A stretch of 64,000 bases of DNA. Source: Trichosphaerium sp. ATCC 40318. Its lineage: Eukaryota > Protista > Tubulinea. The DNA is taken from assembly GCA_038496445.1 (NCBI GenBank), contig JALMLS010000065.1, forward strand, positions 186,001 to 250,000. The letters run 5' to 3'. Below the pieces are notes generated by a model. The model worked only from the letters and a program-made list of their open reading frames with translations, ran no database searches and was not told where the DNA came from. Position numbers and translations under genes: made by a program. Positions 1 through 64,000 of the stretch are shown here, one piece after another; within the stretch, counting starts at the first letter, position 1; every line of letters starts with the position of its first letter.

Positions 1-1195
1 GCAAAAATTTCTGGTAAAGCAGCAGCTATTGAAATACTTATCTCAAGATTTTCTGTGGTACTTTTACTGAAGCATTCTTTTGTTCCCTAGAAACATTAGT
101 TTTAGCCAATCTATAGATTCAATTTGCTATACATTCAACAAATGACACGAAGATAAAAATGGCACTTTCGAATGATTGTTTTCAGGCAAAAACAGGTTTA
201 AAGTACCGTTGTTTCTGTAAACTTCACAGTTTGTTCCTGGTCCTTATCTATGTTGTTACAAAAATTTATTGGTATAAGTACTACTGGTTTAAGACCACCA
301 GTATACTTAGAAAGGTCAGGGTAAACAACATTGCTCAACTCGGAATGATCTATATCCTTTACGAACGTGAAAGTAAGAGCATCAATATCATCACCTCGCC
401 GCCCTTACAAAAAAGTGTCACGTGGTATTTTACTTTCAGTTCTTGGTCCATTTTGCGTACCTGCAATACCAGACAGTATACCACTACCTATATTTAGTAC
501 ATGCTTAGGTTGGTTAGGATCTCCTGTTTCGAATTTTCTACCAAGGTTTGTGTCGAACTAAAAAGACGGTTTTAGAAAAATCCAATGGTCTATTTTCTCT
601 GATCTCTTTTCAAGCGCACGTGCCTTTATATATCCAGCGAGATAACTAAAAACATTTGGGGAAACAATAAAAGAGGTAATACGCTCATCTGGTTCAAAAT
701 TAAAAGATCTAAGCAGAGAATCGGTTTTCCCTGACTTTTGGAGCCAAATTAGGATAATATTATTAAACGCAATGTCGGATGATTAAAACCTCACCATTAC
801 GTTTGATCCATCTGTCAATGTAACACGAATACCAGTAATCTTTCCAAATACCGTAGATTCAGGTGTCCATACGTCTATTGATGATACAAAAGTACCATTG
901 CGATGAAATTGAAAAAAGCCCTTTCAAAAAAAATTTAAAAAACTGATTTACCAAGCTTCTTTCAGCTTTCGTACGCCGCCACAACCTCCATAACATGTAT
1001 CGCCACTGCCTGTGACAAGTATTAAGATTCACCATTCAATACATGTTAACCTAAACCGAAAAACAAACAAAAAGGCTGACGAGGTTGAAAACAGGTTGTA
1101 GTACCTGATATTTCATAGTCGTAAAGCTGAATATTACATTTACATGCGCTAACGTATACGACTAATGAAGCCAAAAGTAAAAAGTATCTAAACAT
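1..1195 (-). CDS. Secreted jacalin-like lectin + aerolysin-type pore-forming protein (natterin-like/Dln1 family), 3' end runs off window
   Basis: Spliced translation: signal peptide MFRYFLLLASLVVYVSA; GGCGG..IDVW..ITGIRVTLTDGS; SFNFEPDERITSF..AGYIKFDTNLGRKF..IGSGILSGIAGRRGDDIDALTFTF; SELSNVVYPDL..FCNN..QEQTVKFTET; ENLEISISIAAALPEIF. Colinear with zebrafish Dln1 motifs recalled from memory. Confidence 0.8.
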
Positions 1196-1459
1196 GCGAT
1201 CTTCTTCGTAGTTTTCAGTTTAAACTTGATCACGTGACTTAAACCTGTTTTGTGACCACACAAAAACCCTTTCAAACTTCACCATGACCCGCAGTTGACA
1301 TCAAAAATATACGCTAGTTATGGGTTTTAAAAATAGGTCTAGCCTTACCAGCCATCTCAGTTAACAACGCAACACTTTATGGAACAAAGAGACGAAGATA
1401 ATAATATCTAGAGATAAGTAGTAACAACATGCAAGGCGTGTTATGGGAAGTCGTTTATT

Positions 1460-2290
1460 TTAACTCACATTAATGAAACGTCCATTAGTCGCATCGTATT
1501 CGAGTGCAACTTCAGTATGTTTCGAATCGAATGTAACCTTACAAAGCTGCGAAGAAGCAAAATTGGATAAAACCTTGTAGCTTCTACCAATAACTGTATT
1601 AGGTTTAGAAGTCGGTGCTAGGAATACATATATATCATCAGAAGGTGTATAAACTCTTTTTGTTCCAGGAAGAAACGCTTCTCCAAAAGTAGCCACGTGT
1701 GGAAATGGCTGATCGTTCACTGTGATGTTTTGTGCTACACCAAAAACGAAATTGTTACTCTGTGATTCGTTGTAGAATATCCCAACTTGATCTTCATCGA
1801 CGTAAGGGGAGGAGATTCCACTCTTGAAATTGTTATGATTGAATGGATAAAGGTTTCCTTAGTTGATTTTCTTGACATCGCCCAAGATTAGCTCAGTGTC
1901 TGGAGCTAGTTGGAGTATGAAGCATATATATATATCGTTCAGAAGTATCAAGGGATGCATAGTTGTATTGAAACGTCGTAATGTCAGAAGTTTTCTAAAT
2001 TGATCAACTTTTCGCAAAATAGCAGGAATCAAATGGTATTCTAGTAGCAACAGCAGGAAGCGTACTCCTTCTGGGATGGGAGAAAAAGGAAGGAACTTCG
2101 TGTGTAACACAACAAACACCTTACAAGTAAAATATACCCTCCAAACATCATCGTATTTATTAACGTGGATGGAAATTCTGGAACTTCCAGAAACCTGTGC
2201 ATGTCCAAGATGGTGAATGCAATACAAACGTTTCATTAGACACAAGCTTGTGGTATTCGTAGGAATTAGGGAACAAAACACCCATAAATC
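1460..2290 (-). CDS. Hypothetical beta-rich protein (5' end unresolved)
   Basis: Long open terminal exon GNLYPFNHNNF..FVFGVAQNITVND..YTPSDDIYVFLA..LEYDATNGRFINVS*; upstream exons ambiguous. Confidence 0.5.
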
Positions 2291-2600
2291 TACTCAAAAA
2301 AAACCAAAGTAAAAGTTCTTACGGGGAATATTACTCAGATTTTATCTAAATAGTGTTCCACAATTACGATAGCAAAACGCCAGTTTCTGCTTTTTTTGAA
2401 CAAACAAAGTCATTTTATAGCAAAGTATCTAGTCCCGCAAATTTCGTGGCATGTGACTGGTAATCCATTGGATGTTACCTGAGATTTTGGACATGTGCCA
2501 CGAAACTTACGGGTCTCATATTGAACCGAATATTTTGGCAAATGCACTATTTTATTTCTCTTTTTAAACAATTCACAAAGGACACATTAAATAAATATTA

Positions 2601-4224
2601 TTACCGTGTGTATCTTCCGTATATCATTTTGAACATTGATTCCAAACAAACAAAAGAAATAGCAGTTTGTGCACCAAGCCTATAAAATCTTGAATTGTAT
2701 CCAGAAAAAAGGCCTTGTACGCCATTCCTGTCAATGACACTAATACCAAAGGATAAGAAAACAACGGTAATAATATACTCTTAGTTTAAGAGAAGAGATT
2801 TATTGACAACGTACCGTTTTACGACTGCGAAGTAATCTGTTAAGCTTTTTTGTACTTTTTGCATTTCATTCAAATTTTGATATTGAAGGTATTCCATCTC
2901 ACTGAAAAGACGTTGAGAGTTCATAGAAACTATATCAAATGGAAGAGTAATCCCTGTAGCAATTGCTCCTTATGTAGAGTTAGAAAAAAAAAGAGTCTAA
3001 CGAGAACAGCAATAGTTGTTAGGAAAAAAAAAAGTACCTGCGAAAGCACCAGCAGCTGCGTGTGTTAGAACGTTATCACCAAGTCCAATGTTTTTCATGA
3101 GTATTTTACTTTCTGAATAACTAAACAAGGATGCACTTCCAGCTAGAGCACTCCTAGTAAGCAGTTTAGCAAGTAAGTCTAAAATAACATTTATATCGCC
3201 ATCACAGCGCTCAAAATCACGATTGTGTTATAAGTTGGCACGTGATTTAAAATGTTTTCTTCAACACTGAAACCTTACACATGCTTATAAGGATTTGAAA
3301 ACGTACCGGAACAAAAATGAAGGGTCAACGCGTAGCAAGCCCATGACACCTTAGTTTTTAACTTAGCAACAAAATAGGATGGTTCGTTAAGGTAAATGAA
3401 AGTACCTTCTGATTTATGTATACACTTTAACGCATCAATAGCATTCTTGTAGTTTTTCTTGTTAAATGGTACTTGCCTAATTTTATTAATGACATGTGTC
3501 ATGACGAAAAGCAGAAAAAAAGAAGAAAGAAACATGAACAAACGTACTGTTTATCTTCAGCCATTCTTTGAAGAACTACTTGTGCAGGGGATGACATAAG
3601 TGTTCCTAAACAGCCAGAAGAAGTAGCACTCATAAATCTATTAAACCTAGTGATTTGTGCGTCTTGGTAAGATGTGTCTATTTGATACTACAAAAAATAA
3701 TAAAATTACTAAGTGAGTTCATTTTTATCTGCGTCCTATGTAGTTACGGACCTGATAATAGCCAAGTGCGAATGTCGTGAATGATACTTCATAGAATATA
3801 GCTGGGCTAGAGGGATTATAAGAGTTTAAACGGAAATTTGTTTTTACAGTTTTTCTTTTGTGTTTAAATCACTTTCTACGCGTACTTTTGTGAGATGATG
3901 TGCTTTGGTAGAGAATTTAACAGCGGAAGAATTGTTCTTGCTGGAGGTTGCTTAAAAAGCGCTGTTCGCATCGCAATACCATCTACTGTTGATTTCCACC
4001 ACGAAAAGATCGGTACTTCGCTCTTATATCGTTATTAGCTCAAAAAAGTGAACCCAGGGTGAATTGTAACGTAAGAACATAGTACATACTAATACAATGG
4101 ATACCGCTACACTTGATGAAACAGCTGCAGCAAAAAACTTTGGTGGAACGCTTTCGCGTTTATCATAACGCCCCGAATTAGAGTACCCTTTTAAAGGGCG
4201 AATCCGTATAGTCTCGTTTTCCAT
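2601..4224 (-). CDS. Mitochondrial carrier family (SLC25) protein
   Basis: Exons give SGCLGTLMSSPAQVVLQRM, NYKNAIDALKCIHKSEG, AAAGAFAGAIATGITLPFDIV, IIDRNGVQGLFSGYNSRFYR: tripartite carrier motifs. Confidence 0.8.
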
Positions 4225-4666
4225 TGTTAATTTGACACCAGATCGAAAAATATTGCGGTGCTGACCATTGTTTACTGCATTAATTCCTGCCTCGTATCCT
4301 TATGCAACTAGACCGCCGTCTAAAGCGTAGTACGTTCCAAATCGTCAAAAACCTAAAAGAACAAGGACACGTGCTATCAATAACGTACACAGCTATGGTA
4401 CAAATCAAAGCTACAATTCATGAGCAAAGGTAGGCAGATTGCTGTAACATTGCAATTAAAATACTGGCAAAATTTGCAACCTGGTTTAGGTTGGGACCTA
4501 CTTAGTCTCCTACAACAAACACCTGGAACACTCTTTTGGGCTTTTCTTGCGTCCAAAATAATAAAAAACACAGGGCGGAAGGTCGCTGTGGCGATCCATC
4601 AGAGTAGATGGCGTGGTTGATACCACAAGTGAAGAATTGTTAGGTGCAACTCCCAACGTCCCCCTT

Positions 4667-6078
4667 AGTTAGCACCAACATAGGCTTGCTTATCCTAAAG
4701 TAAAGTACAATATTTATTTGTGGGTAACATGAGTTGTTCTTTTTGCCTTTTCAGGTTTCATTGTATAAAGTATTGCAAGAACAAAACCAGACTGGAGTAT
4801 TCTAATACATATAACAAAGGCTGCATTAAAAACATATTCTTCTTTCACCTCTGGTATTGTTGTTAATTGTACAATAATGAATACAACTAAAACTATGAAC
4901 GTAAGGAAGTACATGACATCTGTAAATACTACAAGCAAGTATATCTACAAAGAAGGTAAGAATCCTACACAGAAAGATAAACTAGTAACCTTTCGTCTTA
5001 TTGGCTTGAACTCCTCGCTAACACTTAGCGCCTTGTGGATCTTGTATCCCATATAAAACAAGCTGATGGCCAGTATTATTGAAAACACGAGGTACATTAC
5101 AGTGTTTAGTACTATGTTAGTCCTAAAAGCATCTCCTCGTAACATAGTAGCAAGTACAAAGAATGTAATTTCCCCTAATATAAGACCTATTTATATGGTT
5201 TTTTTAGCGATTGATTTGTGGTTATAAAAATAGATTTTATTTCAAAATCACGTGCCTACAATTATTATCCAAGATAGGTAGTTGATAAAAAACCGCATAA
5301 AATGCCCTGGTCTTGGCTCAACCAACGCCCTGAAAGGTAAAGTGTTAACTTATTGGAAATACTGTTTTACACTAAAACGTACCAAAGTCGCAACGTAAGA
5401 ACCGATGTTGGGTATAGTGCCAAGTTACCAAGAGAACTCAGAGCACCCGCTGCTATCCAAGATATGTTTCGTGTATTTAATGGATCAAAAATAGCAGAGA
5501 TTGTCCGCACTGAAAGCGTTAGAATTACAAAGATGCCTCAAAACATCGTTTTTATAAAGCCCGAAATGTTTGCTTACCAATGCAAAATAGAAGGACAAAT
5601 GCCCATAGAAACTTGATGGTTATGCGCTTATGATTATACGGCGGTTTGAAGATCTCAAACCAAATGATCACATACCTTTTATTTAACGTTAAAAAGCTGT
5701 TACCTGTTTAAATGTATTGTACATTGCGTAGAGAGTAAGGACACCAAACCATAGTCCAAAACAGATGTTGTACACCAAAACGAATGTATCTTGCTTCTTG
5801 TTACAACCCAAAATCATGTGATGCTAAATATTGGTGTACCTGAAGCTTTGAATTCGCACCTACAATAGTTCTTTAATAGTTTAAAACTAAATTTAGCACA
5901 AAAAAATGAGGAACAAAAACGTGATTTATGTCATTGCCAAATTTCGGATTGTAGTGCAAACTCTAGGTTAATTTTATTGGTACCATTCTCCTGCACGTCC
6001 GTCAAAGCACATACATGATCCTTGGTAGCATATACCGCCATCAAAGCAGTTATTGTCTAAGCACGTGACATTACTCAT
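4667..6078 (-). CDS. EGF-like domain + multi-pass (about 7TM) membrane protein, copy 1
   Basis: MSNVTCLDNNCFDGGICYQGSCMCFDGRAGEWCEF (EGF Cys spacing) followed by about seven hydrophobic segments over several exons; last exon uncertain. Confidence 0.65.
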
Positions 6079-6129
6079 ACTACACAGAATCGTTAAAAGT
6101 TAGCCTTTTACAAAGAAGTAAAGTTTTTA

Positions 6130-6830
6130 CGGAGTACGCGAAAAGCTGCTGGACTACCAGAAATAGGCACCAGAATTGTAGTTTAACGCAAAACTATACC
6201 CTCGCCGATTGTACCTGTAAATATTGTGGGAGGTTCTGATAGAACGTCGGAAGCGTGGGAATCTCGTTTGAAACCCGTGAGGTGATGAAACTCGGGGTTT
6301 TGTACAAAGGATCACATTGTATAAACTAGGAGATGTTACATTTTGTTTGTTGGCAATAAAGTCAGAACTGCACTGTTTTTTGCTACTTTTTCAGTTGAAG
6401 GGGTAGACCTAAAGTCACTCTTTCGCTACAAGGTCTCGCATGTAGAATCCGGTCCGGCTATAGCCAGATTACGTAAGCTCTCCACACATTCTTATAGGCT
6501 TTAAAAGGTGTGTTGAGCCGCGGAGGGTGAGAGCATAATATTTGTAAATGCGAAAGAACATATTTACAGAAAACAATACACTGCTATGTGCCTTAAAAGG
6601 AAAGTAGCAACTAAACTCCTTGAACACTTTCATGATGTCTACGTACTACAGAACATGTGCACAGTTCCAAAACTACATTCGTCACATGATTTAAATACAA
6701 AACAGATACTTGGCATCACTTTGTGTGTACTACTTGTTGCTGGATTTTTGACTTTGTAAACCAGTATGCTGTATTTCTTAACAGTAGCCACAAGCTTTCC
6801 GTTGTAATGTAAACTCAATCAGTAAAATGC
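6130..6830 (-). pseudogene. Possible decayed protein kinase remnant
   Basis: Broken frames read YNGKLVATVKK, VLELCTCS and SA..YSFAL, resembling kinase subdomains II, V and IX in order; many stops and shifts. Confidence 0.25.
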
Positions 6831-8198
6831 AAATTATTGACTGTTTGCTGTGGTGCCAAAACAGGCAAATTAAACGATTAAATGCTGCACAAACATTTAT
6901 TCATTTATTTAATTTACATGTCTAACGTGAGTTGCTCTTTTTACTTTTGCAGGTTTCATTGTATAAAGTATTGCAAGAACAAAACCAGACTGGAGTATTC
7001 TTACACATATAATAAATACCCCGTGGAAAACAACATGTTCTTCTTTCACCTCTGGTATTGTTGTTAATTGTACAATAATGAATATACCCAAAACTATGAA
7101 CGCTAGACAGTAAATGACAGCTGTTAACACTACAAGCAAGTATATCTACAAAGAAAGTAAGATACCCTACACAGAAAGATAAACTAGCGTAACCTTTTCT
7201 CTTATTGGCTTGAACTCCTTACTAACGCTTAGTGACTTTCGTGTCTTGTATCCCATATAAAACAAGCTGAACCCAATGATAGTTGAAAATACAAGGTACA
7301 TTATATTGTACACTACTATGTTTGTCCTAAAAGCATCTCCTCGTAACATAGTAGCAAGTACAAAGAATGTAAGCTCCCACAATATAAGACCTGTAGAAAT
7401 TGTGTTTTTTTAGCGATTGATTTGTGGTTATAAAAATAGATTTTATTTCAAAATCACGTGCCTACAATTATTATCCAAGATAGGTAGTTGATAAAAAACC
7501 GCATAAAATGCCCTGGTCTTGGCTCAACCAACGCCCTTAAAGGCAAAGTGTTAATCTATTGGAAATACTGTTTTACACTAAAACGTACCAAAGTCGCAAC
7601 GTAAGAACCGACGTTGGGTACAGTGCCAAGTTACCAAGAGAACTCAGAGCACCCGCTGCTATCCAAGATATGTTTCGTGTATTTAGTGGATCAAAAATAG
7701 CAGAGATTGTCCGCACTGAAAGCGTTAGAAGCCACAGTACTCAAAATATCGTTTTAAAAAGGCCCGAAATGTTTGCGTACCCACACAAAATAGGAGGACA
7801 GACGCCCATAGAAACTTGATGGTTATGCGCTTATGATTATACGGCGGTTTGAAGATCTCAAACCAAATGATCGCGTACCTTTTATTTAACGTTAAAAAGC
7901 TGTTACCTGTTTTAAATGTATTGTACATTGTGTAGAGAGTAAGGACACCAAACCATAGTCCAAAACAGATGTTGTACACCAAAACGAATGTATCTTGCTT
8001 CTTGTTACAACCCAAAATCATGTGATGCTAAATATTGGCGTACCTGAAGCTTTGAATTCGCACCTAGGTAATTGTTTTAATCTTGCTTTCATTTATTGGG
8101 TACCATTCTCCTGCACGCCCGTCAAAGCATGTACATAATCCTTGGTAGCATATACCGCCATCAAAGCAGTTATTGTCTAAGCACGTGATGTTACTCAT
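6820..8198 (-). CDS. EGF-like domain + multi-pass (about 7TM) membrane protein, copy 2 (tandem duplicate)
   Basis: MSNITCLDNNCFDGGIC..; about 1.3 kb near-identical to 4720-6100 including introns. Confidence 0.65.
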
Positions 8199-8738
8199 TA
8201 TTCTACACAATCGTTAAAGATTGTTCAAAAAAGCACATTGCAGTTCTGATTGTGGTTTGAAAATAAAAGGGACAACCAGATATATGTCACAACAGTATGG
8301 GAGTACAACACCTGCATAATAGCAATTTTGCGAAGCACCTGGCACCTTTCGAGTACTGAAAAAGTGCTTTTGCTCCAAATAACGACAATACTGATCTTTT
8401 TGCTGCCCTTCTTGGGCACTTTTTTTCGAAATTACAGCGGATCAGGGTTTACAATACTCTTTGCATAACGTGATTATGTATTGGCGTTTGAAGAAACCAC
8501 GTGTTAAGATGCCTTGTTGCACAACATTACTTCGAAAAAGAACACATTTTTAAGTCAACCTTCGCTCTAATCAGAATCGAACTCTTTTGAAGAATTGTTG
8601 AATCCATCAAACTATTCGATCAATAATACTAATTGGTTGGCTATAAACTCAAACACCGTACGTCATTTTTGGAAAGTTAACTTAACTACTAGTGATAAGC
8701 ATGGTGAGCTTCTTCAATCGTCAAGCTAACAGTCTAAG

Positions 8739-11354
8739 ATGCCACCTAAGAGGAAGAGAGATACCCAAACGGACCCAAGCGCCAAAAAACAAAAAATGAA
8801 AACAAAAGCGACAGGAAAAGCATCGTACGTATAACTGACGCTTACATAAAGTGTTTGACGGCGTACTAGAACCTACAAATTTCCAGATAACACTGACATT
8901 GGCAAAATTGAGCTCCCATTCTCTTTTGGGGACTATGGAAGTGGTACGCGCATTTTTACATTTTACATTACAGGAAAAGCGCCATTTCTTGTAAAGCGCG
9001 GTTTTCTGGAGTGTCAAACTAAAATTGCTTAGGACGTGATCCTAGAAGCTTAACAGAGCTCAGAGTACTCTCTTTGATGCAAGAAATAGCAAAAAAGCCA
9101 AACTGGGTTTCAAAAATAAACAATGACAAAATCGTCGCCAAGTGGCGTAAAGAGATGAAGAAAGGAGGTATCTCCAAAGAGGAAGAGAAATATGTATTGT
9201 CAGAAATGAAATACCACGCTTCGAACGTAAAGGACGATGGAGTCGCGTTTTCTGGTGTAGATGGTGTATACCAAGCTGACGGTATTATACCTGCGACAAT
9301 ACGTAAGGATCTTATAAACGGAGTGAGTAAACTCGAAAATGTTGATGAATCCAAAAAAGATTGGCATCCAGGTTCGTTTTGTGATACTTTTTTTTGGATT
9401 TAATTTTTGGTGTTGTAGGTTCTGATAATACTGTTTTGGATCTTGTTCATCCTTCTCTTTATTGTTATGTAAAGGGTGAATCACGTGTAATCAAAAATAA
9501 GAAAGCACAGCCTGTTCTATGGGTAGACTTTTTGGGGTCTGGTAAGTTGTTTTTTGGGGTTTTTTTTGACTGCATTTGGCTAACTAGTTAGTACTCACTA
9601 TTTTATTCTTCAGGTGTTCAAGAACCAGCTGTAGAAAAGAAAGAGCCTGAGAAAAAACCTGCCTGGGGAAGGTCATATGATACGAGCGTATTTCGTTCAA
9701 AAGTGTACCAGTGGTTACCTTCTGATGTGACAGTTTATCCAGATGGACATGTCACTTTTGATTCTTACATTAATAACCTACATCCACACTTACATGCGCC
9801 TTTATACAAGAGTTTAGAGTCAATATTCTCTTTATTTGTTCCTTTATTTGGAAAAGTAATTACAGCGGCTGTTAACAAACCACTGACGAGAATCGCTGCA
9901 GACATTGACTACGTAAGTTTTTAATTTTGTTTTTTATTCTGAATGAAAGCAGCTTTCCTCTTTCTCATTTAAATCTGTTCGCTTGGTTGTTTCAGTGAAA
10001 AACAATGTTTGGTAGTTACTATTAAAGCCATCGGATGCAGCAGCCTTGCCTGTAAAAAATTGTTAAGCACTTTTTGGTTTTCTATTGTTCTTTTCTTGAT
10101 TCTTCTATTGACGTTCTTGCACCAGGGCTCAGAACCTGAGTTTTTGGATTCTAATGGAGAAGAGGATTATGACAAAATGGAAGAATATAGAGAACACAGG
10201 TCGCCAAAGGAGGTGAAAGTTCCACCATTTTCAAAACCTGCGGAGCCATCTAAGATAATCGATTTGAAAGGAAGAAAACTACAAGTCATTGTGAAGCTAG
10301 CAAATATCCAATTGACACCAGAAAAACCAGAATATGAAGGTGGATCTTGGCATGTAGAAGGAATGGAAAATGAAAGGTACGTACAAAATAATAATCTCAG
10401 CGCACGTGTTTCTTCAAGCGAATTTTTTTTGAAAGCAAAAACATTTGTACTAACTCTTCACCATCCACAAAATTCAAAATATGGTGTTGATAAACACGTT
10501 TTGTAGGAACGAAAAGTACTTTTGTTTTTCTTACTCTTTCGCTAGTATTGTGTGTACTGGTATTTACTACTACAACACTGTTAATATTACAGCTTCTGAG
10601 CTCCGTTTTCGTGAGGCTGTATGTGAACCAGACTACGAGCAATGTGACTACAATGGGGTAAACAAATGTAGGATTTTTCATTTCTGACACTTTTCTTTTA
10701 GCCTCCTGCTGTTTATGGACTCCATAATGAAGGACCACTAAATCAAGAAGTAGGAGCTGTTTCAACTATTGAAGGACGTTGTCTTTGCTTTCCAAACATC
10801 AAACAACACAGAGGCAAGTAAAGTTTTAGTTCTTTTGTAGACATACTCCAAGTTGCTCAGCACTGCTCAGCATCGTGGTTCATAACAGAGTTTATTGTGG
10901 TTGAAAAACCCTTGAACTAGTTTTATACTACCTTCGTTTGTACCACGCGTTTTTTAAAAGATTCACGTGATATTGTTGAGGTTTTTTCCACTTGTTTTTT
11001 TATTGTTACTTATTGGTTTTGCGTTTAGTCCCTCCATTCCAACTCAAAGATAAGTCAAAACCTGGCTACCGTAAGATATTAGTATTCTTCTTGATAGATC
11101 CAGCAAAACGAGTATTATCTACTAGTGTTATTCCACCACAACAACGTTCTTGGCTCAAAGGAGAACTTCACCTTATTTTTAGCAAAGTTTTCCCTCCTGA
11201 ACTTATTAATGCTATTGTTGATTTTCTCGATTGGCCAATGTCTTGGGATACGGCAGTAGCTCATAGAGAAAAGCTCATGCATGAGAGAAAGTTCATACAA
11301 CAAAAGAGTTCCACGGAGTACTTTGAGCGTGAGTTCTCTTTATGTGAGCATTAG
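8739..11354 (+). CDS. DUF4246 family protein (2OG-Fe(II) oxygenase-like fold)
   Basis: KPNWVSKIND-like motif, DWHPGSDNTVLDLVHPSLYC, YQWLPSDV, SYINNLHP, LQVIVKLANIQLTPEKPEYEGGSWHVEGMENE, RKILVFFLIDP, REFSLCEH*. Possible ATG-only first exon at 8701. Confidence 0.88.
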
Positions 11355-11399
11355 GCCTTAAAAATAATAAAAAACAGACATCTACTTATAGACAATTTG

Positions 11400-11900
11400 T
11401 TTCGTATATTGTTGCATGTAGATAAATCGACCAAACCAAATTGTTTTCTTAGCGCAGTCTGAAACAGCCACACAAAGAGTTTAACTTTTGTACTTAATTG
11501 AAATTAGCCAGCAGCTTCTTTGTTCTGTAACACCACAGCCATTTGCCGGTAGAAAGGTTAGTCTTAAAGGTCTTTTACCTAGCAAGTCTCAGCAAGTGAC
11601 AGCCAGGTTTTAAAGTTAGCAATGGAATGGTTCGTTGAACTAATTCGCAAGACAAAGCTTAATTTAAGTGAATATATGAATAATTTACGACGGAAGTACC
11701 CGTTTTATAAAATGCGAGCTGCAGTTTTTGGGCCTTCTTTTGAACAGTATGTAGCCAAGGAGAATCGAAATTGGCCGAAAAAGCTAAACGGTGGTTCTTA
11801 ACGCAAGAAAAACGAGAATTTAACTGAAAAAGCGGGGACGGCGTGCGAGCTAGCAGGCGCAAGTTTGACAATGCCGCAGAAGCGCCAAGGTGCAGTTATA
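11400..11900 (-). pseudogene. Decayed relic related to 16560-17000 (F-box/LRR-like pseudogene 5' part)
   Basis: Shares LFQLNSRFS and IHLN..SCE with 16740-16930 and 30110-30300; stop-ridden. Confidence 0.3.
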
Positions 11901-12081
11901 TCAAGCCAGGTCCAAGCTTGACGTCGGAGACATATAGTGAATGCACCTGAACAGGTTCGCTCAGGAAAAGTTCAATGAACGCACGTGTTGACGCAACATT
12001 TCACATGAAATTCACATCCGAGACCAATAAAAACATTTTTCATAAACCACAAACATCAAACAAAGCAACAACGTTTCCTTG

Positions 12082-14196
12082 ATGCGTTTGGTAATCTTAG
12101 CAACGTTTTTGATACTATCTCTTTATTCACAAAGTGCATACTCGCAAGGCCATCGTGTAACAGCAAAAACTCATGGATGCACATTGGTAAGTGATAGAGC
12201 TAGGCTTCATTCTGTTTGCCGGATTGTTTAAATCTTCCGTTTAATCGTTTCGTAGGATGAAGCATTACAAAGTGTAAGAGAGATGGCTGTATCAAAATGT
12301 CAAAGTGTTTGTGACTCAACACTTGCCACTTCATGCACTAATATCATTGTTGGTACCCTTGGTACTTGCAGTCTACGCCGTTTGTATTTGAATCAAATCG
12401 CAATTGGAGATACAAAAATTGATGGCAAGGAAGTTTGTTTTGATGCAAACAATGTACCTACAGTACCGTATCCTGTTCGAAGTATATGCGATTGCGAATG
12501 TAGCTGCGATACCTTGGGTCTTGGAAAACTATCGAGTATTCTTGATAACATTGTGCCAAAAGATAACAAACCAATCAAAATAACTGATGATTTGATGGTA
12601 AGCCTTCGGTTGTTCTCTCGTTTTGCTTTTTCGCTGACATTGTTTTCTTAGGCTACTCCTGTTGGCATGGGGAAACTTGTTGATAAGCGTATTGAAATGC
12701 CAACAGGCAAGGCTGACGCTTTCGATAGTACAGCGACAGATGGTAGTACAGAAACAGGTAAGTTTGGTTTTCTTTGTTATTTACATCTTCTAACAAACCT
12801 TTGTAGATAAGACAGACTTACAAAGTAAAACAAGATTGCTTGCTTTCAACTCTGGTACGATTAATTAGATTATCGGATTACTAGCCTTTCAAGTCTAACA
12901 ACAGAATTTAGGAACAAAGGTTGAGTGGGAGATTGAAGTTGGATCGAACTTGTTTGAAAAAATTAATCGTTTGAGAGATGGATTAACTGGTGCTATGGTA
13001 TGTAATACTACTTTAGTCTTTATATTTGATGTATCGCTAACACAGCATAGAAAGCCCACACAATACCTTCATATGAAAATGGTGCACCAACAAAACGAGG
13101 ATGGAGTAATGCAGATGATTCCAGAATCCTTAGAGAACCAACAACACTTTGGCCTTGGAGGTACAATCACGTTTTTATTTGACGTACTTTCAAACTCACT
13201 CACATGGATTTAGAACAATATCTGACTTTGGAAGATGTACTGGTACTATGATTGGACCAAGACACGTTCTCACAGCAGGTATTCTTTTAAACAACCACTA
13301 ATATCAAAATCTCTCGTTTTAACTTTGTTGTGAATAGCACACTGTATCAATGCTCAAGGAACAAACAACTGGTTTACTGTTACCGTCATTCCTGGAAGAA
13401 ATGAAAACTCGGGTACAAATCGACCATATGGACAATCAACGATCACTGTAAACTTTGAACCTGGTGATCCATTCAGATGGTATTTTACACCTGCAGAATG
13501 GAGGTACGCAACAACATTGAAACCATTCTTGATATTCATTGACATTTATGTTAGGAATCCAGCTATTTCCGGATATACTGCAACCCAATACGACTGGGGT
13601 ATACTTGTCTTACCAGATAGAATTGGAGAGCTTACAGGATGGATGGGTACATCTTTATACAATGTATCATTTGTTGCTGACTATTTGTGTTAAAGGATAT
13701 GTCGCCAAACCTGCTTCATCTTTGGGAAGTTTGTATCATTACAACAGAGGATATCCTGTATGTGACTCGAGTAATTCACCATCTCCAACATGTATTGATG
13801 GTGCTTTGTATGGAGATACCAAAGAGTGTGAACTTAGTCAATACAACTTCATAGCAAATGGATGGAACAGGGTAAGTTAGCAGCTCAACATTCAGCCAAA
13901 ATGCGTCGAGCTTATATATCTATTATTAGGTTGTAAGAACAAATTGTGACATGAATGGTGGACACAGTGGATCTGCTTTGTATCATTATCATGGCCCTGA
14001 TTCCGTTCCAGTAGTGGCAGCTGTTGCTGTATGGCAACATTGTTCAATATGTACTGCAGGTGATTTCAAATCCTTTTCTGTAGTACCTCTTAAATGTTAA
14101 CGTCTCCCCTTAGGCGATAATTTCGTGAACACAGCCAAACGACTGACACCTTCAGATATCAGTACAATAAGTTTCTTCAGAGAATGGAAACCGTAA
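12082..14196 (+). CDS. Secreted trypsin-like serine protease, bacterial V8/Mpr (S1B)-like, Cys-rich N-terminal region; copy A
   Basis: Signal MRLVILATFLILSLYSQSAYS; DDSRI..LWPWRTISDFGRCTGTMIGPRHVLTAAHC (His), YDWGILVL (Asp), CDMNGGHSGSAL (Ser), NTAKRLT; about 12 introns. Confidence 0.88.
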
Positions 14197-14585
14197 TTTA
14201 AAAATACTAAAAATAAATAAACACCAGCATACTCCTTAATATGATATTGGTTTATTGGCTAAGTAGCGAAGTGGTCTATACCTCCTTTCGGTGTAGCTGT
14301 AAGCTAGACTTCCTTTCATATTGCCACATATTGTGAGACGCAGGCTCTAACATTTCAAAACCTAAAGCCACCAAGGCGTTTGAATATGATTTCATTGTTA
14401 CATATTCCATTGAATACCTTTTAAAGCGGTAAGAAAAAGCACCACAGATGTAGAAGTACATCTCTCATTGAGTAAGTAGCTAATATGACTAATATACAAA
14501 AGCTAATAAATCGGCCAGCACACGAAAAATGTGAAAAAAATGAGAAAAAAAAACAGTGGATTATTTGGAAAGGCATCTGTATTTA

Positions 14586-15685
14586 TTAATAGCATAGATT
14601 TGGTAGTATTTGTACTGCTGTACCAACGTGCAAGTATACACCGAACCTGTACGAATCTTCACTAATTTTGGATTGAGAATTTTTTTCATTCACATGAAAT
14701 GTTACACACTTTTTGTTCATATCAAGTGTAACGCCAACAATATCATCTTTTGCACAACAGTTAATATAAACATAACAAGATTCATTTTCCTTCTGGCCTG
14801 GATGTGCTGAAACTGTAAATCCTTTAGATGGAACTACACCAATCAAAATATAATTAGGACTGCTGCTTTTGATAATCCTTGAAGGTAAGGTTAATTGATC
14901 AAGTAACAACAATACAATCTAACTGTACTTGAAAGCAGCGTAGTGAACTCCAGAACAGAATTCGCCTTCAACACAAATGCTACCGGCAGCTAAAGGTGTT
15001 TAATACTATATCAAAATACTACATGAATAGTACAGCTACTTGGGTTAGCGTACTTGGCAAAAGTATTGCCTCCATACACTCCAATAGAAGGGTGTTTATC
15101 CTTATCCGAAAATCGAAATGATTGCGCCTGAAATATTTGCAATTGAGATGCTAGCTTTTTAACACGTGATATCAGTTTGCTGACCTAAGAATAGTTACTC
15201 AACACAAGTAATATAAAGAGATATACTGTAGTTTCAATGATAGTTTCTCTATCTCCACTCGCAGTCAGTTTGAATGTAATTTCTTGACAAACACAGCACA
15301 TCAATTTCATCAACAACCAGCAATAACTCGCTTCCTTCAACTTTAACTGACAACGAGAGCCCTCCTTTCTAAACAACCGAGTTAAAAAACTAAGACAGCT
15401 CCTCAAAAAAAACGGTTTGAAACCTCCTCTCGCATTGAAATACAACAAGTATTATAAACGGCGTACTTTTGAGGCTGCAGCTTCAAATAATTTAACAACA
15501 CCATCTAACGTTCGACATTTGTATTTTATATCACCTTGTAATGCGTTGTCGCCTTGTAGAACACTCTCAAAGTGTTTGAAATCGGATACCGCTTGAATCT
15601 CCAATACATTGTCTCTTACAAACTTTACTGTGATCTCAAAGCCATTTCGCTCAAAAGAGAAGCTTGGTTTATTGTTTTCGGCCAT
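14586..15685 (-). CDS. SPRY/B30.2-like domain protein
   Basis: FRFSDKDKHPSI, SGVHYAAFK, ILIGVVP, DDIVGVTLDMNKKCVTFHVN, YRFGVYL. Confidence 0.65.
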
Positions 15686-15799
15686 GTGGTGATGAGCACT
15701 GCTGTATTTAAAATATTTTTGAAAAATAGTCACGTGATTTCAAAAGGAACTGAACAAAACCGTAGGAACTGCCATTGAAATCTAGGGTACACTCAAGAC

Positions 15800-17000
15800 T
15801 GAATAGCTAAACTGCCAGACTGACTTTTTAGCCAAAAAAATCCAGTTTCTGCCAGGTCTGACGGATGTGAACTGTGACACTTCTGACAAATCTTGCAATC
15901 TCACTTGTTGAATATGATCTACCCGAACGCCTGTAGCGGATCCATTCAAACCATGTAATTTAACAAACCCATAGTAAAATTGCTTATTTACATATTTGAC
16001 ATCTGGCAGTGTTTACATAGCCTACAGCAACGCTGGTGGTGTTTAATGTTATTACACCTCCCTCACTATTTGGTTGATGCTAGATCTCTTTTTGCTGGTG
16101 TGGTGTCAGCGCTTGTAAATTAATGATTTAAGCCATGGTCGAGGTATTGTAAATCTTGCTTATACCTTCATCTGTCAATTGAGTGAACGCCTAATAATGA
16201 TTTAACACCTTTGGTCAGTAACTGAGATTCATGTTAAGGATATTGAATATCTCCATCCAAAGCTACAACACCTTTATCAGTCATGTGACAATGCCCTAAA
16301 TTAATAATACGAACACCAACCAATGTGAAGAGCTTTATTGGTTATTCCACTGCTATTTTTAACATGTTTCAACTGTAATTGAATTATGTAAGCAACCATT
16401 ATTTGTCTTAGTAACCAATAGAGTCAAGGCTGCGTTAGAGTCACGACGTTGTAGTCTTCCTACCAATTGTAAGGTTTCTTGTGGTGAATTTGTAGGAGTA
16501 AGAGAACGAGAAGTTTCTAATGTCTTGGAACACTCTTCAAATCCTTCAGCCTTTGTAAATAAAAGGTATTATTTTGTATACGGTTGTTTAAATGGTGAAC
16601 GGTTTACAGATCAACGACGGTTGTTCGCTTGTTAAAGACTTGCAAAGACAAGTGAGAGCATAAAAATGCTAGCATAGCAACAACAGATAGCTTTGCTTTG
16701 TCCAACTGATTAAATGCGCTTGCCAGCCATGAGATAGGTTCACGAAGAAATTCACAAGACCAAGCAAAGTTTAAGTGAATATTTAAATAACCAAAAGACC
16801 GGATTTGATCGGAAACAAACGAGACTGTTTTGCCTTCCATTAAATACTACGTAGCCAAGGTAAATCAGAAACAAGCAAAAAAAGCCAAACGGTACTTCTC
16901 CTCTCAAGAAAAGCGAGAATTTAACTGAAATAACAACGACGACGCCAAGGGACAAAAGAAGCAAGCTGACAACACTTCCCAGGGCTCCAAGGCAGACTAT
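15800..17000 (-). pseudogene. Degenerate F-box/Cys-LRR gene, head-to-head with protease copy B
   Basis: Fragments SGITNKAL, INLGHCHMTDKGVVAL, SQLTDEGISKI..LKSL interrupted by stops and frameshifts. Confidence 0.5.
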
Positions 17001-19390
17001 TATCAAGCCAGACACATCGTTGAAGACCTACGAAAATACAGTGAATAAGCATGAACAAAACGCACAAATTTTTATTGAACACGTGTTGACGCAACTGTTC
17101 ACATGAAATTCACATCCGTTTCCAACAAAACCATTTTTCATAAACCTCAAACAACAAACAAAGCAGCAACAACAACTTTCTTTGATGCGTTTGGTAATCT
17201 TAGCAACATTCTTAATACTATCTCTTTATTCACAAAGTGCGTACTCGCAAGGCCATCGTGTAACAGCGAAAACTTATGGATGCGCATTGGTAAGTACTAA
17301 CGCTCTAGCGTCATTTTCATTGCTTTGATTGTTTAATTATTCCGTTTAATTGTTTCGTAGGATGAAGCATTACAAAATGTAAGAGAGATGGCTGTATCAA
17401 AATGTCAAAGTGTTTGTGACTCAACACTTGCCACTTCATGCACTAATATCATTGTTGGTACCCTTGGTACTTGCAGTCTACACCGTTTGTATTTGAATCA
17501 AATCGCAATTGGAGATACAAAAATTGATGGCAAGGAAGTTTGTTTTGATGCAAACAATGTACCTACAGTACCGTATCCTGTTCGTAGTATATGCGATTGC
17601 GAGTGTAGCTGCGATACCTTGGGTCTTGGAAAACTATCGAGTATTCTTGATAACATTGTGCCAAAAGATAACAAACCAATCAGAATTACAGACGACTTGA
17701 TTGTATGTCTCATTTGCTTCACAGTTCGTTGACATAATTTTTCTTAGGCTACTCCTGTTGGCATGGGGAAACTAGTTGATAAGCGCATTGAGATGCCAAC
17801 AGGAAGGGCTGATGCTTTCGATAGTACAACAACAGATGGTAGTACAGAAACAGGTACATTTTATTGGTTGTTATTTACGTCTTCTAACAAACCCTTTGTA
17901 GACAAGACAGACTTACAAAGTAGAACAAGATTGCTTGCTTTCAACTCTGGTACGATAAAATTATATTATCAGAGTACTAGCCTTTCAAGTCTAACAACAG
18001 AATTTAGGAACAAAGGTTGAGTGGGAGATTGAAGTTGGATCGAATTTGTTTGAAAAAATTAATCGTTTGAGAGATGGATTAACTGGTGCTATGGTATGTA
18101 ATACTACTTTAGTCTTTATATTTGATGTATTGCTAACACAACATAGAAAGCCCACACAATACCTTCATATGAAAATGGTGCACCAACAAAACGAGGATGG
18201 AGCAATGCAGATGATTCCAGAATCCTTAGAGAACCAACAACACTTTGGCCTTGGAGGTACAATCACGTTTTTATTTGATGTACTTTCAAGAACTCATATG
18301 GTTTTAGAACAATATCTGACTTTGGAAGATGTACTGGTACTCTTATTGGACCAAGACACGTTCTCACAGCAGGTATTCTTTTAAACAGCCACTAATATCA
18401 AAACTTGTTGATTTAACTTTGTGAATAGCACACTGTATCAATGCTCAAGGAACAAACAACTGGTTTACTGTTACTGTCATTCCTGGTAGAAATGAAAACT
18501 CGGGTACAAATCGACCATACGGACAATCAACAATTACTGTAAACTTTGAACCTGGTGATCCATTCAGATGGTATTTTACACCTGCAGAATGGAGGTACGA
18601 AACAACATTGAAACCACCATTCTTGATATTCATTGACATTTATGTTAGAAATCCAGCTATTTCCGGATACGCTGCAACACCATACGACTGGGGTATACTT
18701 GTCTTACCAGATAGAATTGGAGAGCTTACAGGATGGATGGGTACATATTTCTACATGTATCGTTTGTTGCTGACTATTTGTGTTAAAGGATATGTTGCCA
18801 AACCTGCTTCATCTTTGGGAAGTTTGTATCATTACAACAGAGGATATCCTGTATGTGACTCGAGCAATTCACCATCGCCAACATGTGTTGATGGTGCTTT
18901 GTATGGAGATACCAAAGAGTGTGAACTTAGTCAATATAGCTCCATAGCAAATGGATGGAACAGGGTAAGCAAGCAACTCATTTCTGCCAACTGTATTTAT
19001 AATCTTGTATTGTACTTATCGGTACTTGTAGGTTGTAAGAACAAATTGTGATATAAGTGGTGGACACAGTGGATCTGCTTTATATCACTATCATGGTCCT
19101 GATTATGTACCAGTAGCGACAGCCGTTGTTGTATGGCAACATTGTACGATATGTACTGAAGGTAAGTCTGAACCATCTTAAACCTGTTTCATTAATGTTA
19201 ATCCCTCCTCTAGACGACAATTTTGTGAACACAGCCAAACGACTGACACCTTCAGATATCAGTACAATAAGTTTCTTCAGAGAATGGAAACCGTAATTTA
19301 AAAATACTAAAAATAAATAAACACAGCATACTCTTAATGATATTTTATTCATAAATAAAACTCATCGAAACTTCTTCGTTTTGAATGTAC
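16228..19390. repeat. Inverted segmental duplication, left arm (partner 27590-30822)
   Basis: Reverse-complement match from ttcatgttaagg (16228/30822) to ctcatcgaaacttcttc..ttttgaatgt (19390/27590). Confidence 0.9.
17185..19296 (+). CDS. Secreted V8/Mpr-like serine protease, copy B
   Basis: Same exon structure as copy A; LTAAHC, YDWG, CDISGGHSGS intact. Confidence 0.88.
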
Positions 19391-19535
19391 TCTGGTTTGT
19401 TAACTCTGTACCAGTAACATTTTTTACGCGAAAATTGCCTGCAGTGAAGTCTTTTTTGACATTTAGAGCCAATCACGTGACAATTTTCTAGACTTTCAAG
19501 TCATGTTCACAAATATCAACAAAACCGCTTGAAAA

Positions 19536-19774
19536 ATGTCTTATAGCTATTCGGCATCACGTACTGGTAGTAGTCGCGACATAAGAATGCACAGTTACGC
19601 AAACCAAACCAAACCCACTACTAGGCAACAAAACCAACAAGTAAGGTTGATTGCCAGAGAACGCGATAAAAATCTGCAAAACAAATCCCAAATGACTTTT
19701 ACAACTTTAATACATACAAGGGTGTTATAAGCAGTGCTCATACAAAGCAGGGAAGAGGGGTTACGTTTGATTGA
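19536..19774 (+). CDS. Candidate two-exon 52-aa microprotein
   Basis: ATG 19536, phase-0 GTAAG donor at 19641, AAG acceptor at 19720, stop at 19774; TCACGTGA about 60 nt upstream. Confidence 0.4.
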
Positions 19775-19811
19775 TTACATTTTGATTAAACTGCGATATT
19801 ATATTATTACT

Positions 19812-22064
19812 TTACTCCTCTGCAGTCTCTTGTTGACCATCAGCAGAGTAAGTGAAGTTTAGCCAACTCTCATCAACTTCTTGCTCTGTTGAATCTTCTA
19901 AAAAAAACGTGAGCGACCATTAACCACCGAATAAAGAAGCAGTAAAAAATGTTTTTCCGTTCAAAAACAAGCTTATTCAAAAGAAACTTGTACTAACCCA
20001 TTGGATCTTCTTCGTCATCCTCTGAGTCTAGTTCTAACGTAGGCTCTTCAGCTGTGAACGCTGGATCAATATTACCAGTATCCATTTCACCTTTAACCTA
20101 AAAAGAAACAAATCAGAACAGTCTTCTTTTTGAAATAAAAAAAGAAAAACACGACGTACATCTGGTACAAATGGTGGTTTGATAGCTTTCTTTAGCAACA
20201 ACTCCCAGTCAATACCCGCAAAGTATGGGTGCGAGCGTATTTCAGATGGATTCTGCATGCGTGTTTCAGAATCACGATCAAGAAGCTAATTATAATTAAT
20301 CCATAAGAAATAAACAAGCTGGTCCAACAAAAACCGCATACCCTCTCTAAAAGATCCCTAGCATCTGGGGATATGCTCGATGGAATCTTGAGCTCAGATG
20401 TCAAGATTTTAGCATACATTTGCTGGACATCTTCAGAGTAAAATGGAGGAAGTCCTAAAAAATAATTTAGATTGTTTTATTTAAAGAAAGAAGCATACCA
20501 GTCAACATTTCGAATACTAGTGTACCAAATGACCACCAATCTACTGCTTTACCATAACCATGTCCTTCAAGAACCTTAAAAGAATAAAAGTGAGCTTCGT
20601 AGTGCAAACCAAAAATAAATACCTCAGGAGCTAGGTACTCTGGTGTTCCACAAAAGGTACCAGTCCTCGATTCAGGATCGTATAATCCTTCCTTAGATAG
20701 ACCGAAATCTGTCATTACAATATGACCACGAGAGTCAAGAAGCAAATTCTCTGGTTTCAAATCACTAGATAACAATAAGTAAAAGAATCAAAACAATAAT
20801 CAACACGACACGAAAAAGAGCGGTTGATATCACGTACCGGTATATGACACCATTATCATGTAAGTACTCTAATCCAGCAGATATTTCAGCAGCATAGAAT
20901 CGTACACGTTCCTAATAAGAGTAAACACTCGCGGACAGAGTAAAAGGGATTTTACAAATAAGAAAAAAAAAACATTTAAACTGAATTCCTTTTCCGCGTT
21001 TAAAAAGCGGGTAGCTTCCTCAAAACAAAATTCCTTTTAGAATGGTGTTGGTCAGTACCTCAGAGAATTGTTTCTCGCGTTGTAAGTGGTAGAAGAGCTC
21101 ACCACCGTTAATATAATCCATAACAAAGTATAATTTCTCTTCGTCTTGGAAAGAATAATGCAAGTTTACGAGGAAAGGATGTTTTAAACGCATTAAAATA
21201 CTCTTTTCTGCTTTTGTATGCTGTACTTCATTCCTTTTCATGATTTTCTTTTTGCTCAAAACTTTAATGGCAAATACCCTATCTGGAATATCCTTCTTTT
21301 TGCATAGAAGAACCTAGGTTAAACAATGTAAGAATTCATTGCTCTGATTAATCAAATAAGGGTAAAGGGTTCGTTGGTGTTTTCTTTTTGCTAAATAGCC
21401 CGTTGAATAGGCTTTAGAAATTATGTATGTATGCGCCAGCGTACCTTTCCAAAGCTTCCTTTTCCGACAACCTTTAAAAGCTGAAAATCATCGGCTGTGA
21501 CGCGTCTGCTATCATTTGAAGTGACTGATGCGCTGGTATTACGCTAAATAAAGTTTTAGCTAATGATATGGTTTGCTAGTTTCTAAAAGATGCGTGTTAA
21601 ACGCAGAGGGAGTCTCACCTTCTCTACACCTTTTTTAGCAGGGCGAACTGCGCTGTCTTTTACTCTGTTAAGTTTTTCAACCCAGTCCGTCATCTCTGGT
21701 ACTGTCTCTGAGCACATATGGTACGTGCGCTCCGGTGTGACTATCTCGAAGCAGTTCTTTTTCTTATTATACACGCAAGGCCCAATTTTTGTTGCTACGC
21801 GGAGGTTGACCTCCCCACATTTATATTTCTTGTCCTAAGCAACATTAAACACCTCATGAAACGATCACAAAGTGCTCTTTCTTTTCTTGCCATTTTGCGT
21901 TAATAGTGCAAAATAGACCTCACAGACGCTCATAGATAAAAGAAACGTACGTCTTTTTTATAGTAGGAGATTGAGTCTCCATCAAGGACACACCAACGCC
22001 TTTTCCAGCTCTTGTAGCGTCCACCTTCTTTCGTTAGCCAACTGGCATGTATGATCTCCGCCAT
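19812..22064 (-). CDS. PH-domain AGC kinase (PKB/Akt-like)
   Basis: PH: [19 protein letters not shown]; kinase: [44 protein letters not shown]; hydrophobic motif WLNFTY. Confidence 0.93.
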
Positions 22065-22652
22065 AAGTTATTTTTGTGCTTTTGAAACTGCTAGTAATTC
22101 TTCGAGTTTGAAAACGTCAGACCAGGCGTAAAAATACGATTATGTTGAATTGGTTACTCCGCACGCGCCAAGTACTTATTTACACCAATTACCATTTGTT
22201 TTGCGGTTTGCATAATTTGTTGTTACCAAATTAAACAATAGCTGTTTAGTATTGCCGTACTTCCTTATGAAACACTCAAGATATCGTTATAAACGCGCGC
22301 GGTGGTCCTAAAACAATTTTGTTTTTTGCAAAAAAATGCTCAACTTTTGATTGTTTTCTATTATTCTGACAGAAGGGACCTCAAGCATCTCTTCCCAAGT
22401 GCACTTGCGCGATATACTTTACAAGTAGTGGATTTAGCCCAAAAATGGAATTTTACGCGTTTATTCTATCCAAACATACTGACTCATGTGTACCCTTTTA
22501 TCGAATGAATTTATAACGCTAGATCAGCAAAAGGTAGTTCTTGTCATTACGCTTCGTTTTGTTAGTGATCGTTTAGCACGTGACGCAAACAAGTTTGAAT
22601 GTCTAAGTCACGTTGTGCACAGTTTATTTTTACTACTTCCAGTTACATCGAC

Positions 22653-24116
22653 ATGGCGTTTTCTGCACGACAATCGGAAAAATCAGAGCTAAAAGTACAA
22701 GAAAGAGCGAAGGTTATACAGCTGCTCGATGACATGCGTCACCACAGACAAGAGAAAAACTGGTACGTTAAAACACATAGAGACTCCACGTGTTATTGTA
22801 ATCGTTGTTAATGTCTATTGGCACTAATTTTCCACCAGGATGGTATTCAAATACACTTCTGAGCAATACGGTAAAAGAGACGAGCTAGCGTGTGAGGCTA
22901 CAGGTGCAGGAGGACTGGAGAAAGCAAAAGCATACTTTGGAGACAGTAAGTTCATTCAATACTGCCTACGTTCTCAGTAAAAGAGTTTCTGCTACTTTTT
23001 GAGAGACCGTAGAAGTAACCGAATTTTTGGTTTAAAACTTTATCGATTCGCGTTAAACCTTTTTAGATGATGTTAAATTTGGCGTAGTAGAGGTTGTAGT
23101 GAAAGGTACCGCGGTTTGACACTTACTAATCAAATAATTCACACTTTTTTTTTTTCGCGTCAGGTGACAAATACAATCCTGTAAAATACATTCTTATCAC
23201 TTGGATTGGTCCTTCAGTCTCTGCTGGACTTCATAAAGCGCGTTCAGCAGGTCATCGGCCACAATTGGTTGCTTTCATTAAGGTAGCTCTACATCACGTG
23301 CATAACTCTTTGTAACACTATTCTTTAAGAAACATGGCGTTGGCATATCTGCTGAGTACCAAGCCGATTCGCTAGCGGACTTGGATTACGAAAATATCGC
23401 CCAAAAGGTTATGCAACGCAGGCAAGAAGTCGCTACTACTGTAACAGCTGAAAGATCTGACATGGCACGTGATATTTTTATTTTTAATGACTTTTGTTAA
23501 ATCACGTGTTAACGTAGTTGTTAGAGTCGTTCTCATGCTGTCTCTGGCGATACTAAAACATCTGGTCTCGTTGTATCAACAACTGTCGATGGCCCTCTTC
23601 GCGAGCTTTATGGCAGAACTAAGGAATGGGTTCTTATGGCGTATGCTGGTAGAGATGAGCTTACATTTGTAGAAGCTGGAAGCACTGGACTTGGTACGAC
23701 GACGTTGATATAAATTCATGCTGACTTACCTTTTGTTTTCAGACGCTATCAAGAAGTTCTTTGATCCAAGTTCCATTAAGTTTTGTATGTATGCTTTGAC
23801 TTACAGGTGAGTTTTGGTTCTACTTCTGAAATCAAGAAAAGTTAATTTTTGGTTTTTTAAGGCCTACAGGATATGTTGATGATCAAACAAAGTTTATTCT
23901 CATTTCCTTGGTCGGAGAAAATGCTCCACCGCTTCAGAAAGCTAGATCAGGTGGCCACAGACAGACCCTTATTGATTACGGTAATTTTTCTTTTTTTTTT
24001 GTTGTATTTTTCTGAGTTTCTACATAGTCGGTAAATTTGGCGCAGTGCATACCCAATTTCAACCAGAGAGCCCAGAAGATATCTTCACGAAAAACATTAC
24101 ATCAAAGTTCAAGTGA
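22653..24116 (+). CDS. Tandem ADF-H domain actin-binding protein (coactosin-like)
   Basis: Two repeats: GAGGLE..KYILITWIGPSVSAGLHKARSAGH and GSTGLD..KFILISLVGENAPPLQKARSGGH. Confidence 0.82.
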
Positions 24117-24587
24117 TACAAATACTTGGATTAAAAACAGTGATTGGCTAGTGTACTGTGAAACCTTTTCAAAAATAAGAAATGTCGTACCTTGTTCAAT
24201 TCGATTTACCATCAAGTCTTTGGTTTATTTCCTCTGATAGTGACATTTTTGAAGTAACATTAAAAATCTCTCAAAGGGTGAGTGTTATAGCATATCAATG
24301 ATATACCAACTTGTGATATCTCGCTATCCATCAATTTCAGCAATATAGCTAAAGCTATATTTGGGCTTCTACAAGTATTAGTCACTTTAATTTAGTGTTC
24401 CGTCTATGGCGGTTAACCTGGTAGTGTATTTGTGTTTATAACAATCACGTGTTGTGTAAAGTCACTCAGTTTGACATGTTTTATTTTGAAGGTAATGTAT
24501 CCCGCAAGGTGAATAACTATTGCTTGTGTAAAATCACCTTAAGTCACATACGTTAAGCTCTATGATTGTAAAGTTCGTTGTAAAACA

Positions 24588-27448
24588 ATGCGTGGTGAGT
24601 ACGACCCTCTTGCTGAAAGCGACCATGGTGAGCGCGTAGGGCAAAAGGTAAATAATCAAAAGGACGTTCAACAATCAATTCTAAATAATTCTAATCAGAG
24701 CGTTTGTAACTGTAACCTCGTTAAAGCAGTGTCGATAGGTAAGAGAATTTTCCGCCAGTACTTGACATTTACTTACACGTAACAATAGTCGCTGTTGTGG
24801 TTATCGTTGCTACTGTAGTAGCGATTGTAATATGGCAACTTGTAGAGATATCAAGAGGACAATCAGAACCCGATTTTTCAGTATAACAACCTAACCTCTG
24901 TGCCGCGTTGTTTATCATCTTACGCTTTCAATTAGGAACTAAAGGATAAATGCTCTCATGTTAAACCAATTACACCTCAAGAATTTGCAGAGCGAAGAGC
25001 CAAGTTACTAGAGAGAATGAGTAAGCAGATCCAAACGAATCCCAAAAAAAGAACTAAGTTGGTTTTTATGGCTTTTTTAACTTTTTTTGCTTTGTAGGTG
25101 GTATTGAAGCGTATGTTTTCGAGGCTGGCCCTAATTTATGGTATTATACTGGTATTCAATGGAGTAGAAGTGAAAGACCTTTCTTACTTGTCGTACAATC
25201 TAATGGCACGTGATTTTCACTTAGCACGTAAAAATATCGCATGAATTTGGTTTTACGTTTCGATAGTTTCCTTACGTACTACAGGCAATTCTTCTTTGAT
25301 TTTACCTAAATTTGAAGAATATACGGCAAGGGAAAAACTGGAGGCTAATTCTTCTTTACAAATGCACTTTTGGTATGTAGTTCTATATCTAGCAAATTTG
25401 CATAAGTTCACAAAAACCCCGAATAACTTATGAGTTTCAACGTTTTTACCACCGTTAAAAAACCCTGATGTGCTACTGTTCTCATAGCTGTTTATATGCA
25501 TCAATCATAGATGATTCTTGAACAACCATGTTCTGTTTCTATGTAGATTCGTGATGTTCCAATGCATAGAGCAATATTTTGTATTTTTTTTTTTGATTTA
25601 GCCACGTGATTTTTTTTTCTTGCTTTCTTTTTCGGTTTTGTTTGTATAACTTTCACATTAAGGTATGAGGGTAAGAATCCAAGCGCATATGAAGTTTTCA
25701 AGAATTTGGTTTATACTGGTGCCACAGTAAATGTTGCATTTGGTGATGATGTTCGATTCTTCATACAAGAGGGTATAGCTTCTTCTGTACAAATTTATAC
25801 TGCTCCAACTTGGTACAATGTACGTCTTTTATTCTACTACTTGGGATGCGACGTGACTGCTCCTAACACAAACTTCTTATGGTTTCGACAAACGCTGTTA
25901 AGAAAGTTTATTTATATTTGATTATTTGATTTAATTACAAACGACTTAGTCGTTCTATATATTGTTGCCTTCTGTCTTGTGGTGTCGTTGAATTGACAAT
26001 TAACCGCTTTTTTTAGATATCAGAAGGTGTTAGACAAATAAAATCGAACCATGAACTCGAAATACTTGGGTGTGCAAATAATGTAACAAAAACAGCTATA
26101 AGAGTAGTATCTACGATGATAAAATACAGTATGTTTTAGAGCCTATCTACTACTACACAAAAATAAAATTAAAGCTAATAAATCCCTTAGAGATGAAGCA
26201 ATCGAAAGTAGCAAGTCTGTTAAGCCAAGCACTCACGACAGCCGGTACGGATTTTAACAGTGTACAAAAAAAGTTGATTTTATTTTTGAATTCAACTTTA
26301 GGTTTAACGAATACATGGCACCTTGTGTTGTTTGGTAAAAACGCTGCTTTCCCTCATGGAACACAAGAGGATAGTGAATTAACAGAAACAGATATAATTT
26401 TGATAGACACAGGTGGTGTAAGGCCAATCTCAATTTTTTCTTTTTTCGCAGTACTTAGACCTTTTTCTCATTTTTTTTCAGGACCTGCTAGGATATCAAA
26501 GTGATATTTCACGCACTTTTGCTATAGGTACATTAAAATTTATTACAGATAGCAAAGCTATATTGCTTAACACTTTTGATTGATTTTCTTGTAGATCCAT
26601 CGAAAATATCTCGAGAAATCAAGGATGCTTGGAATACTGTCCGTTTGGTATGTTCGAACCAAAAAGAACTAAGAAAAAAAAACCTTTTTTTTCTCAATTG
26701 TTAACTAGGTTTTAGGCCCAAAATTTAGCTTTACGAAATATATCAGCTGGTGTTCAGTGTAAAACACCAGATGAAACCGCAAGAAATTATATGGGACAGG
26801 AGTATGTCTGCAATAACTTTTTTTGAGATGTTTTTTTTTGCATGTCGAATTCGTTCACATCATGTTTAGAGGGTATGGATACAGGTATGGTAATTTTACT
26901 CATCGCCTTGGCCATGGTATTGGTATACAGGTTAGCTAAAATTAAAAGGTCATAACATAATTCTAAGTGTTTGAAAGGGTCATGAAGAACCGTACTTGGT
27001 TGAGGGCAATACAAAGCTATTTGAACCTGGCATGGTGTTCAGTGTAGAACCAGGTACTTTTTACACATTTCCTACTGCCACTCCAATACATACATTTTCT
27101 CAACATGGTAGCATTTATCAGCTATCTACGTTTGCACGTGGTAGTGAGCCTACGAAGTTTTAGTGAATTACTTTTTTCAATGATTATTTTTTGCTTGTTG
27201 GTTTATTTTCTACGCAGGACTTTATTTACAAAACAAATGGGGTATAAGAATAGAAGATATAGTATATATTACAGGCACGTATAAATATATTTTGAAAAAG
27301 TCACAAGAAGAGAGACAAATATAAAACAAAGATAAATATTTCCTTGACTTTTATTTTTTTTTTTTGTAACGTTAACTTAGAGGATGGAAAACACAAAGTT
27401 TTTGGTCCTTTATCAGAAGAGTTCGAGAATCCTTTTCAGAATCATTAA
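24588..27448 (+). CDS. Membrane-anchored Xaa-Pro peptidase (M24B)
   Basis: N-terminal TM helix; LIDTGG, GYQSDISRTF, FTHRLGHGIG, HEEPYL, FSVEPGLY, GIRIEDIV metal-ligand motifs. Confidence 0.9.
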
Positions 27449-27732
27449 ATAAACAGATGTGTCATCTAAAAATTGACATAATTGTATGACTGTGTCTCAG
27501 TGTTTAGTCTCATTAGACTTTTTTGGTCCTAGATTTGTTACACCAGCAGTTTCACATGAACCCAACTTCAAATTCTATCCAGTTTTCTAGAGTATGACAT
27601 TCAAAAAGAAGAAGTTTCGATGAGTTTCATTGTAAAATATCAGTGTTATTTAAAACCAACGTCGTATTAAGAAGTATGCTGGTTTATTTATTTTTAGTAT
27701 TTTTAGTTTTTTAAATTTTTGGTATTATTACA

Positions 27733-29857
27733 TTACGGTTTCCATTCTCTGAAGAAACTTATTGTACTGATATCTGAAGGTGTCAGTCGTTTGGCTGTGT
27801 TCACAAAATTATCGTCTAGAGGAGGAATTAACATTAATGAAAGAGTTTAAGATGGTTCAGACTTACCTTCAGTACATATCGTACAATGTTGCCATACAAC
27901 AACGGCTGTCGCTACTGGTACATAATCAGGACCATGGTAGTGATACAAAGCAGATCCACTGTGTCCACCACTTATATCACAATTTGTTCTTACAACCTAC
28001 GAGTAAATATAAGTACAAGCCAAGATTGTAAATAAAGTTGGCAGAAATGAGTTGCTTGCTTACCCTGTTCCATCCATTTGCTATGGAGCTATATTGACTA
28101 AGTTCGCATTCTTTGGTATCTCCATACAAAGCGCCATCAATACATGTTGGAGATGGTGAATTACTTGAGTCACATACAGGATATCCTCTGTTGTAATGAT
28201 ACAAACTTCCCAAAGATGAAGCAGGTTTGGCGACATATCCTTTAACACACAAATAGTCAGCAACAAACGATACATTGTATAAAGATGTACCCATCCATCC
28301 TGTAAGCTCTCCAATTCTATCTGGTAAGACAAGTATACCCCAGTCGTATGGTGAAGCAGCGTATCCGGAAATAGCTGGATTTCTAACATAAATGTCAATA
28401 AATATCAAGAATGGTCTCAATGTTGTTTCGTACCTCCATTCTACAGGTGTAAAATACCATCTGAATGGATCACCAGGTTCAAAGTTTACAGTGATAGTTG
28501 ATTGTCCATATGGTCGGTTTGTACCCGAGTTTTCATTTCTTCCAGGAATGACAGTAACAGTAAACCAGTTGTTTGTTCCTTGAGCATTGATACAGTGTGC
28601 TATTCACAGAAAAGTTAAAACGAGAGATTTTGATATTAGTGGTTGTTTAAAAGAATACCTGCTGTGAGAACGTGTCTTGGTCCAATCATAGTACCAGTAC
28701 ATCTTCCAAAGTCAGATATTGTTCTAAATCCATATGAGTGAGTTTGAAAGTACGTGAAATAAAAACGTGATTGTACCTCCAAGGCCAAAGTGTTGTTGGT
28801 TCTCTAAGGATTCTGGAATCATCTGCATTGCTCCATCCTCGTTTTGTTGGTGCACCATTTTCATATGAAGGTATTGTGTGGGCTTTCTATGCTGTGTTAG
28901 CGGTAAATCAAATATAAAGACTAAAATAGTATTAGTATTACATACCATAGCACCAGTTAATCCATCTCTCAAACGATTAATTTTTTCAAACAAATTCGAT
29001 CCAACTTCAATCTCCCACTCAACCTTTGTTCCTAAATTCTGTTGTTAGACTTGAAAGGCTAGTACTCCGATAATCTAATTTTATCGTACCAGAGTTGAAA
29101 GCAAGCAATCTTGTTCTACTTTGTAAGTCTGTCTTGTCTACAAAGGGTTTGTTAAAAGACGTAAGTAACTAAGAAAACTATACTGTACCTGTTTCTGTAC
29201 TACCATCTGTCGTTGTACTATCGAAAGCATCAGCCTTTCCTGTTGGCATTTCAATGCGCTTATCAACAAGTTTCCCCGTGCCAACAGGAGTAGCCTAAGA
29301 AAAATTAGGTCAACGAACTGTGAAGCAAATGAGACATACAATCAAGTCGTCTGTAATTCTGATTGGTTTGTTATCTTTTGGCACAATGTTATCAAGAATA
29401 CTCGATAGTTTTCCAAGACCCAAGGTATCGCAGCTACACTCGCAATCGCATATACTACGAACAGGATACGGTACTGTAGGTACATTGTTTGCATCAAAAC
29501 AAACTTCCTTGCCATCAATTTTTGTATCTCCAATTGCGATTTGATTCAAATACAAACGGTGTAGACTGCAAGTACCAAGGGTACCAACAATGATATTAGT
29601 GCATGAAGTGGCAAGTGTTGAGTCACAAACACTTTGACATTTTGATACAGCCATCTCTCTTACATTTTGTAATGCTTCATCCTACGAAACAATTAAACGG
29701 AATAATTAAACAATCAAAGCAATGAAAATGACGCTAGAGCGTTAGTACTTACCAATGCGCATCCATAAGTTTTCGCTGTTACACGATGGCCTTGCGAGTA
29801 CGCACTTTGTGAATAAAGAGATAGTATTAAGAATGTTGCTAAGATTACCAAACGCAT
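27733..29857 (-). CDS. Secreted V8/Mpr-like serine protease, copy C
   Basis: Reverse complement of copy B structure; catalytic triad motifs intact. Confidence 0.88.
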
Positions 29858-30029
29858 CAAAGAAAGTTGTTGTTGCTGCTTTGTTTGTTGTTTGAGGTTT
29901 ATGAAAAATGGTTTTGTTGGAAACGGATGTGAATTTCATGTGAACAGTTGCGTCAACACGTGTGTTCAATAAAATTTTGGGCGTTTTGTTCATGCGTATT
30001 CACTGTATATTCAAAGGTCTTTCAACGAT

Positions 30030-30822
30030 GTGTCTGGCTTGATAATAGTCTGCTTTGGAGCCCTGGAAGTGTTGTCGACTTTCTTCTTTTGTCCCTTAGC
30101 GCCGTCATCGTTATTTCAGTTAAATTCTCGCTTTTCTTGAGAGGAGAAGTACCGTTTGGCTTTTTTTGCTTGTTTCTGATATGCCTTGGCTACGTCGTAT
30201 TTAATACAAGGCAAAACAGTCTCGTTTGTTTCCGATCAAATCCGGTCTTTTGGTTATTTAAATATTCACTTAAATTCTGCTTGGGTCTTGTGAATTGCTT
30301 CGTGAACGTATCTCATGGCTGGCAAGCGCATTTAATCTGTTGGACAAAGCAAAACTATATGTTGTTGCTATGCTAGCATTTTTATGCTCTCACTTGTTTT
30401 TGCAAGTCTTTAACAAGTGAAACAACCGTCGTTGATCTGTAAACCTTTCACCATTTAAACAACCGTTTACAAAATATACGCCTTTTATTTACCAAAGGTT
30501 AAAGGATTTGAAGAGTGTTCCAAGACATTAGAAACTTCTCGTTCTCTTACTCCTACAAATTCACCACAAGAAACCTTACAATTGGTAGGAAGACTACAAT
30601 GTCGTGACTCTAACACAGCCTTGACTCTATTGGTTACTAAGACAAATAATAGTTGCTTACACAATTCAATTACAATGGAAATGTGTGTTAAATATAGCAG
30701 TGGAATAACCAATAAAGCTCCTCACATTGGTTGGTGTTCGCATTATTAATTTAGGGCATTGTCACGTGACTGGTGCAGGTGTTGTAGTTTTGGATGGAGA
30801 CATTCAGTATCCTTAACATGAA
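30030..30822 (+). pseudogene. Truncated duplicate of the F-box/LRR pseudogene
   Basis: INLGHCHVTGAGVVVL etc.; similarity to 16228-17000 ends abruptly at 30822. Confidence 0.5.
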
Positions 30823-31027
30823 CCTATAAAAGTAGATTGTGACGGTTGGCAGAAAATTACACGTCAACACAGGCCTAGCTGCGCAGAGGAATACCTCTGA
30901 CTTGCAAAAGATATGGCAGCTATTGCTTCAACAAACAGTCCTGTCACTGAAACTTGCAAGAAAATTCTTAGTTTAAACCTAAACAGTTGTATAACTCAGT
31001 TGTATAACTAAACACCTTTTGTGCGCC

Positions 31028-31787
31028 ATGGAAATACCTTTAGAGTTCAAAAACACATGCTACGTTAAGCCGAAAGTATTTAACGACACAGAATGCGACA
31101 ACCTCATTAAACGTATTCAAAACACCACAAACATTAACACCACACGTCCTGACTCTCTTGATTCTGAAATTAAGCGAATAGTTGGTAGAACATCACTAAA
31201 AGACCCTAAACTTGCAGAATGGCTATATGAGCGTAGGAGACTGTTGTCCGACGACATGGGTTCAGAAGAAAGAGGATTCGACTATGGGACCATGCGCTAA
31301 GGGTAATTGGAAGATACATAGCGTAGATCACCGTATTCAGCTTTACAAGTACAAGGACGAAGGAATATTCTCAAAACACCGTGATGGACCAACATACCAT
31401 AGTCCTGACTTGAGATCACTGTTCACTGTACTTGTATACCTCAACGATGACTATAAAGGTGGTCAAACAATAGCTTATACAGATGACGAAGATAAAAGGT
31501 TTGTTGTGCCGAATGAGCGTGGTTCTTGCTTTGCAATGCTACAGAGGCAGTTGCATGAAGGTAGTAGGGTTTTGGAAGGAACAAAGTACCTTCTTAGATG
31601 TGATGTACTCTATGAAAGAAAAGAAGATAATACACATCTTGAATCATTTGATGGATTGAAAGAATCAGAAAAAGCTAAGAAATGGTTTGATTTAGCATCA
31701 GCAATAGAGCTTTCTGGTTATCCTAGGAAGAGTATTGATTACTATAAGAAGGCTTATAAGCTTGATCCAAATGTAGGAGCGGAGTAA
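31028..31787 (+). CDS. Prolyl-4-hydroxylase-like 2OG-Fe(II) oxygenase with C-terminal TPR-like helices; one frameshift near 31232
   Basis: VFNDTECDNLIK, LAEWLYER; then FSKHRDG, TVLVYLNDDYKGGQT, LHEGSRVLEGTKYLLRCDV, YYKKAYKLDP in a different frame. Confidence 0.8.
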
Positions 31788-31948
31788 AAGAACCCCCCAA
31801 GGAAAGATAAAAGCCGAAAAAACTAAGAAAAAAAACCCAAACTTTTTTTGTCGTCTGTAATATTTAAAAACACGTGACAATGTTCTTATTCAAACAAATA
31901 AACTGTTGAGTTTCAAATGAATATATTTTATTATTATTTTCTTTTTTA

Positions 31949-34063
31949 CTACTGTTGGTATGCATCTGCACCAAGAACAGTTTTTTTTAGTTCTTGGTTT
32001 CTGTGTCTAACAACGAATGCTATAATAATTGACGCAATTATAACAATGATTGCTGCTATGACAACAGGTAGAATGATAAATAGCCTTGGTATACTTTTGC
32101 CACTACTACATGTACTACGTACATCAAGAACAATTATCAATCTACTGTTTGTATAAAGTTCCTTTCCTAGAAACAAAAAATGTTAAGATTCATAAAAGAA
32201 TATGAACATAGTTTGGTTTTTTGGCTACATACCTTGCACTTCTGAGCATGCATCAGAATGATTTACAGATATATCATGATCTCCTCGGTTAGTACATTGA
32301 TAGTTAACATAGACAATTTCGTCACCTATAAAGTTACTTAGAAGAAACAAGAAACATTTGAGATTTTACCATCTTTTGGATTATCGACATTAATAATAAG
32401 TGACGTGTTATCAGCTACCTCATAACACCCATTGATAGTCAAAGTAGTATTTTTATCTATACTTATTGTAGTACGAGAAAGTCTTAAATTACCATACTAG
32501 AAACATTAAGGTGAGCGAAAACCAAACACCAAAAACACAAAAAAAATCATATAACTTGAAGAGAAATAACCTGTTTGGCCACGTACAACAACCTAAAATA
32601 AAAATCAAAGTTAGACATAACTAAACGTTAAACTAAAAGTCACGTACAACAGTAGAATTAACTGGTAACACAACATTAGTATTGGTAGCATTATCATTGC
32701 ATTTAACATTGTTTTCTAAACATAAAGCATCTGCTGATAGCTCAGGTGCAGTAGGTGCGGCTGTAGTAGGTGCAGATGTAGTAGGGGGGGGTGTAGGAGC
32801 AGGATTTGGAGGAGGAATTACTTCTAAACAGGAGGAATAGTTAAAAAAAACAAACCAGTTTTTCTTCACGAAAATAATTAAGTGTAAGAGCGAGGAGTTT
32901 GTGCCTTACCACATAAAACGAAGTTTACCGAATCACAGTCCATATCGTTGAAGAATACCCTAGGTTTACCACCAATAGAAAAAGGAGGAGTTTCTTGTAA
33001 TACAGTGCCACATAATTCTTTTACAGTATCATTACCCAATGATATTTGCATTGAAGGGTTCAATGGAAACCACGTTTGTACAAGCATTTCTGCAAAGTTG
33101 TATTTCGGGGTTGGTAGCCTACAAAAAACAATTTAATAAAAGATATAGTTTAAACCATATCAAATTCTTTAGCACATTGAAAAATGCGAAAAAAAACCAA
33201 CGGTCAGGATTTGACAGCAAAAACAAATTTATCAGAAAATTATGGGATTATATAAATGTTCACCAACGTGAATAACGCTGGTTAATGTTTGTATTCATTA
33301 AACATTGTTGATAAAGAGTCAAAAAGTTTTAAATTCTGCGCTTTTTTCTCCCGCGCCTTGAAAAATAAGTAGAATAGCGTTAGGTCTTTCTTGGGAGGGA
33401 CACAAAAAAACCAGTCGGATTTGAATGCATAGAAATGTATGTCCAATAAAACAATTTGTCGAAAGAAAAGGCGAACAAAAAATAAAGTCTCACGCTGTGT
33501 AGCTATTAGTTAGCTCTGTATCCGTTACTCTTAGCCCACTTCGTTGCCACACAAAGTCATCCAATGTTAATTTGCAATCAGCACAATCTATGTCACTTAT
33601 GCTATCTCTACAACGTTCACAAGCGCATCCTATGATTGTGACCCAACTTTATTGCTGTTAGTTAGGCGTAAACACTGTTAAAACGGTCGTACTCATCACA
33701 TATTGAAGTTACATTCAAGTCGGGCGTTTGTCGTTTCAAATTGACCCAAAATTGCGCAAGATTGTTTGTTGCGTTGTACGCTGCCTCCCAGTCCTCTCGC
33801 GTGAGAACTTCTGCTAGTTGTAGTGATCTTCATAATGGTTCAGTTAGATTGATGGCATTTCAGCGTTGTGTTTATTGTACCGGTTTGCGCAAGCAATGGG
33901 CGCGTCAGCCCACGATGTTAGATTTTGCACCACGACATATTTATTTGCCTACATAACGTTTGTTGGTGCTAAATACGAGTGTATAGCGTACCACAGTGTT
34001 GTTAGATCCATAAACAGAAGCAATTGTTATCGATACCGCTAGTATTATCCAAGCAGCGTTCAT
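31949..34063 (-). CDS. Type I membrane protein with C-type lectin-like domain and Pro/Thr stalk
   Basis: Signal MNAAWIILAVSITIASVYG; YVVVQNLTSWADAPIAC, LAEVLTREDW, WVTIIG, FVWQRSG, FNDMDCDSVNFVLC; PPPNPAPTPPPTTSAPTT; TM IILPVVIAAIIVIIASIIIAFVV followed by RHR. Confidence 0.72.
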
Positions 34064-34406
34064 TTAGGGCGCCAATGCAATAATAAACAATAGGATATCT
34101 AAAAGGAAAGCTATTTGCTAAAAAGGCGCTATTGGCCAAATCGCAATAAGTGGTGGCAGGCGACTTGTGTTGGCTCAGTTGTCCGTATTTTGAAGTTAAG
34201 GCAGTTCTAAGCTTGATTTGACTGTGTGAACATGTTAACGGAATTTGCCTTGGTTTACGATGTATGTCTTCCCAGACCTCACAGTAGCAGTACAACAGCG
34301 CATTTTGTTTACAAGGTTGGTTTTACGTACGACAACAAAGAAGTTGTATTACCGTAAGACGCGATAGTACCATACAACTGAGCTATTAGCGAGCGCTAGT
34401 TTTGTT

Positions 34407-35588
34407 TTAATTTTTTTTCGATTTTCCCTTTTTGCCATACACCTTGTACTTTCTATTTATCTTCCTCTTTCTCTTACATAGCTCATCCAAATCAAACGCT
34501 TTTACAATCGCCGCCTTTTAAAAAGATGTTCGTTAGTCTCTCTAATTGTCATTGCGATTTTTTTACCTTTTTGAACGAAAATGGTTTTGATGATCCATCT
34601 GATAGTAATCGAGGTAATCTACGCTTTTCTTTACCATTTATGATTAGTATAAGCGATGGTATCCTTTTGAATATAGCCTCTCCTGTCTTATCTGCCTGAT
34701 TGTTTGTCAAAAATTAACTACATAAAAAGTGACATTTTAGAAGCTCGTACCACATCCCACTCAGCAGCTAGTTTAGGATACATACCTAATATTGTTAGCA
34801 CTATATATTGTAAGTAGTATAAGACGTACCAGCATCAACCTTGGCGAACTTGAGGTAGTCCGTTGAATATCTAAAAGAATCATTAATATCTTCCAAATAA
34901 AAGTCGCTATGACGCTTTTCTAGCGTAGATACGTACTCCAATGATAAATCAGCGAATACAGGAGCCAGTTGGTTGCACGGTGGAGCCCATGTAGTGTAAA
35001 ATTCTACTACCCAAGCGCCATCATTTTCATTTGCGATGTAACGCTAGTATTTTAGTTTAGCGCTTATTACAACGCTATTGCGAATAAAATAAACGCACCT
35101 GGAATTCGATAGGTCGCATAAAGTCTATCTTCTGCGGACCCGAGTATTTCGGTTGTGGTATGAATACAAGAATGACTAGGATAGTTTTAAGCATGATTAT
35201 AGAGTTTTTGGGTTTTGAGAATAACGTACTCAGTATAATGGCGATATACACAATCAATAGGCGCCAGTCTGAATACATAGAGAACAGACAGAGCAAAACC
35301 TTGATGTAGAAGAAGATGCCATGAAAAAATACGTCAAGTGTACCAGCGCGGAAGAATTTAAGTATAATTAGTAGTGATAGACACCACAGCGCTGTAAATT
35401 CCTGTATTTTATTAACAAGCTTAAACAAGAGCGGATGAGCGTACAAGTGAAGACCCTGATAATGTAGGCGTAGTAACAGCTGAAAATGACTCTAAGCGCC
35501 TAATAAAATAGTACGAGACTGCAAGGAGGACGTGAAGTAGGTAATATAAGCTAAAAAAGCGTTCATAGTATCTCCACTTGTTTGCCAT
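34407..35588 (-). CDS. TMX2: Thioredoxin-related transmembrane protein 2-like
   Basis: YYLLHVLLAVSYYFIR, PQPKYSGP, WVVEFYTTWAPPC..LAPVFADLS, LKFAKVD, C-terminal KSKKN (KxKxx ER retrieval). Confidence 0.8.
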
Positions 35589-36001
35589 CAGCCTAAATAC
35601 GCGAGTAAAGCATTACCGGGTAAACTTAACGATTTTTTGGGTATTTAAGTATCCTTGAAGTTCCAGTACTTCTTTGCAATCTCGTACGAATCTCTTTCAT
35701 TGCATAAGCAACACATAAAAGGAATCGCAAAGTATGTTATCTGGACAGGTTTTTGTCAAGCTGTGGCAGCTGGGGTAACCTGCTGAAGTGTCCAACAATA
35801 GAGTAAAAAAAAAGTGGTCTTGGTGAGATACCTTACATAGCAACTACGTTCTTCTTTTTACTACAATAAAAAGATACCCGAAGTTTTAATTTTACACTAA
35901 AATAAATCACGTGACGGCCTTAAAAAGCGAAATAAAAACTTAAACTTTTTTCAAAGCTCATCCGAAAAGAAGCTTCTCTTGGTTTTCGTCGTTAAAATAG
36001 A

Positions 36002-38709
36002 ATGGCGGAGAATACGGCATATCAGATAACTTTTATCATCGCTGATGTAGAAAAGACAGTAAACAGAGCCGAAAAGAAGATAAATAAATATGCTGGTACA
36101 AAGCCAAGACACGTAAGAGATGCCTTGAGTACATTGTATACAGCAAAAGCGAAAGTAAGCGCTTCTCTTGATTCCAGTCCTAAAGAAAAAAATGACCTTC
36201 AAAAACTGTTAGATAGAATAGAGAGTACGTGGTAATACCCATAAAACGTTATTTTGTGTATTTTTTTTTAGGGTAAAGACAAACAAAAAAGTTCTTATTT
36301 TAAATCTCTTTAGTGCTCATTGAAACGAACCTAAACGACCTGGTATGTAGTATATTTAGCGAAAAGTGTACTATCTAACTATAATTATAGACATCCGGAC
36401 CGCCTGAGCTTGATGCCAAACGTACACTTTAGCACCATTTAAAAAAAAAAAACATTAAAAAAGCGCTTTAGAAATCAAATTTTCGAGAAGTAAGCACGGT
36501 AAGGATTTTTTGGGACAGGGTAGTTTTGGATTGGTGTATAAGGGTACTCTTGCTGGGTCTAAAGTAGCGGTGAAGGTACCAATGATGCTGTTTGTCAGAA
36601 AACTCTTTTTTCAATTTTTTCTACCTTCACGCACGTGATTTTTACAAAAAGGTGCTGTACTGTGCGTTTTATTTATTCTTTTGTTATTGAGAAGTAGATA
36701 CCGAACAAGTTTGTTGAGAATATGGACGAGTTTCGTCGTGAAGTCCAAATAATGCGAAAATTGTTTCACCCAAATATTGTCATGGTAAGAAAGCCGTTCG
36801 TCGGGTTTTTTGGATTGTATGCTTATACATTCGTTTATTACTGATTTAGTTGATTGGCGCTTCTACTAATGCTGATACTGGAGAAGTTATTATTGTAAGT
36901 GAGCTTATGGATAAAGATCTAGAACAGTTTATGAGCAGTGGTCAGTACTTAAAGTTTGATCTTGGTCAAAGGATCAAATTAGCAAAGGACGTTGCGTTAG
37001 GTATGCCTTCGTCATATTTAAAAATTGCGTGTGCTCGAGGATAAATACTGAATATTTTGTAAAAGGACTCAATTGGTTGAACACTCAGTGCAAGATTGTT
37101 CATCGTGATATAAAGCTGGGTAATATTTTGATTGATGAGCACAACGTCGCCAAAATAGCAGACTTTGGTATGTGATAGTTCTCAGTTCGCTATTCCGTTA
37201 GAGACACGTGTTAACGTTTTGCGCACGTGTGTTTTAGGTTTCAGCCAAGTGAAGACGTCACTTGATGATATTGACGGTGAGGCGAATCCAAAAGGAAACA
37301 TAATGTACATGGTACAAGTGAAAGGTTTTTTTTGGAGAGTCGACGATACTAATCGAACGAAAAGGCACCAGAAGTTATGATGGGCAAGTCATACAACCAA
37401 TCTGCTGATGTTTATGGGTATTCCTTCCTTACAGTTTCGTATTAAAGACCTCGTTTGAGTAATCTTATAATTAGATACGGCTTAATCCTTTGGGAAATTA
37501 TCACTGGACAGTTCTGGGAACCTCCTCTGGAGTTTTCTCAAAAGGCTACTTACAAAAAGTTTATTTGTAAGCTTGAAGAAAGACCTCCAATACCTGAGAG
37601 AGTCAGTCCTATACTAAAAAACCTCATGATGAAATGCTGGTACGCAAGATTTTTATAAGTGGTTGAAATCTTATGCAAAACTTTTTTGACCTGTGATTTA
37701 TTTTTAGGTCACCTAAGCCCAGTGAGCGACCTCAGTTTAAAGAAGTAATCGCTCTTCTAAACGAGGCATATATTGACTTTAAGCTACCAAGACCCGAAGC
37801 TGCAAAATTCTGGAAAGATCACTTCTTTAACCAAAAAACGGTATTGGGAATGTAAAGAATCAACTAAACGCTAAATTTGCTTAGGCATCATTTGATGAAT
37901 CTGTTTCATGGCGATACTTAAAGAACCTCCTTCGCTCTTCGCTTTCTATAAGCGACTACTCAGGTACTTATTCTATTAACACGTGCGCCAAAAATATTAA
38001 CAAGAGTTGTTAAGGTCTTGAAGCTATAATGTGTTGGAACTGGAGCGAGCCTGAGCCTTCAAGCGAGAAAGCTACAACTGTATCGATTGAAATGTTTGGT
38101 AAAGTCCAAACAATCTTTGGAAGGTTCTTCTTAGGCGAATCTTGCCAAATTTTAACACAAGTACGTTACAACGAACCATACATAGTAAGATAAGCGTGGC
38201 TTGCTTTAACACAAAAAAAAGATGTCAAAGATGGTTAGAAACAAAGCGTTTCATGGCTTCATCAATAGAGAGAAAGCTCAATTCAGGTTATCTGGTAGAG
38301 AAGCTGGATACTACTTGATCCGTATCAGGTATAAAATACACGTGAGAAATCACGTGTAACTTAAAAATTGTACTGATTGATTTGGTTATAGTGACAGCGT
38401 AAAAGGATGTCCTTTGACGATAACATACTCGAACGGCACTAATGGCCAAGGAAACGCACGTGTCAGGCTATATGAGAGCAAGGAGGAGATGAACGTGTAT
38501 TATTACAAGGTCATCTCAGCAGGTAAACTCAGAGTTGTTGTAACGTTATAATAAGTAATTTAGGTGAACAAGAGAGTAGTGTCAAGCCTCATAGAACTCT
38601 TCAAGCCGCTATTGAAAACGCTTCTGTTGACTTAAAGAAAGCGTGTCCTAAATTCCCTGTTGCAGGTGTACATGACTACAACGTGACTCTTGACTCACCA
38701 ACAATATGA
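36002..38709 (+). CDS. TKL-type kinase with C-terminal SH2 domain (Dictyostelium Shk-like)
   Basis: LGQGSFG, VAVK, HRDIKLGN, ADFG, YMAPE, ADVYGYG, ERPPIP; FWKDHFF..VSW linker; SH2 FHGFINREKAQFRLSGREAGYYLIRIS. Confidence 0.88.
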
Positions 38710-38920
38710 AAGCAGAGACAAACGTTAGTGTAAACTGAAAATAAAACCTTTAAAGCAGCTTGGTAGCCAGAGAAATACTTGCAGATACCTTTGTAAGGAA
38801 TCCAGTTGTTTGCCACTAAGTTACTGATAGAGTAGTGAAAGAACTGCTTTTGGTAGCTAGGAGATCCTAGTTGACTATGTAAGTGCTCATTAAACGCCTG
38901 TAGTTCCACGTGGACAAACT

Positions 38921-40284
38921 ATGGACAACAAAACAAATAGAAGCGTAAACGTTCTTAAGCCAAGCGTAGGGGCGTACGGCACAAGCATTGACAAGGTATT
39001 TAATGTGCCAGAGCTGGTTCTAGCTGTGATGGAGCAAACGAACAGTTTTAAAGCGATTATAGCCTTCTCAAGCACCAACAAGCTCGCTCGTGACATAATA
39101 TGGTTTCCTTCGAATACAAAACAATTATTCAAAGCTCAATGGGACAATCCTTTGTTTTACGGTCCAATTTGCGAATGGCCAACGAAACTGGATGGTGCCA
39201 GCACCGTAGATAACTTCAGTGCCTCACAGTACCTGTGTTTTGCGCGTCACTTGGAGAAACAGTATCAGGTATGTAATTTGAAAATCACGTGTACTGACGT
39301 CCATACTTGAAGAGTCTTTAAAGTTGAAGAAAAGTTTTTTGATATAGATACAGGAGAAATGATACCTGAACCCAACCACTCTTTATCTTATCGAGAACCT
39401 ACAAGTCTCTTCAATCCCCAAGGGAAGCGCAATGAATTTACAACTGACATTATTGAATGTGGGGATACTTATGTTGCTTTCCACATGTCAACCAAAACAT
39501 ATACTTGGTTTTGTAAAAAAACTGAAAAGAAACTGTGGGAAGTACAACTCAAAGGGTTTATTTCATCATATCAGAGTCTAATACTGGTTTGTCTTGAGTC
39601 TCCATTCCGTCATGACAAGACTAAGAGGGATGTGTTTGCTCTAAATCTACAGGACGGTACATTTGTTATTCTTTTTTATCACGTGTTGGTTGACACAGTT
39701 TAGGCTCTATTTTATGGAAGAAAGACGTCCTAAAGTTTGTATCCCTACCTCTAGCTAACGAGTTATACTCAGTTGTAGTAACGGACAAGTTTAGTTTTTT
39801 AGGTTCAAAACTAAACAGTATTGTATTAGACATCAAGACTGGAAAAAAGGTTGGTGTACTGAAGCACCTAGTCACTAGAGCTGCTACTCTAGGTAACACC
39901 TTATTTATTTCCGATTTTGTGCATGTATATAAGTACACAGAGCTCAACTATACATTTAAACTTGTATGGAAGAAAAGATTGCGAAACGGACAATCAAAAC
40001 ATTACTTATTTTCAAATGAATATATTCTCGTAGTCACTCTAACATGTGGTCTTTACTTGGGCAGTAAAAAAGTTGCTAATCTTAAATTGATCAATGACGT
40101 AGGAAATTTTATCATAGATAGGGATTTGCCAGTAGCAACGTATGTCCGGTTTCTTAATCAAGTTTCTATTCAGATAAGAGGAAAACAAGGAATTATTGTT
40201 TTATCAGGAACCACTAATTATGTTCGTCATTGTGTTGGATGGGATGGCTCTTTAAAGTGGGGTTATGGAGATGAAAGCTGTTAA
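38921..40284 (+). CDS. Hypothetical protein, F-box-like N-terminus plus beta-propeller-like region
   Basis: FNVPELVLAVM..SSTNKL; repeats KKLWEV, VFALNLQDG..LWK, VLDIKTGK, DGSLKWGY (PQQ-like). Confidence 0.5.
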
Positions 40285-40484
40285 AATTGAGGCTAATAAA
40301 GTAATGTTATTACACTGAATATGTATGTTCTAAGATATCAACACTTACTCGTGTGTTGCGTTAGAGCCACCGAGACGTTAGTCTTCCTCCAAACCAGTCT
40401 TGCTTACTCATACAGTTGTTCATAAAAGTGTTCATCTAACGTAAAAAACTATAGTGATTTCAGACTTTTCAGATGACAAAATCT

Positions 40485-40810
40485 ATCGCAACGTAGATAC
40501 AATTTGGTTGTGCCCATTATGAGCTACATAGTTTTAATGTGGGCGACATGTATTGTATATGATGTTACCCGCATTAATCAAAGCTGTGCGTCCACCTTCT
40601 ATCAACAGCCTCAATATTGGTATTGGCATCGATTAGCATTGCTACAATTTTTCCATGTCCGTATCGTGCTAAATAATGTGACCTTTCATCCTATGTCATT
40701 ACCTGCACATATCAAACTTGTATCTCCATATCTATCAACAGCATCAATATTGCCATTGGATTCGATTAACTTTGGTATAATTTCAGCATGGCCATTTGTT
40801 GCTATGATTG
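40485..40810 (-). pseudogene. Ankyrin-repeat gene fragment with +1 frameshift
   Basis: ATNGHAEIIPKLIESNGNIDAVDRYGDTSLICA / ARYGHGKIVAMLIDANTNIEAVDR(+1)GGRTALINA / AHNGHNQIVSTLR*. Confidence 0.65.
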
Positions 40811-41169
40811 GTTAGCTATTTACGCACCAACCAATACAAATCTGCGAGCAATCACAAGTTCAATTACACCGACTTCGGATGATAGATAGGGTTGGTTCTT
40901 CAAGTGTTAGATATTAGGGTTTTTTGTCACTCTGGTTCACAGGATTGTAACGGTTCAATCAGTAAATCAAACGTTTATTAAATAAGTCAACGTAATTATT
41001 TACCAAGTGGATAAAAAACGATTCTACCCTTTCCACCACTACGTTCTATACTCCCGGTATGGTACAACAGTAGTTAATAGTTTAAAAAACACAAGTATGC
41101 ATAAAACATACATTTTATGGTTATTCTAGTAACTAACGTGCGTCAATAAGCTTACTAGCTGTCAATAAG

Positions 41170-44100
41170 ATGAATGAAATGAATCCTACTTCAAACAAGA
41201 AAAGTACGCCCAAACGACCATCCAAAACGTTAAAAAGCAACGTGCTTATACTAAAACCAACATATTGGCGATTTTAAAACGTTATTCCAAATCTGCAGGT
41301 GTCACTTTTTTTTTTTTTGACATTCTTTAATTATAGAGCTGTTACAGACATGGACGAGGCCACCTGTACGCGATTCATATTTTAAAAAAAAGTCTAAAGA
41401 GATTTTTTATTTTTGATGTTTAACGATTTTTTTTGAACAGACTCCTTGCTCTACACGCAAAACAGTGAATGATACAGAATTGTATCAAGTGACAGACATC
41501 AAACTGTTCACCAAAATGCTAAACTGTACACATTTTGGTCTCTCAATGCTTGTACGTCGTTTATTGTTGTTAAAACAGGTTTTTTTTTTGGCCTTCTCTT
41601 TGTTAGGTTAGTTGACTTGTTTTCAAGTGTACTGGCACTTCAGGATTTATGTGTATATCTGTACCAGAGGTTACCGTTCTGTATATAATTGATTTGTCTC
41701 ACCCAGACGTTAACGAGCTACAACAACCTTTTGGAAATCCCAAAGTGATGAAAATAATGTTTGAGCACGTGCTTGATTTTTTCGACCTACTTATCATCTG
41801 ATGTTTCTCTATTCAGCTTGGAAGACATAGTATTAAAACTTAGAGCAGAAACAAGCTTAAAACTTGTGAATGTATTTGATCTGAAGTTAGCCACACAGCA
41901 GAAACATGGTATGAACTTTCGTTTTTTGGTTTTTTTTTTTCACTCTTGTGGAAGGTATTGTGGACATGGTTTCTGCTTATGAAAACTTTCTTGATATTTC
42001 TATAAGCACTGAAGCTATTGGGTTGAGTATTGATAGGGAAATCAAACAATTAGAACCGATAACAAAGAGGAATATCCAAAAGATTTGCTATTATATCCTA
42101 CCACTTTATCACGTTGCCTGTAAGGGTTTAGAGGAAGGAACGTAATTTATGACATCACTGTATTATTTATTTCTCTTCTAATACACTTATTAGATATTAA
42201 TAAATTGTGGATGGAGTCACAAGACATTAATGAGGTATGGCGTTCTTTATGTTCATGAACATCTTAACATTTTTGATAGAAAATGGCTATTCCCTCTCTG
42301 TTACCTGTGCAAACTACTCCACAACCTATGCAAATGTGTCTTCCTGTAAGAATAGAAACGCAAGAGGTATAAGTCAAGTAAAAGCTACTCTTGTTAGTAA
42401 CGTTGCAATAGGACGAGAGCATGCCGCAACTTTTAAAAGCTACTACAAATAATAGACCTACCAACAAGTCTGTAAACAATAATTATATAACCAAGTTAAA
42501 CACACTTTGCCAACAAAACAAGTGGGTCCCGAAATACAGGTATATTTCAGTACTTTCTTTGATGTATTTTTCTTATTTTTTTCTGTAGTAATAGCACAGC
42601 TAATGACATGTTCGTTGTAACAGTATGTAGCCACAATTCACGATTCATATTACCTGTTGTTCATTTTTTGGTTAGGTAAACGTGCAAATGGGACAAAACT
42701 CGGAACCTGTAAAGTGTGATGCGGATGGGAAAACTAGGAAAGAAGCAAAAGAAAAAGCGGCAAAAGCAATGTATGAACTACTTTGTCAATCGTCATCACC
42801 AGCACGTGACCATAAACAGAGTCGGAAACGTAAAGGTAATCGTATAGATATAGATGTATATTGTACTTACATTGGAACTATAGCCACTGCAGAAGCGTCA
42901 CCCGACCTTGAATCTGGGTTTGCTATGTGTAGAACTTGTGATGCAAAATTGTTTCCCATTAAATACTTGACGATGAATGGCAACAATCTTAATTGGAATA
43001 CTGCTTTTAGTGATGAATTCAAACACCTAAAGAGTATTACTAAAATTCCACATCCAAAGCGCCAGAGTGAGCCTAACAAAATAACAAAGTTGAGGTGCGC
43101 TAAGTGTAATGGAGATGTTGGTATCATATGGAAGTTGGATGGTACGGTTTTTTTTGGAATGTTTTTTTGACAGGATGTCTTATCTTCTTTAATAGGTACT
43201 GTGATGACTACTTTTAAGCATAATACATTACGTAATAATAGTGCGTATGGATATACTTCTATCAAGCAGTGGTTATCTTGTAGTAAATCAACAAAAAAAC
43301 CTAAAACACAAATTGTTTAACTAAAATTGTCGTCTTTTTATCTTATGTTTTTTTTCTTCAGTGCTCGCTACCGTCCGCAACAAACGCTCTAAGACTACTC
43401 ACCAAACCACATCACCAAAATTAAAGCCACTGAGCACCACAAATGCAAATGAAGAAGAAAAACAAAGCAGGTTTCTTTTAGAGCTTCCTGAAACGCTTCA
43501 ACTGGCGGAAAAAGCATTCTCAAAACTTTCTTACAAAAACACAGTACAATTCATGCCAGCAAAAAAATTTTACTGCTATCTTGTGACTATAGATAGTCCA
43601 ATCCTTCAAAACGTACGCCCATGTTATTATTCCACCTTGAAATTAAAACAAAGAGTTGTAGATGCCAAAGTATGATTTTATTCCTTCCGATTTACAATGG
43701 GACTCATATGTTTTGTTGATGAAAGATAAGATGTACATTGCCCCTCTCAAGTTTGGTAAAGGAGATACAACAGCTTCTGTAATTCTGTTAGGACCAAAGG
43801 CACGTGTTAATTAGGTAGTCTCCTTCTTACAGAAGCTTATATTTTGGGTATAGTCGTTTTCTGCGCCTGAAATACAACAACTTCTGTCATATCACAATGT
43901 ATTATATTCTGGTTTTATGAGATACCCAATAGACAGTGAATACAATCGTACCACGTACAAAAAGAAAGTAAAGACATACATATTGATCATGTGATTAGGA
44001 AAATAAAAAACAGTGGTAGGCCTTCAGAAACAGCTATTGTAGCACTTGGGTTTAAGGTACTCTTTTTTGATTCATCTACTGTCTTACTTGTTACACCCCA

Positions 44101-46186
44101 AGGGTCAAGATTACAAAAATACCTTCGTCGATTTAAGGAAGATGAATAGAATATTTGGAGAAACCGCAGGAGAAAGTTTGCTTGATATAATCAATAACAA
44201 ATCATGTGCGCTATACTGTTTTTTGAGAGTCTTTTTTTTGACGGTTTTAGTGGATAATAAACGACTTTTGAGTAACAGAATTTGCTGTACAACATACAAT
44301 AGTGCATACTATTCAATTAATAGAGTCGATCATAGTATCAACCCTACATCCAAGACACATTTTGCGCCTAGTAAAGAACCTACAAAAAAACTTTGTCTAA
44401 CGTTTTCTTGATTTAGACAAAACATACGCAGGGTATATCAAAGAAATCTATAAACATAATGTCACGGATCTATCCCAACCTATGATTTTAACAGGTGGTA
44501 AAGAAAGTACGAGAAAGGATAAGTTAGTTGGATTTTGGTTAACTTTTTTTTGAAAAAGGCTGCCCCAAAAGTAGACATCCAAAGCTTATCCCAGAATTTT
44601 GCTTAGTATTACCTATAAGTGCTGATATAAAGATATTATCATTTACTATACTGAAGATACTTTTTGAAAACCTTAATACACTGTATTGTTTCTACAAAGA
44701 AGCAGAGGAATGGCAAGAAACAACCTTCCAACATTACAAAAACTTGAAACTTGACAATCAACAACTACTAAAAAAAGTACGTTACCTCCAACCTTTTATG
44801 ACATGTTAGAATGAATCAGACATAGTACAAAGCGTATTGACTCTGTATGTTAAGCTTTTATCAATGCTAGTCTTCTCAAAACTCAGTAATGTCAAAATCT
44901 TTCTTAGCTAATTTTTTTTGTTTGCTTAACTATTTTGTTTTTTAAGGTATTCACACTTCCTTCATATGCAAATGAAAATGAAGTTAACTTAATAAGAAAT
45001 ACATCAAGTAATCAAGCTTTGGAATGGCTTGGAGACGGTATTCTTAAATTTATAAGTTGTTTATACATTTATCAAAAATATCCAAATCAACAACCAGATG
45101 CTCTCACAAGTAGGACTACCAAATACTTGAGTAATAAGAGCCTCAAAAAGAAAGGCAAGAAGATATCTATATTCAATAGCAAACATATTTTAAGTAGTGC
45201 CACAGTGAGTTATTTGAAACAAGATCGTCAACTTTTTTTGTTTGCTTACAACTTTTTTTTTTAAAATAGAATGATGTCCCTTCAGGAGAGAATATGAAGG
45301 CTCCAGCAGATTGTATGGAAGCGTTCATAGGTGATAATATTTCTTAGTATTAAATTTTTATGTTAAAGCTAAATATAGGTGCTTTGTATCTCGAAAAAGG
45401 ACTTGAAGCTGCTGCAAAGTTTATATCTGTATTCATTTTTGAAGATGACAATTTTTCAACGGATGCTCTTTGTAAACCTCAAAGAATACATTCAAGGGAT
45501 ATTGAAGGCATAAAAGAATCCAAAGAAGTTATTGGACTACTTACAAGACTTGGAATAAAGACGCAGTATCCTCAACTATACCAGAAAGCTTTTATTCACA
45601 AAACTCATCCTTCATTTGACATTTGTCAATCTTATGAGAGAATGGAGTTTCTAGGTATGTTTATAACATGTGTCCCACTATTCAATCCAATTACAATAAC
45701 ATAGGTGATGCTGTACTACAGTTTTTAAGTTCAGTGTTTGTCTTCCATGAGCTCAAGGACAACATGTCTGATGCAAAAGGACTTTCTTCTGGGATCGCTC
45801 CTGAAGGAATTCTTACACTTAAACGCAAGGCTATTGTCCAAAATGATACACTCAAGGATGTGTGTATTAATCTTGGCATGGAAAAGTGCATAAAGAAAGC
45901 AGAAAACGTAACAAATGACAAGATTTACGGAGATGTGGTTGAAGGTAAACACTTTTTTTTTGTTGACCTTTTTGTGGGTTTTTTTATAACTGCTTTTTGA
46001 AGCTTTTATCTGTGCATTGTACTTTGATAAAGGACTTAAGTATGATAAACAAAACAATATGCATACTTTATCAACAGGGTTCCTTGTAAAGAATTTATAT
46101 CCACTAAAAGGTAAGCCCAACTTTGATATTTTTTGTGTTGTTCAGTTGGCTAATTATCTAAAGACAAGCGATGCATATTTTCTTAA
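41170..46186 (+). CDS. Dicer-like RNase III protein: pseudo-exonuclease, dsRBD, RIG-I-like CTD, platform/PAZ, RNase IIIa, RNase IIIb (start uncertain, 40880-41350)
   Basis: RNase IIIa NQALEWLGDGILK..ADCMEAFIGALY; IIIb YERMEFLGDAVLQ..YGDVVEAFICALY; PAZ TYAGYIKEIYKHNVTDLSQPMI..LIPEFC; dsRBD NYITKLNTLCQ..GKTRKEAKEKAAKAMY. Confidence 0.9.
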
Positions 46187-46673
46187 AACAATCTCACCAA
46201 TAAACACATGAGTAGCACATTTTTTATTTACGAAGATACTACAAATCCATAGGATGTAAAAGGTTCATACCCTTTTGAATAAACGAATAGATTTTTTATT
46301 TGACCAGATTTTTGGCGAAAATGCAGTTGAGGAAAGAATGTTGAGAGTATGGGGAAGTACATTGTCTAAGTGCAACAAGGGATGATGACAGAGATTGGTA
46401 TGAACAAAAACCAGCTCTTACTTGAAGGGCTACAAGGATCCAGTCTAAGCACCTTTGCTCCACTCAGAGGACTAAGTTGTAAAAAGTGCAGGAAACAAAA
46501 AAGTGCTGGTATCAGTTGCCTACGTGAATAAACACCATATAGAAAGGCTACATTGCCTTGCTTAAATAAGCTTCAAAACACAAACAAATACCCTCTTCCA
46601 TTGGTATGTTTCGAAGCCAATATTTTTATCAAGTAGAAAAGGATGGTTTCTTTTAGATTTTTGTTTTGAAAAA

Positions 46674-48636
46674 TTACATTTGTTTGTTTGCTTTTCGAGC
46701 CATGTTACGCTTCTTTTGTTCTATGGCAGTAAGTCTTTTATCTCTTCTCGTTTTTCTTCTTTCCAATAAGATCCATGCTGCAACTGAAACAAGGAAAATA
46801 ACAAGTAATGTGCGGATAGGCTGAAATGTCTAAAAAAAGAAATAAGGTTAAGCCAACTCTTTTTTGAATAAAGTCAATGTTTCTTTACTTACCTCCTTTT
46901 CTACGCCACATTCTGATTCCCAATCATCTGGTATACCTGGTTGTAATCCACTAGAGAGTAAATAAGATTTTTTAAGGGATCAGTACGTCCATACTTAGCT
47001 AGTTTGTCAAGCGGACACATTTCACAATCAGAATAGATTGGCATTGGCTTTTTCCCAAATGGGCCGTCTCCGTCGTAAACGACAGATACTGCTAATCCAT
47101 CAACAGTTTCGTATAATTCAAAAGCGATAAAACTCGAGTAATCAGGAACCTCTAATTCAAAAAGTCAGTAACAGAAAGACACAGTGAGTCGGATTCAGTG
47201 AACATTACGTACCAAACTGTGTAATATTCATGGCAGCAAATAAAGCCAATAAAGTTCCATCATGTCCTGACCATAAGCTGAATTTGGGTCCATCTGGTAT
47301 AGATGGTTGATTATGGCCGAATTGTTTGAGAACCTTGAATTGTTTCAGTTTTTTTATAATGAGCAAAAATAGTATTAATAAAGCCTGTCTATACCTCTTT
47401 CAACACTGGACCGCCTTAAATAAAACTTAGGTATATAATTTATAGTCATTATCAGTTACCTGCAAGGCGTCCCCAGAATGGTGTCAGAAATTTTCTGCGC
47501 AGCTACAAGTACTTGGGTTAGAAGCGCAGGACTAGTTTCTGAATGAATTTTTTTGTACTTACAACCCATTCTCTAATGCCCTTTATTTCTTCTCTCATTT
47601 CGTTGGTTATATCTTCTTCATCCCATGTTTCTTTACCGTGAATACCTTCACATTTCAGAAGTGAACCAAGACCTAAAATACAGTCAACAAAATTGAATCA
47701 CAAGCCTGATGAGTCATCATTTCCAAACAAAAGAAAAATGCTCACCTGACACGTCCTTGAGTGTAGGCTCCTCAATTCCAATTACAGGAGCAAGGTCTCT
47801 CAATAATCTTTCGTGCTTTTTAGTTTTTTCGTTCCATTCTGGGCTTGTCTTGTACTGCTTTTGAAGCGTTTTTAATCTGTGTATGTCAAATGAGTTTCAA
47901 ACACGAAAAAAATAAGAAAAAAATTGTAAGCTTACTTTGGACAGTTCTTGTAGCTACGAAGTAATCTATCTTGCTTTGCAGGTACAGAGTGTATTGGTAC
48001 AGGTCTTATACCTCCTGGTAGTCCATATTCAGTAAGACCAGGTTCTATTTTAGGTCCTGAACCTATTGATTGTTAGAAACAATCGAAGGAGGCCATGAGT
48101 GATTGTTATCGGCGAAAAAGCTCAACATCGATTTGATCTTTTGTAAAAAGTAATACCAGGTGGATACATGCCCATCATAAAACTCTAGATGATGTGAGTG
48201 TTGGTTTGACGTCATTTAGGGGGAGCTTACGTATGCACTTTCCAAAGTTCGTTCTGCGGCTGTAGATTGTACGTATACGTCATCAATATGATATTTAGGC
48301 GACAGTAAGCCTAGTTCATCAATGTATCGCTTGCGAAACGTTTTGCCAAGTTCGTAATGCTGACTCATCCCAAGTCCTGTTAATTGACCCATTCCACGCT
48401 CAGACCAATCACTTTTCATGTTTGGAAAGCTTTTTGTTGGCGTTCTAGTTCAACAATTAAATATAGTCGCTAAACGGTTAAAATATCATACCTGTCACCA
48501 TGTCGTGTGATTACAATAGCTTTTAAGAGATCATAGTCTTCAGCGCATACCTATCTTCGTTAGAACGCGTAATTTATTTACTTTTAGGTACCAGATATAT
48601 AACTACAGCCAATGCAGCAAGAAGTAGAGCTCTCAT
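46674..48636 (-). CDS. Histidine acid phosphatase (lysosomal/prostatic type) with C-terminal TM helix
   Basis: Signal MRALLLAALAVV; RHGDRTP, GQLTGLG, ERTLESA, SGHDGTL; TM TLLVIFLVSVAAWILL. Confidence 0.9.
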
Positions 48637-48747
48637 TGTTGACAGTACTTGACACTTTCGACAAAGTGGGAACGCTGACTTAACGTTATTTCAACTTCCG
48701 CAATAGCACTCTTCGTTGAGGTTCAAACGCTGTCAAATCACCGTAAA

Positions 48748-49620
48748 ATGAACAACGAAACACGCTTCTTGCTGTTAAAGAAGGCTATAGCTAAATCTAG
48801 ACCATTTAGAACGTATGCATTCACAGGAGGTATTACAATGGCAGCTATTCTTGGTTGCTATAACCTAGTAGTACGGGATGACTGGGTGATACAAACAGAG
48901 CCGAAAGAAACGGATAAAACTATTTTTAAAAACTCAGAGTACACAGTCGTTGTAAAAGAAGGTGAAACAGATCCAGTTGTTGAGGTTACAACTACGACAA
49001 ATGCAGGAGCATGGAAATCTGGTTTTCCAGAATGGTACGACAGCGACACAACACAAATTATTTTTCCAAGAGTATTAAGGGAGATTGACTTTTACGATAA
49101 TTCGGGTCAAGAACCAAAGAGTCTAACACTTCATCGCATTCTACCAATGTGGGAACATGTACTTTATAATGGTGTATTTGTTGGTGGTATAGGAGCTATA
49201 TCGGGTATCATAGGGAGGAATTCTTGGTCACGTTTTAAAATGTCTAAATTTAGAAAGAACCCTTTTTTTTACGGAGGAAGAGTAGGCTTAATGACGGGTT
49301 TGAAGACTATTATTCCTGGTACTTTCTTCTTGCATGGTGTTATACAATTCGAGCACGCATCAAGAATATTTTTTGAGTCGGAACGCACGTGGCCAGATGG
49401 TGAAACGAGATGGCCAAAATTGGATGGGTATGGTTGGATAGAAAAGCATGCTTCAATTGCTGCAATAACTTCATTGTTCAGTCTATTTGGAGTAGCCATG
49501 TTTGGTATGCTTGTAGGCCCTACTGGATATGTTGTTGGTAGGATACATGCAAGATCAGTATTAAGAGAATACAGACAATTGTACAGGGTATTTAGAACGA
49601 ATAGGAAAAAGCCAGAATAG
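48748..49620 (+). CDS. Intronless 290-aa membrane protein of unknown function (possibly mitochondrial)
   Basis: Longest uninterrupted ORF in the window; basic N-terminus, 3-4 Gly-rich hydrophobic segments. Confidence 0.7.
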   Translation: MNNETRFLLLKKAIAKSRPFRTYAFTGGITMAAILGCYNLVVRDDWVIQTEPKETDKTIFKNSEYTVVVKEGETDPVVEVTTTTNAGAWKSGFPEWYDSDTTQIIFPRVLREIDFYDNSGQEPKSLTLHRILPMWEHVLYNGVFVGGIGAISGIIGRNSWSRFKMSKFRKNPFFYGGRVGLMTGLKTIIPGTFFLHGVIQFEHASRIFFESERTWPDGETRWPKLDGYGWIEKHASIAAITSLFSLFGVAMFGMLVGPTGYVVGRIHARSVLREYRQLYRVFRTNRKKPE

Positions 49621-49694
49621 AAAATAAAAAACAAAAGCATGTTACTTATTTCACCCTCATCATTAAATCCAACAATCGTAAGCCCACTACAACA

Positions 49695-49785
49695 AAACTG
49701 TCACCACTGGGATATCTATTTGATAGCGACAAAAAGCAGATCCAGTGTGTGCGCCACTAAGATCACAATTTGTGCTTACGGGTAA
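49695..49785 (-). pseudogene. Orphan relic of the protease catalytic-Ser exon
   Basis: Translates VSTNCDLSGAHTGSAFCRYQIDIPVVT versus VRTNCDISGGHSGSALYHY..VPVAT. Confidence 0.65.
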
Positions 49786-49910
49786 CATTTAAGGGCACAT
49801 GTCAAAGTTGAATAGAAACACTTTGGTTTAAAATGCTGACGTCAGCAAGTAATCATAGATTTCAAGGAACGTATAAAGGTAACTTGAGTTTATTACTGTG
49901 TAGTGAATGA

Positions 49911-51999
49911 TTACGGTTTCCACTGTCTGAAGAAACTTATAATACTGATATCTGAAGGTGTCAAGCGTTTTGCTGTGTTAATAAAGTTGTCATCTAACGG
50001 AGTGTTATTTTTTTGGGGTTTTAGTACAGTTCAACATACCAGCATCACATGTGAAACAGTGCTCCCATACGACAACGGAAGACACTACTGGTACAAGGTT
50101 ATTTCCGTTGTTATGATAGTGATACAGTGGAGATCCACTGTGCCCGCCACTTATGTCACAGTTGAATCTAACAACCTATTTGTAGCAGTCAGGAAGGGTT
50201 GTATTAAGTTGTTTGCTCACCGTGTTCCAACCGTTTTCTATGAAGTTATACTGGGCCAATTCGCATTCTTTTACATCTCCGTATAAAGCACCATCAACAC
50301 AATCATCTGGTGAGTTACTTCTACCACATACAGGATATCCTCTGTTATAGTGATACAGATTAGCTAGAGTACCAGCAGGTTTGGCAACATAACCTTGGTA
50401 CAGCTGTCAGTAAGGCCGACAAAATCGTTAGTAGATGTACCCATCCATCCTGTAAGCTCTCCAATTCTATCTGGTAAGACAAGTATACCCCAGTCGTATT
50501 GAGAAGCAGCATATCCGGAAATAGCTGGATTTCTAAATCCGAGAAAGTCAATCAAGCGACAAGTATATTGACAGTGTACCTCCATTGAGCAGGCGTATAA
50601 TACCATCTGAATGGATCACCAGGTTCAAAGTTTAAAGTTATTCGAGAATCTCCGAAAGGTCGTCGATTTGAGTCTGCATTTTCATTCCTACCAGGAATGA
50701 CAGTGATAGAAAACCAGTTATCTGTCCCTTGTGCATTCATGCAGTGTGCTATTCACAATGTTAAATCAATCATAGTTATTGTAATTTTAATGTTTACCTG
50801 CTGTGAGAACGTGTCTTGGTCCAATGAGAGTGCCAGAGCAGCTGCCAAAATCAGATATTGTTCTAAAATGTTGTGAGTTATGAAGCAACAATACAAAAGG
50901 GCGTAATATTACCTCCATGGATACACTGTTGTAGGTTCCAAGAGGTCTCTTGAATCATCTGCTCCACTCCATCCCCGTTTTGCTGTTGTTGATTCCATAT
51001 CAAACGGAGGGGTTGCAGGTACAGTCTTAATTGTGTTAAACAATAGCAGAAACAGTTAGAGTATTACATACCATAGCTCCAGTGAACCCATCTCTCATTC
51101 TATTGATTTCTTCAAGCAAGCTTGATCCAATTTCAATCTCCCACTCAACTTTTGTACCTGATTGACGGGTTAGATGGTTTAGGTTGTGCGTTGGTTAACA
51201 TGTACCAGAATTAAAAGCGCGCAGTACAGTTGTGGCAGGAAGGCTTCTATCGTCTAAAAAAACAATTACAATGATCAGTAAAGAAGGTGCTGACCTGTTT
51301 CTGATGTTCCATCTGTTGCTGTACTATCAAAAGGCTCTGTCGATCCATTAGGCAAATCTGGTGGCGGGGTATCCACCAGATTTCCCATACCAACAGGAGT
51401 AGCCTAGATTTATTTGTTAGGAAACTTCGTAGAAGTAAAAAGATAAAGTAAAGCTTACCATCAAGTCATCGGTGATTCGTATTGGATCGTTATTAGTTGG
51501 TACGATGTTATCTAAGATACTTGATAGTCTATCAAGTCCTAGGGCATCACAGCTACATGTACATACACATAAGTTGCTTACAGGGAAGGGTATTGCAGGT
51601 GAACCGTCTGGATTGAAACAAACGTTCACTCCGCCAATAAGTGTTTGCCCACAAGCGCTTTGACGCAAATACGAACGACGTAGATGACAAGTACCGAGAG
51701 TACCAACAATCGTATCAGTACACGAAGTAAGTGTTGATTCACAATCACTCTGGCAGCTTGATAGAGCTTGTTCTCTTACGTTCTGTAAAGCCTCTTCCTG
51801 AATGGTACCCAATCAATTACAAAACGAACGAAAAACAGACCGAAGAAAAATCGAATGAAAAAGAAGTAAATTATAGCCGGAGCTAAAAAATAATATGTAC
51901 CAACGTGCATCCAAACGTTTTTGCCATAACGATTTCAGTAGATACGTTATTAACGTAAATAGACAATATTAAGAATACTAAAGGAGGTATCAAACGCAT
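49911..51999 (-). CDS. Secreted V8/Mpr-like serine protease, diverged copy D
   Basis: MRLIPPLVFLILSIYV; CSGTLIGPRHVLTAAHC, YDWGILVL, CDISGGHSGSPLY; same intron positions as copies A-C. Confidence 0.88.
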
Positions 52000-52764
52000 T
52001 GGTAAGGTGTTATTACTTCCTTTTTGAGTTGTCTAAAAATGGTTGATAGATTTTGTTGAGTTTTTTCACCTGAAAAAAAGTGTTTCATGTGGGTTTGATA
52101 ACGTCAACACGTGTTCATAAATAAGCTTTTTTGAATTCATTAATACTCTTGAACGTGTTGTTTCATGTTACTAGTAGTATCACGCGCAGCGCCGGTTCGT
52201 AGGTTCATCGGATTTTCTTCAAGATTTTTTTTCAGACGGTTTCGTCTTACAAACGAATTACAGTCGTTGATAGATGCGCACAAGACGTCGTTCACAACCC
52301 AACTCCTATCACAAGTATTATTGTAACGTTTGGCAAATCGACAGCTTCAAGCGTAATAATTCAAATAACTGTACTTATGGCGAGGAAACGTGATATTTTA
52401 CCCTTTTGATACATCATAAAGAGAATATTTGGCAGCTTGGTTTTTACTGCTTGTGTGCTGAAGGCACCTTAGCGAAAATTAAAAACTAATACTGTGGCAG
52501 TTCGCACTATCATAAGGTATTTCAACACTAAAACTATACAGGTATTGATTGTAAAGCTGTGAAGTGTCGTTTTTTGGTAATCAAATCTTCGGCAATAGCA
52601 AACATTTCGCCCGGCCATTTGCGTTTTGACCACGCAGTGTAATACTTGAAGTTTCATTAAAGACAACCTTAAAGATTATTGCAGATCCGTAAAAGCTGGA
52701 CGCGTACACAGGCATGCGATTTAAGTACTGGTCCTTAAAATGAAGCAAGTAGAGTAACTCAATA

Positions 52765-54403
52765 ATGACGACAATAGACGATAAATTTCTACCATGGATG
52801 AAAGAGGAGGAATGGGCGAAAGCGTGGTGTCCACTACCAAAACAACCTACACCAGATAATAAACCAGTTACTATTGAAATTGCGTCATTAAACGGTAATT
52901 CAACCTATTTTAGAGCTAATTGCCTAAATAACCATTTGTAGTAACAGAAGAAGATAAAAAACAGTTCTGGGAACAGGTAGGGGCTGTTATTTTCCTTATT
53001 AATGTTTCTTACGCATACACGAGGGGTATTGGGTTGGTCCTAAAGTAATATCAGATGATGACTTGGAAAGGTAAGTCGATATTTCTAAAATGTTTAATTT
53101 GGACATAATCACGTGATTTAAATTTAAAAATCCTAAAGGCTTCGCAAAGAGATGCAGCGTGTATTTTCAGGCCAAGTTGATAATAACGCGAGTCCATACG
53201 AATATGGCTATTGGCTGAAAGGTGTAAAAGCCCAACGAAGTGGGTCGCCACAGGTCAGGAAGATTAACAACGCGTGGTGAGCAAAATTAAAGCTGAAGTT
53301 CCTTTTATAATAAAAATTATTTTGATTCGTTTCTGATAGGTGGATTAATGAGACTATTCGTACTGTTGTGACTTCAGAGGTGCTACGCGTATCTGATAAG
53401 ATCGCCACTCCTAATACTTTACAGGAAATAGGCAAAGCTGCAGCATATTTATTAGACACTGAGGAAATTAGGTATGATTGTTTTATTCCTACTTTTCACT
53501 AACTTCACAAGGCTTTGGCATGACCAAGGTAACTATTGTACGCATTTACATCCATTTAACAACTACAGCTATTCTGAAACCTCCAACAACCGGAGACGAT
53601 AAGCTCATTGGAAATATTGGTACTTCATGACACTATTCATATCTGATATTGATATTATAGGTTGGCATCAAGATTACGGCTTCTGGCAAGCTTCCAATTC
53701 TACCAAAATGTGCACCGCATGGATACCTCTTCAGGTACGTACAAATTAAGTCTAATAATTTTAATATCGGTTAAAGGATGTTGATGAATCAAATGGCGCG
53801 CTGCGAACTATTACAAGGTACCCTAAATCTCTTTTCGTTTCAATCGATAGTTCTAAGCCCAACTTAGATCTCACAAGGTAAAGTACATGTACTCATTAAT
53901 ACTGCTGTACTAAGCATTTACAGTGGGGCTTAAAAGAAGACTCTGCTACTTTCTTTGATAAAGATATGGAGCATTTAAAATCTAAATTTGCAGGTGACGA
54001 CTGGGAAGATAAGCCATGTTTGATGAAAGCTGGTAACAAACAAAATTGTGCACGTTCTATCTTGCAAGGACTCACTTCATTGCAGGGCAAATTGCTATCC
54101 ACCATTGTTTGACGTTCCATGGAAGCGGTCCTAACCTTTCACAAGCACCACGTTGGGCCATTGCAGGTACTAATATGCCTCCACTTGTACCATTCTCAAT
54201 TCTAATCTCACTAGTACACATGCACGGTAAAGGATGCGGTTATTCGCCTGGACATGGATGGCACCATAACGTACAAGGTATAATGGCTTCACAGTTTATA
54301 AATATGTACAGCTGCTTACGTTTTCTTTTAAGACCTTGGACCAAATGCAAAGGCAGGTGACTTATTTGTTGGGCCAAGGTTTCCACTATTATACGGGAAA
54401 TAA
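52765..54403 (+). CDS. Phytanoyl-CoA dioxygenase (PhyH) family protein
   Basis: FWEQGY, LWHDQAILKPP, GWHQDYGFW, CTAWIPLQDVDESNGAL, HHCLTFHGSGPN..PRWAI. Confidence 0.88.
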
Positions 54404-54531
54404 TCATCAAAAAAGATTACACTTCATGATAAAGTCAAAATAGATATGTTTATTTGTTTACCACGTTGTTAGTTTTTACGTTACTTTCATGCTATTACAA
54501 TTGCTTGTTTATTGCTATTTATTCAAGACCA

Positions 54532-57453
54532 TCACATCTGCTCATCAACGTCCATGGGGTCAAGGTTTTCGGTTTCACCTTCCTCATAACTCCACTCAAT
54601 AGGCGCTAGCAAGGCTTCAAGCATTGTTGCGGCTGTATTTTCTATTTTTTCTAATCCTCTAGAATCAACCGATTCACCTACATATATGTTCAGGGTTTTA
54701 TTGGTATTGAAAAACAATTATCACGTGATTTTGAGAAAGGCCGAAAAAAATGAGAATATTTTATGACTATGTTGTTTACCTTTCTTTCCGTTTTTTTCGT
54801 CTTGATACATATGATATCCTTTGATAAAAACGTCGGACCATTTTGCAAGTAAACCAAATTTTTGTTCCCATATCTGCTTCATTATTTCGAAAGGAAGTCG
54901 GGCATCAATATCAATAAAAAACCCTAACGTTAATTGCATCCTGAATTAATATAACGTTAACTTACAATGAGATTAGTTTATAGCGTACTTTAAGAATATC
55001 TCTGCTGCAAGCTCTTTTTGTTTGAGTATATCAGGAGGCAAACCAAAACTCCCCTTAACAAAGTTACAACGTTGGTGAATAGAACAATTACCAGCTCTGA
55101 ACTTAATGACAGCATTCCATACGCTACTTTATCTTGGCTACCATAGCTATCATCAAGAAAGCTGTCAATATTGATATCAGGTGACGCCTAAAGGATATCA
55201 GGAAGACAGAAAGGAAAAAGGAGCACTTACTATTACGGAACAGTAACATAATGCTGCTGTGTCCATTAATACAGCATAATGAGGTTCATACTCACTATTT
55301 TCTTCATCCTGGCTTTTAGTTACACCGTGCATTCTGGTTATAGCTTTCATTGATCTAAGGGCGGCTTGGTAGATTGGAAACTCTGGATCACTCTGATAGT
55401 GCTTTAGTATGTGAAGGTTTGATTTAAAAAAAGACAGTCTTGAACGTACACATTGACCATACACTTTTATAAGCATAAGTAATACAATTACATGTTTATC
55501 TCTTTGATAGTCCCTATTGGTTTTCAACGTCAGTATTTGCTTTTATAGTTCAACATTAAAGACGCAAGCTTACAGTATTTCATTTCGTTCTGGTAATAAA
55601 TCAATCGCAAAATTTATCATAGCATCATTACATTTATCTGTAACTTCACACTAGTATTCCTTGTTAGTTTTGTATTAAATAGCATAATTGTAAAATTAAC
55701 CTGAAGTTTTTCTTTTGCTTCTTCCAGTTGCATTCCTGCATAAGTTTCCCACAAAATCTCGTTATCATCACAACACTGGTTCACCTGATTCAACAAATTC
55801 CTTCTCTTGTAAGCTTCCTTTTCAAGAGTTGAGTATGTTAAGCCTCGTACCTTAAACCATCCATATTCGTTTCTGGCTTCTCTAGAATGGGATGTCAATA
55901 ATAAGTAATATTGGTGAAATAAGGGTACGTATTAATTGAGATATATCTGTGAGCTTGTCCACCAGAGCACGGTTTGCTGCTAGAGTAAAGCAGCTTGACA
56001 GTATGTCATTTTGTTGAATGTCTTCAATACTGTAGTATCTACTCGATGCAGCATCAAACAACCTTCAAATATCATTATTTTTCTTTCCTTTCATCATGAG
56101 TAATTGTTACATACTTGAGGTACTCTCCATGGCTTGTGTATGTGCCTTGGTTTTTTGGATCATTTTGAAATGACACCAAGTCAAAAACAAATGGTGTAGC
56201 TCCAAAGTTAACATCTAACGTCTCTCCGTGACAATGCAAAGCCATAAAAGGATGGTGATAACCCAGTTCCTTTTCGTCCATAACAGGGTATATACCTGAC
56301 ACTTTGCCATTCAATGTGAAAAATACTAAGAAAAAAATGAGATTAAAAAGGAAAGAAAAAAGAGGCCGAACCTTGTTTTGTTTCATAATTTATTCCACAC
56401 CTTTTTAAATACTTGTTAGTTTTATTTAATATCTCTAAGCCTTACCCAACGACGTCGTTATCATGAAATATTACTCCAGTAGCAACACAATCACCTTGAC
56501 AGTAAATACCACCGTCATCTATCAATATTCAATAAAGTACAAACAATATTGGTTGCCAAATAAACAAGCGAACCCGCATGATACCCATAAGTGGCAGGAG
56601 CCCATCCAGGATATGTACTAGGAGCGATTTAGAGTATAATCAGTAATTGGACACTTACGAGATGAGACCTTTTGGACTAAGTCCAACACCACAAAATCGA
56701 AGTCTGTCTCTAAGAGCTTTGTTATAGAATTACACTGTAGCAATGATTCGTACTCTGTAATGTTTCCCAGAAGCTTAACTTCATAGTATGCAGTGTTTCC
56801 GCGACCAATTGGCAATGGATAAAGAGGTTGCGCGCCAGTAAGGTTCTGAAAACAAGTGTCAGACGATAGGTTGTATCTATTGCGGCTGAACTCACTCCTA
56901 TGCATTCTTGTGGTATGGTAGTGCTGTCTGGTATAATACCTGGTAGTCCTGTAAACACTGCACGAAGCGGAGATCGCAATTCCACAAGTTCTTGGAAACA
57001 ATTATTCGCTCAATTAGAAAGCAAACCGCGAACCGTTGGACTCTTCTTCCCGCGCATTCAATGTGTTTCTTGCTGCACCTGCTTCATAAATCGCTATAAA
57101 AAGTCGTCTGAACGCGCCTCTGTACCCAATATTGCGTTAACAGACGTTGATTTAAAGAATCGCACGTGTTGAAAGGCGGTTTATCCAATAGATTAATTTC
57201 TGGCACACCAACTGAGTAAATGGTGTGTAATACAGCTTTCCAGAAGTATTTCGATTCCAGAAGCCTTGAGAAGCGTTTACATGTTTTCAATAAGTTTATG
57301 AACGAAGGTATTGTTCTCGACACGAATCTAAATGCGTAAGCGCTTGGCCAGGGCGGAACAACGTGCTACTCACTTCGATATTGCGTTTGTAAAGATATCA
57401 TCTGGGAGAGACACAAATACTACTGAAGTACTCATACCTTTAGCGTCACTCAT
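54532..57453 (-). CDS. F-box + SPRY domain protein, copy 1
   Basis: FVSLPDDIF..LLKTCKRFSRLL..FWK; YYEVKL, PGWAPATYGYHADDG, DVVGCGIN, VFFTLNG, LDVNFGATPFVFD. Confidence 0.8.
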
Positions 57454-58088
57454 TGTAATAAAGTGCTGATCACTTTTGGAATAACGTGTTTTACAGGAAA
57501 AGCTAGATAGTGCCTCACTCTTGTATTAATAAGAACATTCGTTTAATCACGTGGTAGCGTACTGTAGCGCCCAGTGAGATCTAAGCGAAGCCCAAGTCAG
57601 CGTATCCGTGATTGTGGCCAAAAAAACCTTTTGGTCACTGGAAAGTAGACACTTACTAACTTTGGGGATGAGTTTTTTCGGATGTGCACTTTTTACAGGT
57701 GTTTAATGATTTTGGTGAGCAAATCTCATGGAATTGAACAGGTTTTTTAAAGATTGCTAGGCACACTTCTCAATGCTTATTGTTTGGTTGAGGATATTTG
57801 CTACAGTGAGGCCATTGAATAGACAAGTTAAATGGCGACAGCTTCTCAGTAAAACGGTCATCTCACCCAATGTTTTTCGCCATCCGTAATTTAAGTTTGC
57901 TTGTAGTGTCAGCAACAAACACAGTGTATTTGGAATTCTGTTTACTTCGATAGTAGAAGGCACTAAAACCTAATTTGTTGACTAACTTTATTCCAAATGT
58001 TTATAAGATACTTTCGTTTCTATAGATTGAGTCAGTTGATACAAGCTTATTGAAACTGTTTGTGTTGTTTGCCATTATAACACAAGTT

Positions 58089-60119
58089 TTATTGTTGTAT
58101 CCAAAACTGAATGCTTAGAGGTGGAACAACAGGTTCAATGTATGGACCGTTGAGTGCATCCAGTAGTACGTCAGCGTGCTAAAAATACTTTCAGTCAAAA
58201 AAAACCACGTCACAACATACTGTTGCATTGTACTGGATCCCGGAGAATGTAGCATCAGTTCCTGTGTTAATTTGAAAAGTAAAGTCGTGTTCAGTCCACC
58301 TGTTAGTGATGACAACAATAAGTTTGCCACTAGGAGATTTTACTGCAAGAATCCGTTGATCCATAGACATTTTTGCCTCTGTTACAGCATAGCGCACACT
58401 ATAAGGCGAGTCAGTAATAGAATGTGATGACATATTGAACATAGTACCTATTCCATGGTATCAACTTTGAAAAGCCTTTCACACCATGCCAATTAACAGG
58501 GTTCGTTTCAAAATGACCAACTTTCAAATTTGGAAAATGAGTAAAGTTTTTATCACTTGGTGGACGCCAAAATCCCAATCCATACCCAGCAGACTCTGAG
58601 TTTGTAGTAGGTTTAAGAGCATGTAACCAGAACCACTAATACCCATCGTTATCTCACGCTCATAAGCACAAGAATGTTCAAGAAAAGCAGAACGGAAAAA
58701 ATGCTTACCGTTGGTGAGTTTTCAAAGACAAACCAATTCACTGCAAAAAATGTTAATTACAATCAATTTAATATACGTGTCACATACTGATTGATTGAGC
58801 TGTATTTACCGTCTTGAAGGATTCGTTTTTGAATTCGAAATACTCATATTCATTGCTGAAAACAGGCTTTCCCTTTTGTTTGTTGAGTTGACAATATTAT
58901 CGAAAAAATTTCAACGCACTTTAGAGTTGGCAAGAAAATGGGCTTGGTCAGTAATTTGTAAGTCAGAATTTGCTCCAATTTTATGCCATGTCCATCCGTC
59001 AACATACTTTAACATTTCCGGGTTGTTAGCGATCTCAGGCTGGCTAGCTATTCATTATTATAAGCGGATCATATGAACGAAGAACTACAAAATACTAACA
59101 TTGGCCACCCCAACTATCCACGTGTATGAAAATGGCATCCTTGTAGGACTTGACAGCCGGTGCTACATGTTTAAACGCACTAGAGTACATACTTTTCGTA
59201 TATTCACAACAGGAATACCCGCAAATGTGTCCAGTACCAAAATCAGGTTCATTTTGTAAACCGAACATGACCTAAAAAGCAAAGGATTTAGGGCGACGGG
59301 TATCTATTCATTTTAAAATGCCGTACAACAGGACATCCATTTTTTTCCAAGTACACTATGTCTTTGATAACAGCTTGTGCAACTACACAAAACATTAAAA
59401 CTGTAAAGCACTGCCAAAAAAAAAAAGAAACAATGTGGTTGCTATCCAATTGAACACTTCACTACATGAGTTGTACATGAACTTAGAAATTCCGTTGAGT
59501 TTGATGCTAGAGTGCCACCAATAAAACCTTTCGAAGACTTCCAGTATGGAGCTAACATAAGATACGTCAGATCTTAAATCAGCCAACAAAGCGCTCACCT
59601 GGACTCCAATACTCGAAATCAAAGCCTTCAACACCGCTAGCTTTTACCATCTCACTCAACTCTGATACTTGGCCTGGAAACCTCTCTATAATTTGCTTGC
59701 GCTCTTCATCAAGTCCACGAAAGAATAAACCCATGGCCAATCGAACATACCTTAGAAACTATTCAGAACACGTGCTTTTCAATTCGATTTGGAAATTGTT
59801 TATTGTGGGTGCACGTGCGGTGTACCTGAAGCCAGACATCATTTCAGAGTAAAATCGCTTCTTTTCTGATGCGATAAGGTCATGAGGAACAGAATTAGTC
59901 GAATTAGGAAGCCCATTGTTGCCAGATCCTTCAACAACGTTAGTGTGTAAGATTTATTTTCAAATGAGCACCAATGGAGTCACTCTGTATTTCTACTCCA
60001 ATACCGAGGATTGTTTGCTTTGGTTGAGAAAGTTCGACTGTATATTCACCAACGGCCAATTTAGACATTGTGGCATATACCACAAATACGATAAGTAAAC
60101 ACAGGTATCTGCGAAACAT
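58089..60119 (-). CDS. Secreted glycoside hydrolase, GH30-like (clan GH-A)
   Basis: Signal peptide; PKQTILGIGVEIQSDSIG, FGLQNEP (acid/base), GWTWH, WFWLHALKP, beta-sandwich end PPLSIQFW. Confidence 0.72.
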
Positions 60120-60384
60120 TGTATCCAACGCTGGAGTTGTCAAGGCTGACTTAACTTATTGAAAAGGTAACTGCTTATGCAAAAGTAGTGCATCACGTGC
60201 TAGAGCTAAAATGGGCCTCAAAAGACAACAAAGTGACCCAAGTATTTTGGTAGTAAGCAAATACAATGATTGCTAGTCATAGTTTTGTATATTACAACAA
60301 ACATTGAGTGTTTGTTTATGACAACTTGCAATCTTCATCACTTTACTGTATCAATAGTAATTAACAACGTTTTATATATTTTCG

Positions 60385-63300
60385 TTAGTGAGCCTGATTG
60401 ATTTCATTGAGTTCATCATCATCCATGTCTTCTGGGTCATTACTCTCAGTTGAAATGCTGTCAATTAAAACATAGTTGATTTCAATATTATCATCGTCAA
60501 GATCACCTTCTTCATCTTCATCATCACTATCATCACTATCATCACCACCTTCATCATCGCTACCGCCCCAATAAATAGGTTGCATTAATGAATCTTCAAG
60601 TCTGCTTAAGTTCGTTTGGAACTCTTTGAAATCCTCTTGGGTAAGTTTTGGAATAGGGGCGGCATCATGCTTGTTTTGAGCGTCAACTGAACCAGACCAA
60701 GGATTACTTTCACTTGTTTCTAAAGGCAATTATTAGTATTAAAAACCTTCCATGTACTACACAAAAAACAGTACAGACTAGAACAAATCATATGTTTTCA
60801 ACAACAGTGATAAAAAAACTGCGCTTTTGTTTCAGAGAAATTGCTGCAACCTGTTACCTTTTTCGGTGTCTACCGTGTCTACCTTGTCTACATTTTTGTC
60901 TTGTTCTTTTGACATTATTAAACCATTTTCACAATAATGTGTCATTGCAAACTAGTACAATAGAGATAAGCAACAACAAAAGAACAGGTTTACTAAAAAT
61001 AAAAATAGAAATTATAAAGAAACTCTTACACAGCCTGCAGTCCATTGTTCTAGCAAATCGATTTTATATTTCCATATCTTCTTGGCCATATCAAGAGGTA
61101 ACCTTGCGTCAACATCAATAAAAAACCCAAACGTTAGTTGTAACCTATTCAAAATGTTAACACATTGAGCAATACTTTCAAAAAATAAACATTTAAAACA
61201 AAACCAACAGGTAGCTTACTGCAAGAAAGTTTCAGCAGCTTTTTCTTCAGTTGCAAGCTTATCAGGAGCCAAAAACGCTTGAGGACTCTAATTAAAAAAG
61301 GTTAGGAAAGCAAGACCAAACCAACTTCTTTCTTTTCAAAGTTTGTACAGGAAATGAAACATACTCTTTGTGTGTGCAGTGCTAACAAACCTTCTGTTCT
61401 AGCTTGGAGAACTCTCTCTGTTGGAATATTGTTGCCAATATCAGGCGATTGCTACAATCAAAAGAATGAGATAAGACCACCACATGATTCAGAAAAACTG
61501 TACCACAAGTGCTGTGTAGCAAAGTGTTGCCATATCTAATAAAACAGCGTAATCTGGGCCATAGTCGCTAATTTCTTCGTCCTGTCTTGTAGTAATACCC
61601 ATATGTCTTGTTAAAGTTCTCATTGCTTCCAATGAAGCTCTATACATTGGATGATCTGGTTCCTCCTCCTAAATATATTTGTTGGAATAAAAAAAAAAGA
61701 AGAAAAAGGTTTAACTAAAAGTCTTTTAGGTTGATGACAACGTACACATTCACAATGGACCTTTATAATCATCAAAGATAAAATAATAGATTTATCTCGC
61801 TTGTATTCCCTAAGAAAAACAACTATTCAGTACCAAGGAAGTTGGCTAGTACAACAACAATATTAAAAACAAAAGTTAATAAAGAACTTACAACACTCGT
61901 ATTCGTCTTTGTACCAAATCAAGCAAAAAATAAAGCTTAGCATCCGCACAAAGGCACTCTGTTCTAATCTATACGATAGTAAATAAGTTGTTAAATAAGC
62001 ACGTGTGATGTTATTTTCTCTCACAAAACAGAGAAAGCAAACAAACCTTTAGCTTTATTTTAGCTTCTTCTAGTGAAAGATGTTCATACATATTCCATAA
62101 AACGAGTTCTCTTCCAAACACATCATTCACTGCTTGCTTTAAATTGCTTAAAGAAAAGGTACTTAGCACGTTGTACTTGTTTTACTTGCTAAGCCACGTA
62201 CATTAAGTCTTTCATGTTGGTGTCAGGTTTCTCTACAATACGGAGTCAATGACAAGCTGTAGTAACTAAATAGACATACCTATAATCCCCATTAAACGTT
62301 CAAGCTCTTCAATACCAGTAAAGCGCTTTGGCTCTACACCAAAGCAGCTTGCAAGAACAGCATTGTATTGAATTTGCTGAGCAGTGTAGTATCTACCGGA
62401 TGCAGCTTCAAATAACCTTTAAACATCATCAGTATGCTTGTATTTTAAAGTATGAGTAATTGCTACATACTTGAGGTACTCTCCATGGCTTGTGTATGTG
62501 CCTTGGTTTTTTGGATCATTTTGAAATGACACCAAGTCAAAAATAAATGGTACAGCTCCAAAGTTAACATCTAACGTCTCTCCATGACAATGCAAAGCCA
62601 TAAAAGGATGGTGATACCCCAGTTCCTTTTCGTCCATAACAGGGTATATACCTGACACTTTGCCATTCAATGTGAAAAATACTGAGAAAAAAATGAGATT
62701 AAAAAGGAAAGAAAAAAGAGGCCGAACCTTGTTTTGTTTCATAATTTATTCCACACCTTTTAAATACTTGTTAGTTTATTTAATACCTATAAGCCTTACC
62801 CAATGACATCATTATCATGAAATAAGTCTCCAACTTCCTTTCCAAAACGAGAATCTGAGATATGAATGCCACCAGTATCTGTTTGAAAATGTCAAACAAC
62901 TTTTTCACAAATCTGCAAAGAACTAACCCGCATGATATCCATAAGTGGCAGGAGCCCATCCAGGATATATCCTCGGAAAGTTTTAGAATAAAGCACCGTA
63001 ATAATCTTGCTTACTTGCTTAAACCTTGTGGAGCAAATCCAACACCACAAAATCGAAGTCTGTCTCTACAATGAATTGATAAGAACTTGTTATAAAATTG
63101 CATTGTAGCGATGATTCATACTCTGTAATGTTTCCCAAAAGCTTAACTTCATAATAAGCAGTGTTTCCGCGACCAATTGGCAATGGATAAAGAGGTGTCG
63201 TGCCAGTAAGGTTCTTAATGTAAATGTCAGAAATTGTTTTCTTAATGTTTCGGCTGAACTCACTCCTATGTGTTCTCGTGGTACGTTAGTGCTGTCTGGC

Positions 63301-63813
63301 ACAATACCTGGTAGTCCTTTAAACACTGCAAGAAGCGGAGATCGCAATTCCACAAGTTCTAAGCAAGATTCGTTACAAACGCGTGGGTAATCTACAAAAC
63401 AAACCCGTCGTGTCTTCTGTAACCTTCAACGTGTTTCTTAACACGCCTGCTTTATAAATCGCAACAAATAATCGCTTACATGTGACACTGTACTAGCAAG
63501 TTAATAATATACCGTAGTTAAACAGTTATACGCGTCTTACGCGGCATCAGGCGATTGTTTATCCAACAGATTAATTTCTGGTACACCAGCTGAGTAAATG
63601 GTGTGTAATACAGCTTTCCAGAAGTATTTCGATTCCAGAAGCCTTGAGAAGCGTTTACATGTTTTCAATAAGTTTATGAACGAAGGTATTGTTCTCGACA
63701 CGAATCTAAAGGCGTAAGCGCTTAGTTACAGCGAAACAAGCTATTACGCACTTTGATAAAGCATTAGTTACAATGTCATCTGGTACAGACACAAATAATG
63801 CTGTAGTACTCAT
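60385..63813 (-). CDS. F-box + SPRY domain protein, copy 2, with acidic C-terminal tail
   Basis: MSTTALFVSVPDDIV..; SPRY exons nearly identical to copy 1; D/E-rich tail SDDEGGDDSDDSDDEDEEGD. Confidence 0.8.
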
Positions 63814-64000
63814 AGTATCACTTACTGTACACTCAAACGAATCGTTGACTACTAATCATTGTTTGTGAGCATTCACGTAACTTAAGAGTGACAACTTTTT
63901 TTCGGCGTTGCCTGTGAAAGATTTTAACGTAACGGTGTATAACGGAGCTTTTGTTTACAAACAAACAAGTTTTATTCTTCGGAACTGATTTTTTTTTCTC

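Follow-up and report, generated by a model that had tools for sequence, protein, structure and literature searches.

Little is understood of the way in which Dicers without a helicase select and bind their substrates. The helicases of canonical Dicers and of RIG-I-like receptors (RLRs) have a common ancestry, and in C. elegans DRH-1 acts with DCR-1, i.e., an RLR-type end-binding domain cooperates with Dicer. Positions 41170–46186 (+ strand) of the DNA analysed here, a 64,000-nucleotide stretch from Trichosphaerium sp. which we call the window, raise the question of whether such binding domains can be part of the Dicer itself. In GC content and intron sizes the stretch fits this marine amoeba. 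An earlier note, made from the letters of the sequence, had read the locus as a helicase-less Dicer preceded by a pseudo-exonuclease, a dsRBD and a RIG-I-like zinc domain. Our reading, to which we give a probability of roughly 0.6, is that one gene encodes a 1141-aa Dicer-like RNase III with a dsRBD and zinc head and a minimal Dicer tail.

The locus holds an intron-rich, expressed gene, represented by spliced cDNA contigs from two libraries (X1 and X3), which are 99+% identical to the window and have splice joints at GT..AG. The cDNA begins at 40980, where the loose end of the X3 contig is the SMART template-switch oligo. The 5' UTR runs from 40980 to 41169, read depth suggests an intron of ~90 nt within it, and the ATG at 41170 is the first in the spliced leader. 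At the other end, the joint of the last intron (46110|46164) is present in X1, X3 and the related organism X2, and the last exon (46164–46285) contains six codons, the stop codon (TAA, 46184–46186) and a 3' UTR of ~100 nt. A single 1141-aa ORF can be obtained between these ends by splicing 26 introns. All 12 introns of the N-terminal part are RNA-confirmed and the frame is kept throughout; they include 41204–41336, 41366–41440, 41552–41627, 41765–41816 (GC..AG) and 41909–41954.

The C-terminal ~620 aa constitute a minimal Dicer, with a platform-like region, a PAZ-like domain, RNase IIIa and RNase IIIb. Both RNase III domains match Pfam Ribonuclease_3 when their exon ORFs are searched (E 5.9e-11 for RNase IIIa, 7.5e-7 for RNase IIIb), and their introns are RNA-confirmed. 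RNase IIIa (44947–45440) also matches the RNase III domains of Drosha and Dicer-2 in the PDB (E ~1e-8), and it carries the catalytic motifs ALEWLGDG (45016–45039, aa 844–851) and ADCMEAFIGA (45306–45383, aa 919–928). The corresponding motifs of RNase IIIb (45560–46110) are ERMEFLGDA (45636–45712, aa 1013–1021) and GDVVEAFICA (45929–46016, aa 1094–1103). The E..D and D..E set is therefore complete in both domains, as the earlier note had said.

Upstream of RNase IIIa, the PAZ-like domain and connector (aa 644–820, 44103–44776) are suggested by Pfam PAZ matches on two exons scored singly (E 0.08 at profile positions 21–53 and E 0.019 at 63–89), which are colinear but sub-threshold, with 13.3 and 15.3 bits where the cut-off is 28.8. 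The motifs YNSAYYSINR, TYAGYIKEIY and LIPEFC lie in this region, and its PAZ-like motifs follow the expected order. One of its introns (44206–44250) is RNA-confirmed, while 44371–44416, 44507–44558 and 44777–44946 are consistent with X1 depth. The platform-like region (aa 545–643, 43662–44102) is drawn from open frames, coding scores and an X2 contig covering 43675–43797; its exon borders in 43854–44102 are predicted, and several alternatives keep the frame. The PAZ-like segment of the earlier note is weakly supported, by typical motifs in the expected order and by matches that stay sub-threshold.

What this Dicer lacks is also clear. No Walker A or DExD/H pattern occurs in the 1141-aa model and no exon matches a helicase family in Pfam. 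Further upstream exons are excluded by the cDNA 5' end at 40980, so there is no room for a helicase. A C-terminal dsRBD is likewise absent, since the ORF ends 16 aa past RNase IIIb, behind the RNA-confirmed last intron. Both absences had been claimed before, and the sequence supports reading the protein as a helicase-less Dicer-type enzyme with apparently intact catalytic sites. In Giardia intestinalis Dicer, platform, PAZ and connector are followed by RNase IIIa and RNase IIIb, and both the helicase and the C-terminal dsRBD are missing. This enzyme resembles our C-terminal ~620 aa in domain order and approximate size but is not known to have an N-terminal extension, dsRBD or zinc domain.

The head begins with a region of six exons (aa 1–196, 41170–42137) whose introns are RNA-confirmed and which matches no family. 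Its first ~195 aa are where a pseudo-exonuclease had been proposed, and that proposal found no backing: six tests (Pfam, PDB, RNase D pair and profile, ESM Atlas) came back blank. Pfam gave no exonuclease family on four N-terminal exons at E up to 10, no exonuclease was among the PDB phmmer matches of the N-terminal exons, and the ESM Atlas returned nothing for the largest of these exons. Pairwise comparison of the region with E. coli RNase D gave no signal, and an RNase D profile scored -1.1 bits, a value equalled by 73 of 500 shuffles; this profile is too narrow, because the homologues listed were near-identical enterobacterial RNase D only. Since the region was compared in pieces or with this narrow profile, a very diverged DEDD exonuclease relic may have been missed.

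The dsRBD fared much better. It lies at aa 261–328, is encoded by three exons (42478–42783), and is a complete, canonical domain of the alpha-beta-beta-beta-alpha type, with a C-terminal helix of the KKxAK type. In a phmmer search of 1.84e9 proteins, the exon that carries its tail and the start of the zinc domain matched a PKR-like dsRBD-kinase (E 1.4e-5), and aa 240–343 of the spliced model align with the third dsRBD of this kinase over its entire length (22.9 bits). Pfam dsrm scores E 0.024 for the tail on the exon and E 1.2e-46 for the PKR-like protein itself. The N-terminal dsRBD of the earlier note is thereby confirmed.

Next comes a zinc domain (aa ~347–460, 42886–43281) with two CxxC pairs, at 42928–42939 and 43096–43107 (C361, C364, C417 and C420). 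Its best Pfam match is RIG-I_C-RD (PF11648; E 3.4e-4), at 21.2 bits and so below the 25.6 cut-off; this match comes from an 85-aa exon and spans profile positions 4–72 of 117, while the following 28-aa exon, scored alone against Pfam, has no match. Yippee-Mis18 (15.1 bits), At4g08330 beta-tent (14.3 bits) and SelR (13.0 bits) follow, and given this set of matches we class the domain as beta-tent-type. Human RIG-I CTD chains (2rmj and 7mk1) also align weakly and colinearly with the domain; the alignment runs through both CxxC pairs and, by our residue numbering, places lysines opposite the two lysines directly before the second pair. AlphaFold2, run without an alignment on a 164-aa read-through ORF, gave a mean pLDDT of 36.6, too low to be of use.

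Of the earlier claim of a RIG-I-like zinc domain, the four-cysteine zinc domain stands, whereas a specific kinship to RIG-I is not established. One alternative is that the protein is indeed fused and its head is not an RNA-end sensor: the zinc domain would then be a generic beta-tent of the Yippee/Mis18/MsrB-like kind, serving in oligomerisation or protein binding, with the dsRBD perhaps dispensable. This would fit the four Pfam matches, which are all sub-threshold and come from different beta-tent families, and the ESM Atlas, which favours SelR/MsrB (SelR clusters only for the zinc exon, at 0.91, and nothing once SelR is excluded). Beta-tent families routinely cross-match at E 0.005–10, and the RIG-I regulatory domain is reported as detectable only in animals (PMC4287342). 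For the dsRBD, miRNA maturation by Dictyostelium DrnB proceeds without its dsRBD (PMC5056781). Against this, RIG-I_C-RD is the best match, its E-value is better than the usual cross-family range, it leads the next family by 6 bits, and the weak RIG-I CTD alignment is colinear with matched lysines.

Comparing the candidates by their features is instructive. Yippee/Mis18, MsrB (SelR) and CULT share with our domain two CxxC pairs ~50 residues apart, and it matches three of these families weakly, but none reaches its threshold, inspection by eye showed no MsrB-type catalytic motif, and the context is an RNA-processing enzyme. The RLR CTD shares the four cysteines and a length of ~115 aa, is the best Pfam match and aligns weakly and colinearly, but here no SF2 helicase is attached and the domain sits in cis on a Dicer. 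We regard the generic beta-tent as a possibility that falls somewhat short of an even chance. A true RLR-CTD homologue that was fused, together with the dsRBD, to a PAZ Dicer as a cis end selector replacing the helicase, with an antiviral or anti-transposon role in a host whose genome is rich in giant-virus genes, seems to us improbable.

Whether the head and the Dicer half belong to one protein depends on the join between them. The earlier note had placed the three N-terminal domains in one spliced frame, which the RNA-confirmed introns bear out for that part, and had inferred one polypeptide; the contigs of both libraries stop before the join, and no contig spans both halves. In X1, the N-terminal contig ends at 43267 and coverage resumes at ~44170 (no contig across 43268–44169); in X3, it ends at 43252 and coverage resumes at 45026 (none across 43253–45025). 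Both N-terminal contigs end 15–30 nt short of the proposed donor, without overhang. The join would be made by a 79-nt intron (43283–43361), which we infer from splice-site scores and phase in a stretch that no RNA contig covers. Its acceptor at 43361 has a score of 8.9, which puts it among the best 1% of AGs in the window. The donor at 43283 (GTAAAT) is in phase and weak, with a score of 3.2; GTAAAC at 45945, an RNA-confirmed donor, is of the same type. Another in-phase donor at 43241 (GTGCGT) has a higher score of 6.5, but both cDNA contigs read through it, so it was rejected as the main linking site.

Beyond this intron lies a linker exon (43362–43612, aa 461–544). Its first in-frame ATG is at 43553, and the 63 codons before it have a held-out codon score of +0.48 per codon in frame versus 0.03 and -0.07 off frame, on a scale where true exons score 0.37–0.62 and introns and UTRs -0.4 to -1.0. 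The absence of stops in this stretch has P = 0.03 given its composition. Over the 126 nt of 43487–43612, an X2 contig differs at 3 sites, of which two are third codon positions. Elsewhere in the gene, the X2 3' UTR has at least three substitutions (4 differences counted) and an 11-nt deletion in ~100 nt, and X2 introns do not align with the window.

Two adjacent genes could also account for the contig pattern. The first would run from 41170 to the TAA at 43318–43320 (472 aa) and the second would be a minimal Dicer of ~618 aa starting at the ATG at 43553, with the intervening frame being due to chance or a relic. The contigs of both libraries leave the gap unbridged, the donor is weak, and the stop comes after the end of the zinc domain, as a natural C-terminus would. 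Depth rises along each half (7 to 8.5 to 13.6, then 0 to 6.9 to 13.2), and these two ramps look like two 3'-biased transcripts. A helicase-less Dicer of ~620 aa would also be close in size to Giardia Dicer.

Other observations count against a split. The stretch 43325–43553 has no in-frame ATG yet is coding-like, stop-free and conserved in X2, and the coding stretch begins at one of the window's strongest acceptors. Only 232 nt would be available for the 3' UTR of one gene and the promoter and 5' UTR of the next, the upstream ATGs at 43444 and 43450 would make a uORF, and a start at M525 would remove a predicted helix just upstream (judged by eye). The two halves also have near-equal contig depth in both independent libraries (13.6 versus 13.2, and 8–9.3 versus 8.9–9.2). 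We therefore consider two genes unlikely, and it is probable, on roughly two-to-one odds or slightly better, that both halves are fused in one polypeptide.

In the fused protein, splicing of the weak-donor intron 43283–43361 would unite the head with the Dicer half. PAZ would grip the 3' end of dsRNA, and RNase IIIa and RNase IIIb would form an intramolecular dimer in which both strands are cut. The dsRBD and zinc domain would provide dsRNA binding (possibly dsRNA-end binding) in cis, and the head would thus replace the binding that other Dicers draw from the helicase/DUF283, a C-terminal dsRBD or partner dsRBPs. If the linking intron is retained, the frame meets the in-frame TAA at 43318–43320, 36 nt downstream, and the product would be a 472-aa dsRBD-zinc protein, so the locus may yield two products, one short and one long. 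One may also speculate about an antiviral or end-sensing role.

The earlier note knew of no described protein with this architecture, and our search agrees for one part of it, the head. When 1.84 billion representative proteins, which do not include this genome's own, were searched exhaustively with HMMER, the dsRBD-tail/zinc exon had no orthologue among them, so the head is not detectably shared with the other proteomes of that library. A C2H2 zinc-finger protein was rejected as a relative of this exon, its match being cysteine-driven. Neither the zinc exon nor the RNase IIIa exon had a relative among viral contigs, and the metagenome scan yielded a single giant-virus contig, whose RNase III is of the ordinary one-domain kind. 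We found no paper naming Trichosphaerium together with Dicer, and the terms Dicer, RNase III and RIG-I are absent from the supplements of the genome paper.

The other part, a helicase-less amoebozoan Dicer with an N-terminal dsRBD, was already known in Dictyostelium DrnB (PMC5056781). According to the same paper, a Dicer with PAZ and helicase domains is missing from the D. discoideum genome. DrnB and DrnA share with our protein a pair of RNase III domains, the lack of a helicase and the position of a dsRBD on the N-terminal rather than the C-terminal side (PMC5056781). Compared by description, DrnB differs in that it has no PAZ, and neither a zinc beta-tent nor a region of ~260 aa before the dsRBD is described for it.

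If the halves are separate genes, the locus holds a minimal Dicer beside a dsRBD-zinc protein and is of modest interest. If the zinc domain is a true relative of the RLR tail, an RLR-type CTD would have been found outside animals for the first time, and an RNA-end sensor would predate animals and be directly tied to RNAi. If the fusion is true, this protein would represent a different solution, i.e., a dsRBD and a zinc beta-tent attached to a minimal PAZ Dicer, and it would offer a simple system in which to ask what a Dicer's N-terminal module adds.

The window's DNA is AT-rich and eukaryotic, with a GC content of about 0.33-0.40 around the gene and only short open frames, and it is compatible with the GC content of 37.7% and mean intron of 75 bp in the published Trichosphaerium genome (PMC10521059). 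Neither that paper nor its supplements mentions Dicer. We mapped the contigs of four public sequencing runs on window 40750-46700. Those from the runs X1 and X3 have 99+% identity to the window and skip short GT..AG stretches, so they represent spliced cDNA. One X3 contig has the SMART template-switch oligo as its loose end at 40980, which places a cDNA 5' end there. Run X2 comes from a related organism: its exons are 90-99% identical, its intron sequence does not align to the window, and it has loose ends at 41328 and 42558.

On the + strand, the cDNA contigs confirm introns at 41204-41336, 41366-41440, 41552-41627, 41765-41816 (GC..AG), 41909-41954, 42138-42193, 42235-42279, 42367-42411, 42540-42588, 42623-42675, 42836-42883, 43142-43195, 44206-44250, 45205-45269, 45331-45378, 45655-45704, 45945-46002 and 46111-46163, and predicted + strand introns at 44371-44416, 44507-44558 and 44777-44946 are consistent with X1 depth per bin. 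Given inferred introns within 43283-44102, the result is a single 1141-aa ORF from ATG 41170, the first ATG in the spliced leader, to TAA 46184-46186, in agreement with the span of 41170-46186 proposed in the earlier note.

Some of these introns are non-canonical: besides 41765-41816, the 56-nt skip at 42138-42193 is best read as GA..AG (its sole AG-acceptor reading), and the predicted intron 43800-43853 is grouped with them. Donors here fit the pattern G[T/C/A]ACGT, most commonly GTACGY. The 48-nt intron at 42836-42883 is in frame and stop-free, and a bacterial-style ORF listing runs through it uninterrupted; its retention would add 16 aa to the linker between dsRBD and zinc domain. The 5' UTR (40980-41169) appears to hold an intron of roughly 90 nt with a donor near 41057, as a contiguous leader misfits both the X3 depth and the length of the X3 cDNA contig.

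The C-terminal half is that of a Dicer without a helicase, much as the earlier note described it. The RNase IIIa and RNase IIIb exon ORFs match Pfam Ribonuclease_3 (E 5.9e-11 and 7.5e-7, respectively), and a PDB search with the former finds Drosha and Dicer-2 chains at E of about 1e-8. Each domain keeps all four catalytic acids. The protein ends 16 aa past RNase IIIb and therefore has no C-terminal dsRBD. Walker A and DExD/H motifs are absent from the whole 1141-aa model, and the cDNA 5' end at 40980 excludes space for a helicase. In the PAZ-like segment, two exons match the Pfam PAZ profile colinearly, at its positions 21-53 and 63-89, both below the threshold; behind them lies the motif LIPEFC, which is typical for PAZ-connector regions. 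A PAZ domain is likely here, not proven.

The head was said to combine a pseudo-exonuclease, a dsRBD and a RIG-I-like zinc domain. The first is not supported: the first ~195 residues gave no exonuclease signal in any test (Pfam exon by exon, PDB, E. coli RNase D, a narrow RNase D profile and ESM Atlas). The dsRBD is complete at residues 261-328; the exon with its last helix matches a PKR-like dsRBD-kinase (E 1.4e-5 among 1.84 billion proteins), and the spliced model aligns with the whole third dsRBD of that protein. The zinc domain (residues ~347-460) has two CxxC pairs 53 residues apart. RIG-I_C-RD is the best Pfam match of its 85-aa exon, but at 21.2 bits (E 3.4e-4) it is below the cut-off of 25.6, and other beta-tent families (Yippee-Mis18, At4g08330 beta-tent, SelR) follow; ESM Atlas features point to SelR/MsrB. 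Against the human RIG-I CTD, phmmer gives 12 bits, colinear across both cysteine pairs. Structure prediction without homologues gave no usable fold (pLDDT 36.6), and an exhaustive search of 1.84 billion proteins found no homologue of the dsRBD-tail/zinc exon. The RIG-I regulatory domain, Yippee/Mis18 and SelR-type families are reported to share the beta-tent fold and to match each other across families at E 0.005-10, with the RIG-I domain detected in animals only (PMC4287342). Judged by its sequence, the module is a beta-tent zinc domain; its nearest relative may be the RLR tail, a resemblance short of established homology.

Whether head and Dicer half form one polypeptide depends on an inferred 79-nt intron at 43283-43361. 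If it is retained and no further intron intervenes, TAA 43318 ends the frame, giving a 472-aa protein, which counts against fusion. So does the cDNA evidence. No X1 or X3 cDNA contig joins the halves: N-terminal contigs stop without overhang at 43267 (X1) and 43252 (X3), coverage restarts at about 44170 and 45026, respectively, and X1 depth shows two ramps (7, 8.5, 13.6, then 6.9, 13.2). For fusion, the AG at 43361 is in the top 1% of the window's acceptor scores, and the in-phase donor at 43283 (GTAAAT) is similar to the confirmed donor at 45945. The following exon runs for 63 codons before its first in-frame ATG, yet it is stop-free (P = 0.03) and, scored with the exon left out of the training set, looks coding in no frame but this one (+0.48 per codon). 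X2 differs at 3 positions in 43487-43612; about 100 nt of its 3' UTR contain no fewer than 3 substitutions and a deletion of 11 nt. The two halves are also equal in depth in both libraries. We put the probability of the fusion proposed in the earlier note at roughly 0.65-0.7. A weak 5' splice site at 43283 may compete with termination or priming within the retained intron, which is A-rich. The locus would then yield two products: a short protein with the dsRBD and zinc domain, and the long fusion to the Dicer half. This competition model fits all the evidence, for and against fusion.

Among metagenomic sequences, the RNase IIIb exon has a single relative (35% over 46 aa), an RNase III of the one-domain type that also has a dsRBD, at 7719-8513 of the contig L002 (14.6 kb). 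This contig is evidently from a giant virus, as it also codes for DnaJ, DUF5871, a helicase of 1261 aa and the C-terminal domain of a P11 minor capsid protein. In the window, the 191-aa ORF at 31212-31787 has a TPR repeat behind a domain of the 2OG-Fe(II) oxygenase type (E 1.7e-8). A convergent gene on the minus strand (46904-48449) ends a few hundred bases from the 3' end of the studied gene, and its ORF pieces, judged by eye, may be those of a histidine-phosphatase-type enzyme.

Among known systems, Giardia Dicer carries a PAZ domain and is not known to have a dsRBD. DrnB of Dictyostelium, an amoebozoan Dicer, lacks both helicase and PAZ and has its dsRBD on the N-terminal side (PMC5056781). 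The Trichosphaerium protein would unite an N-terminal dsRBD with a PAZ domain, together with a zinc beta-tent domain and an N-terminus of ~260 aa.

Follow-up and report, generated by a model that had tools for sequence, protein, structure and literature searches.

A putative zinc beta-tent domain resembling the RLR C-terminal domain in a likely Dicer-like gene of an amoebozoan

The C-terminal domain (CTD) of the RLR proteins is the part that distinguishes viral RNA ends from self RNA. It has been described as an animal-only domain (PMC4287342; PMC8662601). Can a related domain be found in an amoebozoan, beside the enzymes of RNA silencing? The question is raised by a locus of Trichosphaerium sp. 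ATCC 40318 in the window analysed here, a 64,000-nt stretch of contig JALMLS010000065.1, where an initial annotation placed a segment resembling the RIG-I CTD inside a Dicer. The segment is read here as a zinc beta-tent domain, with the RLR CTD as the nearest known family, that is probably RNA-binding and forms part of a likely Dicer-like protein. As a joint explanation this reading stands at even chances.

The observation behind the annotation is real. Frame 1 of the + strand at 42880-43270 translates into exactly the residues that had been quoted, and the two CxxC pairs, said to lie about 50 residues apart, are separated by 52. The cysteine pattern of domain exon 1 is C-x2-C-x52-C-x2-C, with CRTC and CAKC as the two knuckles of a predicted four-cysteine zinc site like that of the RLR CTD. 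Within the 64-kb window the + strand has no other match to the pattern C-x2-C-x40-62-C-x1-4-C, and the - strand holds one looser match. The exon is transcribed and spliced, being contiguous in spliced transcript contigs of two runs, X1 and X3, whose identity to the window is 99% or more; contigs of X2, which derive from a relative, are 90-95% identical. All the motifs of the annotated interval 42880-43270 are exonic, but its limits need revision. The spliced contigs place an intron at 43142-43195, so that the interval takes in 54 intronic nucleotides, and its first residues (IA...) are derived from the intron upstream. This 48-nt intron is in frame and has no stops, and the raw sequence therefore reads as an open reading frame there. 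The domain has a pI of 9.3 and, once the two exons are joined, comprises about 114 residues. The end of exon 2 at 43282 is predicted from the donor GTAAAT and from a phase that fits the acceptor at 43361. The basic loop holds, in addition to PHPK, a K-x-x-K pair with lysines at -6 and -3 from the third cysteine. The features of the locus are collected in Table 1.

Table 1. Positions in the window of the zinc domain and of the gene around it.
Feature	Position	Strand	Basis or detail
5′ exons, ATG near 41170	41170-42135	+	RNA-supported junctions; translation
dsRBD, over three exons (42412-42539, 42589-42622, 42676-42835)	42484-42783	+	Pfam dsrm; spliced contigs
Intron, 48 nt	42836-42883	+	Joint 42833>42882 (cut +2), X1 and X3
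Domain exon 1, both CxxC knuckles	42884-43141	+	85 codons from 42886; X1 and X3 contigs
Zinc knuckle 1, CRTC	42928-42939	+	Sequence, motif positions
Basic loop before third Cys	43021-43095	+	8 K/R against 1 D/E in 25 residues
PHPK, within basic loop	43048-43059	+	Sequence
Zinc knuckle 2, CAKC, then NGDVGIIWK	43096-43107	+	Sequence
Intron within zinc domain, 54 nt, GT..AG	43142-43195	+	Joint 43140>43195 (cut +1), X1 and X3
Domain exon 2, phase 1	43196-43282	+	Contigs to 43267 (X1) and 43252 (X3)
TFKH, Lys at RIG-I K888 offset	43210-43221	+	Domain exon 2
K-Q-W	43264-43272	+	Domain exon 2
Predicted middle exons, fold unassigned	43362-44946	+	43362-43612, 43662-43805, 43854-43954, 43999-44056, 44103 or 44142-44205, 44251 onward
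RNase IIIa and RNase IIIb exons	44947-46186	+	Pfam Ribonuclease_3 E 5e-11, 6e-7; X1 and X3 junctions
RNase III acidic motifs	LEWLGD 45019-45036, DCMEAF 45309-45326, MEFLGD 45642-45709, DVVEAF 45932-46007	+	Translation
Stop codon	46184-46186	+	Translation

Among Pfam families the best match of the zinc domain is RIG-I_C-RD, with an E value of 2-3e-4 and 21-22 bits against a cut-off of 25.6 bits. The exact exon scores 21.2 bits (E 3.4e-4 in a search of the complete Pfam library) over model positions 4-72 of 117, the part covered by exon 1, and a 74-aa trim scores 21.8 bits; the remote tests were made on the domain up to its last 29 residues. Beta-tent families account for four of the five best matches. 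The other three are Yippee-Mis18 (PF03226) in second place with 15.1-15.7 bits (cut-off 26.6 bits), the At4g08330 beta-tent (PF24046) with 14.3-14.5 bits and SelR (PF01641) in fifth place with 13 bits (cut-off 24.9 bits). The C-terminal 45 aa of the exon, comprising the basic loop and knuckle 2, contribute 18 of the 21-22 RIG-I_C-RD bits, and on this half PF24046 is only 2 bits lower. The N-terminal 45 aa alone match nothing in Pfam, and the 28-aa second exon alone matches nothing in Pfam or in the PDB sequence search. Up to E 10, the PDB sequence search yields only two beta-tent proteins, the DRH-3 CTD (E 0.18) and RIG-I (E 1.1 and 2.3), both in the correct zinc-knuckle register, with no Yippee, Mis18, CRBN or MsrB sequence. 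Matches between one beta-tent family and another at E 0.005-10 are routine (Lupas et al., PMC4287342), and RLR CTDs are mutually only about 22% identical (PMC8464030). The comparison of profiles that had been proposed as a check thus ranks RIG-I_C-RD ahead of its competitors, with a match that is beyond chance yet short of the curated cut-off. As all matches fall under the family thresholds, kinship with the RLR CTDs is a suggestion only.

The residues themselves were said to line up with human RIG-I, including basic residues of the 5′-triphosphate pocket. In an ungapped register, K858, K861 and K888 are indeed each matched by a lysine, and close to the KWK motif there is a K-x-W; the roles of these residues in the RIG-I CTD are described in PMC8464030. 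HMMER's alignment to RIG-I also puts the K-x-x-K pair on K858 and K861. In exon 2 the lysine stands at +14 from the conserved glycine, as does K888 in RIG-I, and K-Q-W takes the place of KWK two to three residues earlier. The alignment of PHPK with PHPK is less exact. It needs a gap of two residues, and since PHPK is offset by two in HMMER's alignment, RIG-I H847 and F853 have no counterpart. Knuckle 2 of RIG-I is C-x4-C, in contrast to the C-x2-C found here and in DRH-3, the CTD of which shares the register C..C..DVG..[WY]K. LGP2 also has C-x2-C at this knuckle. Recognition of 5′-ppp ends, as the annotation proposed, may be a property of the zinc domain, purely by inference.

An AlphaFold single-sequence model of the truncated domain, which cannot count as evidence separate from the sequence signal, has a pLDDT of 56. 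Its predicted strands follow the beta-tent order, and a beta-tent fold is assigned to the segment with low confidence; the members of this superfamily are Yippee/Mis18, CULT, MsrB and the RLR CTD. In a Foldseek search of 350,542 chains the top 50 are all beta-tent proteins, at E values of at least 0.075 and with MsrB1 in the first row. Re-ranking with VIA brings RLR CTDs to ranks 1-31, and an unbiased structure search of 48,161 chains lists LGP2 first, MDA5, RIG-I and DRH-3 among the others, and MsrB at rank 27. The structural Z of the RLR CTDs in the re-ranking and the unbiased search is 3.4-3.8, for a model of pLDDT 56. Mis18 Yippee domains are present in all the structure lists. Structure prediction, a check that the annotation had named, thus places RLR CTDs at the top, but at a low pLDDT and with Z below 4. 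In ESM-Atlas features the nearest clusters are SelR without exception (60/60, score 0.91), and the search with SelR excluded gives no usable match. The top ESM-Atlas shape match is a plant cluster auto-named 'C-terminal domain of RIG-I domain-containing protein', which shows that RIG-I-type matches of this kind arise outside animals without known RNA sensing. Taken together, the Pfam profile, the PDB sequence search and the structure ranking suggest the RLR CTD as the nearest known family. The RIG-I CTD reading survives in this form, as a beta-tent domain nearest to the RLR CTD; on the other side are the sub-threshold score, the Yippee-type spacing and the ESM preference for MsrB.

Sequence libraries yield no closer relative. 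A HMMER search of 1.84 billion representative proteins finds no true homologue of the zinc domain, its three hits, to a C2H2 zinc-finger array, a He_PIG repeat protein and another repeat protein, being spurious matches to repetitive sequences. No match is returned by a word-indexed protein search, with a length window that excludes full-length proteins, for the 162-aa raw ORF, which includes intron-derived residues. Comparison of the domain with metagenome contigs and viral contigs reveals no related locus. A search with an RNase III exon recovers only a giant-virus-like contig (L001) with an ordinary short RNase III, which is irrelevant to the zinc domain.

What else might such a domain be? 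A generic beta-tent of the Yippee/Mis18 type would owe its likeness to RLRs to the shared fold, and would serve protein contacts or oligomerisation, for instance by making the nuclease a dimer or by binding a partner, with no direct part in reading RNA ends. Yippee cysteines are spaced C-x2-C-x52-C-x2-C, exactly as here. The second place in Pfam, the recurrence of Mis18 domains in the structure lists and the frequent cross-hits between beta-tent families agree with this reading, but it falls 6 bits under RIG-I_C-RD, and the PDB search returns two RLR CTDs but nothing from Yippee, Mis18 or CRBN. Nucleic-acid binding agrees better with a loop so rich in basic residues and with a dsRBD as neighbour; Yippee proteins have no lysine-rich loop and are stand-alone or belong to centromere-licensing complexes, not to RNA enzymes. 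A Yippee-type module of this kind is unlikely, though it keeps some weight. The plant At4g08330 family and the auto-named plant cluster likewise are non-animal beta-tents that cross-hit RIG-I_C-RD. They are, in contrast, small stand-alone proteins of unknown function with no RNA-domain association, and score lower on the whole exon. A degenerate MsrB/SelR-derived domain, or another ligand-pocket beta-tent, that has lost catalysis and acts as a structural or small-molecule-binding module is very unlikely: SelR is only fifth in Pfam, MsrB is far down the unbiased structure search and absent from the PDB sequence matches, and the second domain exon has no catalytic Cys motif of the MsrB type. In its favour are the uniform SelR neighbourhood in ESM-Atlas, the first row of Foldseek and the C..C...LF start of the domain, which resembles MsrB. 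That the cysteines fall into this arrangement by chance, in a linker that does not fold, is extremely improbable. The want of homologues in very large protein libraries and the low model confidence would agree with it, but an expressed and spliced exon matches one beta-tent family at E 2-3e-4 and three more among the top Pfam matches, the Foldseek top 50 are of one fold, and the predicted strands are in beta-tent order.

A further alternative concerns the gene rather than the fold. The zinc domain comes directly after the dsRBD, which Pfam dsrm recognises on separate exons (N-terminal part E 0.006, C-terminal part E 0.19), and upstream of the RNase III domains. The N-terminal region looks, from its translation, like a 3′-5′ exonuclease with the first acidic motif replaced; single 5′ exons have no Pfam match. 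Both tandem RNase III domains carry the E/D and D/E acidic motifs of a Dicer-like RNase III. A C-terminal dsRBD is absent after RNase IIIb, the exon-sized ORFs tested at 41441-46211 have no Pfam match to a helicase, and no PAZ domain is detectable in the Dicer-like gene. The middle exons form an in-frame chain with introns of 44-79 nt and have coding-frame scores similar to those of verified exons; spliced X2 contigs support the donor at 43613 and the junction 44205/44251. Exon 43662-43755 of an early gene model was dropped because an X2 contig runs uninterrupted through 43675-43797. The zinc-domain exons are probably continuous with the RNase III exons in one protein, and the placement of the segment inside a Dicer is likely to be correct, although no bridging transcript was found: 43268-44108 has no X1 or X3 contig, and none joins 43267 to the RNase III exons. 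It is somewhat unlikely that the zinc domain instead ends a separate protein (exonuclease-like region, dsRBD and zinc domain), with the RNase III gene as its downstream neighbour. Such a protein would stop at 43318, if the intron 43283-43361 remained unspliced, or at 43812, both stops being in frame, and the new gene would begin with the ATG that lies exactly at 44142; the ends of the X1 and X3 contigs before the uncovered stretch are compatible with this. Yet in the 116-codon frame from 43325, which holds exon 43362-43612, the first ATG comes only at 43553, after 76 open codons, and the exon itself starts at a strong acceptor whose phase matches that of the donor at 43283. The would-be intergenic stretches 43854-43954 and 43999-44056 score as coding, like verified exons, and the introns that join them, of 44-48 nt, are typical of the gene. 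An X2 contig ends at 43797, just short of the model donor at 43806.

If the zinc domain, with its four cysteines, beta-tent fold and nearness to the RLR CTD (RIG-I, LGP2, MDA5, DRH-3), does belong to a protein that probably runs on into two predicted-active RNase III domains, the product would be a Dicer-like enzyme with neither a helicase nor a detectable PAZ. The role of the domain would most likely be RNA binding. The lysine-rich loop before knuckle 2 and the next strand would make the contacts to the phosphate backbone or to the duplex end, and the adjoining dsRBD would hold the stem, so that the two domains might replace the helicase and PAZ of canonical Dicers in substrate and end recognition. 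A narrower proposal, and quite an unlikely one, is that the domain caps blunt or 5′-triphosphate dsRNA ends (such as RdRP or viral products), replaces helicase and PAZ in an amoebozoan Dicer and is one of a lineage-specific family of end-sensing domains. Were this true, the sensor of RNA ends in animal innate immunity would predate animals and would have served RNA silencing first. A related domain beside a dsRBD, in an RNase III enzyme of an amoebozoan, would offer a concrete candidate, open to test, for an ancestry of the sensor before animals; the alternative meaning is that the beta-tent fold has been put to such use by convergence. Such a domain would also give a hint as to how a Dicer that has no helicase or PAZ picks and measures its substrates. 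Even with a Yippee-like scaffold, the combination of an exonuclease-like region, a dsRBD, a beta-tent and RNase III would be undescribed, as far as the searches went.

Previously described amoebozoan Dicer-like proteins are not known to have a helicase and carry an N-terminal dsRBD followed by two C-terminal RNase III domains. Compared by description, they have neither a beta-tent zinc domain nor an exonuclease-like N-terminus described for them. They belong to the RNAi/miRNA machinery (PMC6161686, PMC5056781). The RLR CTD (PF11648: RIG-I, LGP2, MDA5, DRH-1/DRH-3) shares with the Trichosphaerium domain the two-knuckle zinc site, the basic loop before the third cysteine with the lysine offsets and near-KWK motif given above, and an RNA-silencing context, as for DRH-1 and DRH-3 with Dicer. 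It differs in that it ends a DExD/H helicase, whereas the domain here follows a dsRBD in a gene with no SF2 helicase, has no counterpart of H847/F853 in register and occurs in an amoebozoan host. In C. elegans the antiviral complex DCR-1/DRH-1/RDE-4 unites dicing by RNase III with dsRBDs and a CTD of the RLR type on one substrate. That complex consists of three proteins including a helicase; here the same functions would reside in a single chain with no helicase.

The zinc domain of the putative Dicer-like gene is expressed. Public contigs were placed on 41100-46400 with the reported cut shifts applied, and the transcript contigs of two runs, X1 and X3, are spliced and at least 99% identical to the window, which is eukaryotic sequence of about 36% G+C with numerous very short introns. 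The domain begins on an exon that carries every motif cited in the initial annotation (see the table), and the intron ahead of that exon reads as open frame in the raw sequence because it is in frame and has no stop. The residues quoted earlier are indeed those of frame 1 of 42880-43270, and the two CxxC pairs described as about 50 residues apart are separated by 52 (C-x2-C-x52-C-x2-C); a scan of the 64 kb found no second such pattern on the + strand. The spliced domain has about 114 residues and a pI of 9.3, with eight K/R and one D/E among the 25 residues preceding the third cysteine; past ...GIIWKLD it continues with G-TVMTTFKH...SIKQW.

Features of the zinc domain and of the predicted exons downstream
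Feature	Position	Strand	Source
Exon, end of dsRBD	42676-42835	+	spliced X1/X3 contigs
Intron, 48 nt	42836-42883	+	spliced X1/X3 contigs
Exon with cited motifs	42884-43141	+	spliced X1/X3 contigs
CRTC (first knuckle)	42928-42939	+	exon 42884-43141
PHPK	43048-43059	+	exon 42884-43141
CAKC (second knuckle)	43096-43107	+	exon 42884-43141
Intron, 54 nt	43142-43195	+	spliced X1/X3 contigs
Exon start, phase 1	43196	+	spliced X1/X3 contigs
Predicted exons, 44-49-nt introns	43662-43805, 43854-43954, 43999-44056, 44103 (or 44142)-44205	+	

An ATG is present near 41170. The N-terminal region of the gene (41441-41764) resembles a 3'-5' exonuclease of the WRN/RNase D type in which the DxE of the first motif is replaced (…FGLSMLC…), and single exons of this region have no Pfam match. 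A dsRBD divided over three exons follows. The exons between 44947 and the stop codon (46184-46186) have RNA support and encode a pair of RNase III domains whose acidic motifs are intact; a dsRBD after them is absent, and neither a helicase nor a platform-PAZ was detected in the gene. Micro-exons of 29-43 nt (41337-41365, 42192-42234 and 42589-42622) are RNA-supported, and one of them divides the dsRBD into its three pieces; together with introns of 45-76 nt, they cause an ORF-based reading of this genome to miss or distort many domains. The 56 nt at 42138-42193 are absent from both spliced runs and no placement of the cuts yields GT..AG, the best being GA..AG with a donor (GAACGT) one letter off the gene's common GTACGT; either an intron of non-canonical type or a difference of assembly or strain underlies this. 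Exon 41628-41764 is followed by an intron (about 41765-41815) that appears to start with GCACGT and would then be of the GC..AG type.

The domain had been placed inside a protist Dicer, and an in-frame exon chain does lead from it to the RNase III exons; 43268-44108 is without X1 or X3 contigs, so the join itself is predicted. A single gene is nevertheless the reading we moderately favour. A strong acceptor at 43361 matches the phase of the donor GTAAAT at 43283, and the frame that this acceptor opens has its first ATG at 43553, preceded by 76 open codons counted from 43325. Spliced contigs of a relative, run X2, back the donor at 43613 and the junction 44205/44251; one X2 alignment ends at 43797, a few bases short of the model donor at 43806. 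Were the gene to stop at 43812 and a second to begin at the ATG at 44142, 43854-43954 and 43999-44056 would be intergenic, yet in the model frame the two have coding scores much like those of verified exons left out of training. A stop at 43318, reached through a retained intron 43283-43361, best accounts for where the contigs end but offers no explanation for the long open frame without an ATG. Alongside the one-gene form, a short isoform could end past the zinc domain. The X2 contigs are 90-95% identical to the gene over 43487-44344 and 45385-46285, with none over the zinc-domain exons; the differences listed in 43487-43797 include two third-codon-position changes and one Ile-to-Val. A related species or strain thus expresses an orthologue.

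Remote comparisons covered the first 85 of the domain's roughly 114 residues, and Pfam was run on exactly the 85-residue exon 42884-43141. Four of the exon's five top Pfam matches are beta-tent families. RIG-I_C-RD leads (model positions 4-72 of 117, E 3.4e-4), followed by Yippee-Mis18 (E 0.026, 15.1 bits, cut-off 26.6), At4g08330 beta-tent (E 0.044, 14.3 bits, cut-off 27) and SelR (E 0.1, 13 bits, cut-off 24.9). The profile scoring proposed in the initial annotation thus puts RIG-I_C-RD ahead of Yippee-Mis18 and SelR, but at 21.2 bits, under the family cut-off of 25.6. The C-terminal 45 residues of the exon, comprising the basic loop and second knuckle, score 18.1 bits with RIG-I_C-RD, 15.9 with At4g08330 and 12.8 with Yippee; the N-terminal 45 have no Pfam match. 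Among 177,635 distinct PDB sequences (phmmer), the sole beta-tent match of the whole exon is the human RIG-I C-terminal domain (CTD; E 1.1). When only the C-terminal 45 residues are queried, the DRH-3 CTD of C. elegans comes top (E 0.18, register C..C..DVG..[WY]K) and RIG-I third (E 2.3), and Yippee, Mis18, cereblon and MsrB are absent up to E 10. Each of these E-values is insignificant alone; two different CTDs of RIG-I-like receptors (RLRs) in the best three or four of 177,635 would be unlikely by chance alone and suggest some real resemblance.

Two lysines, six and three residues ahead of the third cysteine, align with RIG-I K858 and K861 (HMMER, ungapped); the PHPK-to-PHPK match of the earlier alignment requires a two-residue gap, and in register RIG-I H847 and F853, the latter the end-stacking residue, have no counterpart. 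A lysine at +14 from the conserved glycine past the second knuckle aligns with K888, whose role is known from RIG-I CTD structures, and K-Q-W sits 2-3 residues ahead of the K907-W908 position. K858-K861 and the KWK motif are named as 5'-ppp/backbone contacts in RIG-I and DRH-3 (PMC8464030). RLR CTDs are only about 22% identical among themselves (PMC8464030), so low identity alone is no argument against kinship.

The AlphaFold2 model of the exon, built without an alignment, is poor (pLDDT 56), and its six strands follow the beta-tent order. Against 350,542 PDB chains its lowest Foldseek E is 0.075, and the best 50 are all beta-tent proteins (MsrB1, many RIG-I, Mis18, LGP2, DRH-3, MDA5). After VIA-align re-alignment ranks 1-31 are RLR CTDs (Z 3.8 for LGP2, 3.6 for RIG-I, 3.1 for MDA5), followed by Mis18 (2.7), and in a search of 48,161 representatives that does not depend on Foldseek, LGP2 comes top (3.4) and the 49 matches reaching Z 2 include MDA5, Mis18, RIG-I, MsrB1 and DRH-3, all these values lying far under the tool's meaningful level and coming from a single-sequence model not independent of the sequence signal. 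We read the structure searches as arguing well for the fold class and weakly for the RLR sub-type.

Other signals point elsewhere, and in some respects beta-tent families without an RNA role are just as near to the domain. Its knuckle spacing of x52 is that of Yippee, in contrast to RIG-I (C-x2-C-x50-C-x4-C), and a Yippee/Mis18-like protein-protein module, which trails in the Pfam ranking, is an unlikely reading. ESM-Atlas features of the exon retrieve SelR/MsrB clusters only (score 0.91), with nothing usable left once SelR is set aside; a degenerate MsrB-like pocket domain, to be set against the low SelR profile score, is improbable. Absence of any folded domain would fit the pLDDT and not the strand order, and is very improbable indeed. 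By shape, the closest ESM-Atlas entry comes from plants, a cluster with the automatic name 'C-terminal domain of RIG-I domain-containing protein' and partly with Yippee-Mis18, and databases thus already hold sub-threshold RIG-I_C-RD matches beyond animals; the RIG-I domain has been stated to be detectable in animals only (Lupas et al., PMC4287342). The same study shows that matches between different beta-tent families are routine at E 0.005-10. Homologues were found neither by word-indexed protein search nor in scans of metagenome and viral contigs, and HMMER against 1.84 billion representatives gave three matches, all repeat-protein artefacts, so there is no family profile for the domain. The initial interpretation is partly supported: we regard the segment as a beta-tent zinc domain that has the RLR CTDs as its nearest known family, and class it as RLR-CTD-like, set in an RNA-silencing architecture that is new and lies outside animals.

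In this RNA-processing protein a zinc-knuckle beta-tent with a lysine-rich face directly follows a dsRBD. If the analogy to RLR CTDs holds, its basic loop and next strand would grip the phosphate backbone or a duplex end, and the dsRBD would bind the adjoining stem and hand the RNA on to the two RNase III domains. Canonical Dicers leave this task to helicase and platform-PAZ. In RLRs the CTD occurs in a helicase context, whereas here it stands without one. A preference for 5'-ppp or blunt ends is no more than possible; the domain lacks one stacking and one phosphate-contact residue of RIG-I. The RLR-type proteins DRH-1 and DRH-3 of C. elegans act with Dicer (PMC8464030).

A metagenome contig retrieved with an RNase III exon (L001:3236-12336, Ga0233412_10001107) is AT-rich and intron-less and resembles a giant virus. 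It encodes a DnaJ protein, a SNF2/VETF-like helicase of 1261 aa and an RNase III of 264 aa with a dsRBD; its retrieval is due to a short motif common to both RNase III sequences and nothing else. The upstream neighbour of the gene (36000-38551, + strand) appears to encode a kinase that joins a protein kinase domain to an SH2 domain (FHGFINREKAQ…YLIRIR), a combination that amoebozoans are known to have.
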